Part shown: in pieces, positions 1-64,000 of the stretch
Numbering within the stretch: the first letter of the stretch is position 1
How the letters are laid out: every line of letters starts with the position of its first letter
From: an uncultured Coprobacillus sp.
GTDB taxonomy: Bacteria > Bacillota_I > Bacilli_A > ML615J-28 > CAG-698
Length of the DNA: 64,000 nucleotides
Reading direction: 5' to 3'
NCBI GenBank assembly: GCA_964385755.1
Contig: CAYLPZ010000001.1
Coordinates: 227,529 to 291,528 of the forward strand
Program-made: the position numbers and the translations under genes
Notes under the pieces: model-generated
Database searches by the model: none
The model's input: the letters and a program-made list of their open reading frames with translations, nothing else
What the model was told of the DNA's origin: nothing

Positions 1-185
1 CTATTAAAGAACATTCTTGGGGCCAAAGAGTAGTAAGAATATATGCCCCTGATATGCATATTATTGAAATAGGTGAGAATATTAAAACAGTATGCAAACG
101 TTTCTTGAATAGTGGAATGACAGTAGAGCAGGTTGCCAAAAGAATGGATGTACCTATTAAATTTGTAAATTCATGTATTCGATAA
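1..185 (+). CDS. 3' end of a truncated ORF (window-clipped) ending in a helix-turn-helix-like tail (…GMTVEQVAKRMDVPIKFVNSCIR*). Possibly a resolvase- or transposase-type HTH remnant.
   Basis: Open frame from base 3 to the TAA at 183-185. The C-terminus resembles the HTH_7/HTH_23 recognition helices of recombinases. There is no start inside the window. GC is intermediate (~35%). Confidence 0.3.
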   Translation, partial: IKEHSWGQRVVRIYAPDMHIIEIGENIKTVCKRFLNSGMTVEQVAKRMDVPIKFVNSCIR

Positions 186-230
186 ATTCCAATTTGACGG
201 TTAGTTGATGCGATAAAAAAGGAGGACCTT

Positions 231-1346
231 ATGTTTAACAAACACGAAATATCACGCAATGCGTGTCAATTATACGGCGGTCAAGCGAAGTGTGGCTACG
301 ATTGGTGGTGGCATTCCTTTACCGCGCGGAATGAAAAAACGGGCGAGGGGAAGGGCTTCTTTATTGAATACTTTCTCTGCAATCCACAAAGCGGCGGTGA
401 AGTTCCCGTGCTTGGTCAACTTGCAGAAAACAAAATGAACGGTGTTAAGCCTTCTTATTTGATGGTTAAGGCAGGTACTTGGGGCACTGATGCCGCTCAG
501 TTACATACATTTTTCGGTTGGAATAATATCGAGGTCTCATTCGGTATTCCGTTCTCGGTCAAGGCGGAAGATTGCTACTGCACCGAAACCGAGATGCGAG
601 GTCACGTTAAAATTGAAGATGCTGAGGCACACCCCGAATGGATGTGTCAGAATGGTGAAATGTCTTGGAATCTCAAAATCGATAAAAAAGTTGCATTCAA
701 CGTAGGCTACGGCGCAGGAAAGCTGTTCCGTAAGATGCAACTCTTTGAGATGTTTTGGCACGCAGAGGGAATGAAAACTGCTTACGAAGGTGAGGTCATT
801 TGGAACGGTGAGAAATATATCGTCACGCCCGAAATCTGCTATGGCTATGCGGATAAGAACTGGGGTAAGGATTTTACATCTCCTTGGGTGTGGCTCTCAT
901 CCAACAATCTGACAAGCAAGCTTACGGGCAAGAAACTGACTGACAGTGTTTTCGATATTGGCGGAGGTTGCCCAAAGGTCGGTACCGTCGCGCTCAAGAG
1001 GAAACTCCTTTCTGCCTATTGGTATGAGGGAAAATGCTATGAGTTCAACTTTTCAAAGTTTTGGACGTTCACGCGCACCAAATTTGAATGCAAAGAAACT
1101 GATACTCAGATCATCTGGCACGTGGAGCAGAAAACGTGGCGCAATCGTATGGTGACCGACATCACCTGCGAGAAAAAGGATATGCTTCTTGTCAACTATG
1201 AAGCCCCCAATGGTAAGAAGCTACATAAACGTCTATGGAACGGTGGTAACGGTAAAGGTATTGTTAAGCTCTATCGCGGCAAGAAACTCATCGATGAGGT
1301 TATTTGCGAGAATGTAGGCTGTGAATACGGAGAGTATGATTCTTAA
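231..1346 (+). CDS. Tocopherol cyclase family (Tocopherol_cycl-like) protein, compositionally foreign
   Basis: 371-aa ORF with a perfect RBS (AAGGAGG 6 nt upstream). GC is about 45-48% against ~28% in the flanks. Motifs VIWNGEKY…YGYADKNWGKDFTSPWVWL match the conserved (Y)xEKNWGxxFPxxWxWxQ core of tocopherol cyclases (VTE1 / Slr1737), and FFIEYF is analogous to FFEGWY. Confidence 0.55.
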   Translation: MFNKHEISRNACQLYGGQAKCGYDWWWHSFTARNEKTGEGKGFFIEYFLCNPQSGGEVPVLGQLAENKMNGVKPSYLMVKAGTWGTDAAQLHTFFGWNNIEVSFGIPFSVKAEDCYCTETEMRGHVKIEDAEAHPEWMCQNGEMSWNLKIDKKVAFNVGYGAGKLFRKMQLFEMFWHAEGMKTAYEGEVIWNGEKYIVTPEICYGYADKNWGKDFTSPWVWLSSNNLTSKLTGKKLTDSVFDIGGGCPKVGTVALKRKLLSAYWYEGKCYEFNFSKFWTFTRTKFECKETDTQIIWHVEQKTWRNRMVTDITCEKKDMLLVNYEAPNGKKLHKRLWNGGNGKGIVKLYRGKKLIDEVICENVGCEYGEYDS

Positions 1347-1474
1347 AACGGAACATATCGATAAATTAGAATTTATCCATCAGCGCAACAATGCCAAAAC
1401 AGGGTGTTTTCAAAAAAACGAAAGGTGTTTGCATTTTGTATTAAAATGGTTTATCTTTGCCATATTTAATGAAC

Positions 1475-1527
1475 GACTTTGATACAATAACAAACGAAGT
1501 TTGTTTTGGGTGTCAAAGTCTTTTTTA
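1475..1527 (+). terminator. Rho-independent terminator of the GC-rich gene
   Basis: Imperfect inverted repeat GACTTTGATACA…TGTCAAAGTC (1475-1520) followed by TTTTTT (1521-1526). Confidence 0.5.
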
Positions 1528-1701
1528 TATCTAAATAATGGCAAAAACTAGCTAAAATAACGATTTTGGTGAGTTTCAACCATTATTTTTTCCATATTCT
1601 AAAAAGATTCTATTACAAGAGTAGTGGCAAACTCAGGGAGATTAAATTTCTTTCTTTGATTCTCGAAACACAAGAAACAAGCACAGCATAATCGTAATTA
1701 T

Positions 1702-1730
1702 TTGACATACATCCTTTTATGTGATATATT
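1702..1730 (+). promoter_or_regulatory. Sigma-A type promoter for the 1753 gene
   Basis: TTGACA (1702-1707), a 17-bp spacer, then the extended -10 TGaTATATT (1722-1730). The RBS GGGGGA precedes the ATG at 1753. Confidence 0.45.
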
Positions 1731-1752
1731 AAAAATATAGGGGGAATTATTT

Positions 1753-2676
1753 ATGAGCAAAAAGATTACAGCTTTTTTTGAAGAATACAATATGAAGGAA
1801 GTATATAAAAATACTTATTATGGAAAGCTACATGGATTCGAAGCAAATGGATTTTATATTCCTACAGATCAAAAATTTCCAATTCAGATTCATCTATCTT
1901 TATATCTAGACAACAAACAACCAGTGATTAGTAAACTAAAAAATAGTGGTTTCAAATACTTTGATGTTATTGGAAGTGATTATGGTATTTTATTACTTTT
2001 TAATGGTATAACATTTAATTCAATGAAAAAGGATTTTAACGAAAAACTAAGTTTCGTATTTGATACTATTAATTCATTTAACGCAAAAGGGTTAGGTTAT
2101 GATCCTGTTACAGGTGATGAATTAACTGAAGATGCACGTTTATATTCATTGGAAAGAGGTTCAATCATTTTAAATCCAACAACTGCAGAGACATTAAATG
2201 CTAGAATAAGAGAAGAAAATAAAGACTTTGATAATATGCCAAATAATTATCTTAAAGGCTTCGCTGGTGCATTACTAGGATCACTTGCGGGGATTGTACT
2301 AATGATTGTCTTAAGTATTGCGGGATTTATTTCATCTTTATCAGGTTTCGTTGCGGTTTTTTGTGGTGAGAAACTTTATCGTGCATTTAAAGGCAAACCA
2401 AATAAAATGATGATTGTAATTGTATCTGTTACTTCAATTGTGATGATGCTTCTTGGTATTGTTATTATAGATGCAATAATTATAGAGAATGCATATATTG
2501 AAGCAGGTGCTTCAAATGGAATAATTAATGATTTCATTAATTCTTTCCAAGTTCCTGAAATATCTGCTTTATTAATTAAAGATATTTTAATGACAATACT
2601 ATTTACTGCAATTGGTGTTGGTGTTACTATAGCTCCAATGTTTAATAAGACAAAACGTCAATCAACTTTAAAATAA
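1753..2676 (+). CDS. Hypothetical protein with a soluble N-terminal domain and C-terminal transmembrane helices
   Basis: 307-aa ORF with a strong RBS. The C-terminal ~130 aa are hydrophobic (3-4 predicted TM). No recognisable family. Confidence 0.5.
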   Translation: MSKKITAFFEEYNMKEVYKNTYYGKLHGFEANGFYIPTDQKFPIQIHLSLYLDNKQPVISKLKNSGFKYFDVIGSDYGILLLFNGITFNSMKKDFNEKLSFVFDTINSFNAKGLGYDPVTGDELTEDARLYSLERGSIILNPTTAETLNARIREENKDFDNMPNNYLKGFAGALLGSLAGIVLMIVLSIAGFISSLSGFVAVFCGEKLYRAFKGKPNKMMIVIVSVTSIVMMLLGIVIIDAIIIENAYIEAGASNGIINDFINSFQVPEISALLIKDILMTILFTAIGVGVTIAPMFNKTKRQSTLK

Positions 2677-2700
2677 ATATTTTTGTTAGAACTAAATTAA

Positions 2701-2727
2701 TACCTTAGATTTTCTAAGGTATTTTTT
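2701..2727 (+). terminator. Rho-independent terminator
   Basis: TACCTTAGAttttcTAAGGTA hairpin followed by TTTTTTAT. Confidence 0.55.
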
Positions 2728-2761
2728 ATGTATAATAATTGTTAATTACTTTAACGCAACT

Positions 2762-2809
2762 AAAATAAAAAAAGGATGCAATTGACATAACATCATTGCG
2801 TCCTTTTTA
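2762..2809 (-). terminator. Bidirectional hairpin terminator immediately 3' of the TIR-methyltransferase gene
   Basis: AGGATGCAAT (2773-2782) pairs with ATTGCGTCCT (2795-2804). An A-run lies on one side and a T-run on the other. Confidence 0.55.
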
Positions 2810-2811
2810 TT

Positions 2812-4188
2812 TTATTTCTTCTGGGCAACACCAACAAAATCAATTTCTGAATACCAGAAGGTTTCATCAGCAAATTTATTTTCTAATTCACTAAGTAAAT
2901 ATTCAATATCCTCTAATTTCTTCTGATTTACTGCATTGTATGGATCTTTTTCACAAAGGTTTTTTATATAATTCTTACGATAAGAGAAACGTTCTAAAAA
3001 GATTTCATAACGCTCATCCATGTCCATTCCAGAAATTTCTTTTACCCAATTGAACATTCTAACATTCTTGTAACCTGAGGAAATAAGTTGTGAATATATT
3101 TTTCTACCATTATGACGGTCAGAAATACCATCACAAGAAAGATGTATGTCAACCACCTTTTGTACTAGGTCATCATCATTATAACTTACAATCGAACCAT
3201 CATCAGATCCTCGAATAATGATATATCCATCCTTTGATAAAACTTTACGAATAGTTCGAAGCAACTTATTTGGATTCTTTAAGTGGTGAATAACTAAAGA
3301 AGCAAAAATAATATCAAATTTCTCAATATTCTTTTCTTCCATAATCTCTTCAAGATTATCAATTAATTCTTCATCTTCTAGATCAAGAACATAATATGAG
3401 GCTCCATCAAATGAAGAATTCTCTTTAGCATATTCAATCAGTTTTTCACTACGGTCCACTCCAATTAAATTAATCCCAGGAATATTAGCAAAACGATCTT
3501 TTGTAACATAACCATACGCACAACCCATATCAAGGATATTAATAGTATCTTTATGTGCTAATTGTGCAAGAACATAACGTATAGCGTTATTATCTGGCTC
3601 ACGTGTATTAGCAGCCTGAATTTTTAAACGTTTAAGTTCACTTTTAATCTCTGCCTTATAAGAGGAAAGATGTTTTCCAGTTGAAAGAGAAATTGATTCC
3701 TTTTGAAGTGGTATTTGTCCACTTCCCACTGGTTTTACACTATTTATAAACTTTTTGATAAAAGAGACAACATCAGAAATAGAAGAAACACCTATTTCAA
3801 AAGTTTGATAATTACGTAAAGACCTAGGAACATCACAACCACTGATATTTTTAATATAAGGGACAATACAAGCAGACTTCTTTCTACCAGATAAAATATC
3901 ATTATGAAAACTTTCTCTTTCGTAAGAAACCCATTGAGAAGTTAAATATTCAACTTTTGTAGCAATAGACACCAATACTGATGACTGTTCAAGGGCATCT
4001 TCAATAGCATTCTTATAAGCTGCAGCACCTACCTCATTTAAAACTATATTACTGTAGAAAACATTTAGATTTTCTTGTTTTAAAGCAAGATATAGTTTCT
4101 CCGCAAGATAACTATCCTCTGTATAGGTTCCATTTTCATCTGTGTTTTTAAAAGAAATAAATACATCATATCTCATATTGTTCACCAT
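2812..4188 (-). CDS. TIR-domain (TIR_2) protein fused to a class I SAM-dependent methyltransferase
   Basis: N-terminus YDVFISF…NAIEDALEQSSVLVSIATKVEYLTSQWVSYERE matches the TIR_2 pattern DVFISYS…AIxxSxxxIvVlSxxYxxSxWCxxE and includes the catalytic Glu. The C-terminal half carries methyltransferase motif I ILDMGCAYGYVT, the post-I acidic residue IGVDRS, motif II DIIFASLVIHHL and motif III LSKDGYIIIR. The true start may be the second Met at 4176 (a GGTGA RBS-like element lies 5 nt upstream). Confidence 0.8.
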   Translation of the reverse strand: MVNNMRYDVFISFKNTDENGTYTEDSYLAEKLYLALKQENLNVFYSNIVLNEVGAAAYKNAIEDALEQSSVLVSIATKVEYLTSQWVSYERESFHNDILSGRKKSACIVPYIKNISGCDVPRSLRNYQTFEIGVSSISDVVSFIKKFINSVKPVGSGQIPLQKESISLSTGKHLSSYKAEIKSELKRLKIQAANTREPDNNAIRYVLAQLAHKDTINILDMGCAYGYVTKDRFANIPGINLIGVDRSEKLIEYAKENSSFDGASYYVLDLEDEELIDNLEEIMEEKNIEKFDIIFASLVIHHLKNPNKLLRTIRKVLSKDGYIIIRGSDDGSIVSYNDDDLVQKVVDIHLSCDGISDRHNGRKIYSQLISSGYKNVRMFNWVKEISGMDMDERYEIFLERFSYRKNYIKNLCEKDPYNAVNQKKLEDIEYLLSELENKFADETFWYSEIDFVGVAQKK

Positions 4189-4211
4189 GTTTTCTTTTTA
4201 ATATATTTTAA

Positions 4212-4240
4212 AATATATCATAGTTTTTCATTCAATACAA
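4212..4240 (-). promoter_or_regulatory. Candidate sigma-A promoter of the TIR-methyltransferase gene
   Basis: On the minus strand: TTGTAT, a 17-bp spacer, then the TG-extended TATATT. The implied TSS is ~17-30 nt upstream of the start codon. Confidence 0.35.
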
Positions 4241-4526
4241 GAGCTTTTGTTAGAAAAAATATTTTTATTAAAAAAGAGTCATAATATTAAATAACTATTT
4301 ATAATATTGTATAATATATCTATAAAAATAAATAAACTAAAAAAATGATAAAGTATTTCTTACAATAGAAAATATGTACTTGTTGATGATGAAATAAAAC
4401 TTATCAGTTATTATCCAAATTACAAAACAACCCTTGCGTGGTATCAAGATTTATCTGTATGTAGACAAGTAGATAATAGAGATACTGCATATGGTTTATT
4501 GCTTCTAAATAAATAGTGGTGAAAAT

Positions 4527-4841
4527 ATGAGCAAAAATATTAATAAACGAGTTTATGATTATTTACTACTTATACCAAAAGGAAAAGTTGTAACTTACCA
4601 ACAAGTAGCACAATATCTTGGTAACAAAAACTTATCGAGAGTTGTAGGTAATGTATTACACGTAAATCCTGATCCAATAAACTATCCTTGTTATAAAGTA
4701 GTAAACTCAAAAGGTTTTCTTGCAAGAAATTTTGGTGATGGCGGAATTGAAAAGCAAAAAGAAAAACTAATGAATGATGGCATAGACGTTATAGATAATC
4801 GTGTTGATTTAACTAAATATCAGTGGAATGATAAAAAATAA
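4527..4841 (+). CDS. Minimal methylated-DNA-protein-cysteine methyltransferase (MGMT C-terminal DNA-binding domain only, active-site Cys retained)
   Basis: 104-aa ORF. GNVLHVNPDPINYPCYKVV matches the MGMT signature G-x-NP-x4-IPCHRV with the Cys present. There is no N-terminal Ada/Ogt domain. Confidence 0.65.
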   Translation: MSKNINKRVYDYLLLIPKGKVVTYQQVAQYLGNKNLSRVVGNVLHVNPDPINYPCYKVVNSKGFLARNFGDGGIEKQKEKLMNDGIDVIDNRVDLTKYQWNDKK

Positions 4842-4869
4842 GAAAATTAATATTTTTTTTATTTTCTTC

Positions 4870-4914
4870 TTGACTCTCCTCTTAAAGGGATAGTGTATAA
4901 ATATATTAGGAGGC
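4870..4914 (+). promoter_or_regulatory. MerR-type promoter and operator: TTGACT, 20-bp spacer containing a dyad, TATAAA, then RBS
   Basis: TTGACT (4870-4875) then the spacer ctcctcttaaagggatagtg (20 bp) then TATAAA (4896-4901). The spacer holds the imperfect dyad ACTCTCC-n8-GGATAGT. GGAGG (4908-4912) lies 8 nt before the ATG of the MerR gene. An over-long spacer with a dyad is diagnostic of MerR-family regulated promoters. Confidence 0.55.
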
Positions 4915-4920
4915 GATATT

Positions 4921-5724
4921 ATGCTTAAAATAGGTGATTTTTCTAAGATGTCAAAAGTAACAATTAAAGCGTTAAGGTATTATGAAAGGGAAAAGATATT
5001 AATTCCAAAATATGTAGACAAAGAAAATGGTTATAGATATTATGAAAGTAGTCAACTTTTAGAGATATCTAGAATCATTTATTATAAACAAATTGGTCTT
5101 ACTATTGATGAAATTAAACAAATCATTGTACATAAAAAACCTATTAATGCGATTATTGAAACTAAAAAAATTGAAATTGAAAACTCTATTTTACAATATA
5201 ATAACATGCTTTCTAAAATAAATTATTTATTGGAGGAAAAAATGATGGAAAATGAAATTTTTGAAAAGGTAATTCCAAGTTATTATGTTTATTACAAAGA
5301 AGGTATTTTAAAAGACTATAGTGAAGCTTCTTCTTTTATCTACACATCAGGTGCTGAATGCTTAGAGTTAAACCCTACAATTAAATGTGTTAAACCTGAT
5401 TATTGTTATATAAATTACTTAGATGGTGAATACAAAGATAAGAACATCAAAATAAGATATGTTCAAGCTGTAATTAAAGAAGATTATTCATTTGTTGAAA
5501 ATGATAGTATTAAATTCACCCAAATACCAGAAGTAAAATGTATTTGTATTTATCACAAAGGAGCATATGATTCTTTAGGAGAATCATACGCTAAAATAAT
5601 GAAGTATATCGAAGATAATAATTTAATAATAAACGAATTCCCTAGAGAATGTTACATTGATGGAATATGGAACAAAGAAAATGTAGAAGAATGGTTAACT
5701 GAAATTCAAGTACCAATTAAATAA
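4921..5724 (+). CDS. MerR-family transcriptional regulator with a C-terminal GyrI-like (BmrR-type) effector-binding domain
   Basis: N-terminus MLKIGDFSKMSKVTIKALRYYEREKIL matches the MerR HTH. A coiled linker is followed by an ~150-aa C-terminal domain typical of BmrR/GyrI-like multidrug-binding regulators. Confidence 0.7.
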   Translation: MLKIGDFSKMSKVTIKALRYYEREKILIPKYVDKENGYRYYESSQLLEISRIIYYKQIGLTIDEIKQIIVHKKPINAIIETKKIEIENSILQYNNMLSKINYLLEEKMMENEIFEKVIPSYYVYYKEGILKDYSEASSFIYTSGAECLELNPTIKCVKPDYCYINYLDGEYKDKNIKIRYVQAVIKEDYSFVENDSIKFTQIPEVKCICIYHKGAYDSLGESYAKIMKYIEDNNLIINEFPRECYIDGIWNKENVEEWLTEIQVPIK

Positions 5725-5856
5725 TTTTTCTATTAATATAAGATTTAATGCTATTTTTTATAGTATTAAATCTTTTTCATTTACTATTTAGACATAATTG
5801 TGATAATATAATATACGTAATACATATTATTTAATATAAAATATAGAGGGGAAATT

Positions 5857-6756
5857 ATGAACGGATTAACTTTAGCACTGCTTGCGGCGGTATTCACTTC
5901 TCTTACAACAATTCTTGCAAAAGCGGGAATTAAAAACGTTAATTCAAACTTTGCAACAATGTTTAGAACTAGCATCGTAATAATTTGTTCTTTTGTTCTT
6001 TGTTTAATAACAAAAACAAATCTTTCACTTGAAACTTATAATAAAACAAATATTATTTTCTTAGTTTTATCAGGTGTTGCAACTGGTCTAAGCTGGATTT
6101 GTTATTATAAAGCTTTAAAAATGGCATCAATCAATAAAGTTGCACCTATTGATAAATCAAGTTTTATTTTAACTTCTGTCTTATTTTTAATCTTCTTCTT
6201 CGATCAAACCACAAACAATGGCAATATTTTAACTATCATTATGCTTGTTTTATCAATGTCACTAATGCTTTTTGGAACACTATTAATGATTGATAATAAA
6301 AATAGTGATGGTAATAAAACAAACAAAAAATGGCTAATTTTCGCAATTCTTTCAAGTGTCTTTGCTTCTCTTGTTTCACTTTTCATTAAAATAGGCCTAA
6401 GTGGTATACCAAGTAATGCTGGAACATTTTATCGTACAATTATTGTATTTATATTTTCACTTGCTATAGTAGTTGCAAGAAAAGACTATAAAGGATCCAC
6501 TAAAATCAGCATTAAATCTTGGATTTTCCTAGCATTATCAGGTTTCGCAACAGGAGGTGCTTGGCTTTGTGAATATGCTGCCTTAAGTATGGAAAATGTA
6601 AATCCAGTAATGGTAAGCTCAGCAGGAAAACTATCTATCCTTCTTACTATGCTTCTTTCATTCTTGATTTTTAAAGAAAAATTTACTAAAAAGTCAATTT
6701 TTGGTTTAACTCTTCTTTCTATTGGAATTATAATTATTATAGTATTTAGTTTATAG
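5857..6756 (+). CDS. EamA/DMT-superfamily transporter
   Basis: 299 aa, ~10 TM helices with duplicated EamA-like halves. RBS GAGGGG. Confidence 0.65.
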   Translation: MNGLTLALLAAVFTSLTTILAKAGIKNVNSNFATMFRTSIVIICSFVLCLITKTNLSLETYNKTNIIFLVLSGVATGLSWICYYKALKMASINKVAPIDKSSFILTSVLFLIFFFDQTTNNGNILTIIMLVLSMSLMLFGTLLMIDNKNSDGNKTNKKWLIFAILSSVFASLVSLFIKIGLSGIPSNAGTFYRTIIVFIFSLAIVVARKDYKGSTKISIKSWIFLALSGFATGGAWLCEYAALSMENVNPVMVSSAGKLSILLTMLLSFLIFKEKFTKKSIFGLTLLSIGIIIIIVFSL

Positions 6757-6801
6757 AATATTAAAAAGCCTAAATGAGAATGAATTACTCTCAAATAGGC
6801 T

Positions 6802-7866
6802 TTATTTTTTTTCTTTTGAAAATTCACATCCACAATAGTCTTGACGATATAAATTAAATTTCTTTGAAAGCTCAATTGATTTCAAATAGCCACCCTTTTG
6901 TTTAAAGTCTGCATATAAATATGGCATTTGATATTTTTCTTCAAGATCAATTCCAATCTCATTAAGCCACTTAGCTACTTTATGTGGACTAATAGAAATA
7001 GTAGTTGTGAAAAAATCAAAATTATGTTTCTTTGCGAAAGAACAAGCTTCTTCCATACGTATCTTATAACAATTGTAACATCTTAAGCTCTTCTCACCTA
7101 ATGACTCAAGACCTGAAATACTATCTAAATATTCATTATGATTATATGCAGTATCAATAATCTTAATATCATCATATTTAAGCTTGCTAACTATTTCTCT
7201 TTGCGTTGCAAGTCGTTTTTGATATTCATTAATATTATCAATATTCGGATTATAATATAGGATAGTAATATCAAAATAATCATGTAAAAATGTTAAAGTA
7301 TAGCTACTACAAGGACCACAACAACTATGAAGTAATAGCTTTGGTCTAATATTTAATAACCTAATTTCTTGTAGTTTCTTATAAAAATCATCTAGACTAT
7401 GAATTTTTGTCATTTTCACTACTTTTAAATGATAAAATATGCTTATATCACCAAAAATGCTAATATCGCATTTTGATGTTTTTCCGCGGTAAATATAGTA
7501 ATCATTTTCTTTAATTACAGATATATCTGTATTATTCTTTATATCTATTTCCTTTTTAGAAATTGCTTTAAAATATTCAGTCACACTGTAATTATAATTA
7601 CCTTTGTATATGCAATTCTCATAATTAAAGTTTTTAAATACTTTATTTATAACTGAAGATGGTAAATAAAGTTCTTTGTAATTTGTTACATCAATTTTTC
7701 TAAAAGATTTATCAAAATAGTATGAATAAAGAATTTCATTTGAATGGATTAGGTGAAAATCTTTATCACTATCAAACACAACATTTTTCTTAACAATTAA
7801 TTCTTCAAGTTCTTTAACTGTAAAAAATGAATAATTGCTAATAAGTTTAAGATAATCATTACTCAT
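6802..7866 (-). CDS. queH: Epoxyqueuosine reductase QueH (DUF208) with a ~165-aa N-terminal extension of unknown function
   Basis: C-terminal ~190 aa carry LLLHSCCGPCS, YYNPNI, FTTTISISPHK, KGGYLKSIELSKKFNLYRQDYCGCEFS, which is the QueH Cys-cluster signature. The N-terminal 165 aa have no match. The start overlaps the upstream stop (TAATG), and an AGAGGAAAAG RBS is present. Confidence 0.7.
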   Translation of the reverse strand: MSNDYLKLISNYSFFTVKELEELIVKKNVVFDSDKDFHLIHSNEILYSYYFDKSFRKIDVTNYKELYLPSSVINKVFKNFNYENCIYKGNYNYSVTEYFKAISKKEIDIKNNTDISVIKENDYYIYRGKTSKCDISIFGDISIFYHLKVVKMTKIHSLDDFYKKLQEIRLLNIRPKLLLHSCCGPCSSYTLTFLHDYFDITILYYNPNIDNINEYQKRLATQREIVSKLKYDDIKIIDTAYNHNEYLDSISGLESLGEKSLRCYNCYKIRMEEACSFAKKHNFDFFTTTISISPHKVAKWLNEIGIDLEEKYQMPYLYADFKQKGGYLKSIELSKKFNLYRQDYCGCEFSKEKK

Positions 7867-8525
7867 TATAAAGACTTTTCCTCTTGAAAATCTTCTTTTT
7901 TCTCTTTTTTGTCTTCAGTTTTTTCTTGTTTCTCTTTTTCTTTTTTCTCTTTTTTACTATCTTTACTTAAATTCTTAATAAGATGTTTACCAGCTAAATT
8001 GCTGCGATATGATTTATAACCTTTATATCCATGGAGCACTAAATATGCTGAACATATCAATACCATAGCAAAAAGAATCCAAGCAAAAACTGTTTGTGAA
8101 AAACCACCTTTAACAAAAATTGCAGTACCTAATGTTAATAGAATAATATGAATAAAGAAACTTTCTAGTGTTGAAGGTTCATTTTTAATTGCAGTAGAAA
8201 GAAAGTATATAAAACCTCTTAAGTAAATAACAAATGCAACTAAATAGCTTGTTATTTTATAATTTGAAAAATCTTTGTTATTTATTGCAGAAATAAGCAA
8301 AAAGATTCCACATAAAGTATCTATTACAGTCTCTCCAATCATAAAACCTTTGATTAATTTTGAATTTGTTGTTTTAAATAGTGGTACTATTCTTAATAAA
8401 CCAAATATGATAAATAAAATACCAAATGAATACAACACTACAACTTGACTGATTACTGAAACAACAGCTAGAGATACTAGTAAAGCAACGCTTATCCATT
8501 CTATAATCCATGCATATTTTTTCAT
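7866..8525 (-). CDS. Polytopic membrane protein with a Lys/Glu-rich C-terminal tail
   Basis: 219 aa with 5-6 TM helices. The C-terminus KKEKKEKEKQEKTEDKKEKKED is encoded by a purine-rich low-complexity tract. Confidence 0.5.
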   Translation of the reverse strand: MKKYAWIIEWISVALLVSLAVVSVISQVVVLYSFGILFIIFGLLRIVPLFKTTNSKLIKGFMIGETVIDTLCGIFLLISAINNKDFSNYKITSYLVAFVIYLRGFIYFLSTAIKNEPSTLESFFIHIILLTLGTAIFVKGGFSQTVFAWILFAMVLICSAYLVLHGYKGYKSYRSNLAGKHLIKNLSKDSKKEKKEKEKQEKTEDKKEKKEDFQEEKSL

Positions 8526-8591
8526 ATCAACATCTCCTTTATAATCTTATTATATCATAAGTTTGTATTGATAGATATTTATTTTTTATAT

Positions 8592-9260
8592 TTATGTTCT
8601 ATTTTTATTCCTATATACAAAAATACAAATAATAAGAAGTATAAAGCTTAAAAATAAATAGTAATAATCTTGTAAAGCAAAAAAACCATCTTCATATTTT
8701 ATAAATATATAAAGCAAGTTATTTTCATCAACTACTTCCATCATTAAAAAAATAGATAGCGGTAAGATATAAACATAAAAATAATCAAATAATAAAATTA
8801 ATAACACACTTAATAGTGAATAATATATTAACAAAATACCCGTTTGTAGTACATATTTAAAAAAAATATGTGCCAAATAATCAAATCTAAAATATCCAAT
8901 TGTGCCAATTATTATACTTTCAACTATTAATGTTATTAATAAATACAATAGAATAACTACTATCTTACTAGTGAAAATTTTCGTTTTTGTGTTTTTACTA
9001 TTTAATACTAAAACACTATACTGGTCACTGCTGCTTATAAAAGAATAACTAGATATTACTATTGCAACAATAGTAAATAATATTCTAACAATATTAAAAA
9101 TTACACTTAAGTACATTTCTTCGTCCTGCGCATTACTACCAATTGAATTTTCTGTTAACATAAAACAAATAAAACCTGAGCAGAGTAAAATAAATGATGT
9201 TATTATAAGTATTGCTTTTGAGAATACAAAGCAAAACTGCATCTTACATAGTTTAATCAT
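8592..9260 (-). CDS. ABC-2-type transporter permease
   Basis: 222 aa, 6 TM. Overlaps the upstream ATPase gene by 8 bp. Confidence 0.55.
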   Translation of the reverse strand: MIKLCKMQFCFVFSKAILIITSFILLCSGFICFMLTENSIGSNAQDEEMYLSVIFNIVRILFTIVAIVISSYSFISSSDQYSVLVLNSKNTKTKIFTSKIVVILLYLLITLIVESIIIGTIGYFRFDYLAHIFFKYVLQTGILLIYYSLLSVLLILLFDYFYVYILPLSIFLMMEVVDENNLLYIFIKYEDGFFALQDYYYLFLSFILLIICIFVYRNKNRT

Positions 9261-9876
9261 TTTTTTCTCCTATCTTAATTTCTATTGCACCTGTTTTACT
9301 ATAACTTTTTATGTAATGTGTTGCAATAATAATTATCTTTCCTTGCTCTTTTAACTTTTTTATTTTTGCAACAAAGACCTCTTGCATTTTCTGATCAAGT
9401 CCACTTAATGGCTCATCATATAAATACAAATCAGGATTATGTAAAAAAGTTTGGAGGATGTTTATTTTTTGAAATGTTCCTTTTGATAGAATATTTACTT
9501 TTTCATCAATATATTTTCTTAATTGAAAAGTATCTATATCTTCCATTCTATCGAAATTATCTAAGTTTATACTCTTTTTTGATCTTATCTCTGATAGTAG
9601 TGTTAAATATTGCTTTACAGACAAGTAACTAGGAATCATTACTTTATCAGGTGCATATCCAATTATTAAGTTATTATATATTTTTCCTTTTGTTGGAGTT
9701 ATATATTTACCAATAATTCTTAAAAGAGTACTTTTTCCACATCCATTCTCACCAGTTAATAGATAAATATTTCCCGGTTGAAACTCGTAAGAAAAATTCT
9801 CAATTACTTTTTTGTGTTTGAATTTTTTATGCACACGATCTAGTTTTACTGTATTAGTAGTCTTCATATGTATCAA
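9253..9876 (-). CDS. ABC transporter ATP-binding protein (short, 207 aa)
   Basis: Walker A GENGCGKST, ABC signature LSGLDQK, Walker B LYLYDEP. Confidence 0.8.
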   Translation of the reverse strand: MIHMKTTNTVKLDRVHKKFKHKKVIENFSYEFQPGNIYLLTGENGCGKSTLLRIIGKYITPTKGKIYNNLIIGYAPDKVMIPSYLSVKQYLTLLSEIRSKKSINLDNFDRMEDIDTFQLRKYIDEKVNILSKGTFQKINILQTFLHNPDLYLYDEPLSGLDQKMQEVFVAKIKKLKEQGKIIIIATHYIKSYSKTGAIEIKIGEKND

Positions 9877-10834
9877 TCCTTACTTTACTTTCATCTATCA
9901 CAAAAGTATTGTCTAAAAAGAAATTATAATCATCAAAGTATAAACTATACTCCGTTTCCAAAAATTCAAATATTATTTTTAATCCACAGCCATATACAGG
10001 ATAATTATTTATGTATTTAACAGGAATTACCATTTCAACATAAGATTGAGCACCAAGAATCATATTTAGTTCTTCATCTTCTTCTTTTTTTTCATAATCA
10101 TAATAATAACCTAATATCTTAGAAATATTGTCGTTTGACTGAATATCTTCTGTTACTATGATGCTTTCCTTATGAGAAAAAGATATAGAAGCATCTAATG
10201 CAACTATTTCTTTTATTTTGATTTCATCTTTAGTGTAATTAGCAAACATTATATCTAATCCAATAAGTGTTTTATTACTATTAATGGTATTTACGATTGG
10301 TTTTAATTTTGATATTGATAGTACACTATTTCCAATATCTTCTATTTTTTCATAGTAAAAGGAACCAATTAATAACTTTACATTATAGTTTTGTGTATTA
10401 AGATATAAATATGCTTTTTCCATATTAATTACATATTCTTCTGCATTGATACCATCTATTTTAAAAAGATATGAAAACATATAGAACTTTTCATCAAAAA
10501 AAGATTGTTTATAATTTAAATCTATAATACTTTGTGGTTTTAGTGATATTGTCATATCATCGCTTTCTAAATATACTTTAGTTATTTTATTGATATTTGT
10601 TATTGAAACATTCTTCTTACTTGTGTAAATAATAAGTTCAATCAAATCTTTATTTTTTTCACAGTCTTCTTTTGTAACAAGATAATTATTTGTTTTTTCT
10701 ATCGTAGTTACTTTAAAATGATAATCATCTTTTTGCATTGAAAGCATAACAAATAAAAATATTAGCATTAAAAATAGCATAGTTATAACAACATAAAAAA
10801 TTTTACTTTTCATCTCTATACTCCTAATTTTCAA
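9854..10834 (-). CDS. Hypothetical membrane-anchored extracellular protein
   Basis: 326 aa with an N-terminal TM anchor. No family recognised. Overlaps both neighbouring genes. Confidence 0.5.
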   Translation of the reverse strand: MKIRSIEMKSKIFYVVITMLFLMLIFLFVMLSMQKDDYHFKVTTIEKTNNYLVTKEDCEKNKDLIELIIYTSKKNVSITNINKITKVYLESDDMTISLKPQSIIDLNYKQSFFDEKFYMFSYLFKIDGINAEEYVINMEKAYLYLNTQNYNVKLLIGSFYYEKIEDIGNSVLSISKLKPIVNTINSNKTLIGLDIMFANYTKDEIKIKEIVALDASISFSHKESIIVTEDIQSNDNISKILGYYYDYEKKEEDEELNMILGAQSYVEMVIPVKYINNYPVYGCGLKIIFEFLETEYSLYFDDYNFFLDNTFVIDESKVRIDTYEDY

Positions 10835-11486
10835 AATCAGCTAAATTATCTTCTCGAAACTCGTAATACATTGTAACTACATCTATACGCTCCCAACCGC
10901 CTTTTCTAAAAGTAATTCCAAAGAAGTTATATCTACTTACTCCATTTGTTATTATTGCTTCACCTGTAGTAATAAGCGAAAGCGAAGTATTAGGTTTAAC
11001 AATTAGTGATAGTGTTGTTTTTTGTCCTATTTCATATTCGCTAATATGTTTATTTTCGTATTCTATTTTTCCTTCACCAGATAAATCAGTGTTAATTTTT
11101 TTAATTTTACCAGATATCTTTGTGGAAATTGATCCTTTTATACTGACACTAGTTGTTGTTGTTTCAATTTCTGTAAGAGTATAGTCAATCTTTATTGTTT
11201 GACTAGTTTTGTTTTTTCTTGCGAAAATAACTTTTCCATCATATGTAATTGGTACTTCATAGTTTTCATAAATAGTTTTCCACCCGAACATTGAAAAAGG
11301 AATATTTTTTATTTTTTTATTTATTTCATTTTCAGTGTATTGATTTAATAGTTTAACAGATGCGGGGGCAACTATCTTTACAAAATCTTCATGTCCTGTG
11401 TTTGTATAAGCATTAATTTTTCTTGTTGAAACAATTAATATAAGTAGCATTGTTACTAGTCCAATTTTAATTACTATTTTTCTCAT
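10824..11486 (-). CDS. Hypothetical secreted protein (first gene of the operon)
   Basis: 220 aa. Signal peptide MRKIVIKIGLVTMLLILIVS. RBS GGAGG. Confidence 0.5.
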   Translation of the reverse strand: MRKIVIKIGLVTMLLILIVSTRKINAYTNTGHEDFVKIVAPASVKLLNQYTENEINKKIKNIPFSMFGWKTIYENYEVPITYDGKVIFARKNKTSQTIKIDYTLTEIETTTTSVSIKGSISTKISGKIKKINTDLSGEGKIEYENKHISEYEIGQKTTLSLIVKPNTSLSLITTGEAIITNGVSRYNFFGITFRKGGWERIDVVTMYYEFREDNLADFEN

Positions 11487-11544
11487 ATTCTCTTTACCTC
11501 CTACTTATATTTTCTAATTATTTTGGCTAATTTAGTTTTTTTTA

Positions 11545-11574
11545 ATAAAAAAAGTTATGACAAAATGTCATAAC
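11545..11574 (-). terminator. Terminator of pepP (bidirectional hairpin)
   Basis: Perfect GTTATGACA-aaa-TGTCATAAC stem with a flanking T-run on the minus strand. Confidence 0.6.
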
Positions 11575-11575
11575 A

Positions 11576-12829
11576 TTATTTATTTTGATATTTATTTCTT
11601 TTCTCAAAGAATTGCTCAATTTCATCAACTTCTTTAATTATATCTTTGCTTAAGTTAATGCATCCATCTTTTGTAATTAAAACATCATCTTCGATGCGCA
11701 CACCTATTTTTTCTTCAGGTATGTATAATCCTGGTTCAACTGTTAAACACATATTTTCTTCGATACCATTTTCATAGAAACATGGATCATGTGTATCTAA
11801 TCCTATTGTGTGACCAATAGAGTGGAAATAATACTTAATGATATCTTCATCTTTTTGGATCAATCCAATTTTCTTAGCATTCTCAATTAAACATTTTTTT
11901 GCAAATTCATTGTATTGCAATTTTGAGATACCAGGTTTCAAAAACTCAATACATTTTTTGTTAACATCTAATACTGCTTCATATACTTCTCTTTGTCTTG
12001 GTGTAAATTTACCGTTAACAGGAAATGTACGTGTAATATCACTAATATAATAATCAGTTTCAGTACCTAAATCAAAAAGCACAAGTTCATTATCATTTAA
12101 GATGCAGTTATTTTGTGAATAATGAAGAGTAGTTGCATTAATTCCACCTGCTGCAATCGTCTTAAATGAATGAATACGTTGACCATTGTTTTTAATTACA
12201 TAGTCGTAATTACTTTCTAATTGATATTCATAAATACCACTTCTGGAATTTTCCATTAATGCTTCTATTCCTATTTTTGTAACATCAATTGCTTGTTTGA
12301 TTAATTCGACTTCCTCTTCAGTTTTTATCGCTCTTAAACCAACTATTATTTTGTAACAGTCAACTACTTCGCACTTAGGAAATTTATCACTGATTTCCTT
12401 TGAAAAAATAGTATTATGATTATATTTAAACTGCTTATCAAATTCTTTATTTAAATATAGTGTATCAACTTCACTTGCTAATTTTTCCAACATTTCTTGA
12501 TATTTTTCAGTAAAAATAATATTATCTATACCTGAAATTGAAGAAGCTTCTTTTGGATAAAGTTTAGCACCAACCCATTTAATAGCAATTGGGTCATTTT
12601 CATCAATTACCAAATATTCTTTTATTTCACCATTTTTCTTTTGTAATAAAAATACTACATCAGCTTGATTAATACCTGTTAAATAGTAAAAGTTTTTATC
12701 ACAATCAAAATCATAACCTTCATCACCTGACTGACAATAAACTGTTCCAGATGATAAAACTGTTAATGAATTATCTTTTATTTTTTCTTGATAGTTTTTT
12801 CTGTTTCGAATATAAAATTCTTTTTTCAT
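11576..12829 (-). CDS. pepP: Xaa-Pro aminopeptidase (M24B family)
   Basis: Creatinase/prolidase N-domain plus M24 metal ligands (HSIGHTIGLDTHD, EPGLY, E…D). Confidence 0.8.
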   Translation of the reverse strand: MKKEFYIRNRKNYQEKIKDNSLTVLSSGTVYCQSGDEGYDFDCDKNFYYLTGINQADVVFLLQKKNGEIKEYLVIDENDPIAIKWVGAKLYPKEASSISGIDNIIFTEKYQEMLEKLASEVDTLYLNKEFDKQFKYNHNTIFSKEISDKFPKCEVVDCYKIIVGLRAIKTEEEVELIKQAIDVTKIGIEALMENSRSGIYEYQLESNYDYVIKNNGQRIHSFKTIAAGGINATTLHYSQNNCILNDNELVLFDLGTETDYYISDITRTFPVNGKFTPRQREVYEAVLDVNKKCIEFLKPGISKLQYNEFAKKCLIENAKKIGLIQKDEDIIKYYFHSIGHTIGLDTHDPCFYENGIEENMCLTVEPGLYIPEEKIGVRIEDDVLITKDGCINLSKDIIKEVDEIEQFFEKRNKYQNK

Positions 12830-12837
12830 AATGTTAC

Positions 12838-14538
12838 CTACTTAACGGAATTTACAATTTCCATTACCTTATCCTTAATTTCTTTATTTCTTATTATAGC
12901 TTTTTCTTTTGTCTCTTTACGAACTGATAAATATACTTTCATCTTTGGTTCTGTTCCGCTTGGTCTTAAAACGAAGAATGACCCATCACTTAAGAAATAT
13001 TTAATAACATTTGATTTTGGTAGCAATAATTTGCTTGTATTATTTTCTTTATAATCATAACGAATGCTTTCTTCATAATCTTCAATGGCATCAATTTCAA
13101 AATCAATAATATTCTTAAGTTTTCTAAAGTGATTTAAAATACGTCCAATTTTTTCTTGTCCATCTTTTCCTTCTAAACCAATATTTACTAAATCATCTAA
13201 ATAATAACCGTATTCATCATAAATGTTATTTAATACCTCTACCAAGTCTTTTCCTTGATTTTTATAAAAACATGCCATTTCAGAACATAATAATAAAGCT
13301 TGTAAAGAATCTTTATCGCGAACAAAATCTTTAATTACATAACCATAAGATTCTTCATATCCAAAGAAGAACATCTTGTCATCACTACTTTCTAGTTTTT
13401 TAGCTTGTTCACCAATGTATTTAAAACCAGTAAGTGTTGAATAATGCTCAAAACCATATTTTTCACCAATTACAACTCCAAGTGGCGAAGTAACGATTGT
13501 ATTAAAGATAACACCTTTTTTATTTACTTTTCGATATTTTGCTAAATATTCGATTAAAAGTGCACCAGTTTGATTGCCTGTAAGTAAAACATATTCTCCA
13601 TTATGCTTTACAGCCAAACCTACTCTATCAGCATCTGGATCAGTTGCAATGCAAATGTCCGCATCATTTTCCTTAGCGTATTTTATTGCTAAATCAAAAG
13701 CACGTTTATCTTCTGGATTAGGTAAAATTAGCGTAGAAAAGTTTGGATCCGGTACCATTTGTTCTTTTGTTAGAACATATTTATAACCCATTTCTTCTAA
13801 TAATCTTGGACCTAAGTATGTACTTGTACCATGCAATGAAGTAAAGCATACTTTGAAGTTATCTTTACAAGTATCATTATTTACGACAATCGATTTAACA
13901 TTCTTTAGATATTCACAATCAATATCATCATCAAGCCAAACAATCATTTTCTTAGATTCTAATTCTTCAAAACTTTCAAGAACCATAGTAAGTGGATCAG
14001 GGCTATTAGCGATATAATTAATTACTTTATCAGCAAGTTCAGGAACTAATTGACATCCATCACAATCGTAAATTTTATAACCATTATATTTTGGTGGATT
14101 GTGACTTGCGGTAACGACAATTCCACCAGTTGCTTTTAAGTGTCTAATAGCAAAACTTAACTCTGGTGTAGGTGTAATTTTCTTAAATAAATAAGTTTTT
14201 ATACCAAATTTTGCTAATACTCTTGCACTCTCTTTAGCAAAATCAATTGACTTATGACGACAATCATATGCAATAACTACACTTGGATTTTCATCATTTT
14301 CTAAAAGATATTTAGCATAACCATAATTAGCCTTACGTAAAGTATAAATATTCATACGATTTGTACCTACTCCAATAACCCCACGCATTCCACCAGTTCC
14401 AAATTCTAAATCTTTATAAAATGCATCAATTAGTTCACTATCAGATAGCGTTTCAAGTTCTTTTTTTAATTCATCTTGTAATTGTGCATTTTTCCACTTT
14501 TCAACTGTCAATAAAACTTGTTTATCTAGTTTTTCCAT
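12838..14538 (-). CDS. pgcA: Phosphoglucomutase/phosphomannomutase (alpha-D-phosphohexomutase)
   Basis: Active-site TASHNPPKYNGYK. 566 aa with a four-domain PGM/PMM architecture. Confidence 0.85.
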   Translation of the reverse strand: MEKLDKQVLLTVEKWKNAQLQDELKKELETLSDSELIDAFYKDLEFGTGGMRGVIGVGTNRMNIYTLRKANYGYAKYLLENDENPSVVIAYDCRHKSIDFAKESARVLAKFGIKTYLFKKITPTPELSFAIRHLKATGGIVVTASHNPPKYNGYKIYDCDGCQLVPELADKVINYIANSPDPLTMVLESFEELESKKMIVWLDDDIDCEYLKNVKSIVVNNDTCKDNFKVCFTSLHGTSTYLGPRLLEEMGYKYVLTKEQMVPDPNFSTLILPNPEDKRAFDLAIKYAKENDADICIATDPDADRVGLAVKHNGEYVLLTGNQTGALLIEYLAKYRKVNKKGVIFNTIVTSPLGVVIGEKYGFEHYSTLTGFKYIGEQAKKLESSDDKMFFFGYEESYGYVIKDFVRDKDSLQALLLCSEMACFYKNQGKDLVEVLNNIYDEYGYYLDDLVNIGLEGKDGQEKIGRILNHFRKLKNIIDFEIDAIEDYEESIRYDYKENNTSKLLLPKSNVIKYFLSDGSFFVLRPSGTEPKMKVYLSVRKETKEKAIIRNKEIKDKVMEIVNSVK

Positions 14539-15750
14539 TTATATCTCCTTTACATAATCTATATCAAATGTTATTACCACAAATAAAGAATTATCTTTTT
14601 CTTTTACTCTTCTTGTTATTTCTTCTTCGATTACTTTCTTTTGTGAATTGTATTTTGAGGGAAGAAGAACATCAAAGATTAAATTTGTATGTGTTTGCCC
14701 CTTTACAATTCGAAAATCATGAAAATGAATTGATGAATCTATTTCATTTATTATATTATCAATTAGTTCTCGATATTTCTTAACATCTTCATCATATAAA
14801 TCAACAGGGTCCATATGAATAACAAGAAAGATACCGAATTTTTCAAAACAATCCCTTTCAATATTATCAACTATATCATGACTAATATTAATAGACACTG
14901 TACTATCAACCTCAACATGCATACTAGCAAAAATTTTCTTTGGACCATAAGAATGTACGATTAAGTCATGTACACCTAAAACACCTTCATAACTAGTTAC
15001 AAAATCACTAATACTTTGTGCAAGTTCTTTTGATACTGCTTCTCCAAGTAATGGAGAAGTTGTTTCTTTGACTAATTTCACACCACTAATAATAATCATA
15101 ATTGAAACAATTATACCCATAATGCCATCAATAAATGAGTTAGGGTAAATAATGCTTATGATTAAAGATATTATGATTGCACCAGTACTCAAACAGTCAT
15201 TAATACTATCTTGAAAAGTTGCAAGAAGGGTATCAGATGATATTAGTTTACCGTATTTTTTGTATACTCTTGCTTGTAAGAGTTTAACTAGAATTGATCC
15301 AACTAAGATTACAAGAGAAATAATTGCAAATGTTTTTTCATAAACTACAACTTCACTTGAAATCAATTTTTCTACAGATGATTTAAATAAAAGTATACCA
15401 ATTACTAAAATTAATACTGAAACAATAAGACCAGTAACATATTCCATCCTTTCATGTCCGAATGGGTGATCTTCATCTTCTGGCTGACTAGCAAGTTTAA
15501 AGCCGACTAATGTCACGATGCTACTACCTGCATCAGCTAAATTATTGATTCCATCAGCAAGTACTGAAATAGTACTTGTTACTAAGCCAATAATTATTTT
15601 ACAAATGCTAATTAACATATTTGTAAAAATACCAAAACCACCACAAACCATTCCTACTTTTAGTCTTACTTTTTCATCTTCGTAATTATCACTTTTAATA
15701 AAAAGTTTATTTAATAAATCTCTTTTAATTTTTGTATTTTTATTTTTCAT
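14539..15750 (-). CDS. Cation diffusion facilitator (CDF) family metal efflux transporter
   Basis: 403 aa with an N-terminal 6-TM domain and a C-terminal cytoplasmic dimerisation domain. HxxxD-like metal motifs. Confidence 0.7.
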   Translation of the reverse strand: MKNKNTKIKRDLLNKLFIKSDNYEDEKVRLKVGMVCGGFGIFTNMLISICKIIIGLVTSTISVLADGINNLADAGSSIVTLVGFKLASQPEDEDHPFGHERMEYVTGLIVSVLILVIGILLFKSSVEKLISSEVVVYEKTFAIISLVILVGSILVKLLQARVYKKYGKLISSDTLLATFQDSINDCLSTGAIIISLIISIIYPNSFIDGIMGIIVSIMIIISGVKLVKETTSPLLGEAVSKELAQSISDFVTSYEGVLGVHDLIVHSYGPKKIFASMHVEVDSTVSINISHDIVDNIERDCFEKFGIFLVIHMDPVDLYDEDVKKYRELIDNIINEIDSSIHFHDFRIVKGQTHTNLIFDVLLPSKYNSQKKVIEEEITRRVKEKDNSLFVVITFDIDYVKEI

Positions 15751-15783
15751 ATATATTAATTATACCATATTTTAAAAGAAAAT

Positions 15784-15800
15784 AAAAAGGGTTAACCCCT
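15784..15800 (-). terminator. Terminator after cotJC (palindrome GGGTTAACCC)
   Basis: GGGGTTAACCCC hairpin followed by T-runs on the minus strand. Confidence 0.45.
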
Positions 15801-15819
15801 CTTTATTAAATTTCTTATT

Positions 15820-16389
15820 TTAGTTTTGTAAATCTTTATTATTACTTTCTTCATATGATTTACATAAGGCTTCAAAAAGTGCAAAGTGAACTATTTCACG
15901 TTCACGTAAATATATTAATACATCAATAACATCTTGATCATTTGTTAAATCCATTAAGTGTTCATAAACAGCCTTAGCCTTTTTTTCTGCTGCCATATCT
16001 TCATATAAATTTGCTATAGTACTTCCAACAGAGCCAAATGTAGCTTGGAAAGGTACACCATTATTATCTGTAGGATAGTGATCAAAACCTCTTTGAGCAT
16101 ATTGTCCATCTAGTCCCGCTGCTTTCATTTCTTCGATTGTTGCACCTCTTGTTAGATCACAAATCATTGCGTTTATCATTTCTACATGTCCTAGTTCTTC
16201 GGTAGCAATATCCATTAATAATGCTTTACCTCTATCATCGGGCATTGTAAAACTTTGGTTAAAGTAACGAAGAGCAGCTTCTAACTCTCCATCTGGTCCA
16301 CCATATTGAGTAACTAAACATTTTGCCATTTTTAAATCTTTTTTCTTAATATTAACAGGAAACAAAAGCATTTTTTGATAATTAAACAT
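15820..16389 (-). CDS. cotJC: Spore coat protein CotJC (manganese catalase family)
   Basis: Di-manganese ligand motifs …DIATEELGHVEMI… and …EHL…H… typical of the CotJC/Mn-catalase ferritin-like fold. 189 aa. Confidence 0.8.
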   Translation of the reverse strand: MFNYQKMLLFPVNIKKKDLKMAKCLVTQYGGPDGELEAALRYFNQSFTMPDDRGKALLMDIATEELGHVEMINAMICDLTRGATIEEMKAAGLDGQYAQRGFDHYPTDNNGVPFQATFGSVGSTIANLYEDMAAEKKAKAVYEHLMDLTNDQDVIDVLIYLREREIVHFALFEALCKSYEESNNKDLQN

Positions 16390-16775
16390 TATTTATCACC
16401 CCAAGGAAATGGTTTTGAGCTCCAAGGAAATGGGTTTTCATTAATTTCCATTGCATTCAGTGAAAATGGTGAATATTTCTTGTTATAGATTTCTTCAGTT
16501 TCTTTGAGCTTTTTATGATATTTTTCACGAACCATTATAGCCTGTTCATCATTAGGATAAATATCTAAATATAATGACAAATCATGGCAAGCAAGTTTAT
16601 ATTCTTGTATCTTTAGCATCAATTTTTGTCTTTCATTTAAACCTTTTAAAGTAACTTTTGTATAACCTTTATAAGGTTTATATAATGTTTTAAAAATTGT
16701 TCCAACTTTTATAGCTTCACTGCTATCAAATAAATTAGTATTTTCGTTTTTCTCATATGAGTTACTATTATTCAT
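16389..16775 (-). CDS. cotJB: Spore coat protein CotJB
   Basis: Small protein directly upstream of cotJC with a 1-bp overlap, and YLDIYPNDEQAI-type CotJB motifs. Confidence 0.65.
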   Translation of the reverse strand: MNNSNSYEKNENTNLFDSSEAIKVGTIFKTLYKPYKGYTKVTLKGLNERQKLMLKIQEYKLACHDLSLYLDIYPNDEQAIMVREKYHKKLKETEEIYNKKYSPFSLNAMEINENPFPWSSKPFPWGDK

Positions 16776-17005
16776 TTTTATTCCTCCATTTTAATATATG
16801 ATAATATTACAAACTTAAAATGGGCAAAACGAAAAAGAACAGTTTATAGATTAACTAAATTTGTCAAACATCACTATAATCAAAATAGTTATTTTCATTT
16901 TCTTTCTTTTTGAGATAATCTGTCTATTAATTTATTCAAATGCACCTTACAATTTATACTTATTTACTATTATATGTTAAAAAAAATTATCTACAAATCT
17001 AACAC

Positions 17006-17040
17006 AATAAAAAGAACTTAGAAGTAAATCTAAGTTCTGT
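17006..17040 (-). terminator. Terminator of the SPFH gene
   Basis: AGAACTTAG-n8-CTAAGTTCT followed by TTTTAT on the minus strand. Confidence 0.55.
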
Positions 17041-17054
17041 TTTATTCTAAAATC

Positions 17055-18194
17055 TTAATTTTTAGGAACTAAAATATCTAAAGCATCACTGCCACTAACA
17101 ACTTCTGGTAATACACCATTCCATGTTGCTAGGTATGCTAAATATTTAACATATCCATAAACAATATTCTCAAAATCTTCTTTTGTATGAGCATCATCAT
17201 ATGTTATAGTGTACTTAGTACTTTCTAGTTCGTATAAAACTTCACCACTAGACACTAGCTCTACTTCTGATTCAACTTTTGATATAACTTCTTTTCCATC
17301 AATTGTTTCAGTTTTTTCGTAAATATATGTTGTTATAATTGGGAATCCAATAGAACGGGCAACCTCAACCATCTTCATTGCGGCAGCTTGACCTTCAGCT
17401 TCTGCTAAAATCTTTTGTGCTTCAGCATCACCTTTTGCTTTTTCAATTTTTGCCTCAACTTGTAACTTAGCAACTTCTAGTTCTTCTTCAGCTTTTGTAA
17501 TTGCAGCTTCTTTATTTTGTTCCGCAACTACTTTGTCTTCAGCAGCTTTTTCAAACTCATCAGTAAAATCAAAGTTAGTTAAGTTTACTGCATCAACTTT
17601 AGTATAATACTTATCTCCAATTGAATTAGCTATATCTTCAGCAACTTGTGGAGAAATCTTTGAACGATTTTCAAGTAAACCAATAGCTGTATATTGTGAT
17701 ACAATTGATTTTAATCTATCAGCACATACTTTTTCCATACGACTTTCTAAAGAAGTCATTGAAACATATTCAAGTAATATCATATCAGCTTTTGTTGGAT
17801 CAATGCGATACTGAAGTGTTAAACTTACACCAACAGTTTGCGCATCAGATGAAAAACATGTTGTTTCCATGTCCACTTTTTGAACTGTTGTATCAAAAAA
17901 AGTATAATCCTTAGTCATATAAAAATCAAAATATGTTCCCGGTTCTCTAATTGTTTCAATCTTTCCAAGTTTTTTCACAACAGCTACTTGTCCTGATTCA
18001 ACTTGATGATATGATTTTGGTACTAACACTAAAAGTACCGCAACTATCAATGTTACCACTAATGCTGGAAACTTGAAACTAGATAGTTTTGAGCTTCTTC
18101 CCTTGCCAGCAATTCCTGAAAAACCTATGAATGTTACAACACCAAATAGTATTAATAAAAATGTAAATATTATTGTTAATATGGTTCTAATCAT
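17055..18194 (-). CDS. SPFH/band-7 (prohibitin/flotillin-like) membrane protein
   Basis: N-terminal TM followed by an SPFH domain (QVESGQVAVVKKLGK…) and a coiled-coil EAxxQ repeat region. Confidence 0.75.
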   Translation of the reverse strand: MIRTILTIIFTFLLILFGVVTFIGFSGIAGKGRSSKLSSFKFPALVVTLIVAVLLVLVPKSYHQVESGQVAVVKKLGKIETIREPGTYFDFYMTKDYTFFDTTVQKVDMETTCFSSDAQTVGVSLTLQYRIDPTKADMILLEYVSMTSLESRMEKVCADRLKSIVSQYTAIGLLENRSKISPQVAEDIANSIGDKYYTKVDAVNLTNFDFTDEFEKAAEDKVVAEQNKEAAITKAEEELEVAKLQVEAKIEKAKGDAEAQKILAEAEGQAAAMKMVEVARSIGFPIITTYIYEKTETIDGKEVISKVESEVELVSSGEVLYELESTKYTITYDDAHTKEDFENIVYGYVKYLAYLATWNGVLPEVVSGSDALDILVPKN

Positions 18195-18264
18195 AATAAA
18201 ATCTCCTTTTGCAATATAATTATACCATAATATTCAAAAATAATAAATATAATTTGCATAGCTT

Positions 18265-18849
18265 CTATACAGTTTTACGATACATGCCATCTTTTATACA
18301 ATAAGCATAAATATATCCACTTCCTCTTCTAAAAAAGTAACCTTGTGCATCTTGCTCAGGATATAATTTAATGATTTCAACTCTATCAGATGTTACATAT
18401 GCAATAAAGCTAATATAGTGTTCTTTTGTCATTTGATGTTTTATTGTTACAAAATATTCATTTTCAGCTATTTCAACATTTATTTTATGAAAATCATCAT
18501 CTTCATTAATTAAAGCAGGAAGCATGGTAATCCCACAACATACATTAACACTCTCACCAACACTAGTTATTATGTTATGACAAATTGGACACACTTTAAA
18601 ACTAACCTTTTTCATATTCGATGAAACATTATTATTAATAATATTTTCACCATTTAAAAGCTCAATAACACTAATATCTAGTGCTTTAGCTAGAGGTTCA
18701 AGCATAGAGATATCTGGATATCCTTTTCCACACTCCCATTTACTTATTGTTTTATCACTAACACTAAGCACATTAGCTAAATCCTCTTGAGTCATTTTCT
18801 TATTTATTCTTAACTTTTTTATTAATTGTCCTTGTACATAATTATTCAT
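18265..18849 (-). CDS. XRE-family HTH regulator fused to a desulforedoxin-like Cys4 motif and a degenerate SOR-like domain
   Basis: N-terminus …MTQEDLANVLSVSDKTISKWECGKGYPDISMLEPLAKAL matches HTH_3. Then CPICHNIITSVGESVNVCCG (C-x2-C-x13-CC), which is the desulforedoxin / desulfoferrodoxin N-domain pattern. The C-terminus has EHYISFIAYV resembling the SOR EKHYIxWIEL motif, but the full His4Cys ligand set is incomplete. Confidence 0.5.
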   Translation of the reverse strand: MNNYVQGQLIKKLRINKKMTQEDLANVLSVSDKTISKWECGKGYPDISMLEPLAKALDISVIELLNGENIINNNVSSNMKKVSFKVCPICHNIITSVGESVNVCCGITMLPALINEDDDFHKINVEIAENEYFVTIKHQMTKEHYISFIAYVTSDRVEIIKLYPEQDAQGYFFRRGSGYIYAYCIKDGMYRKTV

Positions 18850-18931
18850 AATATTTTTCTCCTTTGCAAATTAATTATATAGCAAAAAAACAAAAAAATG
18901 TACCTACGTTAAGTAGAGTACTAGTCTTGTT

Positions 18932-19285
18932 CTAACATAAATTTCTAACATACACTTTACAATCACTAATTGTTAATTTTTGATTGGTAAGTACTAAAGT
19001 TAATAATCCATTTTCATAAGTATAGTTTTTTACGTATTGTATAGTGTTATTACTTTCAATTTGTTTTTGATTTTCAAAAATAAATAAATGTTTAGAATCA
19101 CCATCAAAAGCGCTCCTACAACCATTTGCAATAAAATGAAAATCAATATCAAACGAAATTAATAAGTAAATATTTCCTTGTTTATACTCTATTTTATCTA
19201 CTGTTATTTCATATAAATCATAGTTTTTTACAAAATCTTTTAACTGCATTTGTGTACTTTCCTCTTTATAATTTTTAATAAACAT
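18932..19285 (-). CDS. Hypothetical protein
   Basis: 117-aa ORF with no recognisable family. Confidence 0.4.
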   Translation of the reverse strand: MFIKNYKEESTQMQLKDFVKNYDLYEITVDKIEYKQGNIYLLISFDIDFHFIANGCRSAFDGDSKHLFIFENQKQIESNNTIQYVKNYTYENGLLTLVLTNQKLTISDCKVYVRNLC

Positions 19286-19337
19286 ATAATGATATTATAT
19301 ATGAATAATGCTATAAAATCAATATTCTTATTTTATA

Positions 19338-19370
19338 CATAAAAAATGACTAGTAATATAACTAGTCATT
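19338..19370 (-). terminator. Terminator of the 710-aa lipoprotein gene
   Basis: Perfect AATGACTAGT-n6-ACTAGTCATT stem overlapping the stop codon, with a T-run on the minus strand. Confidence 0.6.
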
Positions 19371-21501
19371 ATCGATAAATCGTTAATACATCATTAATTG
19401 TAATATAATTTCCTTGGTATGTTATTAACATATCATATGTACCTTCACTATTTAAACTACCATATGTATCATTATAATAATATGTATTACTAATTACCAT
19501 TCCTTTATAAATAATAAAATTAGTTACTACTTCACAAGCAAACCATGGTTCACAGATAATTTTTTTATCACCATTAATAAAGTAAATCATTGCACCATCT
19601 AAATAATTATCACCACTAATGTAACTAAATGTTTCTCCTTTGTATGTCATATCTACTGATACTTCAAATGATGGATAATCATATGACTTTTCCATATAGA
19701 ATGGAAATTCAATTGATCGCTTTTTTATAGAAACTACTACATCAAATAATTCGCAACTACCATTTACTTCTAAATTAGAAAAGTTATATATTGCATTATT
19801 CTTTACTATTTTTTCATATTGATAATTTGCCATATCATAATATTTTTCATCTAAAATACCATCTTTAATATCAGCATCAGTAAGTAAAGTAGCTAAACTG
19901 TCTTCCTTATTTGTTATATAAATACCTAAATTTTTATTTTCATCTAATTTAAAATATGCTATATCATTATATATTGTATTATTTATTTTCTCATTTGTCT
20001 TTGTATCAATACACATAATAAACGATGTTAAACATAAATATCTATCTCGCATTTTATATGATACAATAGATGATGAAACTTCATAATAACCGTCATTATT
20101 AATATCTGATAGGCATACACTTGTTATCGTGCTATTGTTTTTCATATTGAAATCAAAAATTGATATATTATATATTTGATTATTTATTTTCACAAAATAT
20201 GTTATGTTATTCTCATCACTTAAAGAAAAAATATCAAAAGATAAATTATCACTCAGTGTTTCATCAGTATAATTTTTAAATTGCTTATTCTCATACTTAT
20301 TATTTTCAAAACACCCTAATATTTCACTTTCGTGAAGTTTTGACTCTTTAGCAGGTTTTATAATGATAGGTTCTATTGAGTTATTTATTTTTTTATATTG
20401 TATTAATACATCTTTTGATGTTATTTCAAAATAATAGATATTATTATTTGAATTTAACAAAGTATCATTTGCGAAAAGTTCATAAGTCTCATCTAAATTT
20501 GCATATAGCGTTATAATTGTATTACTTTCATACTTCTTACTAGTTATTTCATCTTTATTAGAAATTAAATTATCTTCATCTATTATTGACACACTATAAT
20601 ATACATCTTTTGTTTTTGTATTAAACGTATATTCTACGTAATCACCATTTTTAAACTCTAAAGTATAGACATATATTTTTTCAAGTTCTAAAATAATTTC
20701 TTTGCTTGTAAACCATTTACTTTCAAATAATATTTTCTCATTTGATAATTGATTATTATAATCATAAGATTTTAGTATACATTTTTTGAACTTATCATAC
20801 TCTTCTAAATTATAATCTATAGTATATAAAATAAAATTATATTCTACATCATCAAGTAACTCTTGGTTATTTTTTATACTTTCATTTAGTGTATAAATAT
20901 CAATATCTTTTTGTGAAAAATCATTCCAGCTATAATTTGCTTTTACAACTTTTCTTAATTCATTAGTTTGATAACTATTTTCATTTTTTTCATAACTATA
21001 AGAAAAACTTAAAGAAGGTGCATTGAAAAAACTTTGTGAAATTATGCCTAGAACTTGCTCTTTGCATAAGGAATAAAAACTTAGAGCACATTTATTAAAT
21101 ATTGATGAAGGCACCGCATTATCTCCTGTTGATTTTTTTTCTTCACCATCAACATACTTTATAACTAAGTTCCATCCTCCACCATCAATTACATCACTTT
21201 TGCTATATGAACTATTGATATCAAAAAGACCATATAAATAAATATTATTAATAAATGTTATTTCTTCATCTTCAGTAAATGTATTAATCACTTCATATTG
21301 ACTACTATCATCATTAATATATGGTCCCTTTTTATATGCTTTGTTATTAATAAAATCAATTTTATATTCTTTTTTTACTCCACCATTGTAATCGATAGTT
21401 TCATAAATTATTTCAGTTACTTCTTTTCCATCATATACTTTTTGACAACTTACCAAACATAAAAATATAAGACAAAAAATAATTAATTTATATACTTTCA
21501 T
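19369..21501 (-). CDS. Large lipoprotein of unknown function
   Basis: 710 aa. Lipoprotein signal MKVYKLIIFCLIFLCLVSC (lipobox LVSC). Asn/Tyr-rich low-complexity composition. Confidence 0.6.
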   Translation of the reverse strand: MKVYKLIIFCLIFLCLVSCQKVYDGKEVTEIIYETIDYNGGVKKEYKIDFINNKAYKKGPYINDDSSQYEVINTFTEDEEITFINNIYLYGLFDINSSYSKSDVIDGGGWNLVIKYVDGEEKKSTGDNAVPSSIFNKCALSFYSLCKEQVLGIISQSFFNAPSLSFSYSYEKNENSYQTNELRKVVKANYSWNDFSQKDIDIYTLNESIKNNQELLDDVEYNFILYTIDYNLEEYDKFKKCILKSYDYNNQLSNEKILFESKWFTSKEIILELEKIYVYTLEFKNGDYVEYTFNTKTKDVYYSVSIIDEDNLISNKDEITSKKYESNTIITLYANLDETYELFANDTLLNSNNNIYYFEITSKDVLIQYKKINNSIEPIIIKPAKESKLHESEILGCFENNKYENKQFKNYTDETLSDNLSFDIFSLSDENNITYFVKINNQIYNISIFDFNMKNNSTITSVCLSDINNDGYYEVSSSIVSYKMRDRYLCLTSFIMCIDTKTNEKINNTIYNDIAYFKLDENKNLGIYITNKEDSLATLLTDADIKDGILDEKYYDMANYQYEKIVKNNAIYNFSNLEVNGSCELFDVVVSIKKRSIEFPFYMEKSYDYPSFEVSVDMTYKGETFSYISGDNYLDGAMIYFINGDKKIICEPWFACEVVTNFIIYKGMVISNTYYYNDTYGSLNSEGTYDMLITYQGNYITINDVLTIYR

Positions 21502-22306
21502 TTAATCTACTTTTTCTCCTTAATAATCTATCAACACCTTTATATATTGTAACAAATAAATATGCAATGCCTAAATATGCAAAGAATACTATAATTGTAT
21601 AAATAAATCTAAGATTTTTCCCCACAAAAAAATTAGCTATTGTAGGAAGTACTGGTGCTCCCCATCCCTCGTAATAAAGCATATAGTCTGCTTTTAATAT
21701 ATAATCAATTGGTATTACAATGACTGAAAATAAAGCTAAAGGAATAAAAGCATTAATACCATCTTTCCATTCAAATTTCTTATATCCACTCACTACAATT
21801 AATAGACCTGTTAATACCATAAAGAAATGAAAATACAACGAAATAAAAGTTGCGAAAGTAAAAAATGGATATGTGTGAAGTATTACTGTAATATAAAAAT
21901 TAGTAAATCCACCAAACAAGCCAATTGTTGTAAGAAAACAAATTGCACAGTCTTTTACTTTTCCTTTACACCATGCAGCAAGTGGTAGTGTGTATATAAA
22001 CATGCTACAAGTGTAAAGTGGTAATAATCCTGTTAAGTTGAATCCATAGCCAAACTTTACATCCCAATATGTTTCCCATACAATCTTTATTGTTTCAATA
22101 ATTGGAACTGCTATTGAAAGAACCTTTAAATATGTTTCTAAGGTTTTTCTTTTCATATTACGACATAAAACACATAAAAGAATAATTAGAAAAGTTGCGA
22201 AAATCATAAAAAGTATATGTGTTGTACTAAAGTAATCTTCTCCATGATAGTCTTCGATGAAACCTTTGTAGTCAAAAAAATTATATAAAAACATTTTATC
22301 CTCCAA
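21488..22306 (-). CDS. Polytopic membrane protein (YwaF/TIGR02206-like), paralog B
   Basis: 272 aa, ~7 TM. Paralogous to the upstream gene (shared …ESIKIxxxxYxxxxxxxxFPLxxCSxxxYxL…CKG… core). Confidence 0.45.
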   Translation of the reverse strand: MEDKMFLYNFFDYKGFIEDYHGEDYFSTTHILFMIFATFLIILLCVLCRNMKRKTLETYLKVLSIAVPIIETIKIVWETYWDVKFGYGFNLTGLLPLYTCSMFIYTLPLAAWCKGKVKDCAICFLTTIGLFGGFTNFYITVILHTYPFFTFATFISLYFHFFMVLTGLLIVVSGYKKFEWKDGINAFIPLALFSVIVIPIDYILKADYMLYYEGWGAPVLPTIANFFVGKNLRFIYTIIVFFAYLGIAYLFVTIYKGVDRLLRRKSRLNESI

Positions 22307-23054
22307 ATTTATTAATTATTTTCACAATGATTAATGTAATAAAATACATCATTGAATAAGCTACAAGAATAATTATTGTATATAGTATTTGTGAATATTT
22401 ATAAATATCAATCACAAACTGAAATGGAAAATTATATGGATTATAATAAAACATCATATTACACTCTAATGTATAATCCATAAAAATGGCAACAAGAGAA
22501 AATGAATATAAAAAGAGAAGATAATATTTAGTATTTTTTACCTTATATTCTACTGCTCTTGTCTTGTATATCATTACACCATAATAAATCATTACACTAT
22601 GAAAGAATAATGAATAAAAACATAAAAAATGAAAGATTGGATAATCTGCAAGTGAAGTAGTAGGAAAAAGCAAAAATCCCGCCCCCGCAAGCATTCCTGG
22701 TCCACTTAAAAACACTAAACCACACTTTTGGATAACACCTTTACAAAAGCCAACCATATATAGTGAATACATAAGAAGTGAGCAGTATGCTAAAGGAAAC
22801 CACGAATCTAAATAGGTATGTCCATAATAAAAACTATGAATTATCTTTATCGACTCAAGTATTGTTATGACAACTGCTAATAACCTACAGCTTTTGATTA
22901 CCTGCTCTTTGGTTTTATTACGATTTAAATATACTAGTAAAACAATTAATAGTATACATATAATAACACTAATAATATGTGCTAAAGAAAATAAACCACA
23001 TGGTGGATATTTTTGTTGATCTTTAGACGCAAAAAAATCAATAAGTAATTTCAT
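22296..23054 (-). CDS. Polytopic membrane protein (YwaF/TIGR02206-like), paralog A
   Basis: 252 aa, ~7 TM. Overlaps the downstream paralog by 11 bp. Confidence 0.45.
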   Translation of the reverse strand: MKLLIDFFASKDQQKYPPCGLFSLAHIISVIICILLIVLLVYLNRNKTKEQVIKSCRLLAVVITILESIKIIHSFYYGHTYLDSWFPLAYCSLLMYSLYMVGFCKGVIQKCGLVFLSGPGMLAGAGFLLFPTTSLADYPIFHFLCFYSLFFHSVMIYYGVMIYKTRAVEYKVKNTKYYLLFLYSFSLVAIFMDYTLECNMMFYYNPYNFPFQFVIDIYKYSQILYTIIILVAYSMMYFITLIIVKIINKFGG

Positions 23055-23283
23055 TTTTCCTCTTTATTTTTATTTTCCTACTAATATAACAAATAATGTT
23101 TATTTATTTCTAAATATATATATAAATTATTAAAAAAGATGGAATTATTTGTAAAAAATAAAATGATAAATTGCATATTAACAATTTATCATCTTATATT
23201 CTATTTATTAAGATAATCTTCTATTATCAAACAAAATCAATCATTATTTATCTAATACTATTATAGTAAAACAAATAATAAAT

Positions 23284-23312
23284 GCTCTTCTATTTAATAT
23301 CAATAGAAGAGC
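23284..23312 (-). terminator. Intrinsic-terminator-like hairpin inside the long 5' leader of the membrane-protein operon (candidate attenuator)
   Basis: Perfect 10-bp stem GCTCTTCTAT-n9-ATAGAAGAGC, followed on the minus strand by ATTTATTATTTGTTTT. It lies ~230 nt upstream of the start codon at 23054. Confidence 0.4.
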
Positions 23313-23795
23313 ACCACTATTAGTGTTTTTGTTTACTTTAAAACAAATTGCATAAATGCTTCAACTTCATGTAAATTAAAGTTTTCTAGTGATATATAAC
23401 TTCCACTTTATATATCAAAATAGGTCAAGTAAAATAATAATATTTAACTTGCCTATCAATTCCCCCCATCAAAATAAACATTTCATATACAAAATTTTAG
23501 GATAAATTTACCATTGGCTAAATAATTATATTTTTCAACAACTAATTAGATATAGTATTTATAAAAAATAATAGGCAAGCATATAGATAATATTATTTAT
23601 GTAATAAAATTTTAAAGTAAATAAACAAATAGTTATTATCTAATTTATGATTGATCACATATTATAATATCCATAGTATTATTATATAAAATTTAATTAA
23701 TATTGTCAATATAATATTTTTAAAATAGTATTGAAAATAAAAATTTGGTGTATTATAATATTATGATTAAATCAAGTGGTTTACAGGTGAAGCAT

Positions 23796-24155
23796 ATGCA
23801 TTGGAAAGATGAAATTGAAGAGAATTTAAAATTTGGTGTAATTGATATTGTTATTCTTAAATTGTTATCTAAGCAAGATATGTATGGATACCAAATTAAA
23901 CAAATGATTGAAGAAACTTGTAATCACAAAATTGAAATTAAGATGGGGTCACTTTATGGACCTCTTTACCGAATGGAAAAGAAAAATATGATTTCTTCTC
24001 GAAAAGAACTTGCTGGAGAAAAAAGATTTCGCATGTACTATCAAATTGAAAATGGAGGAAAAGAATATTTAGATTATGCATTAAATCGCTTTAATGAGAT
24101 ATATGATTGCTTTAATAATATTTTAAACGATAAAGAGGAACAAGAAAATGAATAG
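23796..24155 (+). CDS. PadR-family transcriptional regulator
   Basis: VILKLLSKQDMYGYQIKQMIEE…GSLYGPLYRMEKKNMI matches the PadR winged helix. The start is placed at the second ATG (AGGTGA RBS). The ORF track's 23745 start has no RBS. Confidence 0.7.
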   Translation: MHWKDEIEENLKFGVIDIVILKLLSKQDMYGYQIKQMIEETCNHKIEIKMGSLYGPLYRMEKKNMISSRKELAGEKRFRMYYQIENGGKEYLDYALNRFNEIYDCFNNILNDKEEQENE

Positions 24156-24504
24156 CGAATTAAAAAAAGAAATTAAGAAATATTTATCAGAAGTAAAAAA
24201 AGGATTACATTGTGATATTAGTTTTAAGAAAGCATTTTTATCTGATTTAAAAAATGAACTTACCAATTATATTGATGAGCATCAAGAAGTTACTATAGAA
24301 AATATTATAAACGAATTTGGAAGTCCTAATCAAATAATTTCAAATTTTAAATCTAGTGATTATCTTATTCTAAAAAAGAAAATAAACATTAATTTATTCA
24401 TTGGAATATTCTTTATAATTTTATCAATACTTCTAATATTTGCACTTATATATACGATATATAACCTTGGTGGAACAATTTATGTTAGCGAACCATATAA
24501 ATGA
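24148..24504 (+). CDS. PadR-associated membrane protein (DUF1700-like)
   Basis: 118 aa. The start overlaps the padR stop. C-terminal TM helix. This pairing is typical of PadR operons. Confidence 0.5.
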   Translation: MNSELKKEIKKYLSEVKKGLHCDISFKKAFLSDLKNELTNYIDEHQEVTIENIINEFGSPNQIISNFKSSDYLILKKKININLFIGIFFIILSILLIFALIYTIYNLGGTIYVSEPYK

Positions 24505-24617
24505 AAGTAGATTTTATGAAAAAAATAATTACATTTGTTTTTGTTTTATTTGTTACAACACAAACAGTAAATATTGATATCAAATTATCTTGTGATGAAT
24601 ATGGGAATTTATCTTAA
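24501..24617 (+). CDS. Small hydrophobic peptide (33-38 aa), translationally coupled to the upstream gene
   Basis: ATGA overlap with the preceding stop. MKVDFMKKIITFVFVLFVTTQTVNIDIKLSCDEYGNLS. Followed immediately by a terminator. Confidence 0.3.
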   Translation: MKVDFMKKIITFVFVLFVTTQTVNIDIKLSCDEYGNLS

Positions 24618-24628
24618 ATAATAAAAAT

Positions 24629-24662
24629 GGTTTAACAAGAGATTTGTTAAACCACTTTTTTT
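24629..24662 (+). terminator. Rho-independent terminator of the padR operon
   Basis: GGTTTAACAA-n5-TTGTTAAACC followed by TTTTTTT. Confidence 0.6.
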
Positions 24663-24856
24663 ATACAAATTCATTATTTAAAAACTTTTACATTTTGTTA
24701 AAGCACTAATTACATGGCATCAATTTATTAGTTCTTAATCCATTTTGCGTAGAGTCTTGTTTCTTGATAACTATCATTATAATAATCATTATTTGCAAGA
24801 CTGTTTTGATATTCTTCTAGCCAACTATGAAAGTGTTTAAAATTTATTTTGTAAAA

Positions 24857-26218
24857 TTATTTACGCTCTAAGCAAACCACACACTCAACGTTTGATGTTT
24901 GTGGGAACATATCAATTGGTTGAACGTATTTAATATCATAATAATTTCTTAAATGATTAATGTTTTTCGCAAGCGTTGAAGGATTACATGATACATATAT
25001 AATATTTTTGATTTTACATTTTTGGAAGTAGTTAATTAATTGTAGTTCTAATCCTTTTCTAGGTGGATCGACTATTGCAACATCAATATTATATCCTTCT
25101 TCTTCGAATTCTTTTAATTTCTTTATGATATTATCACAATAAAACTTTGTATTTGTAATATTATTCTCTAAAGCAAATTGTTTAGCGTTTTCGATATTTT
25201 CTTTAAGAATATCTACCCCTCTAACTTCTTTTACTTTATTTGCAAGGTATAATCCTATAGAACCAATTCCACAGAACAAATCAACTACATTTTCACTTCC
25301 TTGTGGATTTACTGCTTTGATGATTTGATCATATAATACTGTTGTTTGAAGACTATTTAACTGGAAGAATGACTTAGGTGAAATATTAAATGTTAAGTGT
25401 CCAAGTTTACCAGTTACAGTTTCTTTTCCACCAATATTAACTACATTATTTGGCATTATTTCAATTGCCTTTGGATCATTATTAATTGAATAGTTAATAG
25501 AAACAACATTGTCAATTTCAATTGTTTTCTTTAAAATATTAATTATTCTTTTTTCTTCTTCACATAGAACATAAGTAACTTGTACTTCCCCAGTTTCTTC
25601 GAATCCACGTAATACAATATATTTTAAATTACCTTGTCTAAAGCGAGGATTATATACATTAATACTTGCTTTAGTTAGATAATCTAATATTTTAGTCATT
25701 GTATCAGAAATTAGTTTATTTTCAATTAAGCATTTGTCAATGTAAACTAAACGATTAGAATCTATCTCATATAAACCCACAACAACTTTATCACCATCAT
25801 GACGAGTAGGAAGTTGTGTTTTATTTCGAAATTCCCATGGATTATCCATTCCCAAGCATTTTTTTACAAATATTTTCGCATAGTTTCCATCATAGTATTT
25901 TTCAAATGCTTCTAGTACTTGATCTTTTTTATATTCAAGCTGTCCTTCATAGCTTAGATGTTGAAGTTGACATCCTCCACATCTTCCAAAATATGGACAT
26001 TTTGGATTAACACGTTTACTAGATATTTTTTTATAACTAGTTACTTTACCATAAGCATATTTTTCTAAATCTTTTGTTATTTCAACTTCTACGATTTCCC
26101 CAACTAATGTACCAGGAATAAATACTGCTTTACGTTTATAATAAGCTATTCCTTCGCCATTAATTCCCATTCTTTTTACTGTTAATAATAATGTGTTTTT
26201 CTTGTTTGTATTATTCAT
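24857..26218 (-). CDS. rlmD: 23S rRNA (uracil-C5)-methyltransferase RlmD/RumA family (TRAM + Fe-S + SAM MTase)
   Basis: TRAM domain. 4Fe-4S Cys cluster CPYFGRCGGCQLQH. MTase motifs DLFCGIGSIG, DPPRKG, nucleophile Cys. Confidence 0.8.
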   Translation of the reverse strand: MNNTNKKNTLLLTVKRMGINGEGIAYYKRKAVFIPGTLVGEIVEVEITKDLEKYAYGKVTSYKKISSKRVNPKCPYFGRCGGCQLQHLSYEGQLEYKKDQVLEAFEKYYDGNYAKIFVKKCLGMDNPWEFRNKTQLPTRHDGDKVVVGLYEIDSNRLVYIDKCLIENKLISDTMTKILDYLTKASINVYNPRFRQGNLKYIVLRGFEETGEVQVTYVLCEEEKRIINILKKTIEIDNVVSINYSINNDPKAIEIMPNNVVNIGGKETVTGKLGHLTFNISPKSFFQLNSLQTTVLYDQIIKAVNPQGSENVVDLFCGIGSIGLYLANKVKEVRGVDILKENIENAKQFALENNITNTKFYCDNIIKKLKEFEEEGYNIDVAIVDPPRKGLELQLINYFQKCKIKNIIYVSCNPSTLAKNINHLRNYYDIKYVQPIDMFPQTSNVECVVCLERK

Positions 26219-26296
26219 ATTTATCTCTTTCCTATTATTTAATTATACACGATTTAACAGCAAAACGCAAGAAAAGAACAAGACTTAATCTTGTTC

Positions 26297-27064
26297 TTAT
26301 TCATTTACAATAGTTGCTAGAGTCTTAAACTCATAACCTTGTTTTCTTGCTTCATCAATGATCATACCTAAACAATCCTTATTATCACTAGAAACAGTAT
26401 GAAGCAAAATTATACCTCCATTGTGGAATTGTTTACAAACTTCATTAAACCCATGATCTTTACCTTTCTGGTTTTTTGTATCCCAGTCAGCATAAGCTAT
26501 TGACCAAAAGAAAGTATGATATCCTAAATTCTTTATTTCTGTTAAACTTCTTTTATCAAACTCACCTTCTGGTGGCCTAAAATATAAAGATATTTTTTCA
26601 TTTGTTACTTCTTCATATGCCTTTTCTAGTTTTGCTACTTCTTCTTTTATTTCTTCACTAGATAGTTTTGTAATATTCTTATGTCCATAAGTATGATTAC
26701 CTACTGTATGACCTTTTGATACTATCAATCTAAGAAGATCAGGAAATCTTTTCACAAAATCACCAGTAACAAAGAATGTGGAAGGAACATTTTTTTCTTC
26801 AAGTGTATCAAGAATTGAAATTAAATTTCCATTATCGTATCCACAATCAAACGTTAAATATAATACTTTTTCATTTGTATTTCCGACATAATAAGAATTA
26901 GTTCCATCAATTTCTTGCTTGTATGAGCCGATATCAGGTGTTAAATGGTTATTATTTTTTCTATAACCAAAACCTTTCGCATTAACTCCTATAGTAAATG
27001 TAAATAAAGATAATACTAAGCTACATAAAATGAATATTTTATATATTAATTGCTTTTTATGCAT
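26297..27064 (-). CDS. Polysaccharide deacetylase family protein (NodB homology, PdaA-like)
   Basis: Signal peptide. NodB motifs TFDCGYDNG, HTVGNHTYGHKN. Confidence 0.7.
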   Translation of the reverse strand: MHKKQLIYKIFILCSLVLSLFTFTIGVNAKGFGYRKNNNHLTPDIGSYKQEIDGTNSYYVGNTNEKVLYLTFDCGYDNGNLISILDTLEEKNVPSTFFVTGDFVKRFPDLLRLIVSKGHTVGNHTYGHKNITKLSSEEIKEEVAKLEKAYEEVTNEKISLYFRPPEGEFDKRSLTEIKNLGYHTFFWSIAYADWDTKNQKGKDHGFNEVCKQFHNGGIILLHTVSSDNKDCLGMIIDEARKQGYEFKTLATIVNE

Positions 27065-27108
27065 GTTATTACCTCCATATATATTATATCCAATAATTAA
27101 ATAACTAC

Positions 27109-27957
27109 TTATTTATTTGCTTGGTATATTTTTACAACACCAAAAAGAATAATTATCAAAATAATATAAATTAGTAGTCCAAATGTTGAAATAATATAAA
27201 CGATTTGCATTGCAATACCTAAATTTAAAATTAGGTCTGATACTAGTTTTATAATAGCAATACAAAGATAGATTGCCATCGTAACAAATAAGCTTACTTT
27301 CCATACATCTTTAAAACGCATTTTCTTTGGTGGTAAATACATATTTAGAGTAAAAACAATTAAGTAATACAACGATAATTCACTAATGAATACATAGATA
27401 TTCCTAAATATATTATTAATTCTTAAAATATTCATAAAAAAATATGTACTATAAAAATTTATAACTAGTATAATTAATACCAAACAAATTAAAAGAAGAT
27501 AAACAAAAAAAGAAGATAGTTTATTATAAATATATCCATTACTAGGATAGTCTTTATATATTTTTAACGTATATAGTCTTATGTTAGTTAATACACTTGA
27601 AGAATAGAATAGTGCACTTAGAATCAAAATATAACTATATTTACTTAGTGATAATAATGAAATCATTTCACTAACTAATACATTAACAGCACTACCAAAT
27701 ATAGAAATAATATTTGCAATTAAAAACTCTGAAAACAAATTACTTGATAGTAATACACCTATTAACAAAATGACAAACGAAGAAAGAGATAATACCATAT
27801 AAAAAGCAATTGATGATGCATTTGTTAATATGTCATAATCATTTAAAAACTTAATTATTTTTTTAATTATATTTTTAATTTTTTTCATATTTTTATTATT
27901 CCCAAAAAGAAAGAAATAATAAAAAAATCTACCCATAAAGGGTAGATTCAAAGTCAT
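27109..27957 (-). CDS. YihY/BrkB-family membrane protein
   Basis: ASSIAFYMVLSLSSF N-terminal signature and 6 TM. Confidence 0.5.
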   Translation of the reverse strand: MTLNLPFMGRFFYYFFLFGNNKNMKKIKNIIKKIIKFLNDYDILTNASSIAFYMVLSLSSFVILLIGVLLSSNLFSEFLIANIISIFGSAVNVLVSEMISLLSLSKYSYILILSALFYSSSVLTNIRLYTLKIYKDYPSNGYIYNKLSSFFVYLLLICLVLIILVINFYSTYFFMNILRINNIFRNIYVFISELSLYYLIVFTLNMYLPPKKMRFKDVWKVSLFVTMAIYLCIAIIKLVSDLILNLGIAMQIVYIISTFGLLIYIILIIILFGVVKIYQANK

Positions 27958-27959
27958 AA

Positions 27960-28979
27960 CTATTGTAATTCAGCGAAATACTTAATAGTTCTTACCATTT
28001 GAGAAGTGTAAGAATTTTCATTATCATACCAAGCAACAACTTGAACTTGATATAAATCATCAGAAATTTTCTTAACCATTGTTTGAGTTGCATCAAATAA
28101 TGAACCATAACGAATTCCGATGATATCGCTAGAAACTAATGGTTCTTCAGTGTATCCAAATGATTCAGAAGCTTGAGCTTTCATAGCAGCGTTAACTGTT
28201 TCTGGAGTAACTTCTTTATCAGATTTAACAACAGCAACTAAGATAGTAGTTGAACCAGTTGCAACAGGAACACGTTGAGCAGATCCAATTAATTTACCAT
28301 TTAATTCAGGAATTACAAGACCGATAGCTTTTGCGGCACCAGTTGAGTTAGGAACGATGTTAACAGCAGCAGCTCTTGCTCTTCTTAAATCTTCTTTTCT
28401 ATGAGGTCCATCAAGAACCATTTGATCACCAGTGTAAGCATGAACAGTTGTCATGATACCAGATTGGATTGGGAAATTGTCATTTAAAGCTTTAGTCATT
28501 GGTGCTAAGCAGTTTGTAGTACAAGATGCAGCAGAAATGATTTGATCTTCTTTAGTTAAAGTTTGATGGTTAACATTGTAAACGATAGTCTTTAAATCGT
28601 TTCCAGCAGGTGCAGAAATAACAACTTTTTTAGCTCCAGCTTCAACGTGAGCCATAGATTTTTCTTTAGAAGTATAGAAACCTGTACATTCTAAAACAAC
28701 ATCAACACCAAGTTCTTTCCATGGGCAGTTTCTTGCATCTTTTTCAGCATAGATTGTAATTTCTTTTCCAGCAACAACGATAGATGATTCTTTTGCAACT
28801 ACTTGATCACAATACTCATATCTTCCTTGAGCAGAATCATACTTTAATAAGTGTGCTAACATCTTTGGAGATGTTAAATCATTGATAGCAACGATTTCAT
28901 ATTTGTCGTCACCAAACATTTGTCTAAATGCTAAACGGCCAATACGGCCAAAACCATTAATAGCTACTTTTACAGCCAT
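27960..28979 (-). CDS. gap: Type I glyceraldehyde-3-phosphate dehydrogenase
   Basis: NGFGRIGR Rossmann motif. Active site [10 protein letters not shown]. 339 aa. Confidence 0.9.
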
Positions 28980-29090
28980 AGTAAATAATTCTCCTTTTTC
29001 TTTTATATTTTTATTTTTTTACCTATACTAGTATACCACTTTATCTATAAAAAAACAATAATATTTTACGTAATCTAATAATCTTTTTTA

Positions 29091-30188
29091 TTATTTTGTC
29101 ATTAATGAATTCATAAATGTTTGTATATACTCTCCGACTTCTTCACCTTTTTGTTCATAAATAGTATGAACTCCAGGAAGACGAACAAGATTACAATTAC
29201 CTAAAGATTTTATGTATGGTAATACTTCATTATCTTTATGATTTTTATATTCTTCAAATACTTCTTCAGTTATATTTTTTTCAACATATTCCTCGACATT
29301 TGACAATAATTTATCTTTTCCGTTTTGTGTAAACACCCAATTAAAGAATTCATAATATTCGATAAACTCATCTTTTGTGCAAAAATCAGAAGCTAATACA
29401 TACATCTTTGGAATATCATTTGTTTTTATGCATTCAAAAGCCTTTTTATAATTTTCATCACGATTAAGTGATTCACTTATTAAGGCATATGAATTAATAT
29501 TTTTGTTGTCATAAATCTTAGTAAAACTTTGTAATTCTTTTTTAACAAAGAAATTTGATGTTTGGTCCTTATATATTAAATTATATATTCTTTGAAAGCC
29601 TATCTTACAAAAAAATGATGTAATATAATCAGACTTAGTATAATATTGCTCACCATCACTTTCTAATCTAGGAATTGAACCATCAAGAATTATTACACCC
29701 GCAATTTCATCTGGATAAGTACTTTGCCAATATGTTGCATAAAGTCCACCAATTGAATGAGCTAGTAAAACAATCTTCTTATTAATATTTAAAACATTTA
29801 ACATTTCTTGATAAAATCTAACAATATTCTCTATTGTTTGTTCTTCTTTGGTATCGCTACTCAAACCATAACCAAGTCTATCAATTAACACTACTTGATA
29901 GCTATCAAAACATGGCTCTAAAATATCTTTCATAAAGAAATTGAAATTGTTTACTCCTAAACCTGAAATAGTTACAATAGCATATTCACTGTTTTCATTT
30001 CCTAAGACTAAAGCATTAACCTTATTATCATCATATAAAACTGTATTCACCAAACCATATTCTTTTGCCTTATTAAATTCATTACTTAAACATATTGTGT
30101 TTACAAGATAAAATATTGATAAAATTAAAGCAAAAAAAATAAATATTGAACCAAATATCTTAAGTATTTGTTTAAAACTATTTTTCAT
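29091..30188 (-). CDS. Membrane-anchored alpha/beta-hydrolase fold protein
   Basis: N-terminal TM. Nucleophile elbow AHSIGG. 365 aa. Confidence 0.6.
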   Translation of the reverse strand: MKNSFKQILKIFGSIFIFFALILSIFYLVNTICLSNEFNKAKEYGLVNTVLYDDNKVNALVLGNENSEYAIVTISGLGVNNFNFFMKDILEPCFDSYQVVLIDRLGYGLSSDTKEEQTIENIVRFYQEMLNVLNINKKIVLLAHSIGGLYATYWQSTYPDEIAGVIILDGSIPRLESDGEQYYTKSDYITSFFCKIGFQRIYNLIYKDQTSNFFVKKELQSFTKIYDNKNINSYALISESLNRDENYKKAFECIKTNDIPKMYVLASDFCTKDEFIEYYEFFNWVFTQNGKDKLLSNVEEYVEKNITEEVFEEYKNHKDNEVLPYIKSLGNCNLVRLPGVHTIYEQKGEEVGEYIQTFMNSLMTK

Positions 30189-30311
30189 ATTTCTTACTCC
30201 TTAATATGTATTATATAAGAAAATAATTAAAACTACAAGAAAAAAATACCTAATATGATTATTATTAACAAGTATCATCTTCCTTTTCATATTAGGTAAT
30301 TTAAATTTAAG

Positions 30312-31919
30312 TTATTTACTATTTTTATATTTTATTGCACTATCAATAAATCCTTGGAATAATGGATGAGACCTTGTTGGTCTAGATAGAAATTCAGGAT
30401 GGAACTGACAGGCAACAAACCATGGATGCTCTTTTAACTCTAGAATTTCAACTAATCCTTTATCAGGATTTATTCCTGACGCAACCATTCCATTTTCTTC
30501 AAATAGTTTTAAATACTCATTATTAAACTCATAGCGATGGCGATGACGTTCTTTTATGTTTGTTAGATTATATGCTTCATATGCTTTTGTATTTTCTTTT
30601 ACTTTACAATTATATAAACCTAGGCGAAGTGTTCCACCTTTATGAATTGTTTCATATTGATTATCTAAAAAAGCAATTATTGGATTTTTCGCATTAACAT
30701 CAAACTCTAAACTAGTTGCATCGCTGATATTTAATACATTTCTTGCAAATTCAATTGCGCAAAGCTGCATACCAAGACAAATACCAAAAAAAGGAATCTT
30801 TTCTTCTCTTGCATATTTTATTGCAAGAATCTTTCCTTCTGTTGCTCTTACACCAAAACCACCAGGAACTAAAATTCCATCATGATTTTTAAGTACATCT
30901 TTATAGTTTTCTTCTGTAAGATCTTCGCTTAATATCCAGTCAATATCTATTCTCTTTAAGGATTTATAACCTGCATGTTTTAATGCCTCCGCAACTGATA
31001 AATATGCATCATGTAGTTGTACATATTTACCAACTAAAGCAATTTTTACTTCACCATTTAGATTCTTTATTCTATCAATCATTTGATTCCATTCATTCAT
31101 ATCACAACTTTTTGTCTGCAAGCCAAAATATTTACAAATGTAATCGTCAACCTTTTGTTTGTGTAGTGAATTTGCTACTTCATAAATGATTTTCTGATCT
31201 TTTGATTCAACGATTGCCTCTTTTGGTACATCACAGAAAAGAGCAATTTTTTCTTTCATTGAATCAGTTAAACTTACTTCTGTACGTAAAACAATCATAT
31301 CAGGTGAAATACCAATTGAACGTAATTCCTTAACGCTATGTTGTGTTGGTTTTGTTTTTAGTTCACTTGCGGCTCTTAGGTAAGGTACTAAAGTAGTATG
31401 AATAAAAAATGTATTTTCATTTCCTACATCTCTACGCCACTGTCTAATAGCTTCTAAAAAACTTTCTGATTCGATATCACCAACAGTACCACCGATTTCT
31501 GTTATTATAACATCCGCATTTGAAACTTTTGCGGCAGAAGCAATTTTATCTTTAATCTCATTTGTGATATGTGGAATTATTTGGACAGTACTTCCAAGAT
31601 AATCTCCACGTCTTTCTTTTTCAATAACAGATTTATAAATTCTTCCAGAAGTTATGTTTGATTCTTTTGAAAGATTCTCATCAATAAATCTTTCATAGTG
31701 TCCTAAATCTAAGTCTGTTTCTGCTCCATCATCAGTTACAAACACTTCACCATGTTGATATGGACTCATTGTTCCAGGATCAACATTAATATATGGGTCA
31801 AACTTTTGCATAAAAACCTTTAGACCACGATTTTTTAGTAATCTTCCTATACATGATGCGACAATACCTTTTCCAAGGCTAGATACTACTCCTCCAGTAA
31901 CAAAAATATATTTTGCCAT
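30312..31919 (-). CDS. pyrG: CTP synthase
   Basis: N-terminal synthetase domain ([16 protein letters not shown]) and a glutamine amidotransferase domain (GICLGMQ, H-E catalytic pair). Confidence 0.9.
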
Positions 31920-31928
31920 AGTATTACC

Positions 31929-33260
31929 CTATAAATATCTTTCTATTTCCCAATCACTAACAAGCATACGATATTCATCCCATTCAAGTTCTTTAGCCTT
32001 AATATACTTTTGATAGATATGCTCACCAAGTGTTTCACGCATTAATTTACTTTGTTTTAATTCTTTGATAGCATCCTTTAAATTCTCAGGCATATTTTTA
32101 ATACCATTCTTTTCACGTTCTTCTCGAGTATATTCAAAAATATTATCATAAACAGGGTCAATTAATGGGTAATCATCCTTTATACCTTTTAGTCCAGCAG
32201 AGAGAATTGCAGCGAAAGCAAGGTATGGGTTTGCAGATGGATCAACATTACGAACCTCAGTACGTGTTGCATTGCCTCGAGCACATGGTATACGAATCAT
32301 TGAGCTTCTGTTTGCATCACTCCAACAAATATAACATGGTGCTTCATAACCAGGCACTAAACGTTTATATGAGTTCACTGTTGGGTTTGTCACCCCCGCA
32401 ATCTCACGAGCATGAGTAAGTATACCACTTATCCACTTACGACATGTTAACGATAATTTCATTGGATCATTTTCATCAAAGAAAATATTCTTACCATTTT
32501 TGTCAGTCAATGAACAATTAACATGCATACCATTACCAGCTTTAAAAGCAACTGGTTTAGGCATAAAAGTAGCATATAAGTTATATTTTCTAGCAATTTG
32601 TTTTACAACTTGTTTATATGTTTGTACTCTATCACAAGTCTCTAAAGCATCAGAGTAACAAAAGTTTATTTCATTTTGACCAGGACCTACTTCATGATGA
32701 CTTACTTCAACAGGATAACCCATCTTCTCAAGTTCTAAAACAATATCATGACGACAATTTTCACTGCCATCAAGCGGCGCTAAATCAAAATAACTGCCTG
32801 AATCATTAAACTCTAAAATTGGTTTACCATTTTCATCACACTTAAAAAGATAAAATTCCGGCTCAACTCCTACATTAAAAGAATTAAATCCCATATCTTC
32901 CATTTGTTTTAATATTCTTTTTAGATTTGTACGTGGATCACCTAAAAATGGTTCACCATTTGGCATGTATACATCACAAATAAATCTAGCAACTTTGCCA
33001 TATTCACTAGATTCTAAAGACAACACTAGGAAAGTAGAAAGGTCAGGCTGTAAGTACATATCTGCTTCTTTAATACGAACAAATCCTTCAATACTAGAAC
33101 CATCAAACATTACCTTTCCGTTCATTGCATCTTCTAAACGTCTTGCTGGAATTTCTACACTCTTAATAGTACCAAGCATGTCTGTGAACTGTAATTTAAT
33201 GTACTTAACATTCTCTTCTTTACAAATTTTAATAATATCTTCTTTTGTATATTTATTCAC
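31929..33260 (-). CDS. glnA: Glutamine synthetase type I
   Basis: 443 aa with GS beta-grasp and catalytic domains (…FDGSS…, …NPYLA…). 9 bp upstream of pyrG. Confidence 0.9.
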
Positions 33261-33421
33261 TTTCCTTCACCCCTTTATTAATACGATAATTATATCACTT
33301 TTTCTTCATTTATTAACATTTTTTTTAGAAAAAATCGCTTTCATTTTTATGATAATAATTAATGTAGAAATATTAATATACAATCTTATGTATTACTTAA
33401 AAAGCATATATTATTTGTAAT

Positions 33422-33449
33422 AAAAAAAGAGTTCTGAAAATCAGAACTC
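33422..33449 (-). terminator. Terminator of tex
   Basis: GAGTTCTGA-aaa-TCAGAACTC with flanking A/T runs. Confidence 0.6.
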
Positions 33450-33458
33450 AATTATTAT

Positions 33459-35687
33459 TTATTTTGCATCACGAGGATTTAACATTGATAATTCAACACG
33501 TCCACGTTTTAAATCAACATTAACAACCCATACTTTTATAATATCACCAACAGAAACAACATCAGATGGATGTTTTATATATTTCTTGCTCATACGTGAT
33601 GTATGCACTAAACCATCTTCTTTTACACCACAATCAACGAATGCACCAAAGTCAACAACATTACGAACAGTTCCTTGAAGTTCCATTCCAGGTTGTAAGT
33701 CTTCTAAATGTAATACATCACTACGAAGAATTGGTTTATCAAATTTATCACGTGGGTCACGTAAAGGTGCAACAAATGCATCTAAAATATCATTAAATGT
33801 ATATTCACCAACTTCGAAATTCTTAATAAATTCTTTACGATTTAATTTAGAAATAGTTGTTTGTAGTTCTTTAGAGCCAATATCATCTTTTGTAAATCCA
33901 AGTTTTGTTAAAATATCTTCAGCAACCTTATAACTTTCTGGGTGGATACTAGTCATATCTAGTTTTTCTTCACCATTAGGTATACGTAAGAAACCAATTG
34001 CTTGTTCTAATGTTTTTTCACCTAAACCTTTTACTTTAATATCAGCACGAGATTTAAATGGACCATTTTCATTACGATGGTTAACAATTAGTTTTGCAGT
34101 TTTAGCGTTTAAGCCAGATACTCTTGTTAGAAGTGGAACTGATGCACTATTAATATTTACACCAACACTATTAACAGCAGTAGATACAACAAAGTCAAGA
34201 GAATCACTTAATTTAGATTGTGATACATCATATTGATATTGACCAACGCCAATTGATTTAGGGTCAATTTTTACAAGTTCAGCAAGTGGATCTTGTAATC
34301 TACGAGCGATAGAAACTGCAGAACGTTCTTCTACATGATAATCTGGGAACTCTTCTTGAGCTATTTTACTAGCAGAATAAATTGATGCACCTGCTTCATT
34401 TACAATGATATAGTGAACATCTTTTTTGATTTGTTTAATACAATCAGCAATAAAACTTTCAGTTTCACGACTAGCAGTACCATTACCAATAGCAATTACT
34501 TCTACATTATATTTATCAATAAATGCGCGAACGATATCGAATGATTGAGCTGTTCTAGCATCACTAACAACTTCTTCTTTGTTCTTTTGGTTAGGAAAAA
34601 TTACACCTTTATCAAGTACTTTTCCAGTTGCATCAACAACTGCAAGTTTACATCCAGTACGATAAGCAGGGTCAACACCTAACACAACTTTTCCCTTCAT
34701 TGGAGGAGTTAGTAAGTAATTCTTTAAATTAAGTGAGAAAATTGAAATTGCATGATCTTCAGCACTTTCTTTTAACTCTGCACGAATATCTCGTTCAATT
34801 GATGGTTTAATTAAACGTTTATAACTGTCTTCTATTGCTTCTTCAACATATTTTACTGTAATAGATTCTGGATTTGTAATAACCTGTTTACGTAGAAATC
34901 TATAAACACGTTCAACATCCTCAACGATTCCAACACGTAAAACTTTTTCAGATTCACCACGATTGATCGCTAAAATACGATGTGATTTAATCTCATTTAG
35001 TGGTTCTTTATAATCATAATACATTTCATATGTATGTTTTTCATCTAAAGTAATATCTTTCAATTGTGATTGAAGTTGTGAAGAAATTTGGAATAAACGA
35101 CGAATCCAGCGACGATATCTAGGTTCATCACTAATGATTTCCGCAATTATATCTTCTGCTCCTTGTAAAGCTTCTTTTGTATTTTTAACTACTAAGCCAT
35201 CTTTTTCAATTTCTGGAGTAATTTCTTTAGTTACATATTTACTTGCTTCTTCTTCGACATTTCCTTCAGTAGGGAATGATAATAAATAACTAGCAAGACC
35301 TTCAAGACCTTTTCTCTTTGCTTCAGTTGCTCTCGTTTTTTTCTTTTCTTTAAATGGACGATAAATGTCTTCTAGTTCAGTTAATTTATTAGATACTATA
35401 ATTTGTTGTCTGATTTCATCAGTAAGCTTACCTTTTTCTTCAATTAAACGAATTATATCTTCTTTTCTTTCAGCAAGCTTTTGTCCATAATCCCATTCCT
35501 GATAAATAGCACGAATTTGATCTTCATCTAATCCACCAGTTACCTCTTTACGATAACGAGCAATAAAAGGAACAGTTCCACCATCTTCAATTAATTTAAG
35601 AACTGCTTGTATTTGTGAAACTTTGACATTAAGCTTTTCTGATATTTGTTTTAATAATTCATCATTTATATAGTTATTATTAGCCAT
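33459..35687 (-). CDS. tex: Transcription accessory protein Tex (YqgF/HhH/S1 domains)
   Basis: 742 aa. N-terminal HTH, YqgF RNase-H-like fold, HhH repeats, C-terminal S1 domain (GTVRNVVDFGAFVD). Confidence 0.9.
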   Translation of the reverse strand: MANNNYINDELLKQISEKLNVKVSQIQAVLKLIEDGGTVPFIARYRKEVTGGLDEDQIRAIYQEWDYGQKLAERKEDIIRLIEEKGKLTDEIRQQIIVSNKLTELEDIYRPFKEKKKTRATEAKRKGLEGLASYLLSFPTEGNVEEEASKYVTKEITPEIEKDGLVVKNTKEALQGAEDIIAEIISDEPRYRRWIRRLFQISSQLQSQLKDITLDEKHTYEMYYDYKEPLNEIKSHRILAINRGESEKVLRVGIVEDVERVYRFLRKQVITNPESITVKYVEEAIEDSYKRLIKPSIERDIRAELKESAEDHAISIFSLNLKNYLLTPPMKGKVVLGVDPAYRTGCKLAVVDATGKVLDKGVIFPNQKNKEEVVSDARTAQSFDIVRAFIDKYNVEVIAIGNGTASRETESFIADCIKQIKKDVHYIIVNEAGASIYSASKIAQEEFPDYHVEERSAVSIARRLQDPLAELVKIDPKSIGVGQYQYDVSQSKLSDSLDFVVSTAVNSVGVNINSASVPLLTRVSGLNAKTAKLIVNHRNENGPFKSRADIKVKGLGEKTLEQAIGFLRIPNGEEKLDMTSIHPESYKVAEDILTKLGFTKDDIGSKELQTTISKLNRKEFIKNFEVGEYTFNDILDAFVAPLRDPRDKFDKPILRSDVLHLEDLQPGMELQGTVRNVVDFGAFVDCGVKEDGLVHTSRMSKKYIKHPSDVVSVGDIIKVWVVNVDLKRGRVELSMLNPRDAK

Positions 35688-35792
35688 AATTTTACTCCTT
35701 ATTTCTTAAAAATATCCTTACATATTATACCACTTTTTAACCTTTTATACAAGCAAAAATTTAAGTATTTACAAGTAAATAAAATCGCTAAA

Positions 35793-35824
35793 AACAAAAA
35801 AAATCATAGGTTTCCCTATGATTT
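35793..35824 (-). terminator. Terminator of the repeat-lipoprotein locus
   Basis: ATCATAGG-tttc-CCTATGAT hairpin with a T-run on the minus strand. Confidence 0.55.
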
Positions 35825-35831
35825 TAATCTA

Positions 35832-38351
35832 TTATTCAGATACAATAGTAACTGATTTTAAAGCAACCTGAGTATTTTTTGAGTTACTACTTTTAACTAC
35901 TAAACGTACCTTTAAAACACCTTCAGGTAATTCAGTTGTTTTAAGTGTTTCAGGAGTTTGAATTTCACTACTACATTTAACCCATGTAGAGCCATCTAAT
36001 GTGTATTCAATGTAAATAGCATCTAAAGTCTTTGTATTCCATTGAAGAAGCTCAAATGTAGCACTCTTAAGTGTTCCACCAAATCCAGATACTATTGCAT
36101 AAACTTCTGGGTAAGAAGAACTTGCGGCAATTACTGGACAATCAGTAATTGTTGTTGTTTGTGAAGATACACGTGAAAAATTAACTGTTAATCCATTAGA
36201 TTCTACTACTCTTTCAGAATATCCACTTTCCCAACCACTATTTGTGCCAATAAGTGAAGCAACAATTGTTCCAGGTTCAGTAGGATTAGGTTCTGGTTCT
36301 GGTTTTGGTTCAGGCATAATACCATCACCATTAACAGAAACAGCCATAACATTTAAATATTTTCCACTACCAGTTACATTTGTGATATAACCAATAACTT
36401 CAATGATTGTACCATCTAAAGCAGTTAATGCTTCTTTATCTACTGGATAAGAAATACTACCAGTAATTGTTGCACCTTCTAATGCAACATTGAAATATTT
36501 ACCACTTGAAACTGTTAATACGCCAGTCATCTTAATAAACAATGATTCCACATTTTCCATATTTGCGTAAGCATCGTATTCTTGAGTAGTTAATTCTACA
36601 GGAGTTCCATGATCTACTGTTTCAGTTCCTGTTACAGTATAAGCTGTACCAGCTGCAAATTGCATTGCCCCACCATATAGAGCAGTTGTACCATCAACAG
36701 TCACAACATCACCAACTTTAACATCTGCTGTCCAGTTTGAACCTTGGTAAACTAAAATCGTACCAGTTGCATCTTTAATTAAGAAGCTTTGAGAATTTAC
36801 AACAACAACAGTTCCTTTTGTTTGAGCCACACTTCCAGCTTCTAATGCTTTCACTTGTGCAATTGTTCCTTCAGTTGGTTCTGGGTTTGGTTAATCTTCA
36901 CCAGATGTTTCTTTTACGCTTGTTGCCATAATATTAACATATTTTCCACTACCTGTTACATTTGTAATATAACCAACAACTTCTATTGTTTTACCATCAA
37001 GTAATGCTAATGCATCAGTATCAACAGGATATGAAATACTACCAGTTACTTGAGCACCACTGATTGTAACGTTATAATATTTACTATTTGAAATAGATAA
37101 AACACCAGTGATTTTTGCATAGATTACTTCAACTTTTTCTGTGCTACTATAAGCATTAAGTTCACTAATAGATAATTCTTTTACTTGTGGGTAAGTAACT
37201 GTTTCTTTACCAACAACTTCATATGAAGAAGATTTTACTTGTACAGAATTACCATAAACTTCAATAGCTCCAGTTGCAGTAACTTTATCACCAATAGCTA
37301 AATCTTTTGCGAAAGAAGTTCCACAGAATACTAAAATAGATCCAGTTGCATCAGAAAGTACAAATCCTTGTGCATTAGTTGCAACAACTACACCAGTTGC
37401 TTGAGCTTGGCTTCCAACTTCTAGTGTTTTAACTTGTGCAATTGTTCCTTCAGTTGGAGGCTCAACTTGTTGTTCACCTAAATCTTTAATTTCTGTGTAC
37501 ATAATATTTAAATATTTATTACCACTAGCTGTACCAGTAGCATATCCGTAAACTTCAACAACATGGTTTTCATAGTTTGAAATTTCCATCGTAGAAATAG
37601 GATAACTAATAGAACCAACAGTAGAAGCACCTGTAACAGCAACGTTATAATATTTACCACTGCTAATTGTTAATACACCTGTAATTTTAATATATTCACA
37701 TGTAAAACCATTAGCAACATATGCGTCAAGTTCAGCACCAGTTAACTCTCTTGCTTCTCCTAGAGCAGCAACATCTGTTCCAATCTTAGTATAAGTTGTA
37801 TCTCTACTAAATTGTTTTACACCATTATATTCATCAATATCGCCATTAACTAATACTTTATCGCCTACTTCAACATCTTGTGTCCAGCTTGTGCCTTTAA
37901 ATACTAAAATGTAACCAGTACTATCTTTTAATAAGAAACTTTGAGCATTCTTTGCAGCTACAACACCAGGAATTTCTAAAACATCACCAACAGTTGCTTT
38001 ATATGCATCCGCAATTGTCTTATAACTTGTTCCTTTAACAATAAGTTTAATTTCCTTTGTAACTTCAACATCACCATATGTCATTTTTGCAGTTAAAGTT
38101 ACCTCAACATCACTACCACTTGTGTTAGATACTTTTCCATCATTTGATAGAACACTAGGATTAGATGAAGACCATTCAATATATAGATTTCCAGACTTAG
38201 TTGGAAGAATTAAATCTTCTGATACTTCATTAACGTTTACGCCCTCAAAGAATTGTTCAAATCTAGCATCAAAATTGAAGCCTTGATCCCCACAGCCAAC
38301 AAATGTAAACATCATAAAGAATGCTACAAGTACTAAAAGTAATTTTTTCAT
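35832..38351 (-). pseudogene. Surface lipoprotein with an N-terminal Ig-like domain and three ~190-aa OB-fold-like repeats, split by a single in-frame TAA (ORFs 36891-38351 and 35832-36854)
   Basis: Lipoprotein signal MKKLLLVLVAFFMMFTFVGC. Repeat unit TEGTIAQVKxLExGSxAQxxGxVVxxNxQxFxLxDATGxILV…GSISYP…GSGKY occurs three times. The stop at 36891-36893 sits between repeats 2 and 3. The downstream ORF is in the same frame 12 codons later (…SGED*PNPEPTEGTIAQVKAL…) and begins with GTG, with no RBS or signal peptide. Confidence 0.6.
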
Positions 38352-38395
38352 AAACTTTTCTTCTCCTTTTATATGAATTAATTAAAATATTATGA

Positions 38396-40429
38396 TTAAT
38401 CTTTTACTTCATCAATTTCTATATCAACTTTTGCATCATTATTATCTATTTTTTCTATATCATCTATACTTGAATAAGTTTGTTTACATTCAGGATATCT
38501 ATTACATGCAAAGAACTTTTGCCCTTTGCTTCTTCCCTTTTTACTTATTCGTTCTACAATGTGACCTATTTTGCAATTTGGACAAATAATATTTAAATCT
38601 ATTGTTTGTTCTGGTTCCTTTTTCTTTATAAAATGACAATTTGGATAGCCTGAACAAGCAACAAATTCACCAAATCTACCATTACGTTTGACTAGTGGTT
38701 TCCCACACTCAGGACATAATTCATCAAGAAGAACTGGATAAATCTTTTCCATTTTTTCATCTGCTTCTTTTACTAGTGGCATATAATCTTCATAAAATAG
38801 TTTAATTTGATTTTGCCAGTTCTTCTTTCCTTCCGCAATCAAATCTAGTCCTTCTTCCATATTTGCTGTGTATTTAACATTAATAATTGGGCTAAAGAAA
38901 TCATTAAGTTTTTCACTCGTTAAAATTCCTTGTTCAGTTGGAACCAAAGTTTTATTTTGAATTTTCACATATAAACGTTGTTTTAATGTTTCAACAGTTT
39001 GCGCATATGTAGATGGTCTACCAATACCTAGTTCTTTCATCTTATTAATAATACGTCCTTCAGAGTATCGTTGAGGCGGAGAAGTGAATTTTTGCTCAGG
39101 AGTTACATTAGCTTTAGTAACTTTTTCTCCTTCAATCATTTCAGGAAGTGTTTTTGTACTATCATCTAAATCTTCGTAAATTGCAAGATAACCATCAAAC
39201 TTAACACGCTCACCATTTGCCTCAAATATATATCCATTGTTATCTACTCTAATTTTTTGATCTTCAATTAATGCAGGAGTCATTACTGCCGCAAGTGCCT
39301 TATAATAAATCAAATTATAAAGTTTATATTCATCATTTGATAAATATTTCTTGATATCATTAGGTTTATATTCAAGTTTTGATGGTCTAATAGCCTCATG
39401 AGCGTCTTGAACATTTTTATCTTTAGATTTTGTATCACTATAACCTTTAAAGTAATTTTGACCATACTCTTTTTCAATTAACTTTTTCGCATTATTAATG
39501 AACTCATCAGATAACCTAACTGAATCGGTACGCATATATGTAATTAAACCAACGCGTTCTTTTTCTAGTTCAACACCTTCATATAATGATTGTGCAACCA
39601 TCATTGTTTTTTTAGCGTTAAAACCAAGTTTTGAATACGCTTCTTGTAAAAGTGATGAAGTTGTAAAAGGAGGTTTAGGGTTTCTATAACGATCTTTTTT
39701 AATTATTTCTTTCACAATAAAATCACTAGAAAGTGAGGATAATACAGCATCAGCTTCTTCTTTATTTTTAAGTTTAATCTTATTATCATTAAAACTTACT
39801 AAAATTGCTGAAACTTTTTTATTTTTCTTTGTAAAATCTAAATAAATTTCCCAATATTCTTCTTTTTGAAACTGATTTATTTCTTTTTCACGATCACAAA
39901 TAATCTTAAGAACCACACTTTGTACACGCCCAGCAGATTTAGATCCTATCTTTCGTTGTAAAAGTTTAGATAAACTAAAACCGATAATACGATCATAAAT
40001 TCTTCGTGATTCCTGTGAATGAACAAGATCAATATCTATACCTCTACCATTTTGAATGCTATTAAGTACTGCACTCTTAGTTACTTCGTTAAAAACAATT
40101 CTTTCATAAGGCTTTTTGTCAAGTCCCAATACCTGTGCTAAATGCCAACTAATCGCTTCACCTTCACGGTCTGGATCGGTTGCAAGATATACATAATCAC
40201 TTTTCTTAACTAATTGTTTTAGTTCACGAATAACTGGAAGTTTATCATTGAGTAATTTATACATAGGTGTAAAATTATTTTCAATATCCACACCAAAACC
40301 ACCATAGCCTCTTGTAGTTAAATCTCGAATATGACCTTTACTAGACGTAACAACATAATCGCTACCAAGATATTTCTCTATGGTTTTTGATTTTGCAGGA
40401 CTTTCTACAATTACAAGTTTATTTCCCAT
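38396..40429 (-). CDS. topA: DNA topoisomerase I
   Basis: TOPRIM N-terminus (LVIVESPAKSKTIEKYLG). Active-site Tyr region. Two C-terminal C4 zinc ribbons. Confidence 0.9.
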   Translation of the reverse strand: MGNKLVIVESPAKSKTIEKYLGSDYVVTSSKGHIRDLTTRGYGGFGVDIENNFTPMYKLLNDKLPVIRELKQLVKKSDYVYLATDPDREGEAISWHLAQVLGLDKKPYERIVFNEVTKSAVLNSIQNGRGIDIDLVHSQESRRIYDRIIGFSLSKLLQRKIGSKSAGRVQSVVLKIICDREKEINQFQKEEYWEIYLDFTKKNKKVSAILVSFNDNKIKLKNKEEADAVLSSLSSDFIVKEIIKKDRYRNPKPPFTTSSLLQEAYSKLGFNAKKTMMVAQSLYEGVELEKERVGLITYMRTDSVRLSDEFINNAKKLIEKEYGQNYFKGYSDTKSKDKNVQDAHEAIRPSKLEYKPNDIKKYLSNDEYKLYNLIYYKALAAVMTPALIEDQKIRVDNNGYIFEANGERVKFDGYLAIYEDLDDSTKTLPEMIEGEKVTKANVTPEQKFTSPPQRYSEGRIINKMKELGIGRPSTYAQTVETLKQRLYVKIQNKTLVPTEQGILTSEKLNDFFSPIINVKYTANMEEGLDLIAEGKKNWQNQIKLFYEDYMPLVKEADEKMEKIYPVLLDELCPECGKPLVKRNGRFGEFVACSGYPNCHFIKKKEPEQTIDLNIICPNCKIGHIVERISKKGRSKGQKFFACNRYPECKQTYSSIDDIEKIDNNDAKVDIEIDEVKD

Positions 40430-40582
40430 ACTTACTAATTTTCATAATAAATATTATTATGATCCTTTCTGTATAATAAGTGTAATTTTATATCAATAAT
40501 TTATTGCTTAAAAATTTATCAAACAGCCAAATAAAATTATAACATTATAAACATAACTATGCAATAGTAAATTGTTAAATTT

Positions 40583-40915
40583 TTATTCAGTTACAACTGC
40601 AAGTAACTCTAAGTCTTCATCGTAAACATTTTTTATTGAGTGATTGCGACCCTTTTTACAAAGTGAAACAAAACCTTCAGAAATATCTTTTTCAACTCCA
40701 TCAATTATAAGTTTTCCTTTATTTTTAAGAACATAAATAACTTCTTCATCTTCAGTGTGTGTGTGAATTCCAATACTTGATCCCTTGGGAATTGTTATTT
40801 TCGCATACATTTTCATATGAACTAACGTTGGCATTTTTTGTAAATAAACAACGCCTTCTCCGCCACGTAAACCTTTTACTTCTTGTTTTTCAAAATCATT
40901 AAAATTTAATCTCAC
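40583..40915 (-). CDS. Cupin-domain protein
   Basis: 110 aa. Cupin_2 metal motif GIHTHTEDEEVIYVL…G. Confidence 0.6.
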   Translation of the reverse strand: MRLNFNDFEKQEVKGLRGGEGVVYLQKMPTLVHMKMYAKITIPKGSSIGIHTHTEDEEVIYVLKNKGKLIIDGVEKDISEGFVSLCKKGRNHSIKNVYDEDLELLAVVTE

Positions 40916-40932
40916 TTTTATTTCTCCTTTAG

Positions 40933-41781
40933 TTAGATTTTATATGTATAATTATTAATTGATCCATCATTATTATATTCTATTATTTTAAAATAAAACT
41001 TAAGAATTTTATAATTCTTTAATAAAGTTTCGTCTGAAATACTATTATATGTCTTATATTCCATTGAGTAATGATAAAGACCTAAATATGGGATAATCGA
41101 TCCATCTCCTAATTCAACAAAAACTTGCATATCGATATGACCAACGCCTTCTTCTTTTCTTGTTAGATTTATTTGATAACGATAGAAATCTTCTTTTACA
41201 TTTGTATTATCAACTACTTCTATCTCATAGTCATTTATATTATTTTCATAGTCCTCCTTAGAACCAAAATCAATAACTTTTTCATAAATGTTAATTGTTT
41301 TTTCAAAATATTCTTTTTTAAGTGTTTCTTTATTGTACATTGAAAATGAATAATCAATACGATAATTAAAACATTCTATTTTTTCCTTTAAATGATAATA
41401 AGGCATAAAGTTTTGTCCATAGTTTCGCATTTGACCATCAATTGAATCGAAAATATGAAAATCAAAACCTATCATTTCATTTTGATTATAATAATCAAAT
41501 TGATAATAATTGTAAAGTCTGTTTGTTCTTTCGCCTTTTGCGAAAATCATATGCATTGTAATTGATGTTAATAATCCATGTTTGCTTGGTTTATTTTTAA
41601 TTACGATATAGCTAGAAACATCTTCATCTACTATTGTATGCTCTCCATCTACCGCAACAAAATTTTCTCCAGGAACTGGTGGGACATATTCACTATCATC
41701 ACCACATGAAAAAAGAGGAACAATAATCAATAATAGCAAAAATATAAGTGTGTATCTTTTTAAACTATATTTTTTATTCAT
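40933..41781 (-). CDS. Lipoprotein of unknown function
   Basis: Lipobox LFSCGDD. 282 aa. Confidence 0.55.
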   Translation of the reverse strand: MNKKYSLKRYTLIFLLLLIIVPLFSCGDDSEYVPPVPGENFVAVDGEHTIVDEDVSSYIVIKNKPSKHGLLTSITMHMIFAKGERTNRLYNYYQFDYYNQNEMIGFDFHIFDSIDGQMRNYGQNFMPYYHLKEKIECFNYRIDYSFSMYNKETLKKEYFEKTINIYEKVIDFGSKEDYENNINDYEIEVVDNTNVKEDFYRYQINLTRKEEGVGHIDMQVFVELGDGSIIPYLGLYHYSMEYKTYNSISDETLLKNYKILKFYFKIIEYNNDGSINNYTYKI

Positions 41782-41796
41782 TTGCTTTTCCTTCTT

Positions 41797-42420
41797 TTAA
41801 TTATTTGAATTTAAATTATTAATTACCTTCGCAACTGGTGCAAAGCTTTTACGATGCATAATACATGGGCCATACTTTTCTAAAAGTTCAAGATGCCTTT
41901 TAGTAACATAGCCTTTATGTTTCGCAAACTCATATTGTGGGTAAACTTTATCAAGTTCCTTCATAATATGATCTCTTGTCACTTTCGCAAGAATACTTGC
42001 AGCCGCAATTGATGCACTCTTTGCATCACCTTTTACTAAACTTAAAACAGGTAAATTTATATCTAGTGGCATACAATCTGTTAAAACATAATCAGTTTTT
42101 TTCATTCTATTTACACATCTTGTCATCGCTAATTTACTTGCTTCATAAACGTTTAGTTTGTCAACATCTTCTACGGAAATCACTTCAATTTCATAATATA
42201 AAGCATCTCTTTTTATAATTTCAAATAGTTCTTCTCTTCTTTTCTCACTTAACTTTTTTGAATCATCTAAATAATCAAGTTTATATCCAACAGGCAAAAT
42301 AACGCCACTAGCAACCAAAGGTCCTGCCATTGGTCCACGACCTGCTTCATCACACCCACAAATATATTTATAACCCTGTTTATAAGCTTCTTCTTCATAT
42401 GAATAAATATCTTTTATCAT
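41797..42420 (-). CDS. rnhB: Ribonuclease HII
   Basis: ICGCDEAGRGPMAGPLVASGVI catalytic DEDD motif region. 207 aa. Confidence 0.9.
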   Translation of the reverse strand: MIKDIYSYEEEAYKQGYKYICGCDEAGRGPMAGPLVASGVILPVGYKLDYLDDSKKLSEKRREELFEIIKRDALYYEIEVISVEDVDKLNVYEASKLAMTRCVNRMKKTDYVLTDCMPLDINLPVLSLVKGDAKSASIAAASILAKVTRDHIMKELDKVYPQYEFAKHKGYVTKRHLELLEKYGPCIMHRKSFAPVAKVINNLNSNN

Positions 42421-43283
42421 AATCTATCTAATGTTACCTTTCCAATTCTCGCATTTTTAAAATCATTTAATATTATTTCATAACCTTTTTCGTATTCATC
42501 ATATTTATTTCCACGTCGTACTAAGACATCTTCAATTACCTTTATATTATCTTCAGACATTTCGATGTTATATCGGCATTCAAACATTTCTTTATAATTA
42601 GCGCGCATGAAATCAAGCAAATATAGCGTTAATTCATCCTTTGGTAATATTTCATCTTTAATTGCACCAGTTAATGCAAGATTGATACCAATGGTCTTAT
42701 CTTCAAATTTAGGCCATAAAACGCCTGGTGTATCTAAAAGTTCAATATTTTTATTAATTCTAATCCACTGTTGTGCTTTAGTCACTCCCGGCATATTTCC
42801 AACGTTTGCAACTTTTCTGCCTACTAAACGATTTATAAGCGTAGACTTACCAACATTAGGAATACCAACAATCATTGCGCGTACAGGACGTTCTTTTAAG
42901 CCTCGTTTACGATCTTTTTCAATTTTTTCTGCTAAAATATCTTTTGTTAAAAGTTCAATTTTTTTAACATTTAGTCCAGAAATAGAATCAATAGCTAAGC
43001 TTTTTTTACCTTCTTTTTGAAAATAATTTTCCCATTTTCTTGTTTGTACACTATCAGCCATATCTGATTTAGTAAGAATCATTAATATTGGTTTATTCTT
43101 AAGTATTTCCATCGCCATCGGATTAATTGAAGAATAAGGTATTCTTGCATCAACAAGTACGAAAGCAATATCAACAACACGAAGTTTTTCTTCGATTTCT
43201 CTTCTCGCTTTTGCCATATGGCCTGGAAACCATTGAATGTTTATTAAATTTTTATCATCTGTTTTTAGATTTTTATTATTCAT
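42417..43283 (-). CDS. rbgA: Ribosome biogenesis GTPase A (YlqF/RbgA)
   Basis: Circularly permuted GTPase. IQWFPGHMAKA N-terminus. G4-G1-G3 order (TKSDM…GIPNVGKST…DTPG). Overlaps rnhB by 4 bp. Confidence 0.9.
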   Translation of the reverse strand: MNNKNLKTDDKNLINIQWFPGHMAKARREIEEKLRVVDIAFVLVDARIPYSSINPMAMEILKNKPILMILTKSDMADSVQTRKWENYFQKEGKKSLAIDSISGLNVKKIELLTKDILAEKIEKDRKRGLKERPVRAMIVGIPNVGKSTLINRLVGRKVANVGNMPGVTKAQQWIRINKNIELLDTPGVLWPKFEDKTIGINLALTGAIKDEILPKDELTLYLLDFMRANYKEMFECRYNIEMSEDNIKVIEDVLVRRGNKYDEYEKGYEIILNDFKNARIGKVTLDRL

Positions 43284-43546
43284 ATTTTACCTACCCTAAA
43301 AATTGGTCATAAATGTATTCATCATATTTTTATTGTATTGGAAAGTTAAACTCTATTAATCAAAATGGTTTGTATATTATATTATGTCTATATACTTTAG
43401 TTTAAACTTTTCGTTTTGGTAAATTAGTAATCAACTATTTATATACTTTAACCAATATAATAATAATTTATTTCTAATATTAACACATTAATTTTATTTT
43501 AATAAAAAAATATTTAAAAATCAATAATCTATTAACAATATTTCGT

Positions 43547-43578
43547 AATAAAAGCCATACATTAATAAAACGTATGGC
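43547..43578 (-). terminator. Terminator of lepB
   Basis: GCCATAC-n11-GTATGGC with a T-run on the minus strand. Confidence 0.5.
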
Positions 43579-43584
43579 AAATAT

Positions 43585-44430
43585 CTAAGATATCTTTTTC
43601 CAATCCCAAAAGGAATCATAATAATATATTACTTGTCCAAACAACTGTTCTTCAGTAAATAAGCCTAATATTCTGCTATCTGCACTAACCTGTCTATTAT
43701 CTCCCATTAAGAAATAGTATCCATCCATAATTACATATGTATTAGTTTCCTCATCATATCTAACACCATGTTTTAAATAGCATTCTAGTTTTTCCTTTGC
43801 TTCAACACCATAACTAATTAGTTCATCATTTATAGCTAAGTAAATTACTTTGACACCATTTACTTCTTTTTCTTCATATGTAAAAACATCTCCACCTTTT
43901 CCAATAATTCTTTTTACTACTAACTCACCATCTGTAATATTAGATGGTCTTTCATATGGGATGTTGATTTTATCACTATAATTAGCGACAATAACCATAC
44001 CATTTTCAAATTTAGTTGTACTTTTGCGAATTATTTTTTGACCATTAACTAAAGTTGGTGCCATTGAATTTCCAACTACTTCATGTCTAGAAAAACCAAA
44101 GACGAAGAATGATTGAATGATTACACAAGCCAAAGCAAAAATGGCAAAAAAATCGCTAATACCATCATAGACTTTTACAACTTTTAGATGTTTTTTAGTA
44201 GAAAGATATTTGAAAACAAAACAAACTAAAGATCCCATTACCAACACACTAATTATTGATATTATATAATATACTCTCGTAATTGTATTTACCATTTGTG
44301 GCTTAATGATAAAGAGAATTGTTAACAAAATCACCGCAAAGAATACAATTAATGATTTTATTAACATCTTATGAATGTCTTTTTTTTGATAACTTTCTTC
44401 AAAAGATACATTTTCATTAGTTTCATTCAT
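43585..44430 (-). CDS. lepB: Signal peptidase I
   Basis: Catalytic Ser motif VVGNSMAPTL and Lys box (VKRIIG…GDNR). A long N-terminus with two TM helices. Confidence 0.85.
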   Translation of the reverse strand: MNETNENVSFEESYQKKDIHKMLIKSLIVFFAVILLTILFIIKPQMVNTITRVYYIISIISVLVMGSLVCFVFKYLSTKKHLKVVKVYDGISDFFAIFALACVIIQSFFVFGFSRHEVVGNSMAPTLVNGQKIIRKSTTKFENGMVIVANYSDKINIPYERPSNITDGELVVKRIIGKGGDVFTYEEKEVNGVKVIYLAINDELISYGVEAKEKLECYLKHGVRYDEETNTYVIMDGYYFLMGDNRQVSADSRILGLFTEEQLFGQVIYYYDSFWDWKKIS

Positions 44431-44432
44431 AG

Positions 44433-46580
44433 TTATTCAACCTTTAAAATACTATTTTTAAGTATTTCTTCTAATTCGTCAATATCTTCAATAATCACAT
44501 TTCTTGCACGTCCTGGAATATTTTCTTTAGAAATAATACCTATATTCGCTAGAATATTTATAATTTTATCCGCACGATTGTATCCTATGTTAAACGTCTT
44601 TTGAATTTGGTTTGCGGAAGCTTTTCTTTGACGAAATACAAAACGAGCAATTTCTTCAACGTATGGATCACTTTCATTACTATTTTCTTCTTGTTCTTTT
44701 GTTTCGATATCATTAACAATATCCTCATGTGTAAATAGATAATTATGAGGATAATCTTTTTCAGCAAAATAATCATATATTCTTTCTAATTCTTTATCAG
44801 AAATATAACTTCCTTGAATACGTAGTTCTGATTTGTCTGTAGAAACTATCATATCACCTTTACCTAAAAGTTTTTCTGCACCACCATGGTCAAGAATTGT
44901 TGTTGAGTCAACATTAGTTTTAACTTTCAAAGCAATTCGGTGTGTGATATTGGCCTTGATAGAACCCTTAACAATATCTGCGGAAGGACGCTGTGTAGCT
45001 ACTATTAAGTGGATACCAGCTCCACGTGCTTTAGCAGTTAATCGCTTAACAGAATCTTCAAATAGAACTGTACTTTGAGAAATTATTTCAGCAAACTCAT
45101 CTATGATTATAACAATATATGGTATTGTTTTTAAACCATTCATTTTAGCGTATTCATTATAATCTTTTACAACACGTTTACGATAAATTTTTAGAAATTC
45201 ATATCTTCTATCCATCTCATCTGCACACCACTTTAAAGCAGCTGGAGCGAGTACTTTATCATAAATAACTGGGCAAGCAAGATGTGGAACATCTTCAAAG
45301 AATGCAAACTCATTACCTTTAGGGTCAACAAGAACTAATCTAACATCATCAGGTGAATTTTTAAAAATTAAACTACAAATTAAACTATCAACACAAGCAG
45401 TTTTACCGCTACCAGTTGCACCAGCTATCAAACCATGGGGCATATTATAAATATTTTCAGTATATAAATTTCCATCAATAGTTAATCCAACGATAGTATT
45501 TAATGGTTCATTTTGATTACGTGGTAATCCCTTCCTCTTTGCTTCTTCAATTTCATTTGCTAATAAATCACCAAATAAAACTAGGTCCTGTTCTTTGTTT
45601 GGTACTTCAATGCCTATTGCAGCTTTACCAGGAAGAGGAGACCTAATGAATATATCACCGCTACATAACTCCATTTCTAAGTTTTGAGCAATACCAGTAA
45701 CTCTTTTTACATTTACACCTGGTTCTAGCTTAACTTCATATAATGTTAAAGCAGGTCCTTTCACAAATCCTGAAACTGAGCCTGGTACATTAAAATCATT
45801 TAATACTTTATTAATGATACTAATTTTTCTATTAATGTTCTCATCAGCCTTTGTGCTATTTTTTTCACTACGATTAAGTAGACTAAGAGGTGGATATTCA
45901 AACTTTTTGTATGTATGTTCTTTTTTAGTGTATTGTTTTGGAACATCATATACTTTTTTCTCTTCAACATTATTATTTAATGCTTTAGGAGAACTATCAC
46001 AAAAATCATTCTTCTCTACATTTTCTTGTTCTACTAGTTTGTCATGAAATGATTTAAGTTTTGCTTTACTAGTTTGATCCTCTTCTTTTTTAGCAGAAAA
46101 GAAATTTTCTTCATCATCAGTATTTACATAATTATAGGACTCATCAATATTTTTAGTTTCCTCATAGTTGCCATAATAGTCATTATCCATACCACTATCT
46201 TCATCAACTACAATTTCTTCATAATACTCATCTTCTAAAGACTCATTATTATTTGAAGATGATTTTTCTTTTTTATAATAATTATCATAAATTAAATTAT
46301 AGTTATTTCCAAAAATACGTCTATTATTCTCTTTTTCCTCTTCCGGGTCTTTCTTGACTCCTTTTAAGGCATCAATATTACTACTTGTAATCCCTCCCAC
46401 ATCTTCTTTTCGTAAGTAAGAAGGAATACGTTCTTCTGAATATCGATCAACATCTTCTTTAGATTTATCATTTTGAGAATGGACATCTTTTTTCTTTGCG
46501 TTCTTCGATTCTGTTACTATTTCATCTTCATCATTTTCATCAAATCTTGCAATAACAAATTTGTCATCCATCTTTCTCAC
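44433..46580 (-). CDS. FtsK/SpoIIIE-family DNA translocase lacking transmembrane segments (SftA-like)
   Basis: Walker A GATGSGKT. FtsK alpha/beta motor. C-terminal gamma winged helix. The ~330-aa N-terminus is acidic/basic low complexity with no TM helix. Confidence 0.8.
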   Translation of the reverse strand: MRKMDDKFVIARFDENDEDEIVTESKNAKKKDVHSQNDKSKEDVDRYSEERIPSYLRKEDVGGITSSNIDALKGVKKDPEEEKENNRRIFGNNYNLIYDNYYKKEKSSSNNNESLEDEYYEEIVVDEDSGMDNDYYGNYEETKNIDESYNYVNTDDEENFFSAKKEEDQTSKAKLKSFHDKLVEQENVEKNDFCDSSPKALNNNVEEKKVYDVPKQYTKKEHTYKKFEYPPLSLLNRSEKNSTKADENINRKISIINKVLNDFNVPGSVSGFVKGPALTLYEVKLEPGVNVKRVTGIAQNLEMELCSGDIFIRSPLPGKAAIGIEVPNKEQDLVLFGDLLANEIEEAKRKGLPRNQNEPLNTIVGLTIDGNLYTENIYNMPHGLIAGATGSGKTACVDSLICSLIFKNSPDDVRLVLVDPKGNEFAFFEDVPHLACPVIYDKVLAPAALKWCADEMDRRYEFLKIYRKRVVKDYNEYAKMNGLKTIPYIVIIIDEFAEIISQSTVLFEDSVKRLTAKARGAGIHLIVATQRPSADIVKGSIKANITHRIALKVKTNVDSTTILDHGGAEKLLGKGDMIVSTDKSELRIQGSYISDKELERIYDYFAEKDYPHNYLFTHEDIVNDIETKEQEENSNESDPYVEEIARFVFRQRKASANQIQKTFNIGYNRADKIINILANIGIISKENIPGRARNVIIEDIDELEEILKNSILKVE

Positions 46581-46706
46581 TTCCTTACTTCTATTAGTGT
46601 ATATATTTTACACTAAATAACTAAAAAATACAAGGAATAAAGCTAAGCAAAAAGTCGTTAAAAACAAAAAAGAACCGCAAAAAATTGCAGTTCAAATTAA
46701 TATATA

Positions 46707-47231
46707 TTAACGTTCAGTTACTGTTAATTTCCCAGTTGATCTTTGATAAGTTACATTATATTTATTATCGTTACTTATGTATTTAAATCCAGTAGAATTA
46801 TTAACACCACCTGTTAATGATACATTAGCACAATTTTCTAAACCAAACTGTTCATCGCAGTAATCTACAAACGTCTTTCCAGTAAGCACATAATATTCAC
46901 CATCTCTTGCTGAAGATTCATAAAATGTCATTACTACGCAATACTCACCATTCTTAATTTCATAATAAGTCTTACTTGGATCATAATTAGTATCAGTTGA
47001 TTGCACATATATACCTTCGTATCCTAGTTGTTCCTTTTCAATAAGCCAAGACTGATATGCTACTACATAACTATTTGCTTCTTCAACTGCTACAGTTCTT
47101 TCTGCTCTTTTAATTAATCCTGAGAAAGTTGGAACTAAAACAGCTGTTAAAATTCCAATTACCGCAATTACAATTACAAGTTCAACAATTGTAAATCCTT
47201 TCTTTAAATGTTTTGCTAAATTTTTATTCAT
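46707..47231 (-). CDS. Prepilin-type N-terminal cleavage/methylation domain protein (type IV pilin / ComGC-like pseudopilin)
   Basis: Class III signal KKGF|TIVELVIVIAVIGILTAV (G-F cleavage, Glu+5). The start is placed at MNKN (47231) with a GGAAGGAGAGG RBS. The longer ORF in the track has no RBS. Confidence 0.7.
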   Translation of the reverse strand: MNKNLAKHLKKGFTIVELVIVIAVIGILTAVLVPTFSGLIKRAERTVAVEEANSYVVAYQSWLIEKEQLGYEGIYVQSTDTNYDPSKTYYEIKNGEYCVVMTFYESSARDGEYYVLTGKTFVDYCDEQFGLENCANVSLTGGVNNSTGFKYISNDNKYNVTYQRSTGKLTVTER

Positions 47232-47391
47232 ACCTCTCCTTCCGCTACAACACACTAGCATAATACACTTTTTTTGTAACAGAAAACAATATGTAATAAC
47301 AAACATTTTTTATCTAAAAATTAACTTTTATAAACTGTAGTTATTAGCAAAACAAAAATAATATATAATATAGAAAGAAGAAAAAGAATAA

Positions 47392-47706
47392 TTAATCAAA
47401 ATTCTTTTTTATGTAATAAATATCGTTTAAAGGAATTTTACAATTAGAAATCGTAATTTTCTTTTCAATTAAATCTATTTTTTCATATATTCCTTTTATA
47501 GTAATATATCTATTACCATAATAATAACATACTTCTACTTCCATATTTCGTTTAAGTGAAAGTAAAACATTATTAATTTCTTCGTTTTGTTCTTCAGATA
47601 ATATTTTTCTATGTTCTTTTATTTTTTCTTTCTCACGAAGTTTTTCGTCAAACCCTTTAAGTGCAGCAAAAGGCATATATTGATTTCCAGTAGGTTTATT
47701 CGCCAT
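47392..47706 (-). CDS. YolD-like protein (accessory factor of Y-family polymerase cassettes)
   Basis: ~105 aa. Lies immediately downstream of the polymerase and overlaps it by 11 bp. GGAGG RBS. The conserved YolD core CYYYGNRYITIKG is present. Confidence 0.65.
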   Translation of the reverse strand: MANKPTGNQYMPFAALKGFDEKLREKEKIKEHRKILSEEQNEEINNVLLSLKRNMEVEVCYYYGNRYITIKGIYEKIDLIEKKITISNCKIPLNDIYYIKKNFD

Positions 47707-48949
47707 TATGACCTCCAATCAATTTATTTCGTTTGAGCTGTGTTGCTCCTTCCTCTAAGTTCATCCCTCTAATTAAAGAAGATTTTCCGTATTGCTCCTT
47801 AATATCAATAATAGCTTTTTGCAAATTCTTTTCTTTAATTAGTTTACTACTATCAGTGAATAAATCAAAACTTTCAAACGTATCTTCTTTTAAGTTCCCA
47901 AAAGAAATATTTAATCTTCTAACCTTATATTGCTTATTGACTTTTTCCCCATACATTTCAAGAATAGCACTACATAATACAGAATATGATGAGGTATTAA
48001 TATTAAGTTTTCTACTCACTTGCACATGTGGTACCATTAAATCATTAGTATATCCGCACGATACTGCTACTAAATTTGTTACCATATGAATTCGCACTAA
48101 CTCAAGTGACAATGATTCAACCATTTCTTTAAGTACTAAAATAGACTCATCATAACTATAATCACGCTCAAGAACTTGGCCAGAAGAAATTGATTTTTGT
48201 TTAGGCATATAAGTCTTAATCTCTTTAATCGTTGTTGGATCAATACCATTTGCATGCCATATAATAAACTGTGCATTTACACCAAATTCCTTGTATAAGA
48301 CTTCATCATTGCAATTTGCAATTTTTCTTAGTGTATCAAGTTTAAGTTTTTTAAGTCTATTTTCGATTCCTTTACCAATTTGCCAAAAGTCGGTTAATGG
48401 TTTGTGATCCCATAATTTCTCTTTGAATTCTTCAAGTGTTAAATAATAACAATTTTCTTTGGTATGCTTAGCTACAATATCCATACCAATTTTTGCAAGA
48501 AACATATTAGGTCCTCCACCTGCTGTTGCGGTAATATGTGTTCTATCATATATTTCTTTGCACACCATTTTTGCAACTTCAATTGGAGTTTTTTTATAAA
48601 GTTTTAAGTAATTAGTTACATCAATAAACACTTCATCAATTGAATAAACATGAATATCATCCTTTGAAAAGTACTTTAAATATATCGCATATATATCACT
48701 AGATATGTCGATATACTTTTTCATTCTTGGTTTAGCGATAATGTAATTAAGATTTTTAGGGATTTCAAAAAGTCTACAACGATTTTTAACACCTAAACTT
48801 TTAAGTTTCGGAGAAACAGCTAAACAAATTGCCCCATTTCCTCTTTCCTTATCAGCAACAACTAAATTGGTTTTGAAAGGATCAAGCCCGCGTTCAACAC
48901 ATTCACATGATGCATAAAAGCACTTTAAGTCAATACATATATATTCCAT
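47696..48949 (-). CDS. Y-family (UmuC/DinB/YqjW-like) translesion DNA polymerase
   Basis: MEYICIDLKCFYASCE (catalytic Asp in the IDLKCFYAS motif) plus palm, fingers and little-finger domains. Start at the second Met (AAGGAG RBS). Confidence 0.85.
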   Translation of the reverse strand: MEYICIDLKCFYASCECVERGLDPFKTNLVVADKERGNGAICLAVSPKLKSLGVKNRCRLFEIPKNLNYIIAKPRMKKYIDISSDIYAIYLKYFSKDDIHVYSIDEVFIDVTNYLKLYKKTPIEVAKMVCKEIYDRTHITATAGGGPNMFLAKIGMDIVAKHTKENCYYLTLEEFKEKLWDHKPLTDFWQIGKGIENRLKKLKLDTLRKIANCNDEVLYKEFGVNAQFIIWHANGIDPTTIKEIKTYMPKQKSISSGQVLERDYSYDESILVLKEMVESLSLELVRIHMVTNLVAVSCGYTNDLMVPHVQVSRKLNINTSSYSVLCSAILEMYGEKVNKQYKVRRLNISFGNLKEDTFESFDLFTDSSKLIKEKNLQKAIIDIKEQYGKSSLIRGMNLEEGATQLKRNKLIGGHNGE

Positions 48950-49019
48950 ATAGCTTATCTCCTTTCTCGATAAATAAATACGATAAACCATTGTCTATCG
49001 TATTATTTATCATTTTTAT

Positions 49020-51647
49020 TTAATCATTCATGAAAATATTCATTTGATTTAGAAAAACATTTTTTTCATTATCTAAATAATAAGAAATCTCATCATAAAA
49101 GACATATTCTTTTTGAACATATACCTTTATTAATTCTGATTCTGTTTTTTTATTATTATAATTTTCTAGTATTTTTACATAGAAAGACCCATACATATAA
49201 CTACAAACAATATTTGCTTTATATTTTGTCCCATTTTTTGTTACACTAGAATCTTGTGAATATACTTTTAACATATACCAGTTTTTCAAATCATTTGAAA
49301 CCATCACAGAGCAAATTGATTCAGTACTATATGAAGTCCAAGTAAGTTCAAAACTATTTTCTTCTTTAATTAAATAGTAATCTTTCAAACTTTCACCATC
49401 AATTTTTACATTTTTAATATCAGCTAGATACGAGCTTGCATTAATTATAATTGTCTGTGAAAATGTTATTGATTCATTAATTCTGGCTTTAATACGATAA
49501 AGGTTTGTACCAACAAGTGGTTTTATATATTCACGATATATCTCCTTTGTTGTGTTTACTTCTTTTAGTGTATTCCATGTATATCCATCAGAAGATACTT
49601 GTATTTCATAAATCACATTACTTCTTTTAATACCAAGCCAATAAATTAGTAAGTCTTTTTCACTATATGGTTCACCATAATAACCAAATCCAACTAGTTT
49701 ATCAATACTTTTATTAATTTCTTTTTCTAAAGATGCAGTTGATAATCCAACGTCATTTTCAGCCTTTAATATAATTTTAATCTTTTCAGCATTTATAGGT
49801 ATTGTAATATCAACGTTATTTTTATTTTTTGATAAATAATAATCAGTGATATTAGTATACTCTACATCATCAAATGTGTAAGATAATGTATATTTGATTT
49901 CTTCTCCTAATGGATAGAATAAATCTTCCCAAAATACTGTAATCTTTTCACCAGGCATTAAATTATCAGTTGTATCAAAGTTTGTTATTTCACCTAGAGA
50001 AATAATCTCACTTTCTTCTAAATTTTTAGCTTGAACTGACACACCATCACCAAGTGTGAGAGAATAAGATTGAGCTCTAACGCCATAATAATATCCTTCG
50101 TCTAATTGTGTAATATCAACATATTCTATTTTATTTCCATCAGTAATATTACCAACAACATCCAATACTTCATCAGCACTAAATGTAATAGGAGTTTTGC
50201 TGCGATAAATCACATAAAATTTAGCATCATCAAGTTTATCGAAAGAAACGGATATACCTTTTGCTGTTTTTGAAAGTACTAAATTATTAACCTTACTAAT
50301 ATTTATTGGATTAGATGTTTTGATTTCAGGTAAAATCTTTGGTAAACTCCAAGCAGATTTTAATGGAGATAAAGCTGAAGAACTTCCTTTATTGCCAACA
50401 TAGGCAATATAATTATAAATAGAATTACCTTTTACATTTTCTAAAGTGTTACAAAATAAAGCTTGTTGGTATGCTTCCATATTATTAGTTGACCATGAAG
50501 CATTTCCAGTACCACTACTCATATATAAACCTATAGAAGCATATAGATTTACATTACTTCCTTTTAACATTTTATTCCACCATGATACTAAATCACAGTA
50601 TGGTGCTGCTGAGTTAGTTATTGCATGATATGATTGTGGAAGAATATAGTCTATCCATTCATTTTTAATCCATTTAATTGTATCAGCATATAATGGAGAG
50701 TCATAGTGGGCATAGCCACGTGTTGCTGAGCCATTAGATACAGGTTCACCATTTTCATAAGTTACTACACCACTACCATTTCTATACACACCAGTTGGTG
50801 ATATTCCAAGCTGAACTCTTCTATTATTTTGTTTATTATACATATCAAGTGAATTAGCTAGTGATTCTATAAACATATCTATTTGATCTCGTCTAAAATC
50901 TGCTCTAGAAAGCCCCTTGCTATTATATAATGAATATGATTTTGAATCATCTATTCCCGCTGTGTAAAAGTAATCATCAAAGTGAATTGCATCTACATCA
51001 TAATTTTCTACAAGTTCCATACAAGTTGAAACTAGAAATGATCTAACATCAGGAACTGCAGGGTCAAGTATAACACATTTAGTACCTTTCAATAAGTTAC
51101 CCGGATTATGTGCTGCATTAGCACTTTTATAGTCTTTTGCAATATCTTCCAAACTCTTAGAAACGTCTGTAGTTACTCGGTAAGGGTTCATCCACGCATG
51201 AAACTCAATTCCACGCTTATGACATTCTTCGATAATCCAAGGAAGGGCATCCCATGAAGGATTAGTATGATAATATCTTGACCACGAATTATATTTTGAT
51301 TCATATAAGGCATCATTCATAATTCTAACATGAAAGAGCATAACATTAAGATTATATATTTCCATATTTTCTAATACTTCAATAATTTGTCTTTTGTATT
51401 GTGATTCACTTGAAAAACCAGTAATATCATTTGTTAATGGACTGACCCATACAGCTCTAAATTCAGTGTCTTTCACCATATATTCAGTATTGATATATAC
51501 ACTAGTTCCATCAGCATATTTGATTTCATCCCCTAATACTTTAAGAGTTTCTGTTTTCGCATTTACTTTTATTGTTAAGGACAAAAGTAAAATGATTAAC
51601 ATCAAAAATATTACTCGCTTTATCAAAATATAATACTTATTATTCAT
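49020..51647 (-). CDS. Secreted GHL10-family (YngK/YddW-DigH-like) glycoside hydrolase with C-terminal beta-sandwich domains, paralog 1
   Basis: Signal peptide. EFRAVWVSP, NVMLFHVRIMNDALYESKYNSW, IEECHKRGIEFHAWMNPYRV, YDVDAIHFDDYFY are GHL10 (PF02638) TIM-barrel signatures. 875 aa. Confidence 0.7.
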   Translation of the reverse strand: MNNKYYILIKRVIFLMLIILLLSLTIKVNAKTETLKVLGDEIKYADGTSVYINTEYMVKDTEFRAVWVSPLTNDITGFSSESQYKRQIIEVLENMEIYNLNVMLFHVRIMNDALYESKYNSWSRYYHTNPSWDALPWIIEECHKRGIEFHAWMNPYRVTTDVSKSLEDIAKDYKSANAAHNPGNLLKGTKCVILDPAVPDVRSFLVSTCMELVENYDVDAIHFDDYFYTAGIDDSKSYSLYNSKGLSRADFRRDQIDMFIESLANSLDMYNKQNNRRVQLGISPTGVYRNGSGVVTYENGEPVSNGSATRGYAHYDSPLYADTIKWIKNEWIDYILPQSYHAITNSAAPYCDLVSWWNKMLKGSNVNLYASIGLYMSSGTGNASWSTNNMEAYQQALFCNTLENVKGNSIYNYIAYVGNKGSSSALSPLKSAWSLPKILPEIKTSNPINISKVNNLVLSKTAKGISVSFDKLDDAKFYVIYRSKTPITFSADEVLDVVGNITDGNKIEYVDITQLDEGYYYGVRAQSYSLTLGDGVSVQAKNLEESEIISLGEITNFDTTDNLMPGEKITVFWEDLFYPLGEEIKYTLSYTFDDVEYTNITDYYLSKNKNNVDITIPINAEKIKIILKAENDVGLSTASLEKEINKSIDKLVGFGYYGEPYSEKDLLIYWLGIKRSNVIYEIQVSSDGYTWNTLKEVNTTKEIYREYIKPLVGTNLYRIKARINESITFSQTIIINASSYLADIKNVKIDGESLKDYYLIKEENSFELTWTSYSTESICSVMVSNDLKNWYMLKVYSQDSSVTKNGTKYKANIVCSYMYGSFYVKILENYNNKKTESELIKVYVQKEYVFYDEISYYLDNEKNVFLNQMNIFMND

Positions 51648-51661
51648 TAATTATTCTCCAA

Positions 51662-54334
51662 TTATTTAAATATATCCATTTCATAAACAAAAGTATCTTG
51701 TTCGTTAGCAATAAATCCAGATACTTCATCATAAAACACAAAGTAACGTTTAACATATACCTCTATTGGATCTGTTTCAAATTTTTGATCGTCTAAAGTA
51801 GATGAGACTTTAAAATATACTTTAGAATAACTATCAGATAATTCTATCTCATATTTAACCTTGTTATTAGCAACACTAGATGTAACATCACTATATAGAT
51901 TTATCTTAAACCAATTTTTCAAATCAACTGAATAATATACAGTTTCAATAGATACTTCACTACCGCTTATCTTCTTATCCCATGTAAGGGTAAACTTATC
52001 ATATTCTTCACCGTAATAAGTGTCTTGCACTTCTTTTCCACCAATTAAGAAGTTCTTTAGTCCTCCTAAATCATCTTTAACATCTATTTCGATTATTTCA
52101 GAATAACCAAATAACCCATCTTTTGATGCTACGACTTTATAATACTGTTTACCAACAGAAGTTAATAATTTGCCTTTAATACGATAATTAAGTATATCTA
52201 TTTCACTTGATGTGCGTTTTATTTCTTGATAATTAAAACCATCACTAGATCCATAGATTATATATTCATAACCTTCTCCTAAATACTTATTCCAAACAAA
52301 AGTTACCACTTCATTTGTATAATAATCACCAATGATTGTAAATGAAGTAATGGTATCAAGTCCTTCTTTTACAATTTTTACATCTTCAAAAACACTTCTA
52401 GCAACTTTATTTTCTGATTCAATTCTTACCTTAAATTCTTTAGCATCATTTGGAACTAGAATATTTACATAATTAAATCCATTATTTGTTGTGAAAGAAG
52501 TTATAATAGTCTCATTTTTGTCATCAAAACTATAAGTAAGTTTTGATGAAACTGTTCCACCAAGTGGATATGTTAGTTTTTCAAATGAAATCATCACATT
52601 TCTACCAGGAGATAAATCATTTGAATAAACAACATTTAAGTTTCCTAAATATGACTTATCACCACTAGTGGCATTTGTTGTGGAAATAGTTGATTTACTT
52701 CCTAGTGTAAGTGAATTTGATTGTGCACATACTGCATAGTTGTAATTACCTTTTTCAATGATATCAGTAAATTCAATGTTACCATTCTTGCCTTCAAGAT
52801 TACCGATGACATCAACTACTTCATTTGGTGAGTATGTAAGTTCTCCTTCACTACGATAAATTACATAGAATTTAGCTAAATCATTTTTATCAAATGATAG
52901 TTTATAGCCAGCTTCATTGGAAGTAATTTGTAGATTTGTTATTTGTCCTGGATCTATTTTATCACCATATAGTATTTCAGGTAAAATTCGTTCTACTGTC
53001 CAAACTTCAGGAATGCCTTCTATTCTACTTGGATTATTCACCGCATTTCGATAGTTTTTGTAAGCAAAGAAACAAAGTCCATCAACACGTTCTAAAGTGT
53101 TACAAATCATCATTTGATAATATGCTTCTAGTTTACTAGTATACCAACTTGATGCATTTGATGAATCTTGTTGATATAATCCTATTCCGGCGTAAACTCT
53201 TACTTTTTTATATTTTACAACTGCGTTCCACCAACTTAATAAGTCCGCAAAAGGGCAAAGAGAATGTTCAATTGCCCAGTAACACTGTGGCATAATATAA
53301 TCAATCCATTCTTCATTTATCCATTTTAATGTATCAGAATATAAATAATTATCATAATGAATAAACGTTGTTCCAGTATTTGAGCCATTAGTAATGGCAT
53401 TTCCATTACTATCATAAGTCACTTTACCATCACCACTTCTATAAACGCCAGAAGGAGATATACCAAGCTGAACTCTCTTTCCAGTTTCGTTATTGTATTG
53501 TCTAATTGATTTTGAAAGATTCTCTATAAAATCATCAACTTGTTTACGTCTAAAATCGCCCAAAGATAAATTATCAATATTATATAACTTTCTTGTATTT
53601 GAATCATCAACGCCTGCATCATAGAAATAATCATCAAAGTGAATGGCATCTACATCATACTTATTAACCACTTCCATACATACCTTAACAAGCCATGTCT
53701 TTACTTCTGGAATACCCGGATTTAATATTACACTATTTGTCCCTTGTAACATATTGTTTGGATTGCTTGCAACATTGCTTGCAGGGTAGTTTTTAGCTAA
53801 ATTTTCTAAATCATGTGTTCCATTTTGTACACGATAAGGATTCATCCACGCATGAAATTCAATTCCTCTCTTATGACATTCTTCGATAATCCATGGAAGT
53901 GCCTCCCAATTTGGATCAGTATTATAATAAATTGACCAATTATTATAATTTGATTCATACAACGCATCATTCATTATTCTAATATGAAAAACCATTACAT
54001 TTAGATGATATTTTTCCATATTTGTAAGTATATCTAATATTTCTTTCTTATACGTAGCTTCAGCTTCATATGCTGATATGTCTCCAACAAGTGGAGATAC
54101 CCAACATGCACGAAACTCAGTATCTGTTAAATCATATTCACTATTAATATAAACAGGATCTTTCGTTCCTCGATGAGTGACAACTCCTCCTGTTGTGGAA
54201 GGGATCGTAGCTTCATTTGCAAGAACATGACTAACAGAAAAATTAATAAAAATGAAAAATAAAAAAACTATCATTATTTTTGAGAAAAAAGAGCAGCTAA
54301 TGTTTGCTTTTCTTACGTGCTTAATTTGTTTCAT
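51662..54334 (-). CDS. Secreted GHL10-family glycoside hydrolase, paralog 2 (tandem to paralog 1)
   Basis: Same motif set. Start at MKQIKH (GGAGG RBS). DNA-level identity to paralog 1 reaches ~85-90% across the catalytic core (for example 51190-51260 versus 53833-53905). Confidence 0.7.
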   Translation of the reverse strand: MKQIKHVRKANISCSFFSKIMIVFLFFIFINFSVSHVLANEATIPSTTGGVVTHRGTKDPVYINSEYDLTDTEFRACWVSPLVGDISAYEAEATYKKEILDILTNMEKYHLNVMVFHIRIMNDALYESNYNNWSIYYNTDPNWEALPWIIEECHKRGIEFHAWMNPYRVQNGTHDLENLAKNYPASNVASNPNNMLQGTNSVILNPGIPEVKTWLVKVCMEVVNKYDVDAIHFDDYFYDAGVDDSNTRKLYNIDNLSLGDFRRKQVDDFIENLSKSIRQYNNETGKRVQLGISPSGVYRSGDGKVTYDSNGNAITNGSNTGTTFIHYDNYLYSDTLKWINEEWIDYIMPQCYWAIEHSLCPFADLLSWWNAVVKYKKVRVYAGIGLYQQDSSNASSWYTSKLEAYYQMMICNTLERVDGLCFFAYKNYRNAVNNPSRIEGIPEVWTVERILPEILYGDKIDPGQITNLQITSNEAGYKLSFDKNDLAKFYVIYRSEGELTYSPNEVVDVIGNLEGKNGNIEFTDIIEKGNYNYAVCAQSNSLTLGSKSTISTTNATSGDKSYLGNLNVVYSNDLSPGRNVMISFEKLTYPLGGTVSSKLTYSFDDKNETIITSFTTNNGFNYVNILVPNDAKEFKVRIESENKVARSVFEDVKIVKEGLDTITSFTIIGDYYTNEVVTFVWNKYLGEGYEYIIYGSSDGFNYQEIKRTSSEIDILNYRIKGKLLTSVGKQYYKVVASKDGLFGYSEIIEIDVKDDLGGLKNFLIGGKEVQDTYYGEEYDKFTLTWDKKISGSEVSIETVYYSVDLKNWFKINLYSDVTSSVANNKVKYEIELSDSYSKVYFKVSSTLDDQKFETDPIEVYVKRYFVFYDEVSGFIANEQDTFVYEMDIFK

Positions 54335-54475
54335 TAAATACCTCCGCCTAATCTTTCTTATTATGTTTATTATAGCATAAATAACATAAAATTGATAGAT
54401 AATTATTATTTTCAATTAACAAATTTTGTCAATCAATTTTATTATATTTTCATAAAAAAAAGATTAAGCATACAC

Positions 54476-55324
54476 TTAATCAATGTCACTATCTTTACAA
54501 ACACTATCAAAAGATAACAATGTTTTAGCTGCTATTTTTATTCCCTCATTAATAGAACCTTCAATATCTAAGTTTTTTGCCAGTCCATGTATTATTCCAG
54601 AAATTAGTGCATCACCTGCTCCTGTTGTGGAAACGATGTCTTCTATTTTAGGTACACTAATATATTTTTCTTTGTTATTATAAATTAAGCATATATCATC
54701 TTTTCCACAACTTTTAACAAGATATTTAGGTTTATTAGTTTTTAAATACTCTTTTATGACTTCATACTCTAGTTCATTTACTTTAAGCACATATAACTTA
54801 CTTAAACGATTAACAATCTTAAGTACTTTTGTTGTACTTATTCCATCAACAATTATTTTTTTATCAAAGCTATCAATAATGTATTCAATAACTTCTTTTT
54901 CGAGATTTGTATCTATTACAATAAAATCAGATTCATTAATTAATTCATGATAATAATCAATTAACTCCTTTGTAATTGCAACATTTATTCTTGCATCACA
55001 TAAAGCTAAGGCCATATCACCACTTTCATCAGATATTGCTAAATAAGATGCACTTGGCATATCAGTTTTAGGTTTAATAATATTACAACCAAGCCTAATA
55101 AGTTCATTTTGCATTTTTAAACCTAATTCATCTTCGCCAATTGCGGTGAAGAAGGTTACCTCATCACCCATTCTCAGTAAGTTTTCTACGATATTTCGGC
55201 CTACACCACCAAAAGATACTTTAATAAGACCAACATTTGAATCTTTATAAATTATCTTTTGATTGCACGTTCCTAAATAATCTATATTTGAGGAACCGAA
55301 AATCGTGATTTTGTTCTTCATCAT
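54476..55324 (-). CDS. PfkB-family carbohydrate/nucleoside kinase
   Basis: N-terminal GG motif (VSFGGVGRN) and C-terminal TGAGDALISGI anion-hole motif. 282 aa. Confidence 0.75.
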   Translation of the reverse strand: MMKNKITIFGSSNIDYLGTCNQKIIYKDSNVGLIKVSFGGVGRNIVENLLRMGDEVTFFTAIGEDELGLKMQNELIRLGCNIIKPKTDMPSASYLAISDESGDMALALCDARINVAITKELIDYYHELINESDFIVIDTNLEKEVIEYIIDSFDKKIIVDGISTTKVLKIVNRLSKLYVLKVNELEYEVIKEYLKTNKPKYLVKSCGKDDICLIYNNKEKYISVPKIEDIVSTTGAGDALISGIIHGLAKNLDIEGSINEGIKIAAKTLLSFDSVCKDSDID

Positions 55325-55330
55325 TTTCTC

Positions 55331-55474
55331 CTATTTATCTTCTTTATTATTTCTATCTTTTATGCATTGTTCTTTCGCAATCTCAAGTCTTATATTTCTT
55401 TCTAAATCTTTATCACTAATTAATCGACGCTCTTGATTGTTTTTCTTTATTTTACGCTTATTATTAACTGCCAT
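55331..55474 (-). CDS. Small basic protein (47 aa), translationally coupled to the kinase
   Basis: AGGTGA RBS. MAVNNKRKIKKNNQERRLISDKDLERNIRLEIAKEQCIKDRNNKEDK. The stop lies 6 nt before the kinase ATG. It is below the ORF-track size cutoff. Confidence 0.35.
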   Translation of the reverse strand: MAVNNKRKIKKNNQERRLISDKDLERNIRLEIAKEQCIKDRNNKEDK

Positions 55475-55513
55475 ATTTATCACCTAGTAAAGTATATGGC
55501 ATAAAAAGTAATA

Positions 55514-56356
55514 CTATGATTCTTTTATTTCGTTAAATGATTTAATAATGTCATTATAATTATAACCTTTATTCAAAAGTGATGAAATCATTTTGTTTTT
55601 CCAGTTATTTCCTTTGTTGTTATAACGATTATATGCTTTTCTAACATCATCAGATATTTTCTCATTTGAATTATCAATAAATTCTACACAATTAATTTTT
55701 TTATTTACTAAAGAACTAGTAAAACCATCACGAATTAATTTTTGATATAATAATTGTTTTTGTTTGATAACTGGTTTAGTTGAGTTAAGATTATAAATCT
55801 TTGCTATTTTTTCATCAATAACCTTCTCTTCGTCTTCTTTAGTATATTCATATATTATATAAATATGTTTTTCTTTGATCTTCATCTCATAGTATGCTGG
55901 ACCCTTTAAATTCCTTTTTGCACTCTCTAGAAGTAGAAGCGAATACCTATCATCATCTATAAACTCTTTTTCAATTAGTTTAATTATTATTTTATTTATT
56001 AACTCGTTTTCACAGTTTTGTTCTCTTAAGTAATTCTCAACTTCCCACATACTACGATTTTGAAATGAAATATAATTATATACCTTTCGCAAAATATTCT
56101 CATTTGTAATATCTTTGCGTATTTCTTGATATTCATCATATGAAAGGATACGATCATTAATAAGCGAATATTTTACTATTATTTCGTCACTTACAACCAA
56201 TTTTTCACTATCTATTAAAACTTCATACATTCCAACTTTTTTCAACTTCTTGATTTTTTGAACTTTTAGTTCTTGTTCTTTATTATTTTTATCAGTTGTT
56301 TTAAGTCTTTTAGTCACGTGAAAAACCTTCTCCTCGAACTTCATTAGCACGCACAC
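55514..56356 (-). CDS. recX: Recombination regulator RecX
   Basis: Matches RecX at …MYEVLIDSEKLVVSDEIIVKYSL… and …NYISFQNRSMWEVENYLRE…, with three-helix repeats (EFIDDDRYS). Confidence 0.65.
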   Translation of the reverse strand: MCVLMKFEEKVFHVTKRLKTTDKNNKEQELKVQKIKKLKKVGMYEVLIDSEKLVVSDEIIVKYSLINDRILSYDEYQEIRKDITNENILRKVYNYISFQNRSMWEVENYLREQNCENELINKIIIKLIEKEFIDDDRYSLLLLESAKRNLKGPAYYEMKIKEKHIYIIYEYTKEDEEKVIDEKIAKIYNLNSTKPVIKQKQLLYQKLIRDGFTSSLVNKKINCVEFIDNSNEKISDDVRKAYNRYNNKGNNWKNKMISSLLNKGYNYNDIIKSFNEIKES

Positions 56357-57200
56357 AATAATAGAATGCTAATGGATCAATCTTCTCAATTATTTCTCTT
56401 AATTTATTATATTCTCTACTTGATAAAATACAAATAAGCATTTTTCTTTCATTTTTTGAATATTCACCAACAACTTTAATACTTGTAACTCCACGTTCGA
56501 AATCTTTTAATAATACGTCTTTTATTTCATCAGCTTTATCAGAAATGATATGAACAGAACGTTTATTAAATCCACTAAAGATTATTACATCCATAATCAT
56601 TCCACATATAACCGCAAAAATTATTTCATAGAATAATAAATCAATATGTTGATTTAAAACAAAGAAACCAAGCAAAATTACAGAACCATCAACAACATAC
56701 ATAGTTAATGAGTATGGTATATGAAACTTTTCAAAGAATAGTTGTTGTAAAACATCAGTACCACCTGTTGAACCACCGTTTTTCATTGCTATTGCTAGAC
56801 CATACCCCATAATAATTGATGAAAAGATTATTACGAGCATCATATCTAAAGTTGAAAAATCGATGTCAATAAATTTATAAACATAATCAAGTAAAAAAGT
56901 ACAAAGAGGGAAAAGTAGAGATCCAAAAATTGTTTTCATGAAAAACTCTTTTCCTATAAAAATTAGGGATATAATTAAAAGTATACTATTAATGGCAAGC
57001 ATAATTGCAGAGTCAAACCAAGGAATTGTATCGCTTTTTACCATTACACCAACACCAGAAACACCACCGATAACCAAATCATTAGGTTTTAAAAAGAAAG
57101 TATAAGCAAAAGCAGAAATTAATACCCCTAATGCGATATTTAATGTTTCTTTGATACGTTTTTTTGTAAAGATTTGCTTTAATTTACTCATTTTGTGCAC
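56310..57200 (-). CDS. yitT: YitT-family membrane protein (DUF161 + DUF2179)
   Basis: 5-TM N-terminal region with the GGxSGxG motif and a C-terminal DUF2179 domain. Confidence 0.7.
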   Translation of the reverse strand: MHKMSKLKQIFTKKRIKETLNIALGVLISAFAYTFFLKPNDLVIGGVSGVGVMVKSDTIPWFDSAIMLAINSILLIISLIFIGKEFFMKTIFGSLLFPLCTFLLDYVYKFIDIDFSTLDMMLVIIFSSIIMGYGLAIAMKNGGSTGGTDVLQQLFFEKFHIPYSLTMYVVDGSVILLGFFVLNQHIDLLFYEIIFAVICGMIMDVIIFSGFNKRSVHIISDKADEIKDVLLKDFERGVTSIKVVGEYSKNERKMLICILSSREYNKLREIIEKIDPLAFYYCVRANEVRGEGFSRD

Positions 57201-58308
57201 CTTTCTTCTTTAAATAATACAAATATGAATCAATTACTTCATCTAGTTCTCCATCAAGTACTTTTAAAGGTTCATTGCTTTCATAACCAGAACGATGATC
57301 TTTTACTAGTGAATAAGGATGTAAAATATACGATCTAATTTGACCACTAAATCCATTAACAGATTGTTCTTTATTTATGTCACGTATTTGTTTTTCGTTT
57401 TTTTCTAATTCTAATTGATATAATTTTGCCTTCAAGATACGCATTGCTTCTTCACGATTATGTAACTGACTACGTTGTGATTGACAAACTACTACAACAC
57501 CAGTTTTCAAATGTGTTATTCGTACTGCACTATCTGTTGTATTCATAAATTGTCCACCATTTCCAGTTGATCTAAATACATCAACTCGTAAATCATCTTG
57601 CTTTATATCAATGTTTATAGAATTATCAATAACTGGAATAACAGTGCAACCACAAAATGTAGTATGTCGTCTTGCACCAGAATCAAATGGTGAAATTCTA
57701 ACTAATCTATGAACTCCTTGTTCACTTTTTAGAAGACCATAGGCATTTGGTCCTTTAACTGTAAAAGTAACACTTTTAATACCAATACCATCACCATCAA
57801 TATAATCTAAAACTTCAAAAGCAAAATCATGTGCTTCCGCATATCTTTTATACATTCTAAAAAGCATAAGAGCCCAATCTAAAGACTCAGTACCTCCTGC
57901 ACCAGGATGAAGTTCTATCAATGCATCATTATCATCATATTCTCCACTTAATAACATTTGTTTTTCAAATATTTTAAGATTTGTTTTTAAATAATCTATG
58001 TTTTTTTGTATTTCTCCTTCTAATTCTTCTTTAGAGAATTCTTCATTTTTCTGCATTTCATAATAATCTTTTAGTTCATTAACTACTTTTAAAAGTGAAT
58101 AATACGTGTCAATTATATTTTTCTCACTTTTGTATTTTTTTAGAACTATTTGGCTGTTATTTATATCATTATAAAAAGATGCATCATTTATTCTTTTTTC
58201 TAGTTCTTTAACTTCTTCTTCCTTCTTATCAATGTCTAAAGAAGTTTTTAAATCATTAATTCTTTTTGAAAATAATTCATAATTCTTTATTATTTCATAG
58301 CTTTCCAT
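57184..58308 (-). CDS. prfB: Peptide chain release factor 2, encoded in one contiguous frame (no programmed +1 frameshift)
   Basis: SPF tripeptide (VRISPFDS). GGQ motif (STGNGGQFMNTTDSAVR). The position homologous to the CUU-UGA-C shift site reads TCT TTA GAC (S-L-D) in frame. Confidence 0.85.
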   Translation of the reverse strand: MESYEIIKNYELFSKRINDLKTSLDIDKKEEEVKELEKRINDASFYNDINNSQIVLKKYKSEKNIIDTYYSLLKVVNELKDYYEMQKNEEFSKEELEGEIQKNIDYLKTNLKIFEKQMLLSGEYDDNDALIELHPGAGGTESLDWALMLFRMYKRYAEAHDFAFEVLDYIDGDGIGIKSVTFTVKGPNAYGLLKSEQGVHRLVRISPFDSGARRHTTFCGCTVIPVIDNSINIDIKQDDLRVDVFRSTGNGGQFMNTTDSAVRITHLKTGVVVVCQSQRSQLHNREEAMRILKAKLYQLELEKNEKQIRDINKEQSVNGFSGQIRSYILHPYSLVKDHRSGYESNEPLKVLDGELDEVIDSYLYYLKKKGAQNE

Positions 58309-58428
58309 TTATTTTCCTCCTCTAGACGACTACTATATTATACATTATTTTAGGCAATTTATCAATAAAAAACCAGTTCACATATAAACTAGAATTTAGT
58401 TTATTAGTAAACTGGTAACAGTTTTTTA

Positions 58429-60933
58429 TTATTTTCCACAACAGTTCTTATATTTTTTTCCACTTCCACATGGGCATGGATCGTTTCTTCCAACTTTCTT
58501 TGATATTGCTTGACGTTTTTTGGTTTCCTCACCAGCATTTGTTCCCGTTGGTTTAATAACTTCTTGTCGTTGTGTATTATCTTGTATTCTTGCTCTATTA
58601 AGATATTTTGTTGTATCTTGTTCAATGTTATTAATCATTGTATCAAATTTTTGGAATCCTACATCTTGATATTCACGAAGTGGGTTTACTTGTGCATAAG
58701 CTTGTAAACGAACCGCTTGACGTAATTCACTCATATCATCAATATGATTCATCCAGTATGTATCAATAACACGTAAAAGAATTACTTTTAAGAACTCTTT
58801 ATATATTTGTGGGTAGTCTTCATTTTTTTCTTCAAGAAGTTCTTTGCATTTGTTAAATAAAATATCTAATACTTCTTCACTATTTTTACCACTAAAGCTC
58901 TTTTCATCAAATGTTTCAAGAGGAAAATATCCTTCAACATCTTTTGCTAACTTCTTAGCATCAATTTCACCACGTTTACCATTATGATCTAAAGCACCAT
59001 ATGCCAAACGTTCACAAGTATTATACATCATCTTATAAATTATTTCTGTGATGTCATCTTCGAATAATACACGATGTCTTTGGCCATAAATTATCTCTCT
59101 TTGTTTACGTAAAACTTCATCGTACTCAAGAACTGTTTTACGGCTATCATAGTTGCTTCCTTCAACTTTCTTTTGAGCACTTTCTACAAACTTAGAGAAC
59201 ATTTTAGACTCTAAAGGATTCTCTCTGCCTTTTTCATCTTTATCAACAACAAGATATGAAAGCATTCCTTTAAAACGGTCACTACCAAATCTACGTAATA
59301 AATCATCTTCACTAGAAAGATAAAATCTAGTATACCCTGGGTCACCTTGACGACCTGAACGACCTCTTAACTGATTATCAATACGACGTGATTCATGTCT
59401 TTCAGAACCAATAACTGCAAGACCACCTAGTTCTTTAACGCCTTCACCAAGTTTAATGTCAGTACCACGACCAGCCATGTTAGTTGCAATTGTAACTGCC
59501 CCTTTTTGACCAGCGTTAACGATAATATCTGCTTCTTTTTCGTGTTGTTTAGCATTTAACACGTTATGAGGTATATGACGTTTAGTTAATAAATTAGAAA
59601 TGTATTCACTTGTTTCTACTGCTACAGTACCAATTAATACTGGTTGTCCTTTTTTATGACGCTCCGCAACATCATTAGCTAAATGTTCAAATTTAGCTTT
59701 TGTAGAAATGAATAATAAATCTGGATCATCTATACGAATAACAGGTAAGTTTGTAGGTATTTCTACAACATACATATTATAAATATTTCTAAACTCTTCT
59801 TCTTCAGTCTTAGCAGTACCTGTCATTCCCGCAAGTTTCTTATACATTCTAAAGAAGTTTTGATATGTAATTGTTGCGATTGTTCTCGTTTCTTTCTTAA
59901 TCTCAACATGTTCTTTGGCTTCAATTGCTTGATGTAATCCATCAGAGTATTGACGACCATGCATCAAACGTCCAGTAAATGGATCAACAATTATAACTTT
60001 TCCATCTTGAACAACATATTCAACATCACGTTTCATACCATAATTTGCTTTTAAAGCATTATGAATATGATGAAGTAAGTTAACATATGCTACATCATAT
60101 AAGTTTTCAATTCTAAAGAAACGTTCTGCTTTTTCAATACCTCTTTCAGTTATTGTTACAATACGTTCTTTTTCATTTACCTCATAGTCCTTTTCTTCAT
60201 CATCATTTTTCAAACTCTTAACGAATAGATCTGCTTGTTGATATAAATTTCCAGTATTTTTTTCACCACCACTAATGATTAAAGGTGTACGAGCCTCATC
60301 AACTAAGATTGAGTCAACCTCATCGACTATTGCGAAATTAAGTGGTCTTTGGACAATTTGTTCTTTATAAATAACCATATGATCACGTAAATAATCAAAT
60401 CCAAGCTCTGAGTTTGTTGTATATGTAATATCAGCAGCATAAGCTTCACGTTTTTGATCTGGTGTGAGTTCTCTTAAGTTTAATCCAACAGTCAAACCAA
60501 GCCACTTAAACAATTCACCCATTTCAGTAGCATCACGACTTGCTAGATACTCATTTACTGTAACAATATGAACACCCTCTTGTGGTAATGCATTTAAATA
60601 TGCTACCATTGTAGAAGTTAATGTTTTACCTTCACCAGTCTTCATCTCCGCAATATTTCCTCCGTGAAGAGCAGCAGCACCCATAATTTGTACTCTAAAT
60701 GGTGTCATGTGGAGCACTCTGGTAGATGCTTCACGTACTGTTGCGAAAGCTTCTGGCAAAATATTATCTAAAGTTTCACCTTTTTTTAATCTTTCTCTAA
60801 AAATATTTGTATTTTCTTTTAACTGTTCATCAGTTAATTTTTTATAATCTTCTGCTAAAGCACATACTTTATCAGCTATTTTTTCAACTCTCTTAAGTTC
60901 TTTATATCCTGGATCAAATAACCCTTTAAACAT
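58429..60933 (-). CDS. secA: Preprotein translocase ATPase SecA
   Basis: DEAD motor, Walker A GEGKT, and a C-terminal zinc-binding CPCGSGKKYKNCCG. The start is placed at MFKG (GAGAGGA RBS). The track's first codon is GTG. Confidence 0.9.
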   Translation of the reverse strand: MFKGLFDPGYKELKRVEKIADKVCALAEDYKKLTDEQLKENTNIFRERLKKGETLDNILPEAFATVREASTRVLHMTPFRVQIMGAAALHGGNIAEMKTGEGKTLTSTMVAYLNALPQEGVHIVTVNEYLASRDATEMGELFKWLGLTVGLNLRELTPDQKREAYAADITYTTNSELGFDYLRDHMVIYKEQIVQRPLNFAIVDEVDSILVDEARTPLIISGGEKNTGNLYQQADLFVKSLKNDDEEKDYEVNEKERIVTITERGIEKAERFFRIENLYDVAYVNLLHHIHNALKANYGMKRDVEYVVQDGKVIIVDPFTGRLMHGRQYSDGLHQAIEAKEHVEIKKETRTIATITYQNFFRMYKKLAGMTGTAKTEEEEFRNIYNMYVVEIPTNLPVIRIDDPDLLFISTKAKFEHLANDVAERHKKGQPVLIGTVAVETSEYISNLLTKRHIPHNVLNAKQHEKEADIIVNAGQKGAVTIATNMAGRGTDIKLGEGVKELGGLAVIGSERHESRRIDNQLRGRSGRQGDPGYTRFYLSSEDDLLRRFGSDRFKGMLSYLVVDKDEKGRENPLESKMFSKFVESAQKKVEGSNYDSRKTVLEYDEVLRKQREIIYGQRHRVLFEDDITEIIYKMMYNTCERLAYGALDHNGKRGEIDAKKLAKDVEGYFPLETFDEKSFSGKNSEEVLDILFNKCKELLEEKNEDYPQIYKEFLKVILLRVIDTYWMNHIDDMSELRQAVRLQAYAQVNPLREYQDVGFQKFDTMINNIEQDTTKYLNRARIQDNTQRQEVIKPTGTNAGEETKKRQAISKKVGRNDPCPCGSGKKYKNCCGK

Positions 60934-61082
60934 ATAAAACACATCCTCTCACATCTAGTTATTTTATCATATTTTGCCTATAAAATCAAATAATTATTCA
61001 TTTGAATATATACACTCTTTTCGTAAATGTTAAAAAGTAGATATTAAATAATATTTACTATTATTTAATATCTACTAATATA

Positions 61083-64000
61083 TTAATGTTTTTTCCTAAA
61101 GAACAATAAAACTAATGCAAATGCAGAAGATAATAATAGGTTAATTAAACTAAACCCTTTACAGCTAGTATTTACACTATACACTAAGTTTATTACTGTA
61201 TCACTAGTAATATTCTTTCCATCACTAGAAAATCTACTAAATGTGTAGCCATCAATTACTGGGATTTCACATTCTAGTTTAGCATCTTCACCATAAAATA
61301 CTTCTTCTGTTGCAATAATTTCATCACCATATTTATAAGTTACAGTAAACTTTGCCCTTTCATAGATTGGTTTTATTACTTGATCTTCATATGAATCATT
61401 AACTTCACTATCCCATTTAACAAAATTATAACCTTCAATTAAAGGAGCATCTGGATAATTTTCAAATTCATCTTTTGATATTTCTAAGATAACATTATTA
61501 TCATTATCTACAAAAGTTACTTTTGCTTTTAATTGTTCATACACAGCTTTAAATGTTTGTGGTGTAAATGAACCATCATACTCTTTATCCCATGAGATGA
61601 AGAGATATCCTTCAACATCAGGTGCTTTATCTCTAATCACTACTTCCTCACCTTTATTAAATGTATCAATAAATAACACTTCGTCATTTATACCAAGATA
61701 TGTAATAGTGATTTGGTTAGCTTCGTAAATAGGCTTAATTGTATGTTCAATAACATTTACATCTAAGTTTTTATAATCTATATCCCATTTAATGAATGTA
61801 TAACCTTCAACTTCAATAGGGGCTGGTACATATTCTTCTTCACCATAAAAATATGTATATGATTCAACTATTTTTCCATTAATATCAACAAAATATAAAT
61901 CAAAATAAATCTCTTCATAATTAGCATAGACTTTTGTATTGAATATAATATTTTCAATATTTCCACTGTAGCCTAAGAAACGATAACCTTCAATTTGCTT
62001 TGCTTCAGGTAAATCTACATTATCATATTTCGCAACCTGTAGTACTTCTATTATTTCATTATCAATACTACTATATATCGTAACTGTCAACATTTCGCGT
62101 TCAAACACCGGTCTAACTGTTACATCATCTATAACAGGATCTAGTGTTTCACTCCATCCAACAAATATGTATCCATCTTTTACTTGGTTTTCTGGAAAGT
62201 AACCTTTCTTTCCATATTTCAGTTCATACTCTAAGATAACATTACCATTATCATCAACAAATGTTATTTTACAAATCTTTTCTTTAAAGATTGGATACAC
62301 CTCTAAATCACTTGTAACAACACTAAAATCTTTATCCCATTTGTCAAACACAAATCCAGCTTTAGTACACAAAGGTGCCTCAACAGTCTGATTATATTTA
62401 CAAGTTTTAACTGCTAATACGTTATTATCACCATCATAGAATGTTACATAGAAATCACTGTCTTTATATCTTGGATATATATCCATATCAGAAGTTACAC
62501 AACTAAAATCTTTATTCCAACCAACAAATTCATTTCCAAAGTTATAATTTGGAGCTATTGCTTCTTGGCCATAAACTACTTTTTGAGTAGAAATAACATT
62601 TCCTTGATTATCATAGAACTTAACATTAAATGAAATATTGATAAATTCAGTTGCTTCACCAAGTGTATTACTCATTGAAAGAGGACGAATACCATAATTA
62701 TATTTCTTACCATTTGTATTCTCATCAACAAAAGTAACTACGTCATCTTTTGAGCCAAAGATATCATATACTTCTTCTGGTTCATAAGTAAGGTTACCAG
62801 CAGAGCGATAAACAACATAAAATTTTGTATTCTCTACTTTATTAAAACTTAATTCTGTCTTATCATCAGAAACTATTGCGTTAATTCGATCAATTTTTCC
62901 AGGTGTGCAAGTCATAGATTTAATTTCTGGAATAATAGCAGAATTTGTAAACATTTCTTGTTTAATAGTTGTTAATCCTTTACCATATAATGTATTAACG
63001 TTACCATTATATGTATTTCTTAAATAATTATAACTATAAAATACAGTTCCTAAGCAGTTTTCTAATGTTTGTGCATATAATATTTGATTTGGTGCTTCAT
63101 CAGGGTCAAATCCCCAAGAATAATTCTTTCCAGGTGTTTCTGACATATAAATACCCATGCCAGAATATAAATTTACTTTCTTCTTCGCAACAACTTTATT
63201 CCACCAACTCATTACATCAGCATACCCAGCAATTGGATGTGAAAATCCCCAGTAACTTTGTGGAGTAATATAGTCAATCCATTCATTATTAATCCATTTT
63301 ACTGTATCACTAAATAAATAAGACTCATAGTGTTCTTGTCCACCAGTAGCTGATCCATTTGTGATGGCATTACCATTTTCATCATATGTAACTTCTCCAT
63401 TACCATTTTTATAAATACCAGTTGGGGAAATGCCAAGTTGAACATAACGATTATTTTCAGCGTTATATTCTCTCATTGTTTTACTTAATTTTTGAATAAA
63501 AGCATTTACTTGTTCACGACGCCAATCACTCTTTGATAAACGAAGAGGATTGTTTGCTTCATATAAATCATTATCGTCAACATTAGAAATATAAAAATAA
63601 TCATCAAAATGGATTGCATCTACATCATAGTTTTCAACTATTTCCATGCATGTATCAATAATAAAGTCACGAACATTTTCTAAACCAGGATTTAATATAA
63701 CACCACCAGCATCATTTTTAAGAAGATTTGCAGCATCGCTTGCAGGATTTTGTGGGTATTTAGCATATCTTGCTGTCACTACACTTAAATCTGTAACTCC
63801 ACTAGAATTAACTCGATATGGGTTTAGCCAAGCATGAAATTCAATTCCACGATTATGGCACTCTTCGATAACCCATGAAAGTAAATCTTCACTTGTTTTC
63901 ATATATGATGATTGTGGGTTTAATTTGCTTGGATATAATGCATCATTCATAATACGAACATGAAATATTAATGCATTTATTTCATAGTAATCTAATATTT
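61083..64000 (-). CDS. GHL10-family glycoside hydrolase, paralog 3, with Flg_new (Listeria-Bacteroides) repeats and a C-terminal TM anchor. The 5' end lies beyond the window.
   Basis: The frame stays open to base 64000 (…EINALIFHVRIMNDALY… continues the GHL10 core). At least 8 Flg_new repeats follow (Y-x-FxGWxxDF…), then the TM tail GFSLINLLLSSAFALVLLFF-RKKH. Confidence 0.7.
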   Translation of the reverse strand, partial: ILDYYEINALIFHVRIMNDALYPSKLNPQSSYMKTSEDLLSWVIEECHNRGIEFHAWLNPYRVNSSGVTDLSVVTARYAKYPQNPASDAANLLKNDAGGVILNPGLENVRDFIIDTCMEIVENYDVDAIHFDDYFYISNVDDNDLYEANNPLRLSKSDWRREQVNAFIQKLSKTMREYNAENNRYVQLGISPTGIYKNGNGEVTYDENGNAITNGSATGGQEHYESYLFSDTVKWINNEWIDYITPQSYWGFSHPIAGYADVMSWWNKVVAKKKVNLYSGMGIYMSETPGKNYSWGFDPDEAPNQILYAQTLENCLGTVFYSYNYLRNTYNGNVNTLYGKGLTTIKQEMFTNSAIIPEIKSMTCTPGKIDRINAIVSDDKTELSFNKVENTKFYVVYRSAGNLTYEPEEVYDIFGSKDDVVTFVDENTNGKKYNYGIRPLSMSNTLGEATEFINISFNVKFYDNQGNVISTQKVVYGQEAIAPNYNFGNEFVGWNKDFSCVTSDMDIYPRYKDSDFYVTFYDGDNNVLAVKTCKYNQTVEAPLCTKAGFVFDKWDKDFSVVTSDLEVYPIFKEKICKITFVDDNGNVILEYELKYGKKGYFPENQVKDGYIFVGWSETLDPVIDDVTVRPVFEREMLTVTIYSSIDNEIIEVLQVAKYDNVDLPEAKQIEGYRFLGYSGNIENIIFNTKVYANYEEIYFDLYFVDINGKIVESYTYFYGEEEYVPAPIEVEGYTFIKWDIDYKNLDVNVIEHTIKPIYEANQITITYLGINDEVLFIDTFNKGEEVVIRDKAPDVEGYLFISWDKEYDGSFTPQTFKAVYEQLKAKVTFVDNDNNVILEISKDEFENYPDAPLIEGYNFVKWDSEVNDSYEDQVIKPIYERAKFTVTYKYGDEIIATEEVFYGEDAKLECEIPVIDGYTFSRFSSDGKNITSDTVINLVYSVNTSCKGFSLINLLLSSAFALVLLFFRKKH

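Follow-up and report, generated by a model that had tools for sequence, protein, structure and literature searches.

The gene followed up here encodes a real fusion of a TIR domain to a class I SAM-dependent methyltransferase (MTase) in a single protein, a combination that has not been characterised before and whose mechanism we infer. It lies in the window, by which we mean the entire stretch of 64,000 nucleotides analysed, from an uncultured Coprobacillus sp. Although slightly short of an even chance, the explanation that we favor is that the protein is a self-contained sensor-effector of the type found in biological conflicts and resembling abortive infection, in which a TIR effector would be controlled by the MTase module. 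A literature search found no paper on TIR- or HEPN-methyltransferase fusions, and no model in NCBIfam or PADLOC covers the fusion, the matches there being partial, below threshold or confined to single domains. This agrees with the initial annotation, which knew of no characterised system of this kind.

The N-terminal half of the protein is a TIR domain, and the searches that bear on this agree with one another. Pfam TIR_2 (PF13676) matches residues 9-127 (E=2.9e-7); the domain had been called a confident TIR_2, and while the assignment is indeed above threshold, it is a narrow pass rather than a confident one because it scores 31.4 bits against a gathering cutoff of 28. When a profile of the N-terminal 160 amino acids was compared with solved structures, all matches at E<0.8 were TIRs, the best of them 7uxr and AbTir (7uwg/8g83), with one marginal non-TIR match at E=0.85. 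A TIR-only AlphaFold model (pLDDT 86.7, pTM 0.83) was searched with Foldseek and its top 11 matches were all TIR domains, including those of RPP1, SARM1, MAL and SPARTA; the folds of DNPH1 and deoxyribosyltransferase (NDT) ranked below them. The TIR fold is itself flavodoxin-like, and the N-terminus resembles TIRs more closely than it does other Rossmannoid folds; the possibility raised earlier that it is a flavodoxin-like domain of a non-TIR kind is not borne out. The proposed catalytic glutamate is also in place. It is E90 of the segment TSQWVSYE (residues 83-90), it aligns with the glutamate of W-T-N-Y-E in AbTir, and neither W86 nor E90 varies among 20 homologues, and nor does the surrounding Y-E-R-E-S-F-H. 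The TIR is therefore real and looks catalytically competent, and we would expect it to be an NAD+-cleaving enzyme of the AbTir or SARM1 kind. It has a fold in common with the TIR NADases of the AbTir/BtTir and SARM1 types, whereas the similarity to them is weak (profile E about 0.003-0.01), its beta-A motif is FISFKN rather than FISH, and those proteins have no C-terminal SAM-MTase module.

The C-terminal half adopts the Rossmann-like seven-strand MTase fold and, judged by its sequence, is the module of a distinct MTase family. Residues ~207-329 match Pfam Methyltransf_31/12/11/23/25 (best E=2e-18; Methyltransf_31 reaches 66.9 bits, its cutoff being 27), and motif I, post-I (D245) and motif II (D292) are present and invariant, in keeping with the class I assignment made at the outset. 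Both domains, and with them the fusion, are backed by HMMs, two AlphaFold models and fold searches. The full-length AlphaFold model has a pTM of 0.53 and the linker is disordered, so the relative orientation of the two domains in it is unreliable. In the alignment of homologues this linker is the least conserved stretch, with the highest pN. Across the architectures in which the module occurs there are 29 invariant positions, among them residues of motif I, post-I and motif II and of the S-x-Y, E-x2-RL-x2-Q, RGSDDGS and SDRxNGRK segments. The neighbours of the MTase are of the small-molecule type (3mgg, phosphoethanolamine N-MT, JHAMT, OvsM and TmtA). With 3mgg-like enzymes (Methyltransf_31/11/12/25, comprising small-molecule and peptide MTases) it has motifs I, post-I and II in common, and with 3mgg itself a G-R-x-I-Y segment. 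However, identity to 3mgg, a protein without a known substrate, is about 21%, and what sets the window family apart is its S-x-Y / E-x2-RL-x2-Q lid, its RGSDDGS and SDRxNGRK signatures and its TIR, HEPN or DUF4062 heads. We tried to infer a substrate from sequence and structure neighbours and abandoned the attempt, as these are generic small-molecule MTases with diverse substrates. Many invariant residues, including charged ones, surround the MTase pocket. Such residues are as compatible with a genuine enzyme whose substrate is fixed as they are with a sensor.

Table 1. Coordinates of the TIR-MTase gene, its protein domains and motifs, and its putative transcription signals (window positions)
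Feature	Position	Strand	Remarks
Longest ORF	2812..4188	-	458 aa; listed among the window's ORFs
Probable CDS of the TIR-MTase protein	2812..4176	-	454 aa, starting at Met5
TIR domain	3739..4173	-	Residues 6-150 (458-aa numbering); Pfam TIR_2, PDB profile, AlphaFold, Foldseek
Putative catalytic W-x3-E motif, W86-V-S-Y-E90	3919..3933	-	Translation WVSYE
Variable low-confidence linker	3652..3735	-	Residues 152-179, between TIR and MTase module; pLDDT <50
Specialised class I SAM-MTase module	2815..3681	-	Residues 170-458; from the S-x-Y / E-x2-RL-x2-Q lid through the C-terminus
Motif I (SAM-binding loop) DMGCAYG	3511..3531	-	D220-G226; D, G, G invariant across all architectures
Family signature RGSDDGS, after strand beta-4/5	3193..3213	-	Putative substrate/ligand pocket; R, D, D invariant in module alignment A5
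Family signature SDRxNGRK	3100..3123	-	S, D, R, N, G, K invariant in A5
Intrinsic terminator of the TIR-MTase gene	2764..2813	-	Stem GGACGCAAU / AUUGCAUCC, then U-run; overlaps the stop codon
Candidate promoter	4212..4240	-	Weak -35 TTGTAT, 17-nt spacer, extended -10 TGaTATATT; read by eye

The MTase module is joined to several other heads. Searching with the SDRxNGRK motif recovered the family. An exhaustive search yielded 136 representative clusters with E<1e-30, and at least 136 clusters at 50% identity carry the module. Three TIR clades carry the module: TIR_A, to which the window protein belongs, TIR_B (P0139/P0140, L031 and L037-41) and TIR_C (L050-52 and L060). The W-x3-E motif is kept in TIR_B heads and the glutamate in TIR_C heads. 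In other members the TIR is replaced by a HEPN-like head with an invariant E...R-x4-H (E31 and R111-x4-H116 in 7 sequences), whose matches to Pfam HEPN_RiboL-PSP, HEPN_Swt1 and HEPN_Apea are all weak and below threshold (best E=0.0024). In IMG/VR, viral contigs carry a DUF4062-MTase version that is flanked by P22 antirepressor genes, P0260 has an N-terminus of unknown type followed by the module and then His_Phos_1, and L048 has a stand-alone module adjoining a STAND protein of the NB-ARC/TPR type. The TIR clade of the window protein for its part also occurs with HD_3, an ABC ATPase, PKD, WG repeats or a second TIR. Since toxic heads appear interchangeable on one and the same module, this swapping points to a conflict-type sensor-effector protein.

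How such a protein might work can be sketched in outline. The N-terminal TIR would be the effector, cleaving NAD+ through its intact W-x3-E site, and the MTase module would recognise a conserved ligand or substrate, probably methylate it, and control the effector; the same module would be wired to the other toxic or adaptor heads, namely those of the three TIR clades, the HEPN-like RNase and DUF4062. Engagement of the ligand or substrate by the module could shift the oligomeric state of the protein and so switch the head on, after which NAD+ would be depleted and growth would stop. Self-association is needed to form the active sites of TIR and of HEPN enzymes, and for this reason a switch in oligomeric state would be the most economical mechanism. 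Any antiphage role is equally putative. The proposed logic, in which a binding module controls a TIR NADase via assembly, is that of TIR-STING, TIR-SAVED and SPARTA TIR-APAZ/Ago, and the TIRs of TIR-STING and SPARTA are among the structural neighbours of the window TIR. The difference lies in the controller, which here has a class I SAM-MTase fold rather than being STING, SAVED or Argonaute.

The HEPN branch of the family raises a further possibility. In 5 loci, which represent at least 2 divergent lineages, HEPN-MTase genes directly adjoin a gene for a CorA-like membrane protein whose N-domain is soluble and whose TM helices are C-terminal. The copy in L022, a Paenibacillus locus, matches the CorA-like models of PADLOC at 1e-16, and the divergent copy in L053 has no match; the neighbour is confined to the HEPN branch and absent beside the window's TIR-MTase gene. 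A SAM-binding protein coupled to a CorA-like membrane protein is reminiscent of type III CRISPR CorA / SAM-AMP signalling (Chi et al. 2023, PMC10600005). Unlike that system, the HEPN-MTase/CorA-like loci have no Cas10 or CRISPR context and no cas genes were seen in them, and any SAM-derived ligand is a matter of speculation. The MTase module could be a switch centred on SAM and not a biosynthetic enzyme of the conventional sort, either monitoring the SAM/SAH pool (for instance to guard the cell from the SAM-degrading anti-restriction enzymes of phages) or binding or producing a SAM-derived messenger, and could relay its state to the TIR NADase, the HEPN RNase or the CorA-like protein. We regard this version as distinctly unlikely. 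Were it true, it would mean SAM-linked immune signalling outside CRISPR, in a new and widespread sensor-effector family of gut Firmicutes and beyond.

Both halves of the protein are under strong purifying selection. Homologues with 54-90% identity occur across MAGs of Bacilli and Clostridia. Against the 90%-identical orthologue, which resides in a 45%-GC genome, pN is 0.05 with synonymous sites saturated; in most comparisons only pN is meaningful, because synonymous sites are saturated or compositionally skewed (pS>0.75). For L001 and L009 a rough dN/dS of ~0.12-0.16 can be given, and the dN/dS of the TIR half is as low as that of the MTase half. So much conservation would be unusual in a defence gene; it is at about the level of CTP synthase: relative to the genome that carries L019, identity is 55% for the TIR-MTase protein and 52% for PyrG. 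The distribution is nevertheless patchy, with 7 loci among 185,579 species representatives in a scan that finds close relatives only. The gene is neither ubiquitous nor part of an already characterised fusion, in contrast to the core-gene scenario that had been set against the defence reading. Carriage by mobile elements was considered and set aside. None of 50,697 phage records has a match, IMG/VR yields the DUF4062 variant only, and two plasmids have weak matches (24-26% identity) to the MTase alone, without a TIR.

The genomic setting is of the housekeeping kind. The locus had been described as looking accessory; in fact the 20 kb around the gene encode EamA, QueH, aminopeptidase P, phosphoglucomutase, a CDF transporter and similar functions, and its GC content of 30.8% is native to a genome of 28.4%. 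The gene at 231-1346, earlier described as compositionally foreign, is the sole compositional outlier there. Within one species the locus is stable from sample to sample, and there is no synteny with the closest orthologue (L008/L104, 90% identity) at either the DNA or the protein level. A comparison of about 25 homologous loci found mostly housekeeping neighbourhoods (lspA-rluD, sepF/divIVA, the aro operon, thymidine kinase, pyrG). The convergent membrane protein at 1753-2676, put forward earlier as an effector partner, has no family match in Pfam or PADLOC and no homologue beside any of these loci, and was rejected. ECF-sigma/RsgI and lspA-rluD neighbours were likewise dismissed as partners and taken as lineage synteny, because they recur only in Oscillospiraceae-like loci and in varying positions. 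Consistent with the initial annotation, the gene appears to form a single-gene unit without a conserved neighbour. Any association with defence islands is weak at best, and the enrichment asked about in the initial annotation is weak or absent. Among 119 neighbour proteins from 24 non-redundant loci, PADLOC, run without a background control, found HEC-06, two WYL regulators, two mad3-like proteins, PD-Lambda-5_B, one PtuA-like match and a single type II R-M pair; a TIR-HD_3 protein is also among the neighbours, and neighbours of the defence type occur in a minority of loci. The strong conservation and purifying selection, the lack of phage matches, the housekeeping neighbourhoods and the weak island signal weigh against the conflict-type reading, whereas the missing synteny and the defence-type neighbours in that minority of loci are in its favor.

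Two named defence systems were considered and rejected for the window gene. Like Thoeris, it is a chromosomal bacterial gene for a TIR with a catalytic-type glutamate and has weak HMM similarity to that system. However, the match to the NCBIfam model for Thoeris type III ThcB4 reaches 18.1 bits where 220 would be required, PADLOC gives no ThsB match for the window protein (it does for a sister clade), the TIR shares its polypeptide with an MTase module, and no ThsA-type, SLOG, Macro or other receptor-effector gene is conserved beside any of the about 25 loci. The best PADLOC defence match of the TIR half is PDC-S66 (TIR; 2.3e-6, residues 4-146) and that of the MTase half is mad2 of MADS (1.2e-11, residues 200-325), each covering one generic domain core. 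The mad2 match spans positions 277-394 of a 492-position profile, the core SAM-binding region only. Other MADS genes are absent from the window, where the scanned ORFs belong to ordinary Pfam families or to none, and PADLOC run on 231-1346, 1753-2676 and the TIR-MTase gene itself found no mad match beyond this partial one.

Some of these observations would be at home in a bifunctional metabolic enzyme, whose TIR acts by cleavage or base exchange on an N-glycosidic bond of NAD+ or of a different nucleotide and whose MTase methylates the released base or ribosyl product, yielding a constitutive, conserved small molecule with a housekeeping or niche role in gut Firmicutes. The conservation at the level of PyrG, the selection on both halves, the native composition, the housekeeping neighbours of a locus that is stable within its species, the resemblance of the MTase to small-molecule enzymes, the many invariant charged residues of its pocket and the presence of DNPH1 and deoxyribosyltransferase folds among the structural neighbours of the TIR model all accord with such a role. 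We nonetheless consider it rather unlikely. TIRs outrank nucleoside-processing folds in every comparison, no biosynthetic partner gene is conserved near any of the about 25 loci, the distribution is patchy (in the scan limited to close relatives), and no single small-molecule pathway accounts for the HEPN-like and DUF4062 fusions and the CorA-like and STAND links. The small-molecule character of the MTase would also suit a Thoeris-like signal generator, in which infection prompts the TIR to make a nucleotide of the cyclic-ADPR type, the MTase methylates it and so makes or inactivates a second messenger, and an effector encoded elsewhere reads the signal. AbTir and the 7uxr TIR, the closest solved relatives by profile, are producers of cADPR isomers, and the faint ThcB4 match and the PADLOC TIR matches lean the same way. 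Methylation of the TIR product by the MTase was already implied in the initial annotation. It does not suit the variants of the module with HEPN-like and DUF4062 heads, which cannot make such a signal; with the missing receptor-effector gene and a ThcB4 score so far below its cutoff, we give a signal generator only a small chance.

The putative HEPN-type RNase head and the mad2 match, MADS being a methylation-associated system, would sit well with a unit resembling restriction-modification that operates on RNA or another macromolecule, where the MTase marks self, the head attacks what is unmarked or foreign, and the target of the TIR is nucleic acid or NAD-capped RNA instead of free NAD+. This too is improbable. 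Similarity to RNA MTases is a general property of the fold and is outscored by that to small-molecule MTases, Pfam detects no nucleic-acid-binding domain in the window protein, mad2 is matched only in its SAM-binding core, and activity on nucleic acids is a minority activity of TIRs. TIR domains are, moreover, classic homotypic interaction modules, and the family is annotated in databases as 'methyltransferase domain-containing protein', both of which would be in order if the protein were an ordinary methyltransferase with the TIR as a non-catalytic scaffold for oligomerisation or protein interaction. A scaffold would hardly explain the invariance of W86, E90 and their Y-E-R-E-S-F-H surroundings, a TIR dN/dS as low as that of the MTase half, the retention of the glutamate by each of the three independent TIR clades that carry the module, or the swap to a HEPN-like head in which R-x4-H is invariant, and we think this very improbable indeed.

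TIR domains have a central place in the immunity of bacteria, plants and animals, and new modes of TIR control have each revealed new signalling chemistry. In the conserved family described here, a SAM-MTase fold is built into one chain with a TIR or, in sister proteins, with DUF4062 or a HEPN-like putative RNase that often has a CorA-like partner. A sensor module, as in the conflict-type reading that we favor, would represent a new class of trigger, perhaps one tied to SAM metabolism. Should the protein prove to be a housekeeping enzyme, a catalytic-type TIR would have a metabolic role outside immunity, which is rare.

The gene itself has transcription signals that partly match those first described. 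A promoter of its own is plausible when read by eye, although the consensus scan did not call it because its -35 element agrees at 3/6 positions only. A riboswitch or other RNA element was looked for and rejected, as no Rfam model matches at its gathering score in the 340-nt upstream region or the whole window; the Rfam matches in the window at E<1 are at chance level only. The gene had been placed between hairpin terminators, which holds for its downstream end and not for its upstream side, where there is no hairpin. The terminator at 2764-2813 is a 19-nt inverted repeat, 84% complementary, with an RNA folding dG of -17.1 kcal/mol (z -3.2). Rather than the shared bidirectional terminator proposed earlier, a separate hairpin at 2699-2723 serves the convergent gene. 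The true start is likely Met5 and not the first codon of the 458-aa ORF. Its ATG lies at 4176-4174 with a Shine-Dalgarno sequence, GGTGA, at 4182-4186, 5 nt upstream, homologues begin with M-x-Y-D-V-F in the alignment, and two public entries (P0001/P0002) are 454 aa long and 100% identical to the window protein.

The TIR-MTase is a fusion of a TIR domain to a class I SAM methyltransferase, as the initial annotation had proposed. In Pfam searches, residues ~207-329 match the Methyltransf_31/12/11/23/25 group (best E=2e-18) and residues 9-127 match TIR_2 (E=2.9e-7; 31.4 bits, just above the gathering score of 28; numbering follows the 458-aa ORF). Because the TIR_2 score barely clears the threshold, the TIR assignment was retested in three independent ways. 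Searched against solved structures, a profile built from 13 family members over their N-terminal 160 residues retrieved TIR domains alone at E<0.8; 7uxr and AbTir (7uwg/8g83) ranked highest, plant TIRs and TLR2 came next, and E90 aligned to the Glu in AbTir's W-T-N-Y-E. An AlphaFold model of the TIR segment was confident (pLDDT 86.7, pTM 0.83), and Foldseek matched this model best to the TIR domains of RPP1, SARM1, MAL and SPARTA in the PDB, with the related DNPH1 and deoxyribosyltransferase folds placed lower. By these tests the protein is a member of both the TIR domain family and the class I SAM methyltransferases. The nearest relatives of the MTase are an uncharacterized archaeal methyltransferase (3mgg) and assorted small-molecule methyltransferases. 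Like the initial annotation, we know of no characterized system of this kind: PADLOC and NCBIfam contain no model for the fusion, and the literature searched, in which subscription journals are mostly uncovered and an earlier mention is possible, describes neither a TIR-MTase nor a HEPN-MTase fusion. What appears to be new is an unprecedented methyltransferase-fold partner module on an effector-coupled TIR protein; all that we say of its function we infer.

The family is real, widespread and internally coherent. A word-indexed search returned 359 matches, and most of the 120 listed are alike in architecture (~451 aa) and 54-100% identical. The assemblies behind the matches listed are those of uncultured Bacilli, Clostridia, Eubacteriales and Oscillospiraceae, and the most specific name among them is "methyltransferase domain-containing protein". 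Conservation is spread over the whole protein: in an alignment of 20 sequences, 120 columns are invariant, among them Y-D-V-F-I-S-F-K-N, W86, Y-E90-R-x-S-F-H, those of the SAM motifs and numerous positions of the lid and C-terminal region; the linker (152-179) is the least conserved stretch and is also disordered in the AlphaFold model. Compared with a 90%-identical ortholog whose genome has 45% GC, the gene differs by 0.05 at nonsynonymous sites and is saturated at synonymous ones, in both domains, and between the window and the genome bearing the homologous locus L019 the TIR-MTase is 55% and CTP synthase 52% identical. These comparisons indicate strong purifying selection on both halves, roughly as on a core gene.

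An exhaustive representative search (6,495 matches, 136 with E<1e-30) identified residues ~170-458 as a unit that is also found behind other N-termini. This MTase module always opens with S-x-Y ... E-x2-R-L-x2-Q and carries RGSDDGS and SDRxNGRK, and 29 positions, SAM-binding residues included, are invariant across its architectures. Its heads include three TIR clades, all of which retain a catalytic-type Glu: the window's own TIR_A (FISFKN), a second TIR_2 clade, TIR_B (FISYRR; for example P0139, TIR_2 at 64.5 bits), and TIR_C (F-x-SYSH-x-D). A helical head of ~165 aa with an invariant Glu and R-x4-H is HEPN-like, its Pfam affinities, all sub-threshold, being to HEPN families only (RiboL-PSP 4/7, Swt1 2/7, Apea; HEPN biology is reviewed in PMC3710099). 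On two viral contigs the head matches DUF4062 at 24.3 bits, below the cutoff of 24.7, and P22_AR_N antirepressor-type genes flank the gene on both sides. In P0260 the module sits between an unknown N-terminus and a His_Phos_1 domain. Stand-alone modules of ~290 aa also occur, one of them 20 nt downstream of a STAND protein gene and upstream of an LRR protein gene. In at least two divergent lineages, and at five loci in all, the HEPN-MTase gene directly adjoins one for a CorA-like membrane protein of 448-500 aa; the L022 copy matches PADLOC CorA-like models (1e-16) and Pfam CorA (32 bits) and carries a Y/F-G-M-D/E motif, and the divergent L053 copy has no family match. Paenibacillus-like and other lineages seem to have conserved the two genes as a unit. 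The window's TIR clade is itself found with HD_3, ABC ATPase, PKD repeats, WG repeats or a second TIR; in P0257 (1217 aa) a window-type TIR and linker precede an HD_3 domain.

TIR-MTase homologs have no conserved neighbor in the nine contigs that came with precomputed annotation and in about 15 other loci from metagenomes. Their flanks are mostly housekeeping (aro operon, lspA-rluD, sepF/divIVA, thymidine kinase, pyrG, gyrase, copA), and clustering of all neighbors gave only lineage-restricted synteny for the TIR versions. The locus of the 90%-identical ortholog is the same in four samples of its species and shares no flank with the window; there a PH-domain gene, absent from the window, ends 24 nt before the TIR-MTase start and may be co-transcribed with it. 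On the defense-island enrichment raised in the initial annotation, the PADLOC matches among 119 neighbor proteins from 24 non-redundant loci were scattered: an R-M pair of type II, a HEC-06-like protein, two regulators of the WYL type and a few isolated matches. These counts have no matched control and point to weak or no association. One locus has a convergent TIR-HD_3 protein. The TIR-MTase had no match in 50,697 phage records, and only two plasmids matched, weakly and in the MTase part only. Two neighbor proteins in the 24 loci match PADLOC mad3 (best 5.4e-27); the TIR-MTase itself belongs neither to MADS nor to the CRISPR-CorA module.

NAD+, the substrate of TIR domains, and RNA, the substrate of HEPN domains, are unrelated. 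The two kinds of domain have in common that each arrests growth as an effector in conflict systems and is activated when it self-associates. Given that the MTase module occurs joined to DUF4062, to a HEPN-like head and to each of three TIR clades, with CorA-like and STAND proteins as further companions, its behavior is that of the part that senses or regulates in a sensor-effector protein, and not that of a biosynthetic step. Since its SAM site and many charged residues of its pocket are almost fully conserved, the module should still bind SAM and something specific. This sensor-like behavior leads us to favor, with somewhat less than even confidence, a model in which the TIR-MTase would be a self-contained conflict-type protein: its MTase module would bind a conserved ligand, which it would probably also methylate, and, once ligand-bound, would gate the TIR NADase. 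The CorA-like neighbor of the HEPN-MTase sister branch recalls type III CRISPR systems in which CorA effectors are activated by SAM-AMP (PMC10600005), and this link raises the speculative possibility of SAM-centered sensing by MTase-module proteins.

Core-gene-level conservation, native composition and housekeeping neighbors are unusual for defense genes, as is the lack of matches in the phage records searched and of the fusion on plasmids; all of these speak against a conflict-type protein. These features keep alive a metabolic alternative, rather unlikely in our estimate, in which the TIR would be an N-glycosidase or base-exchange enzyme and the MTase would methylate its product; the module's many heads and its CorA-like and STAND company disfavor a single biosynthetic step. 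A Thoeris-like signal generator that acts through an effector in trans is quite improbable, since the protein fails both the neighbor test and the curated-model test for Thoeris, and we consider RNA-level modification or restriction logic just as improbable. Least probable of all is a TIR that serves as a non-catalytic scaffold, since W86 and E90 stay invariant from one clade to the next.

Because a GGTGA Shine-Dalgarno with a 5-nt spacer precedes the second in-frame ATG (Met5, 4176-4174) and is lacking at the first, the identical database proteins (P0001/P0002) are 454 aa, and all homologs start at M-x-Y-D-V-F, the true product is most likely the 454-aa protein of 2812..4176. The bidirectional terminator thought to be shared with the convergent membrane protein gene resolves into two hairpins, one after the TIR-MTase (dG -17.1 kcal/mol, z -3.2) and one assigned to the convergent gene because Ts come next on the plus strand. 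The proposed sigma-A-like promoter has a plausible extended -10, but its -35 matches at only 3/6 positions and a promoter scan made no call. No Rfam element was found in the 340-nt leader, and at gathering score the whole 64-kb window matched no Rfam family, with no tRNA-like, rRNA or riboswitch match.

Coordinates of features in the window and at homologous loci
Feature	Location	Strand	Remarks
371-aa ORF	window 231-1346	+	weak Tocopherol_cycl match (30.9 bits); 46% GC in 28% GC window
Perfect 11-bp hairpin	window 2699-2723	+	Ts follow; terminator of convergent gene 1753-2676
Terminator stem (GGACGCAAU / AUUGCAUCC), then U-run	window 2764-2813	- (coding)	directly after TIR-MTase stop codon
TIR-MTase ORF, 458 aa	window 2812..4188	-	from ORF list
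Candidate extended -10 promoter	window 4240-4212	-	TTGTAT, 17 nt, TGaTATATT; plausible by eye
MGMT-type protein, 104 aa	window 4527-4841	+	DNA_binding_1 domain only
QueH (epoxyqueuosine reductase), 354 aa	window 6802-7866	-	QueH domain on residues 177-352 only
WYL regulators	L001 5042-6040; L020 4756-5757		neighbors of homologs
Homolog of 231-1346	L028 4935-6017	-	full-length, 49% identical
TIR_2...HD_3 protein, 991 aa	L035 8632-11607	-	convergent with and abutting TIR_A-MTase gene
PH-domain gene, 126 aa	L104 5597-5977; L105-L107; L008 7607-7987		bPH_1, 137 bits
HEPN-MTase + CorA-like pairs	L022 8001-10822; L024 8001-10840; L055 7386-10282; L053 2308-5303
DUF4062-MTase, 463 aa	L108 / L109 5425-6816		two IMG/VR contigs
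MTase module (297 aa), NB-ARC/TPR STAND protein (910 aa), LRR protein	L048 5213-10358

Contrary to the initial annotation, the locus does not look accessory: the neighbors are ordinary (an MGMT-type DNA-binding protein, MerR-GyrI regulator, EamA transporter, QueH, ABC ATPase, aminopeptidase P, phosphoglucomutase, CDF transporter and SPFH protein) and the gene has 30.8% GC in a 28.4% window. The convergent membrane protein, a suggested effector partner, has neither a family match nor a homolog adjoining any related gene, which argues against that role. The 371-aa ORF, rightly called compositionally foreign, is the sole outlier; its GC equals that of the genomes bearing the 90%-identical ortholog, and its L028 homolog lies two genes from a TIR-MTase, which could be coincidence or loose linkage. 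The ~176 N-terminal residues of the QueH ORF have no family assignment. The short MGMT-type protein carries P-C-Y-K-V at the position of an active-site-like sequence, the canonical MGMT motif being P-C-H-R-V.
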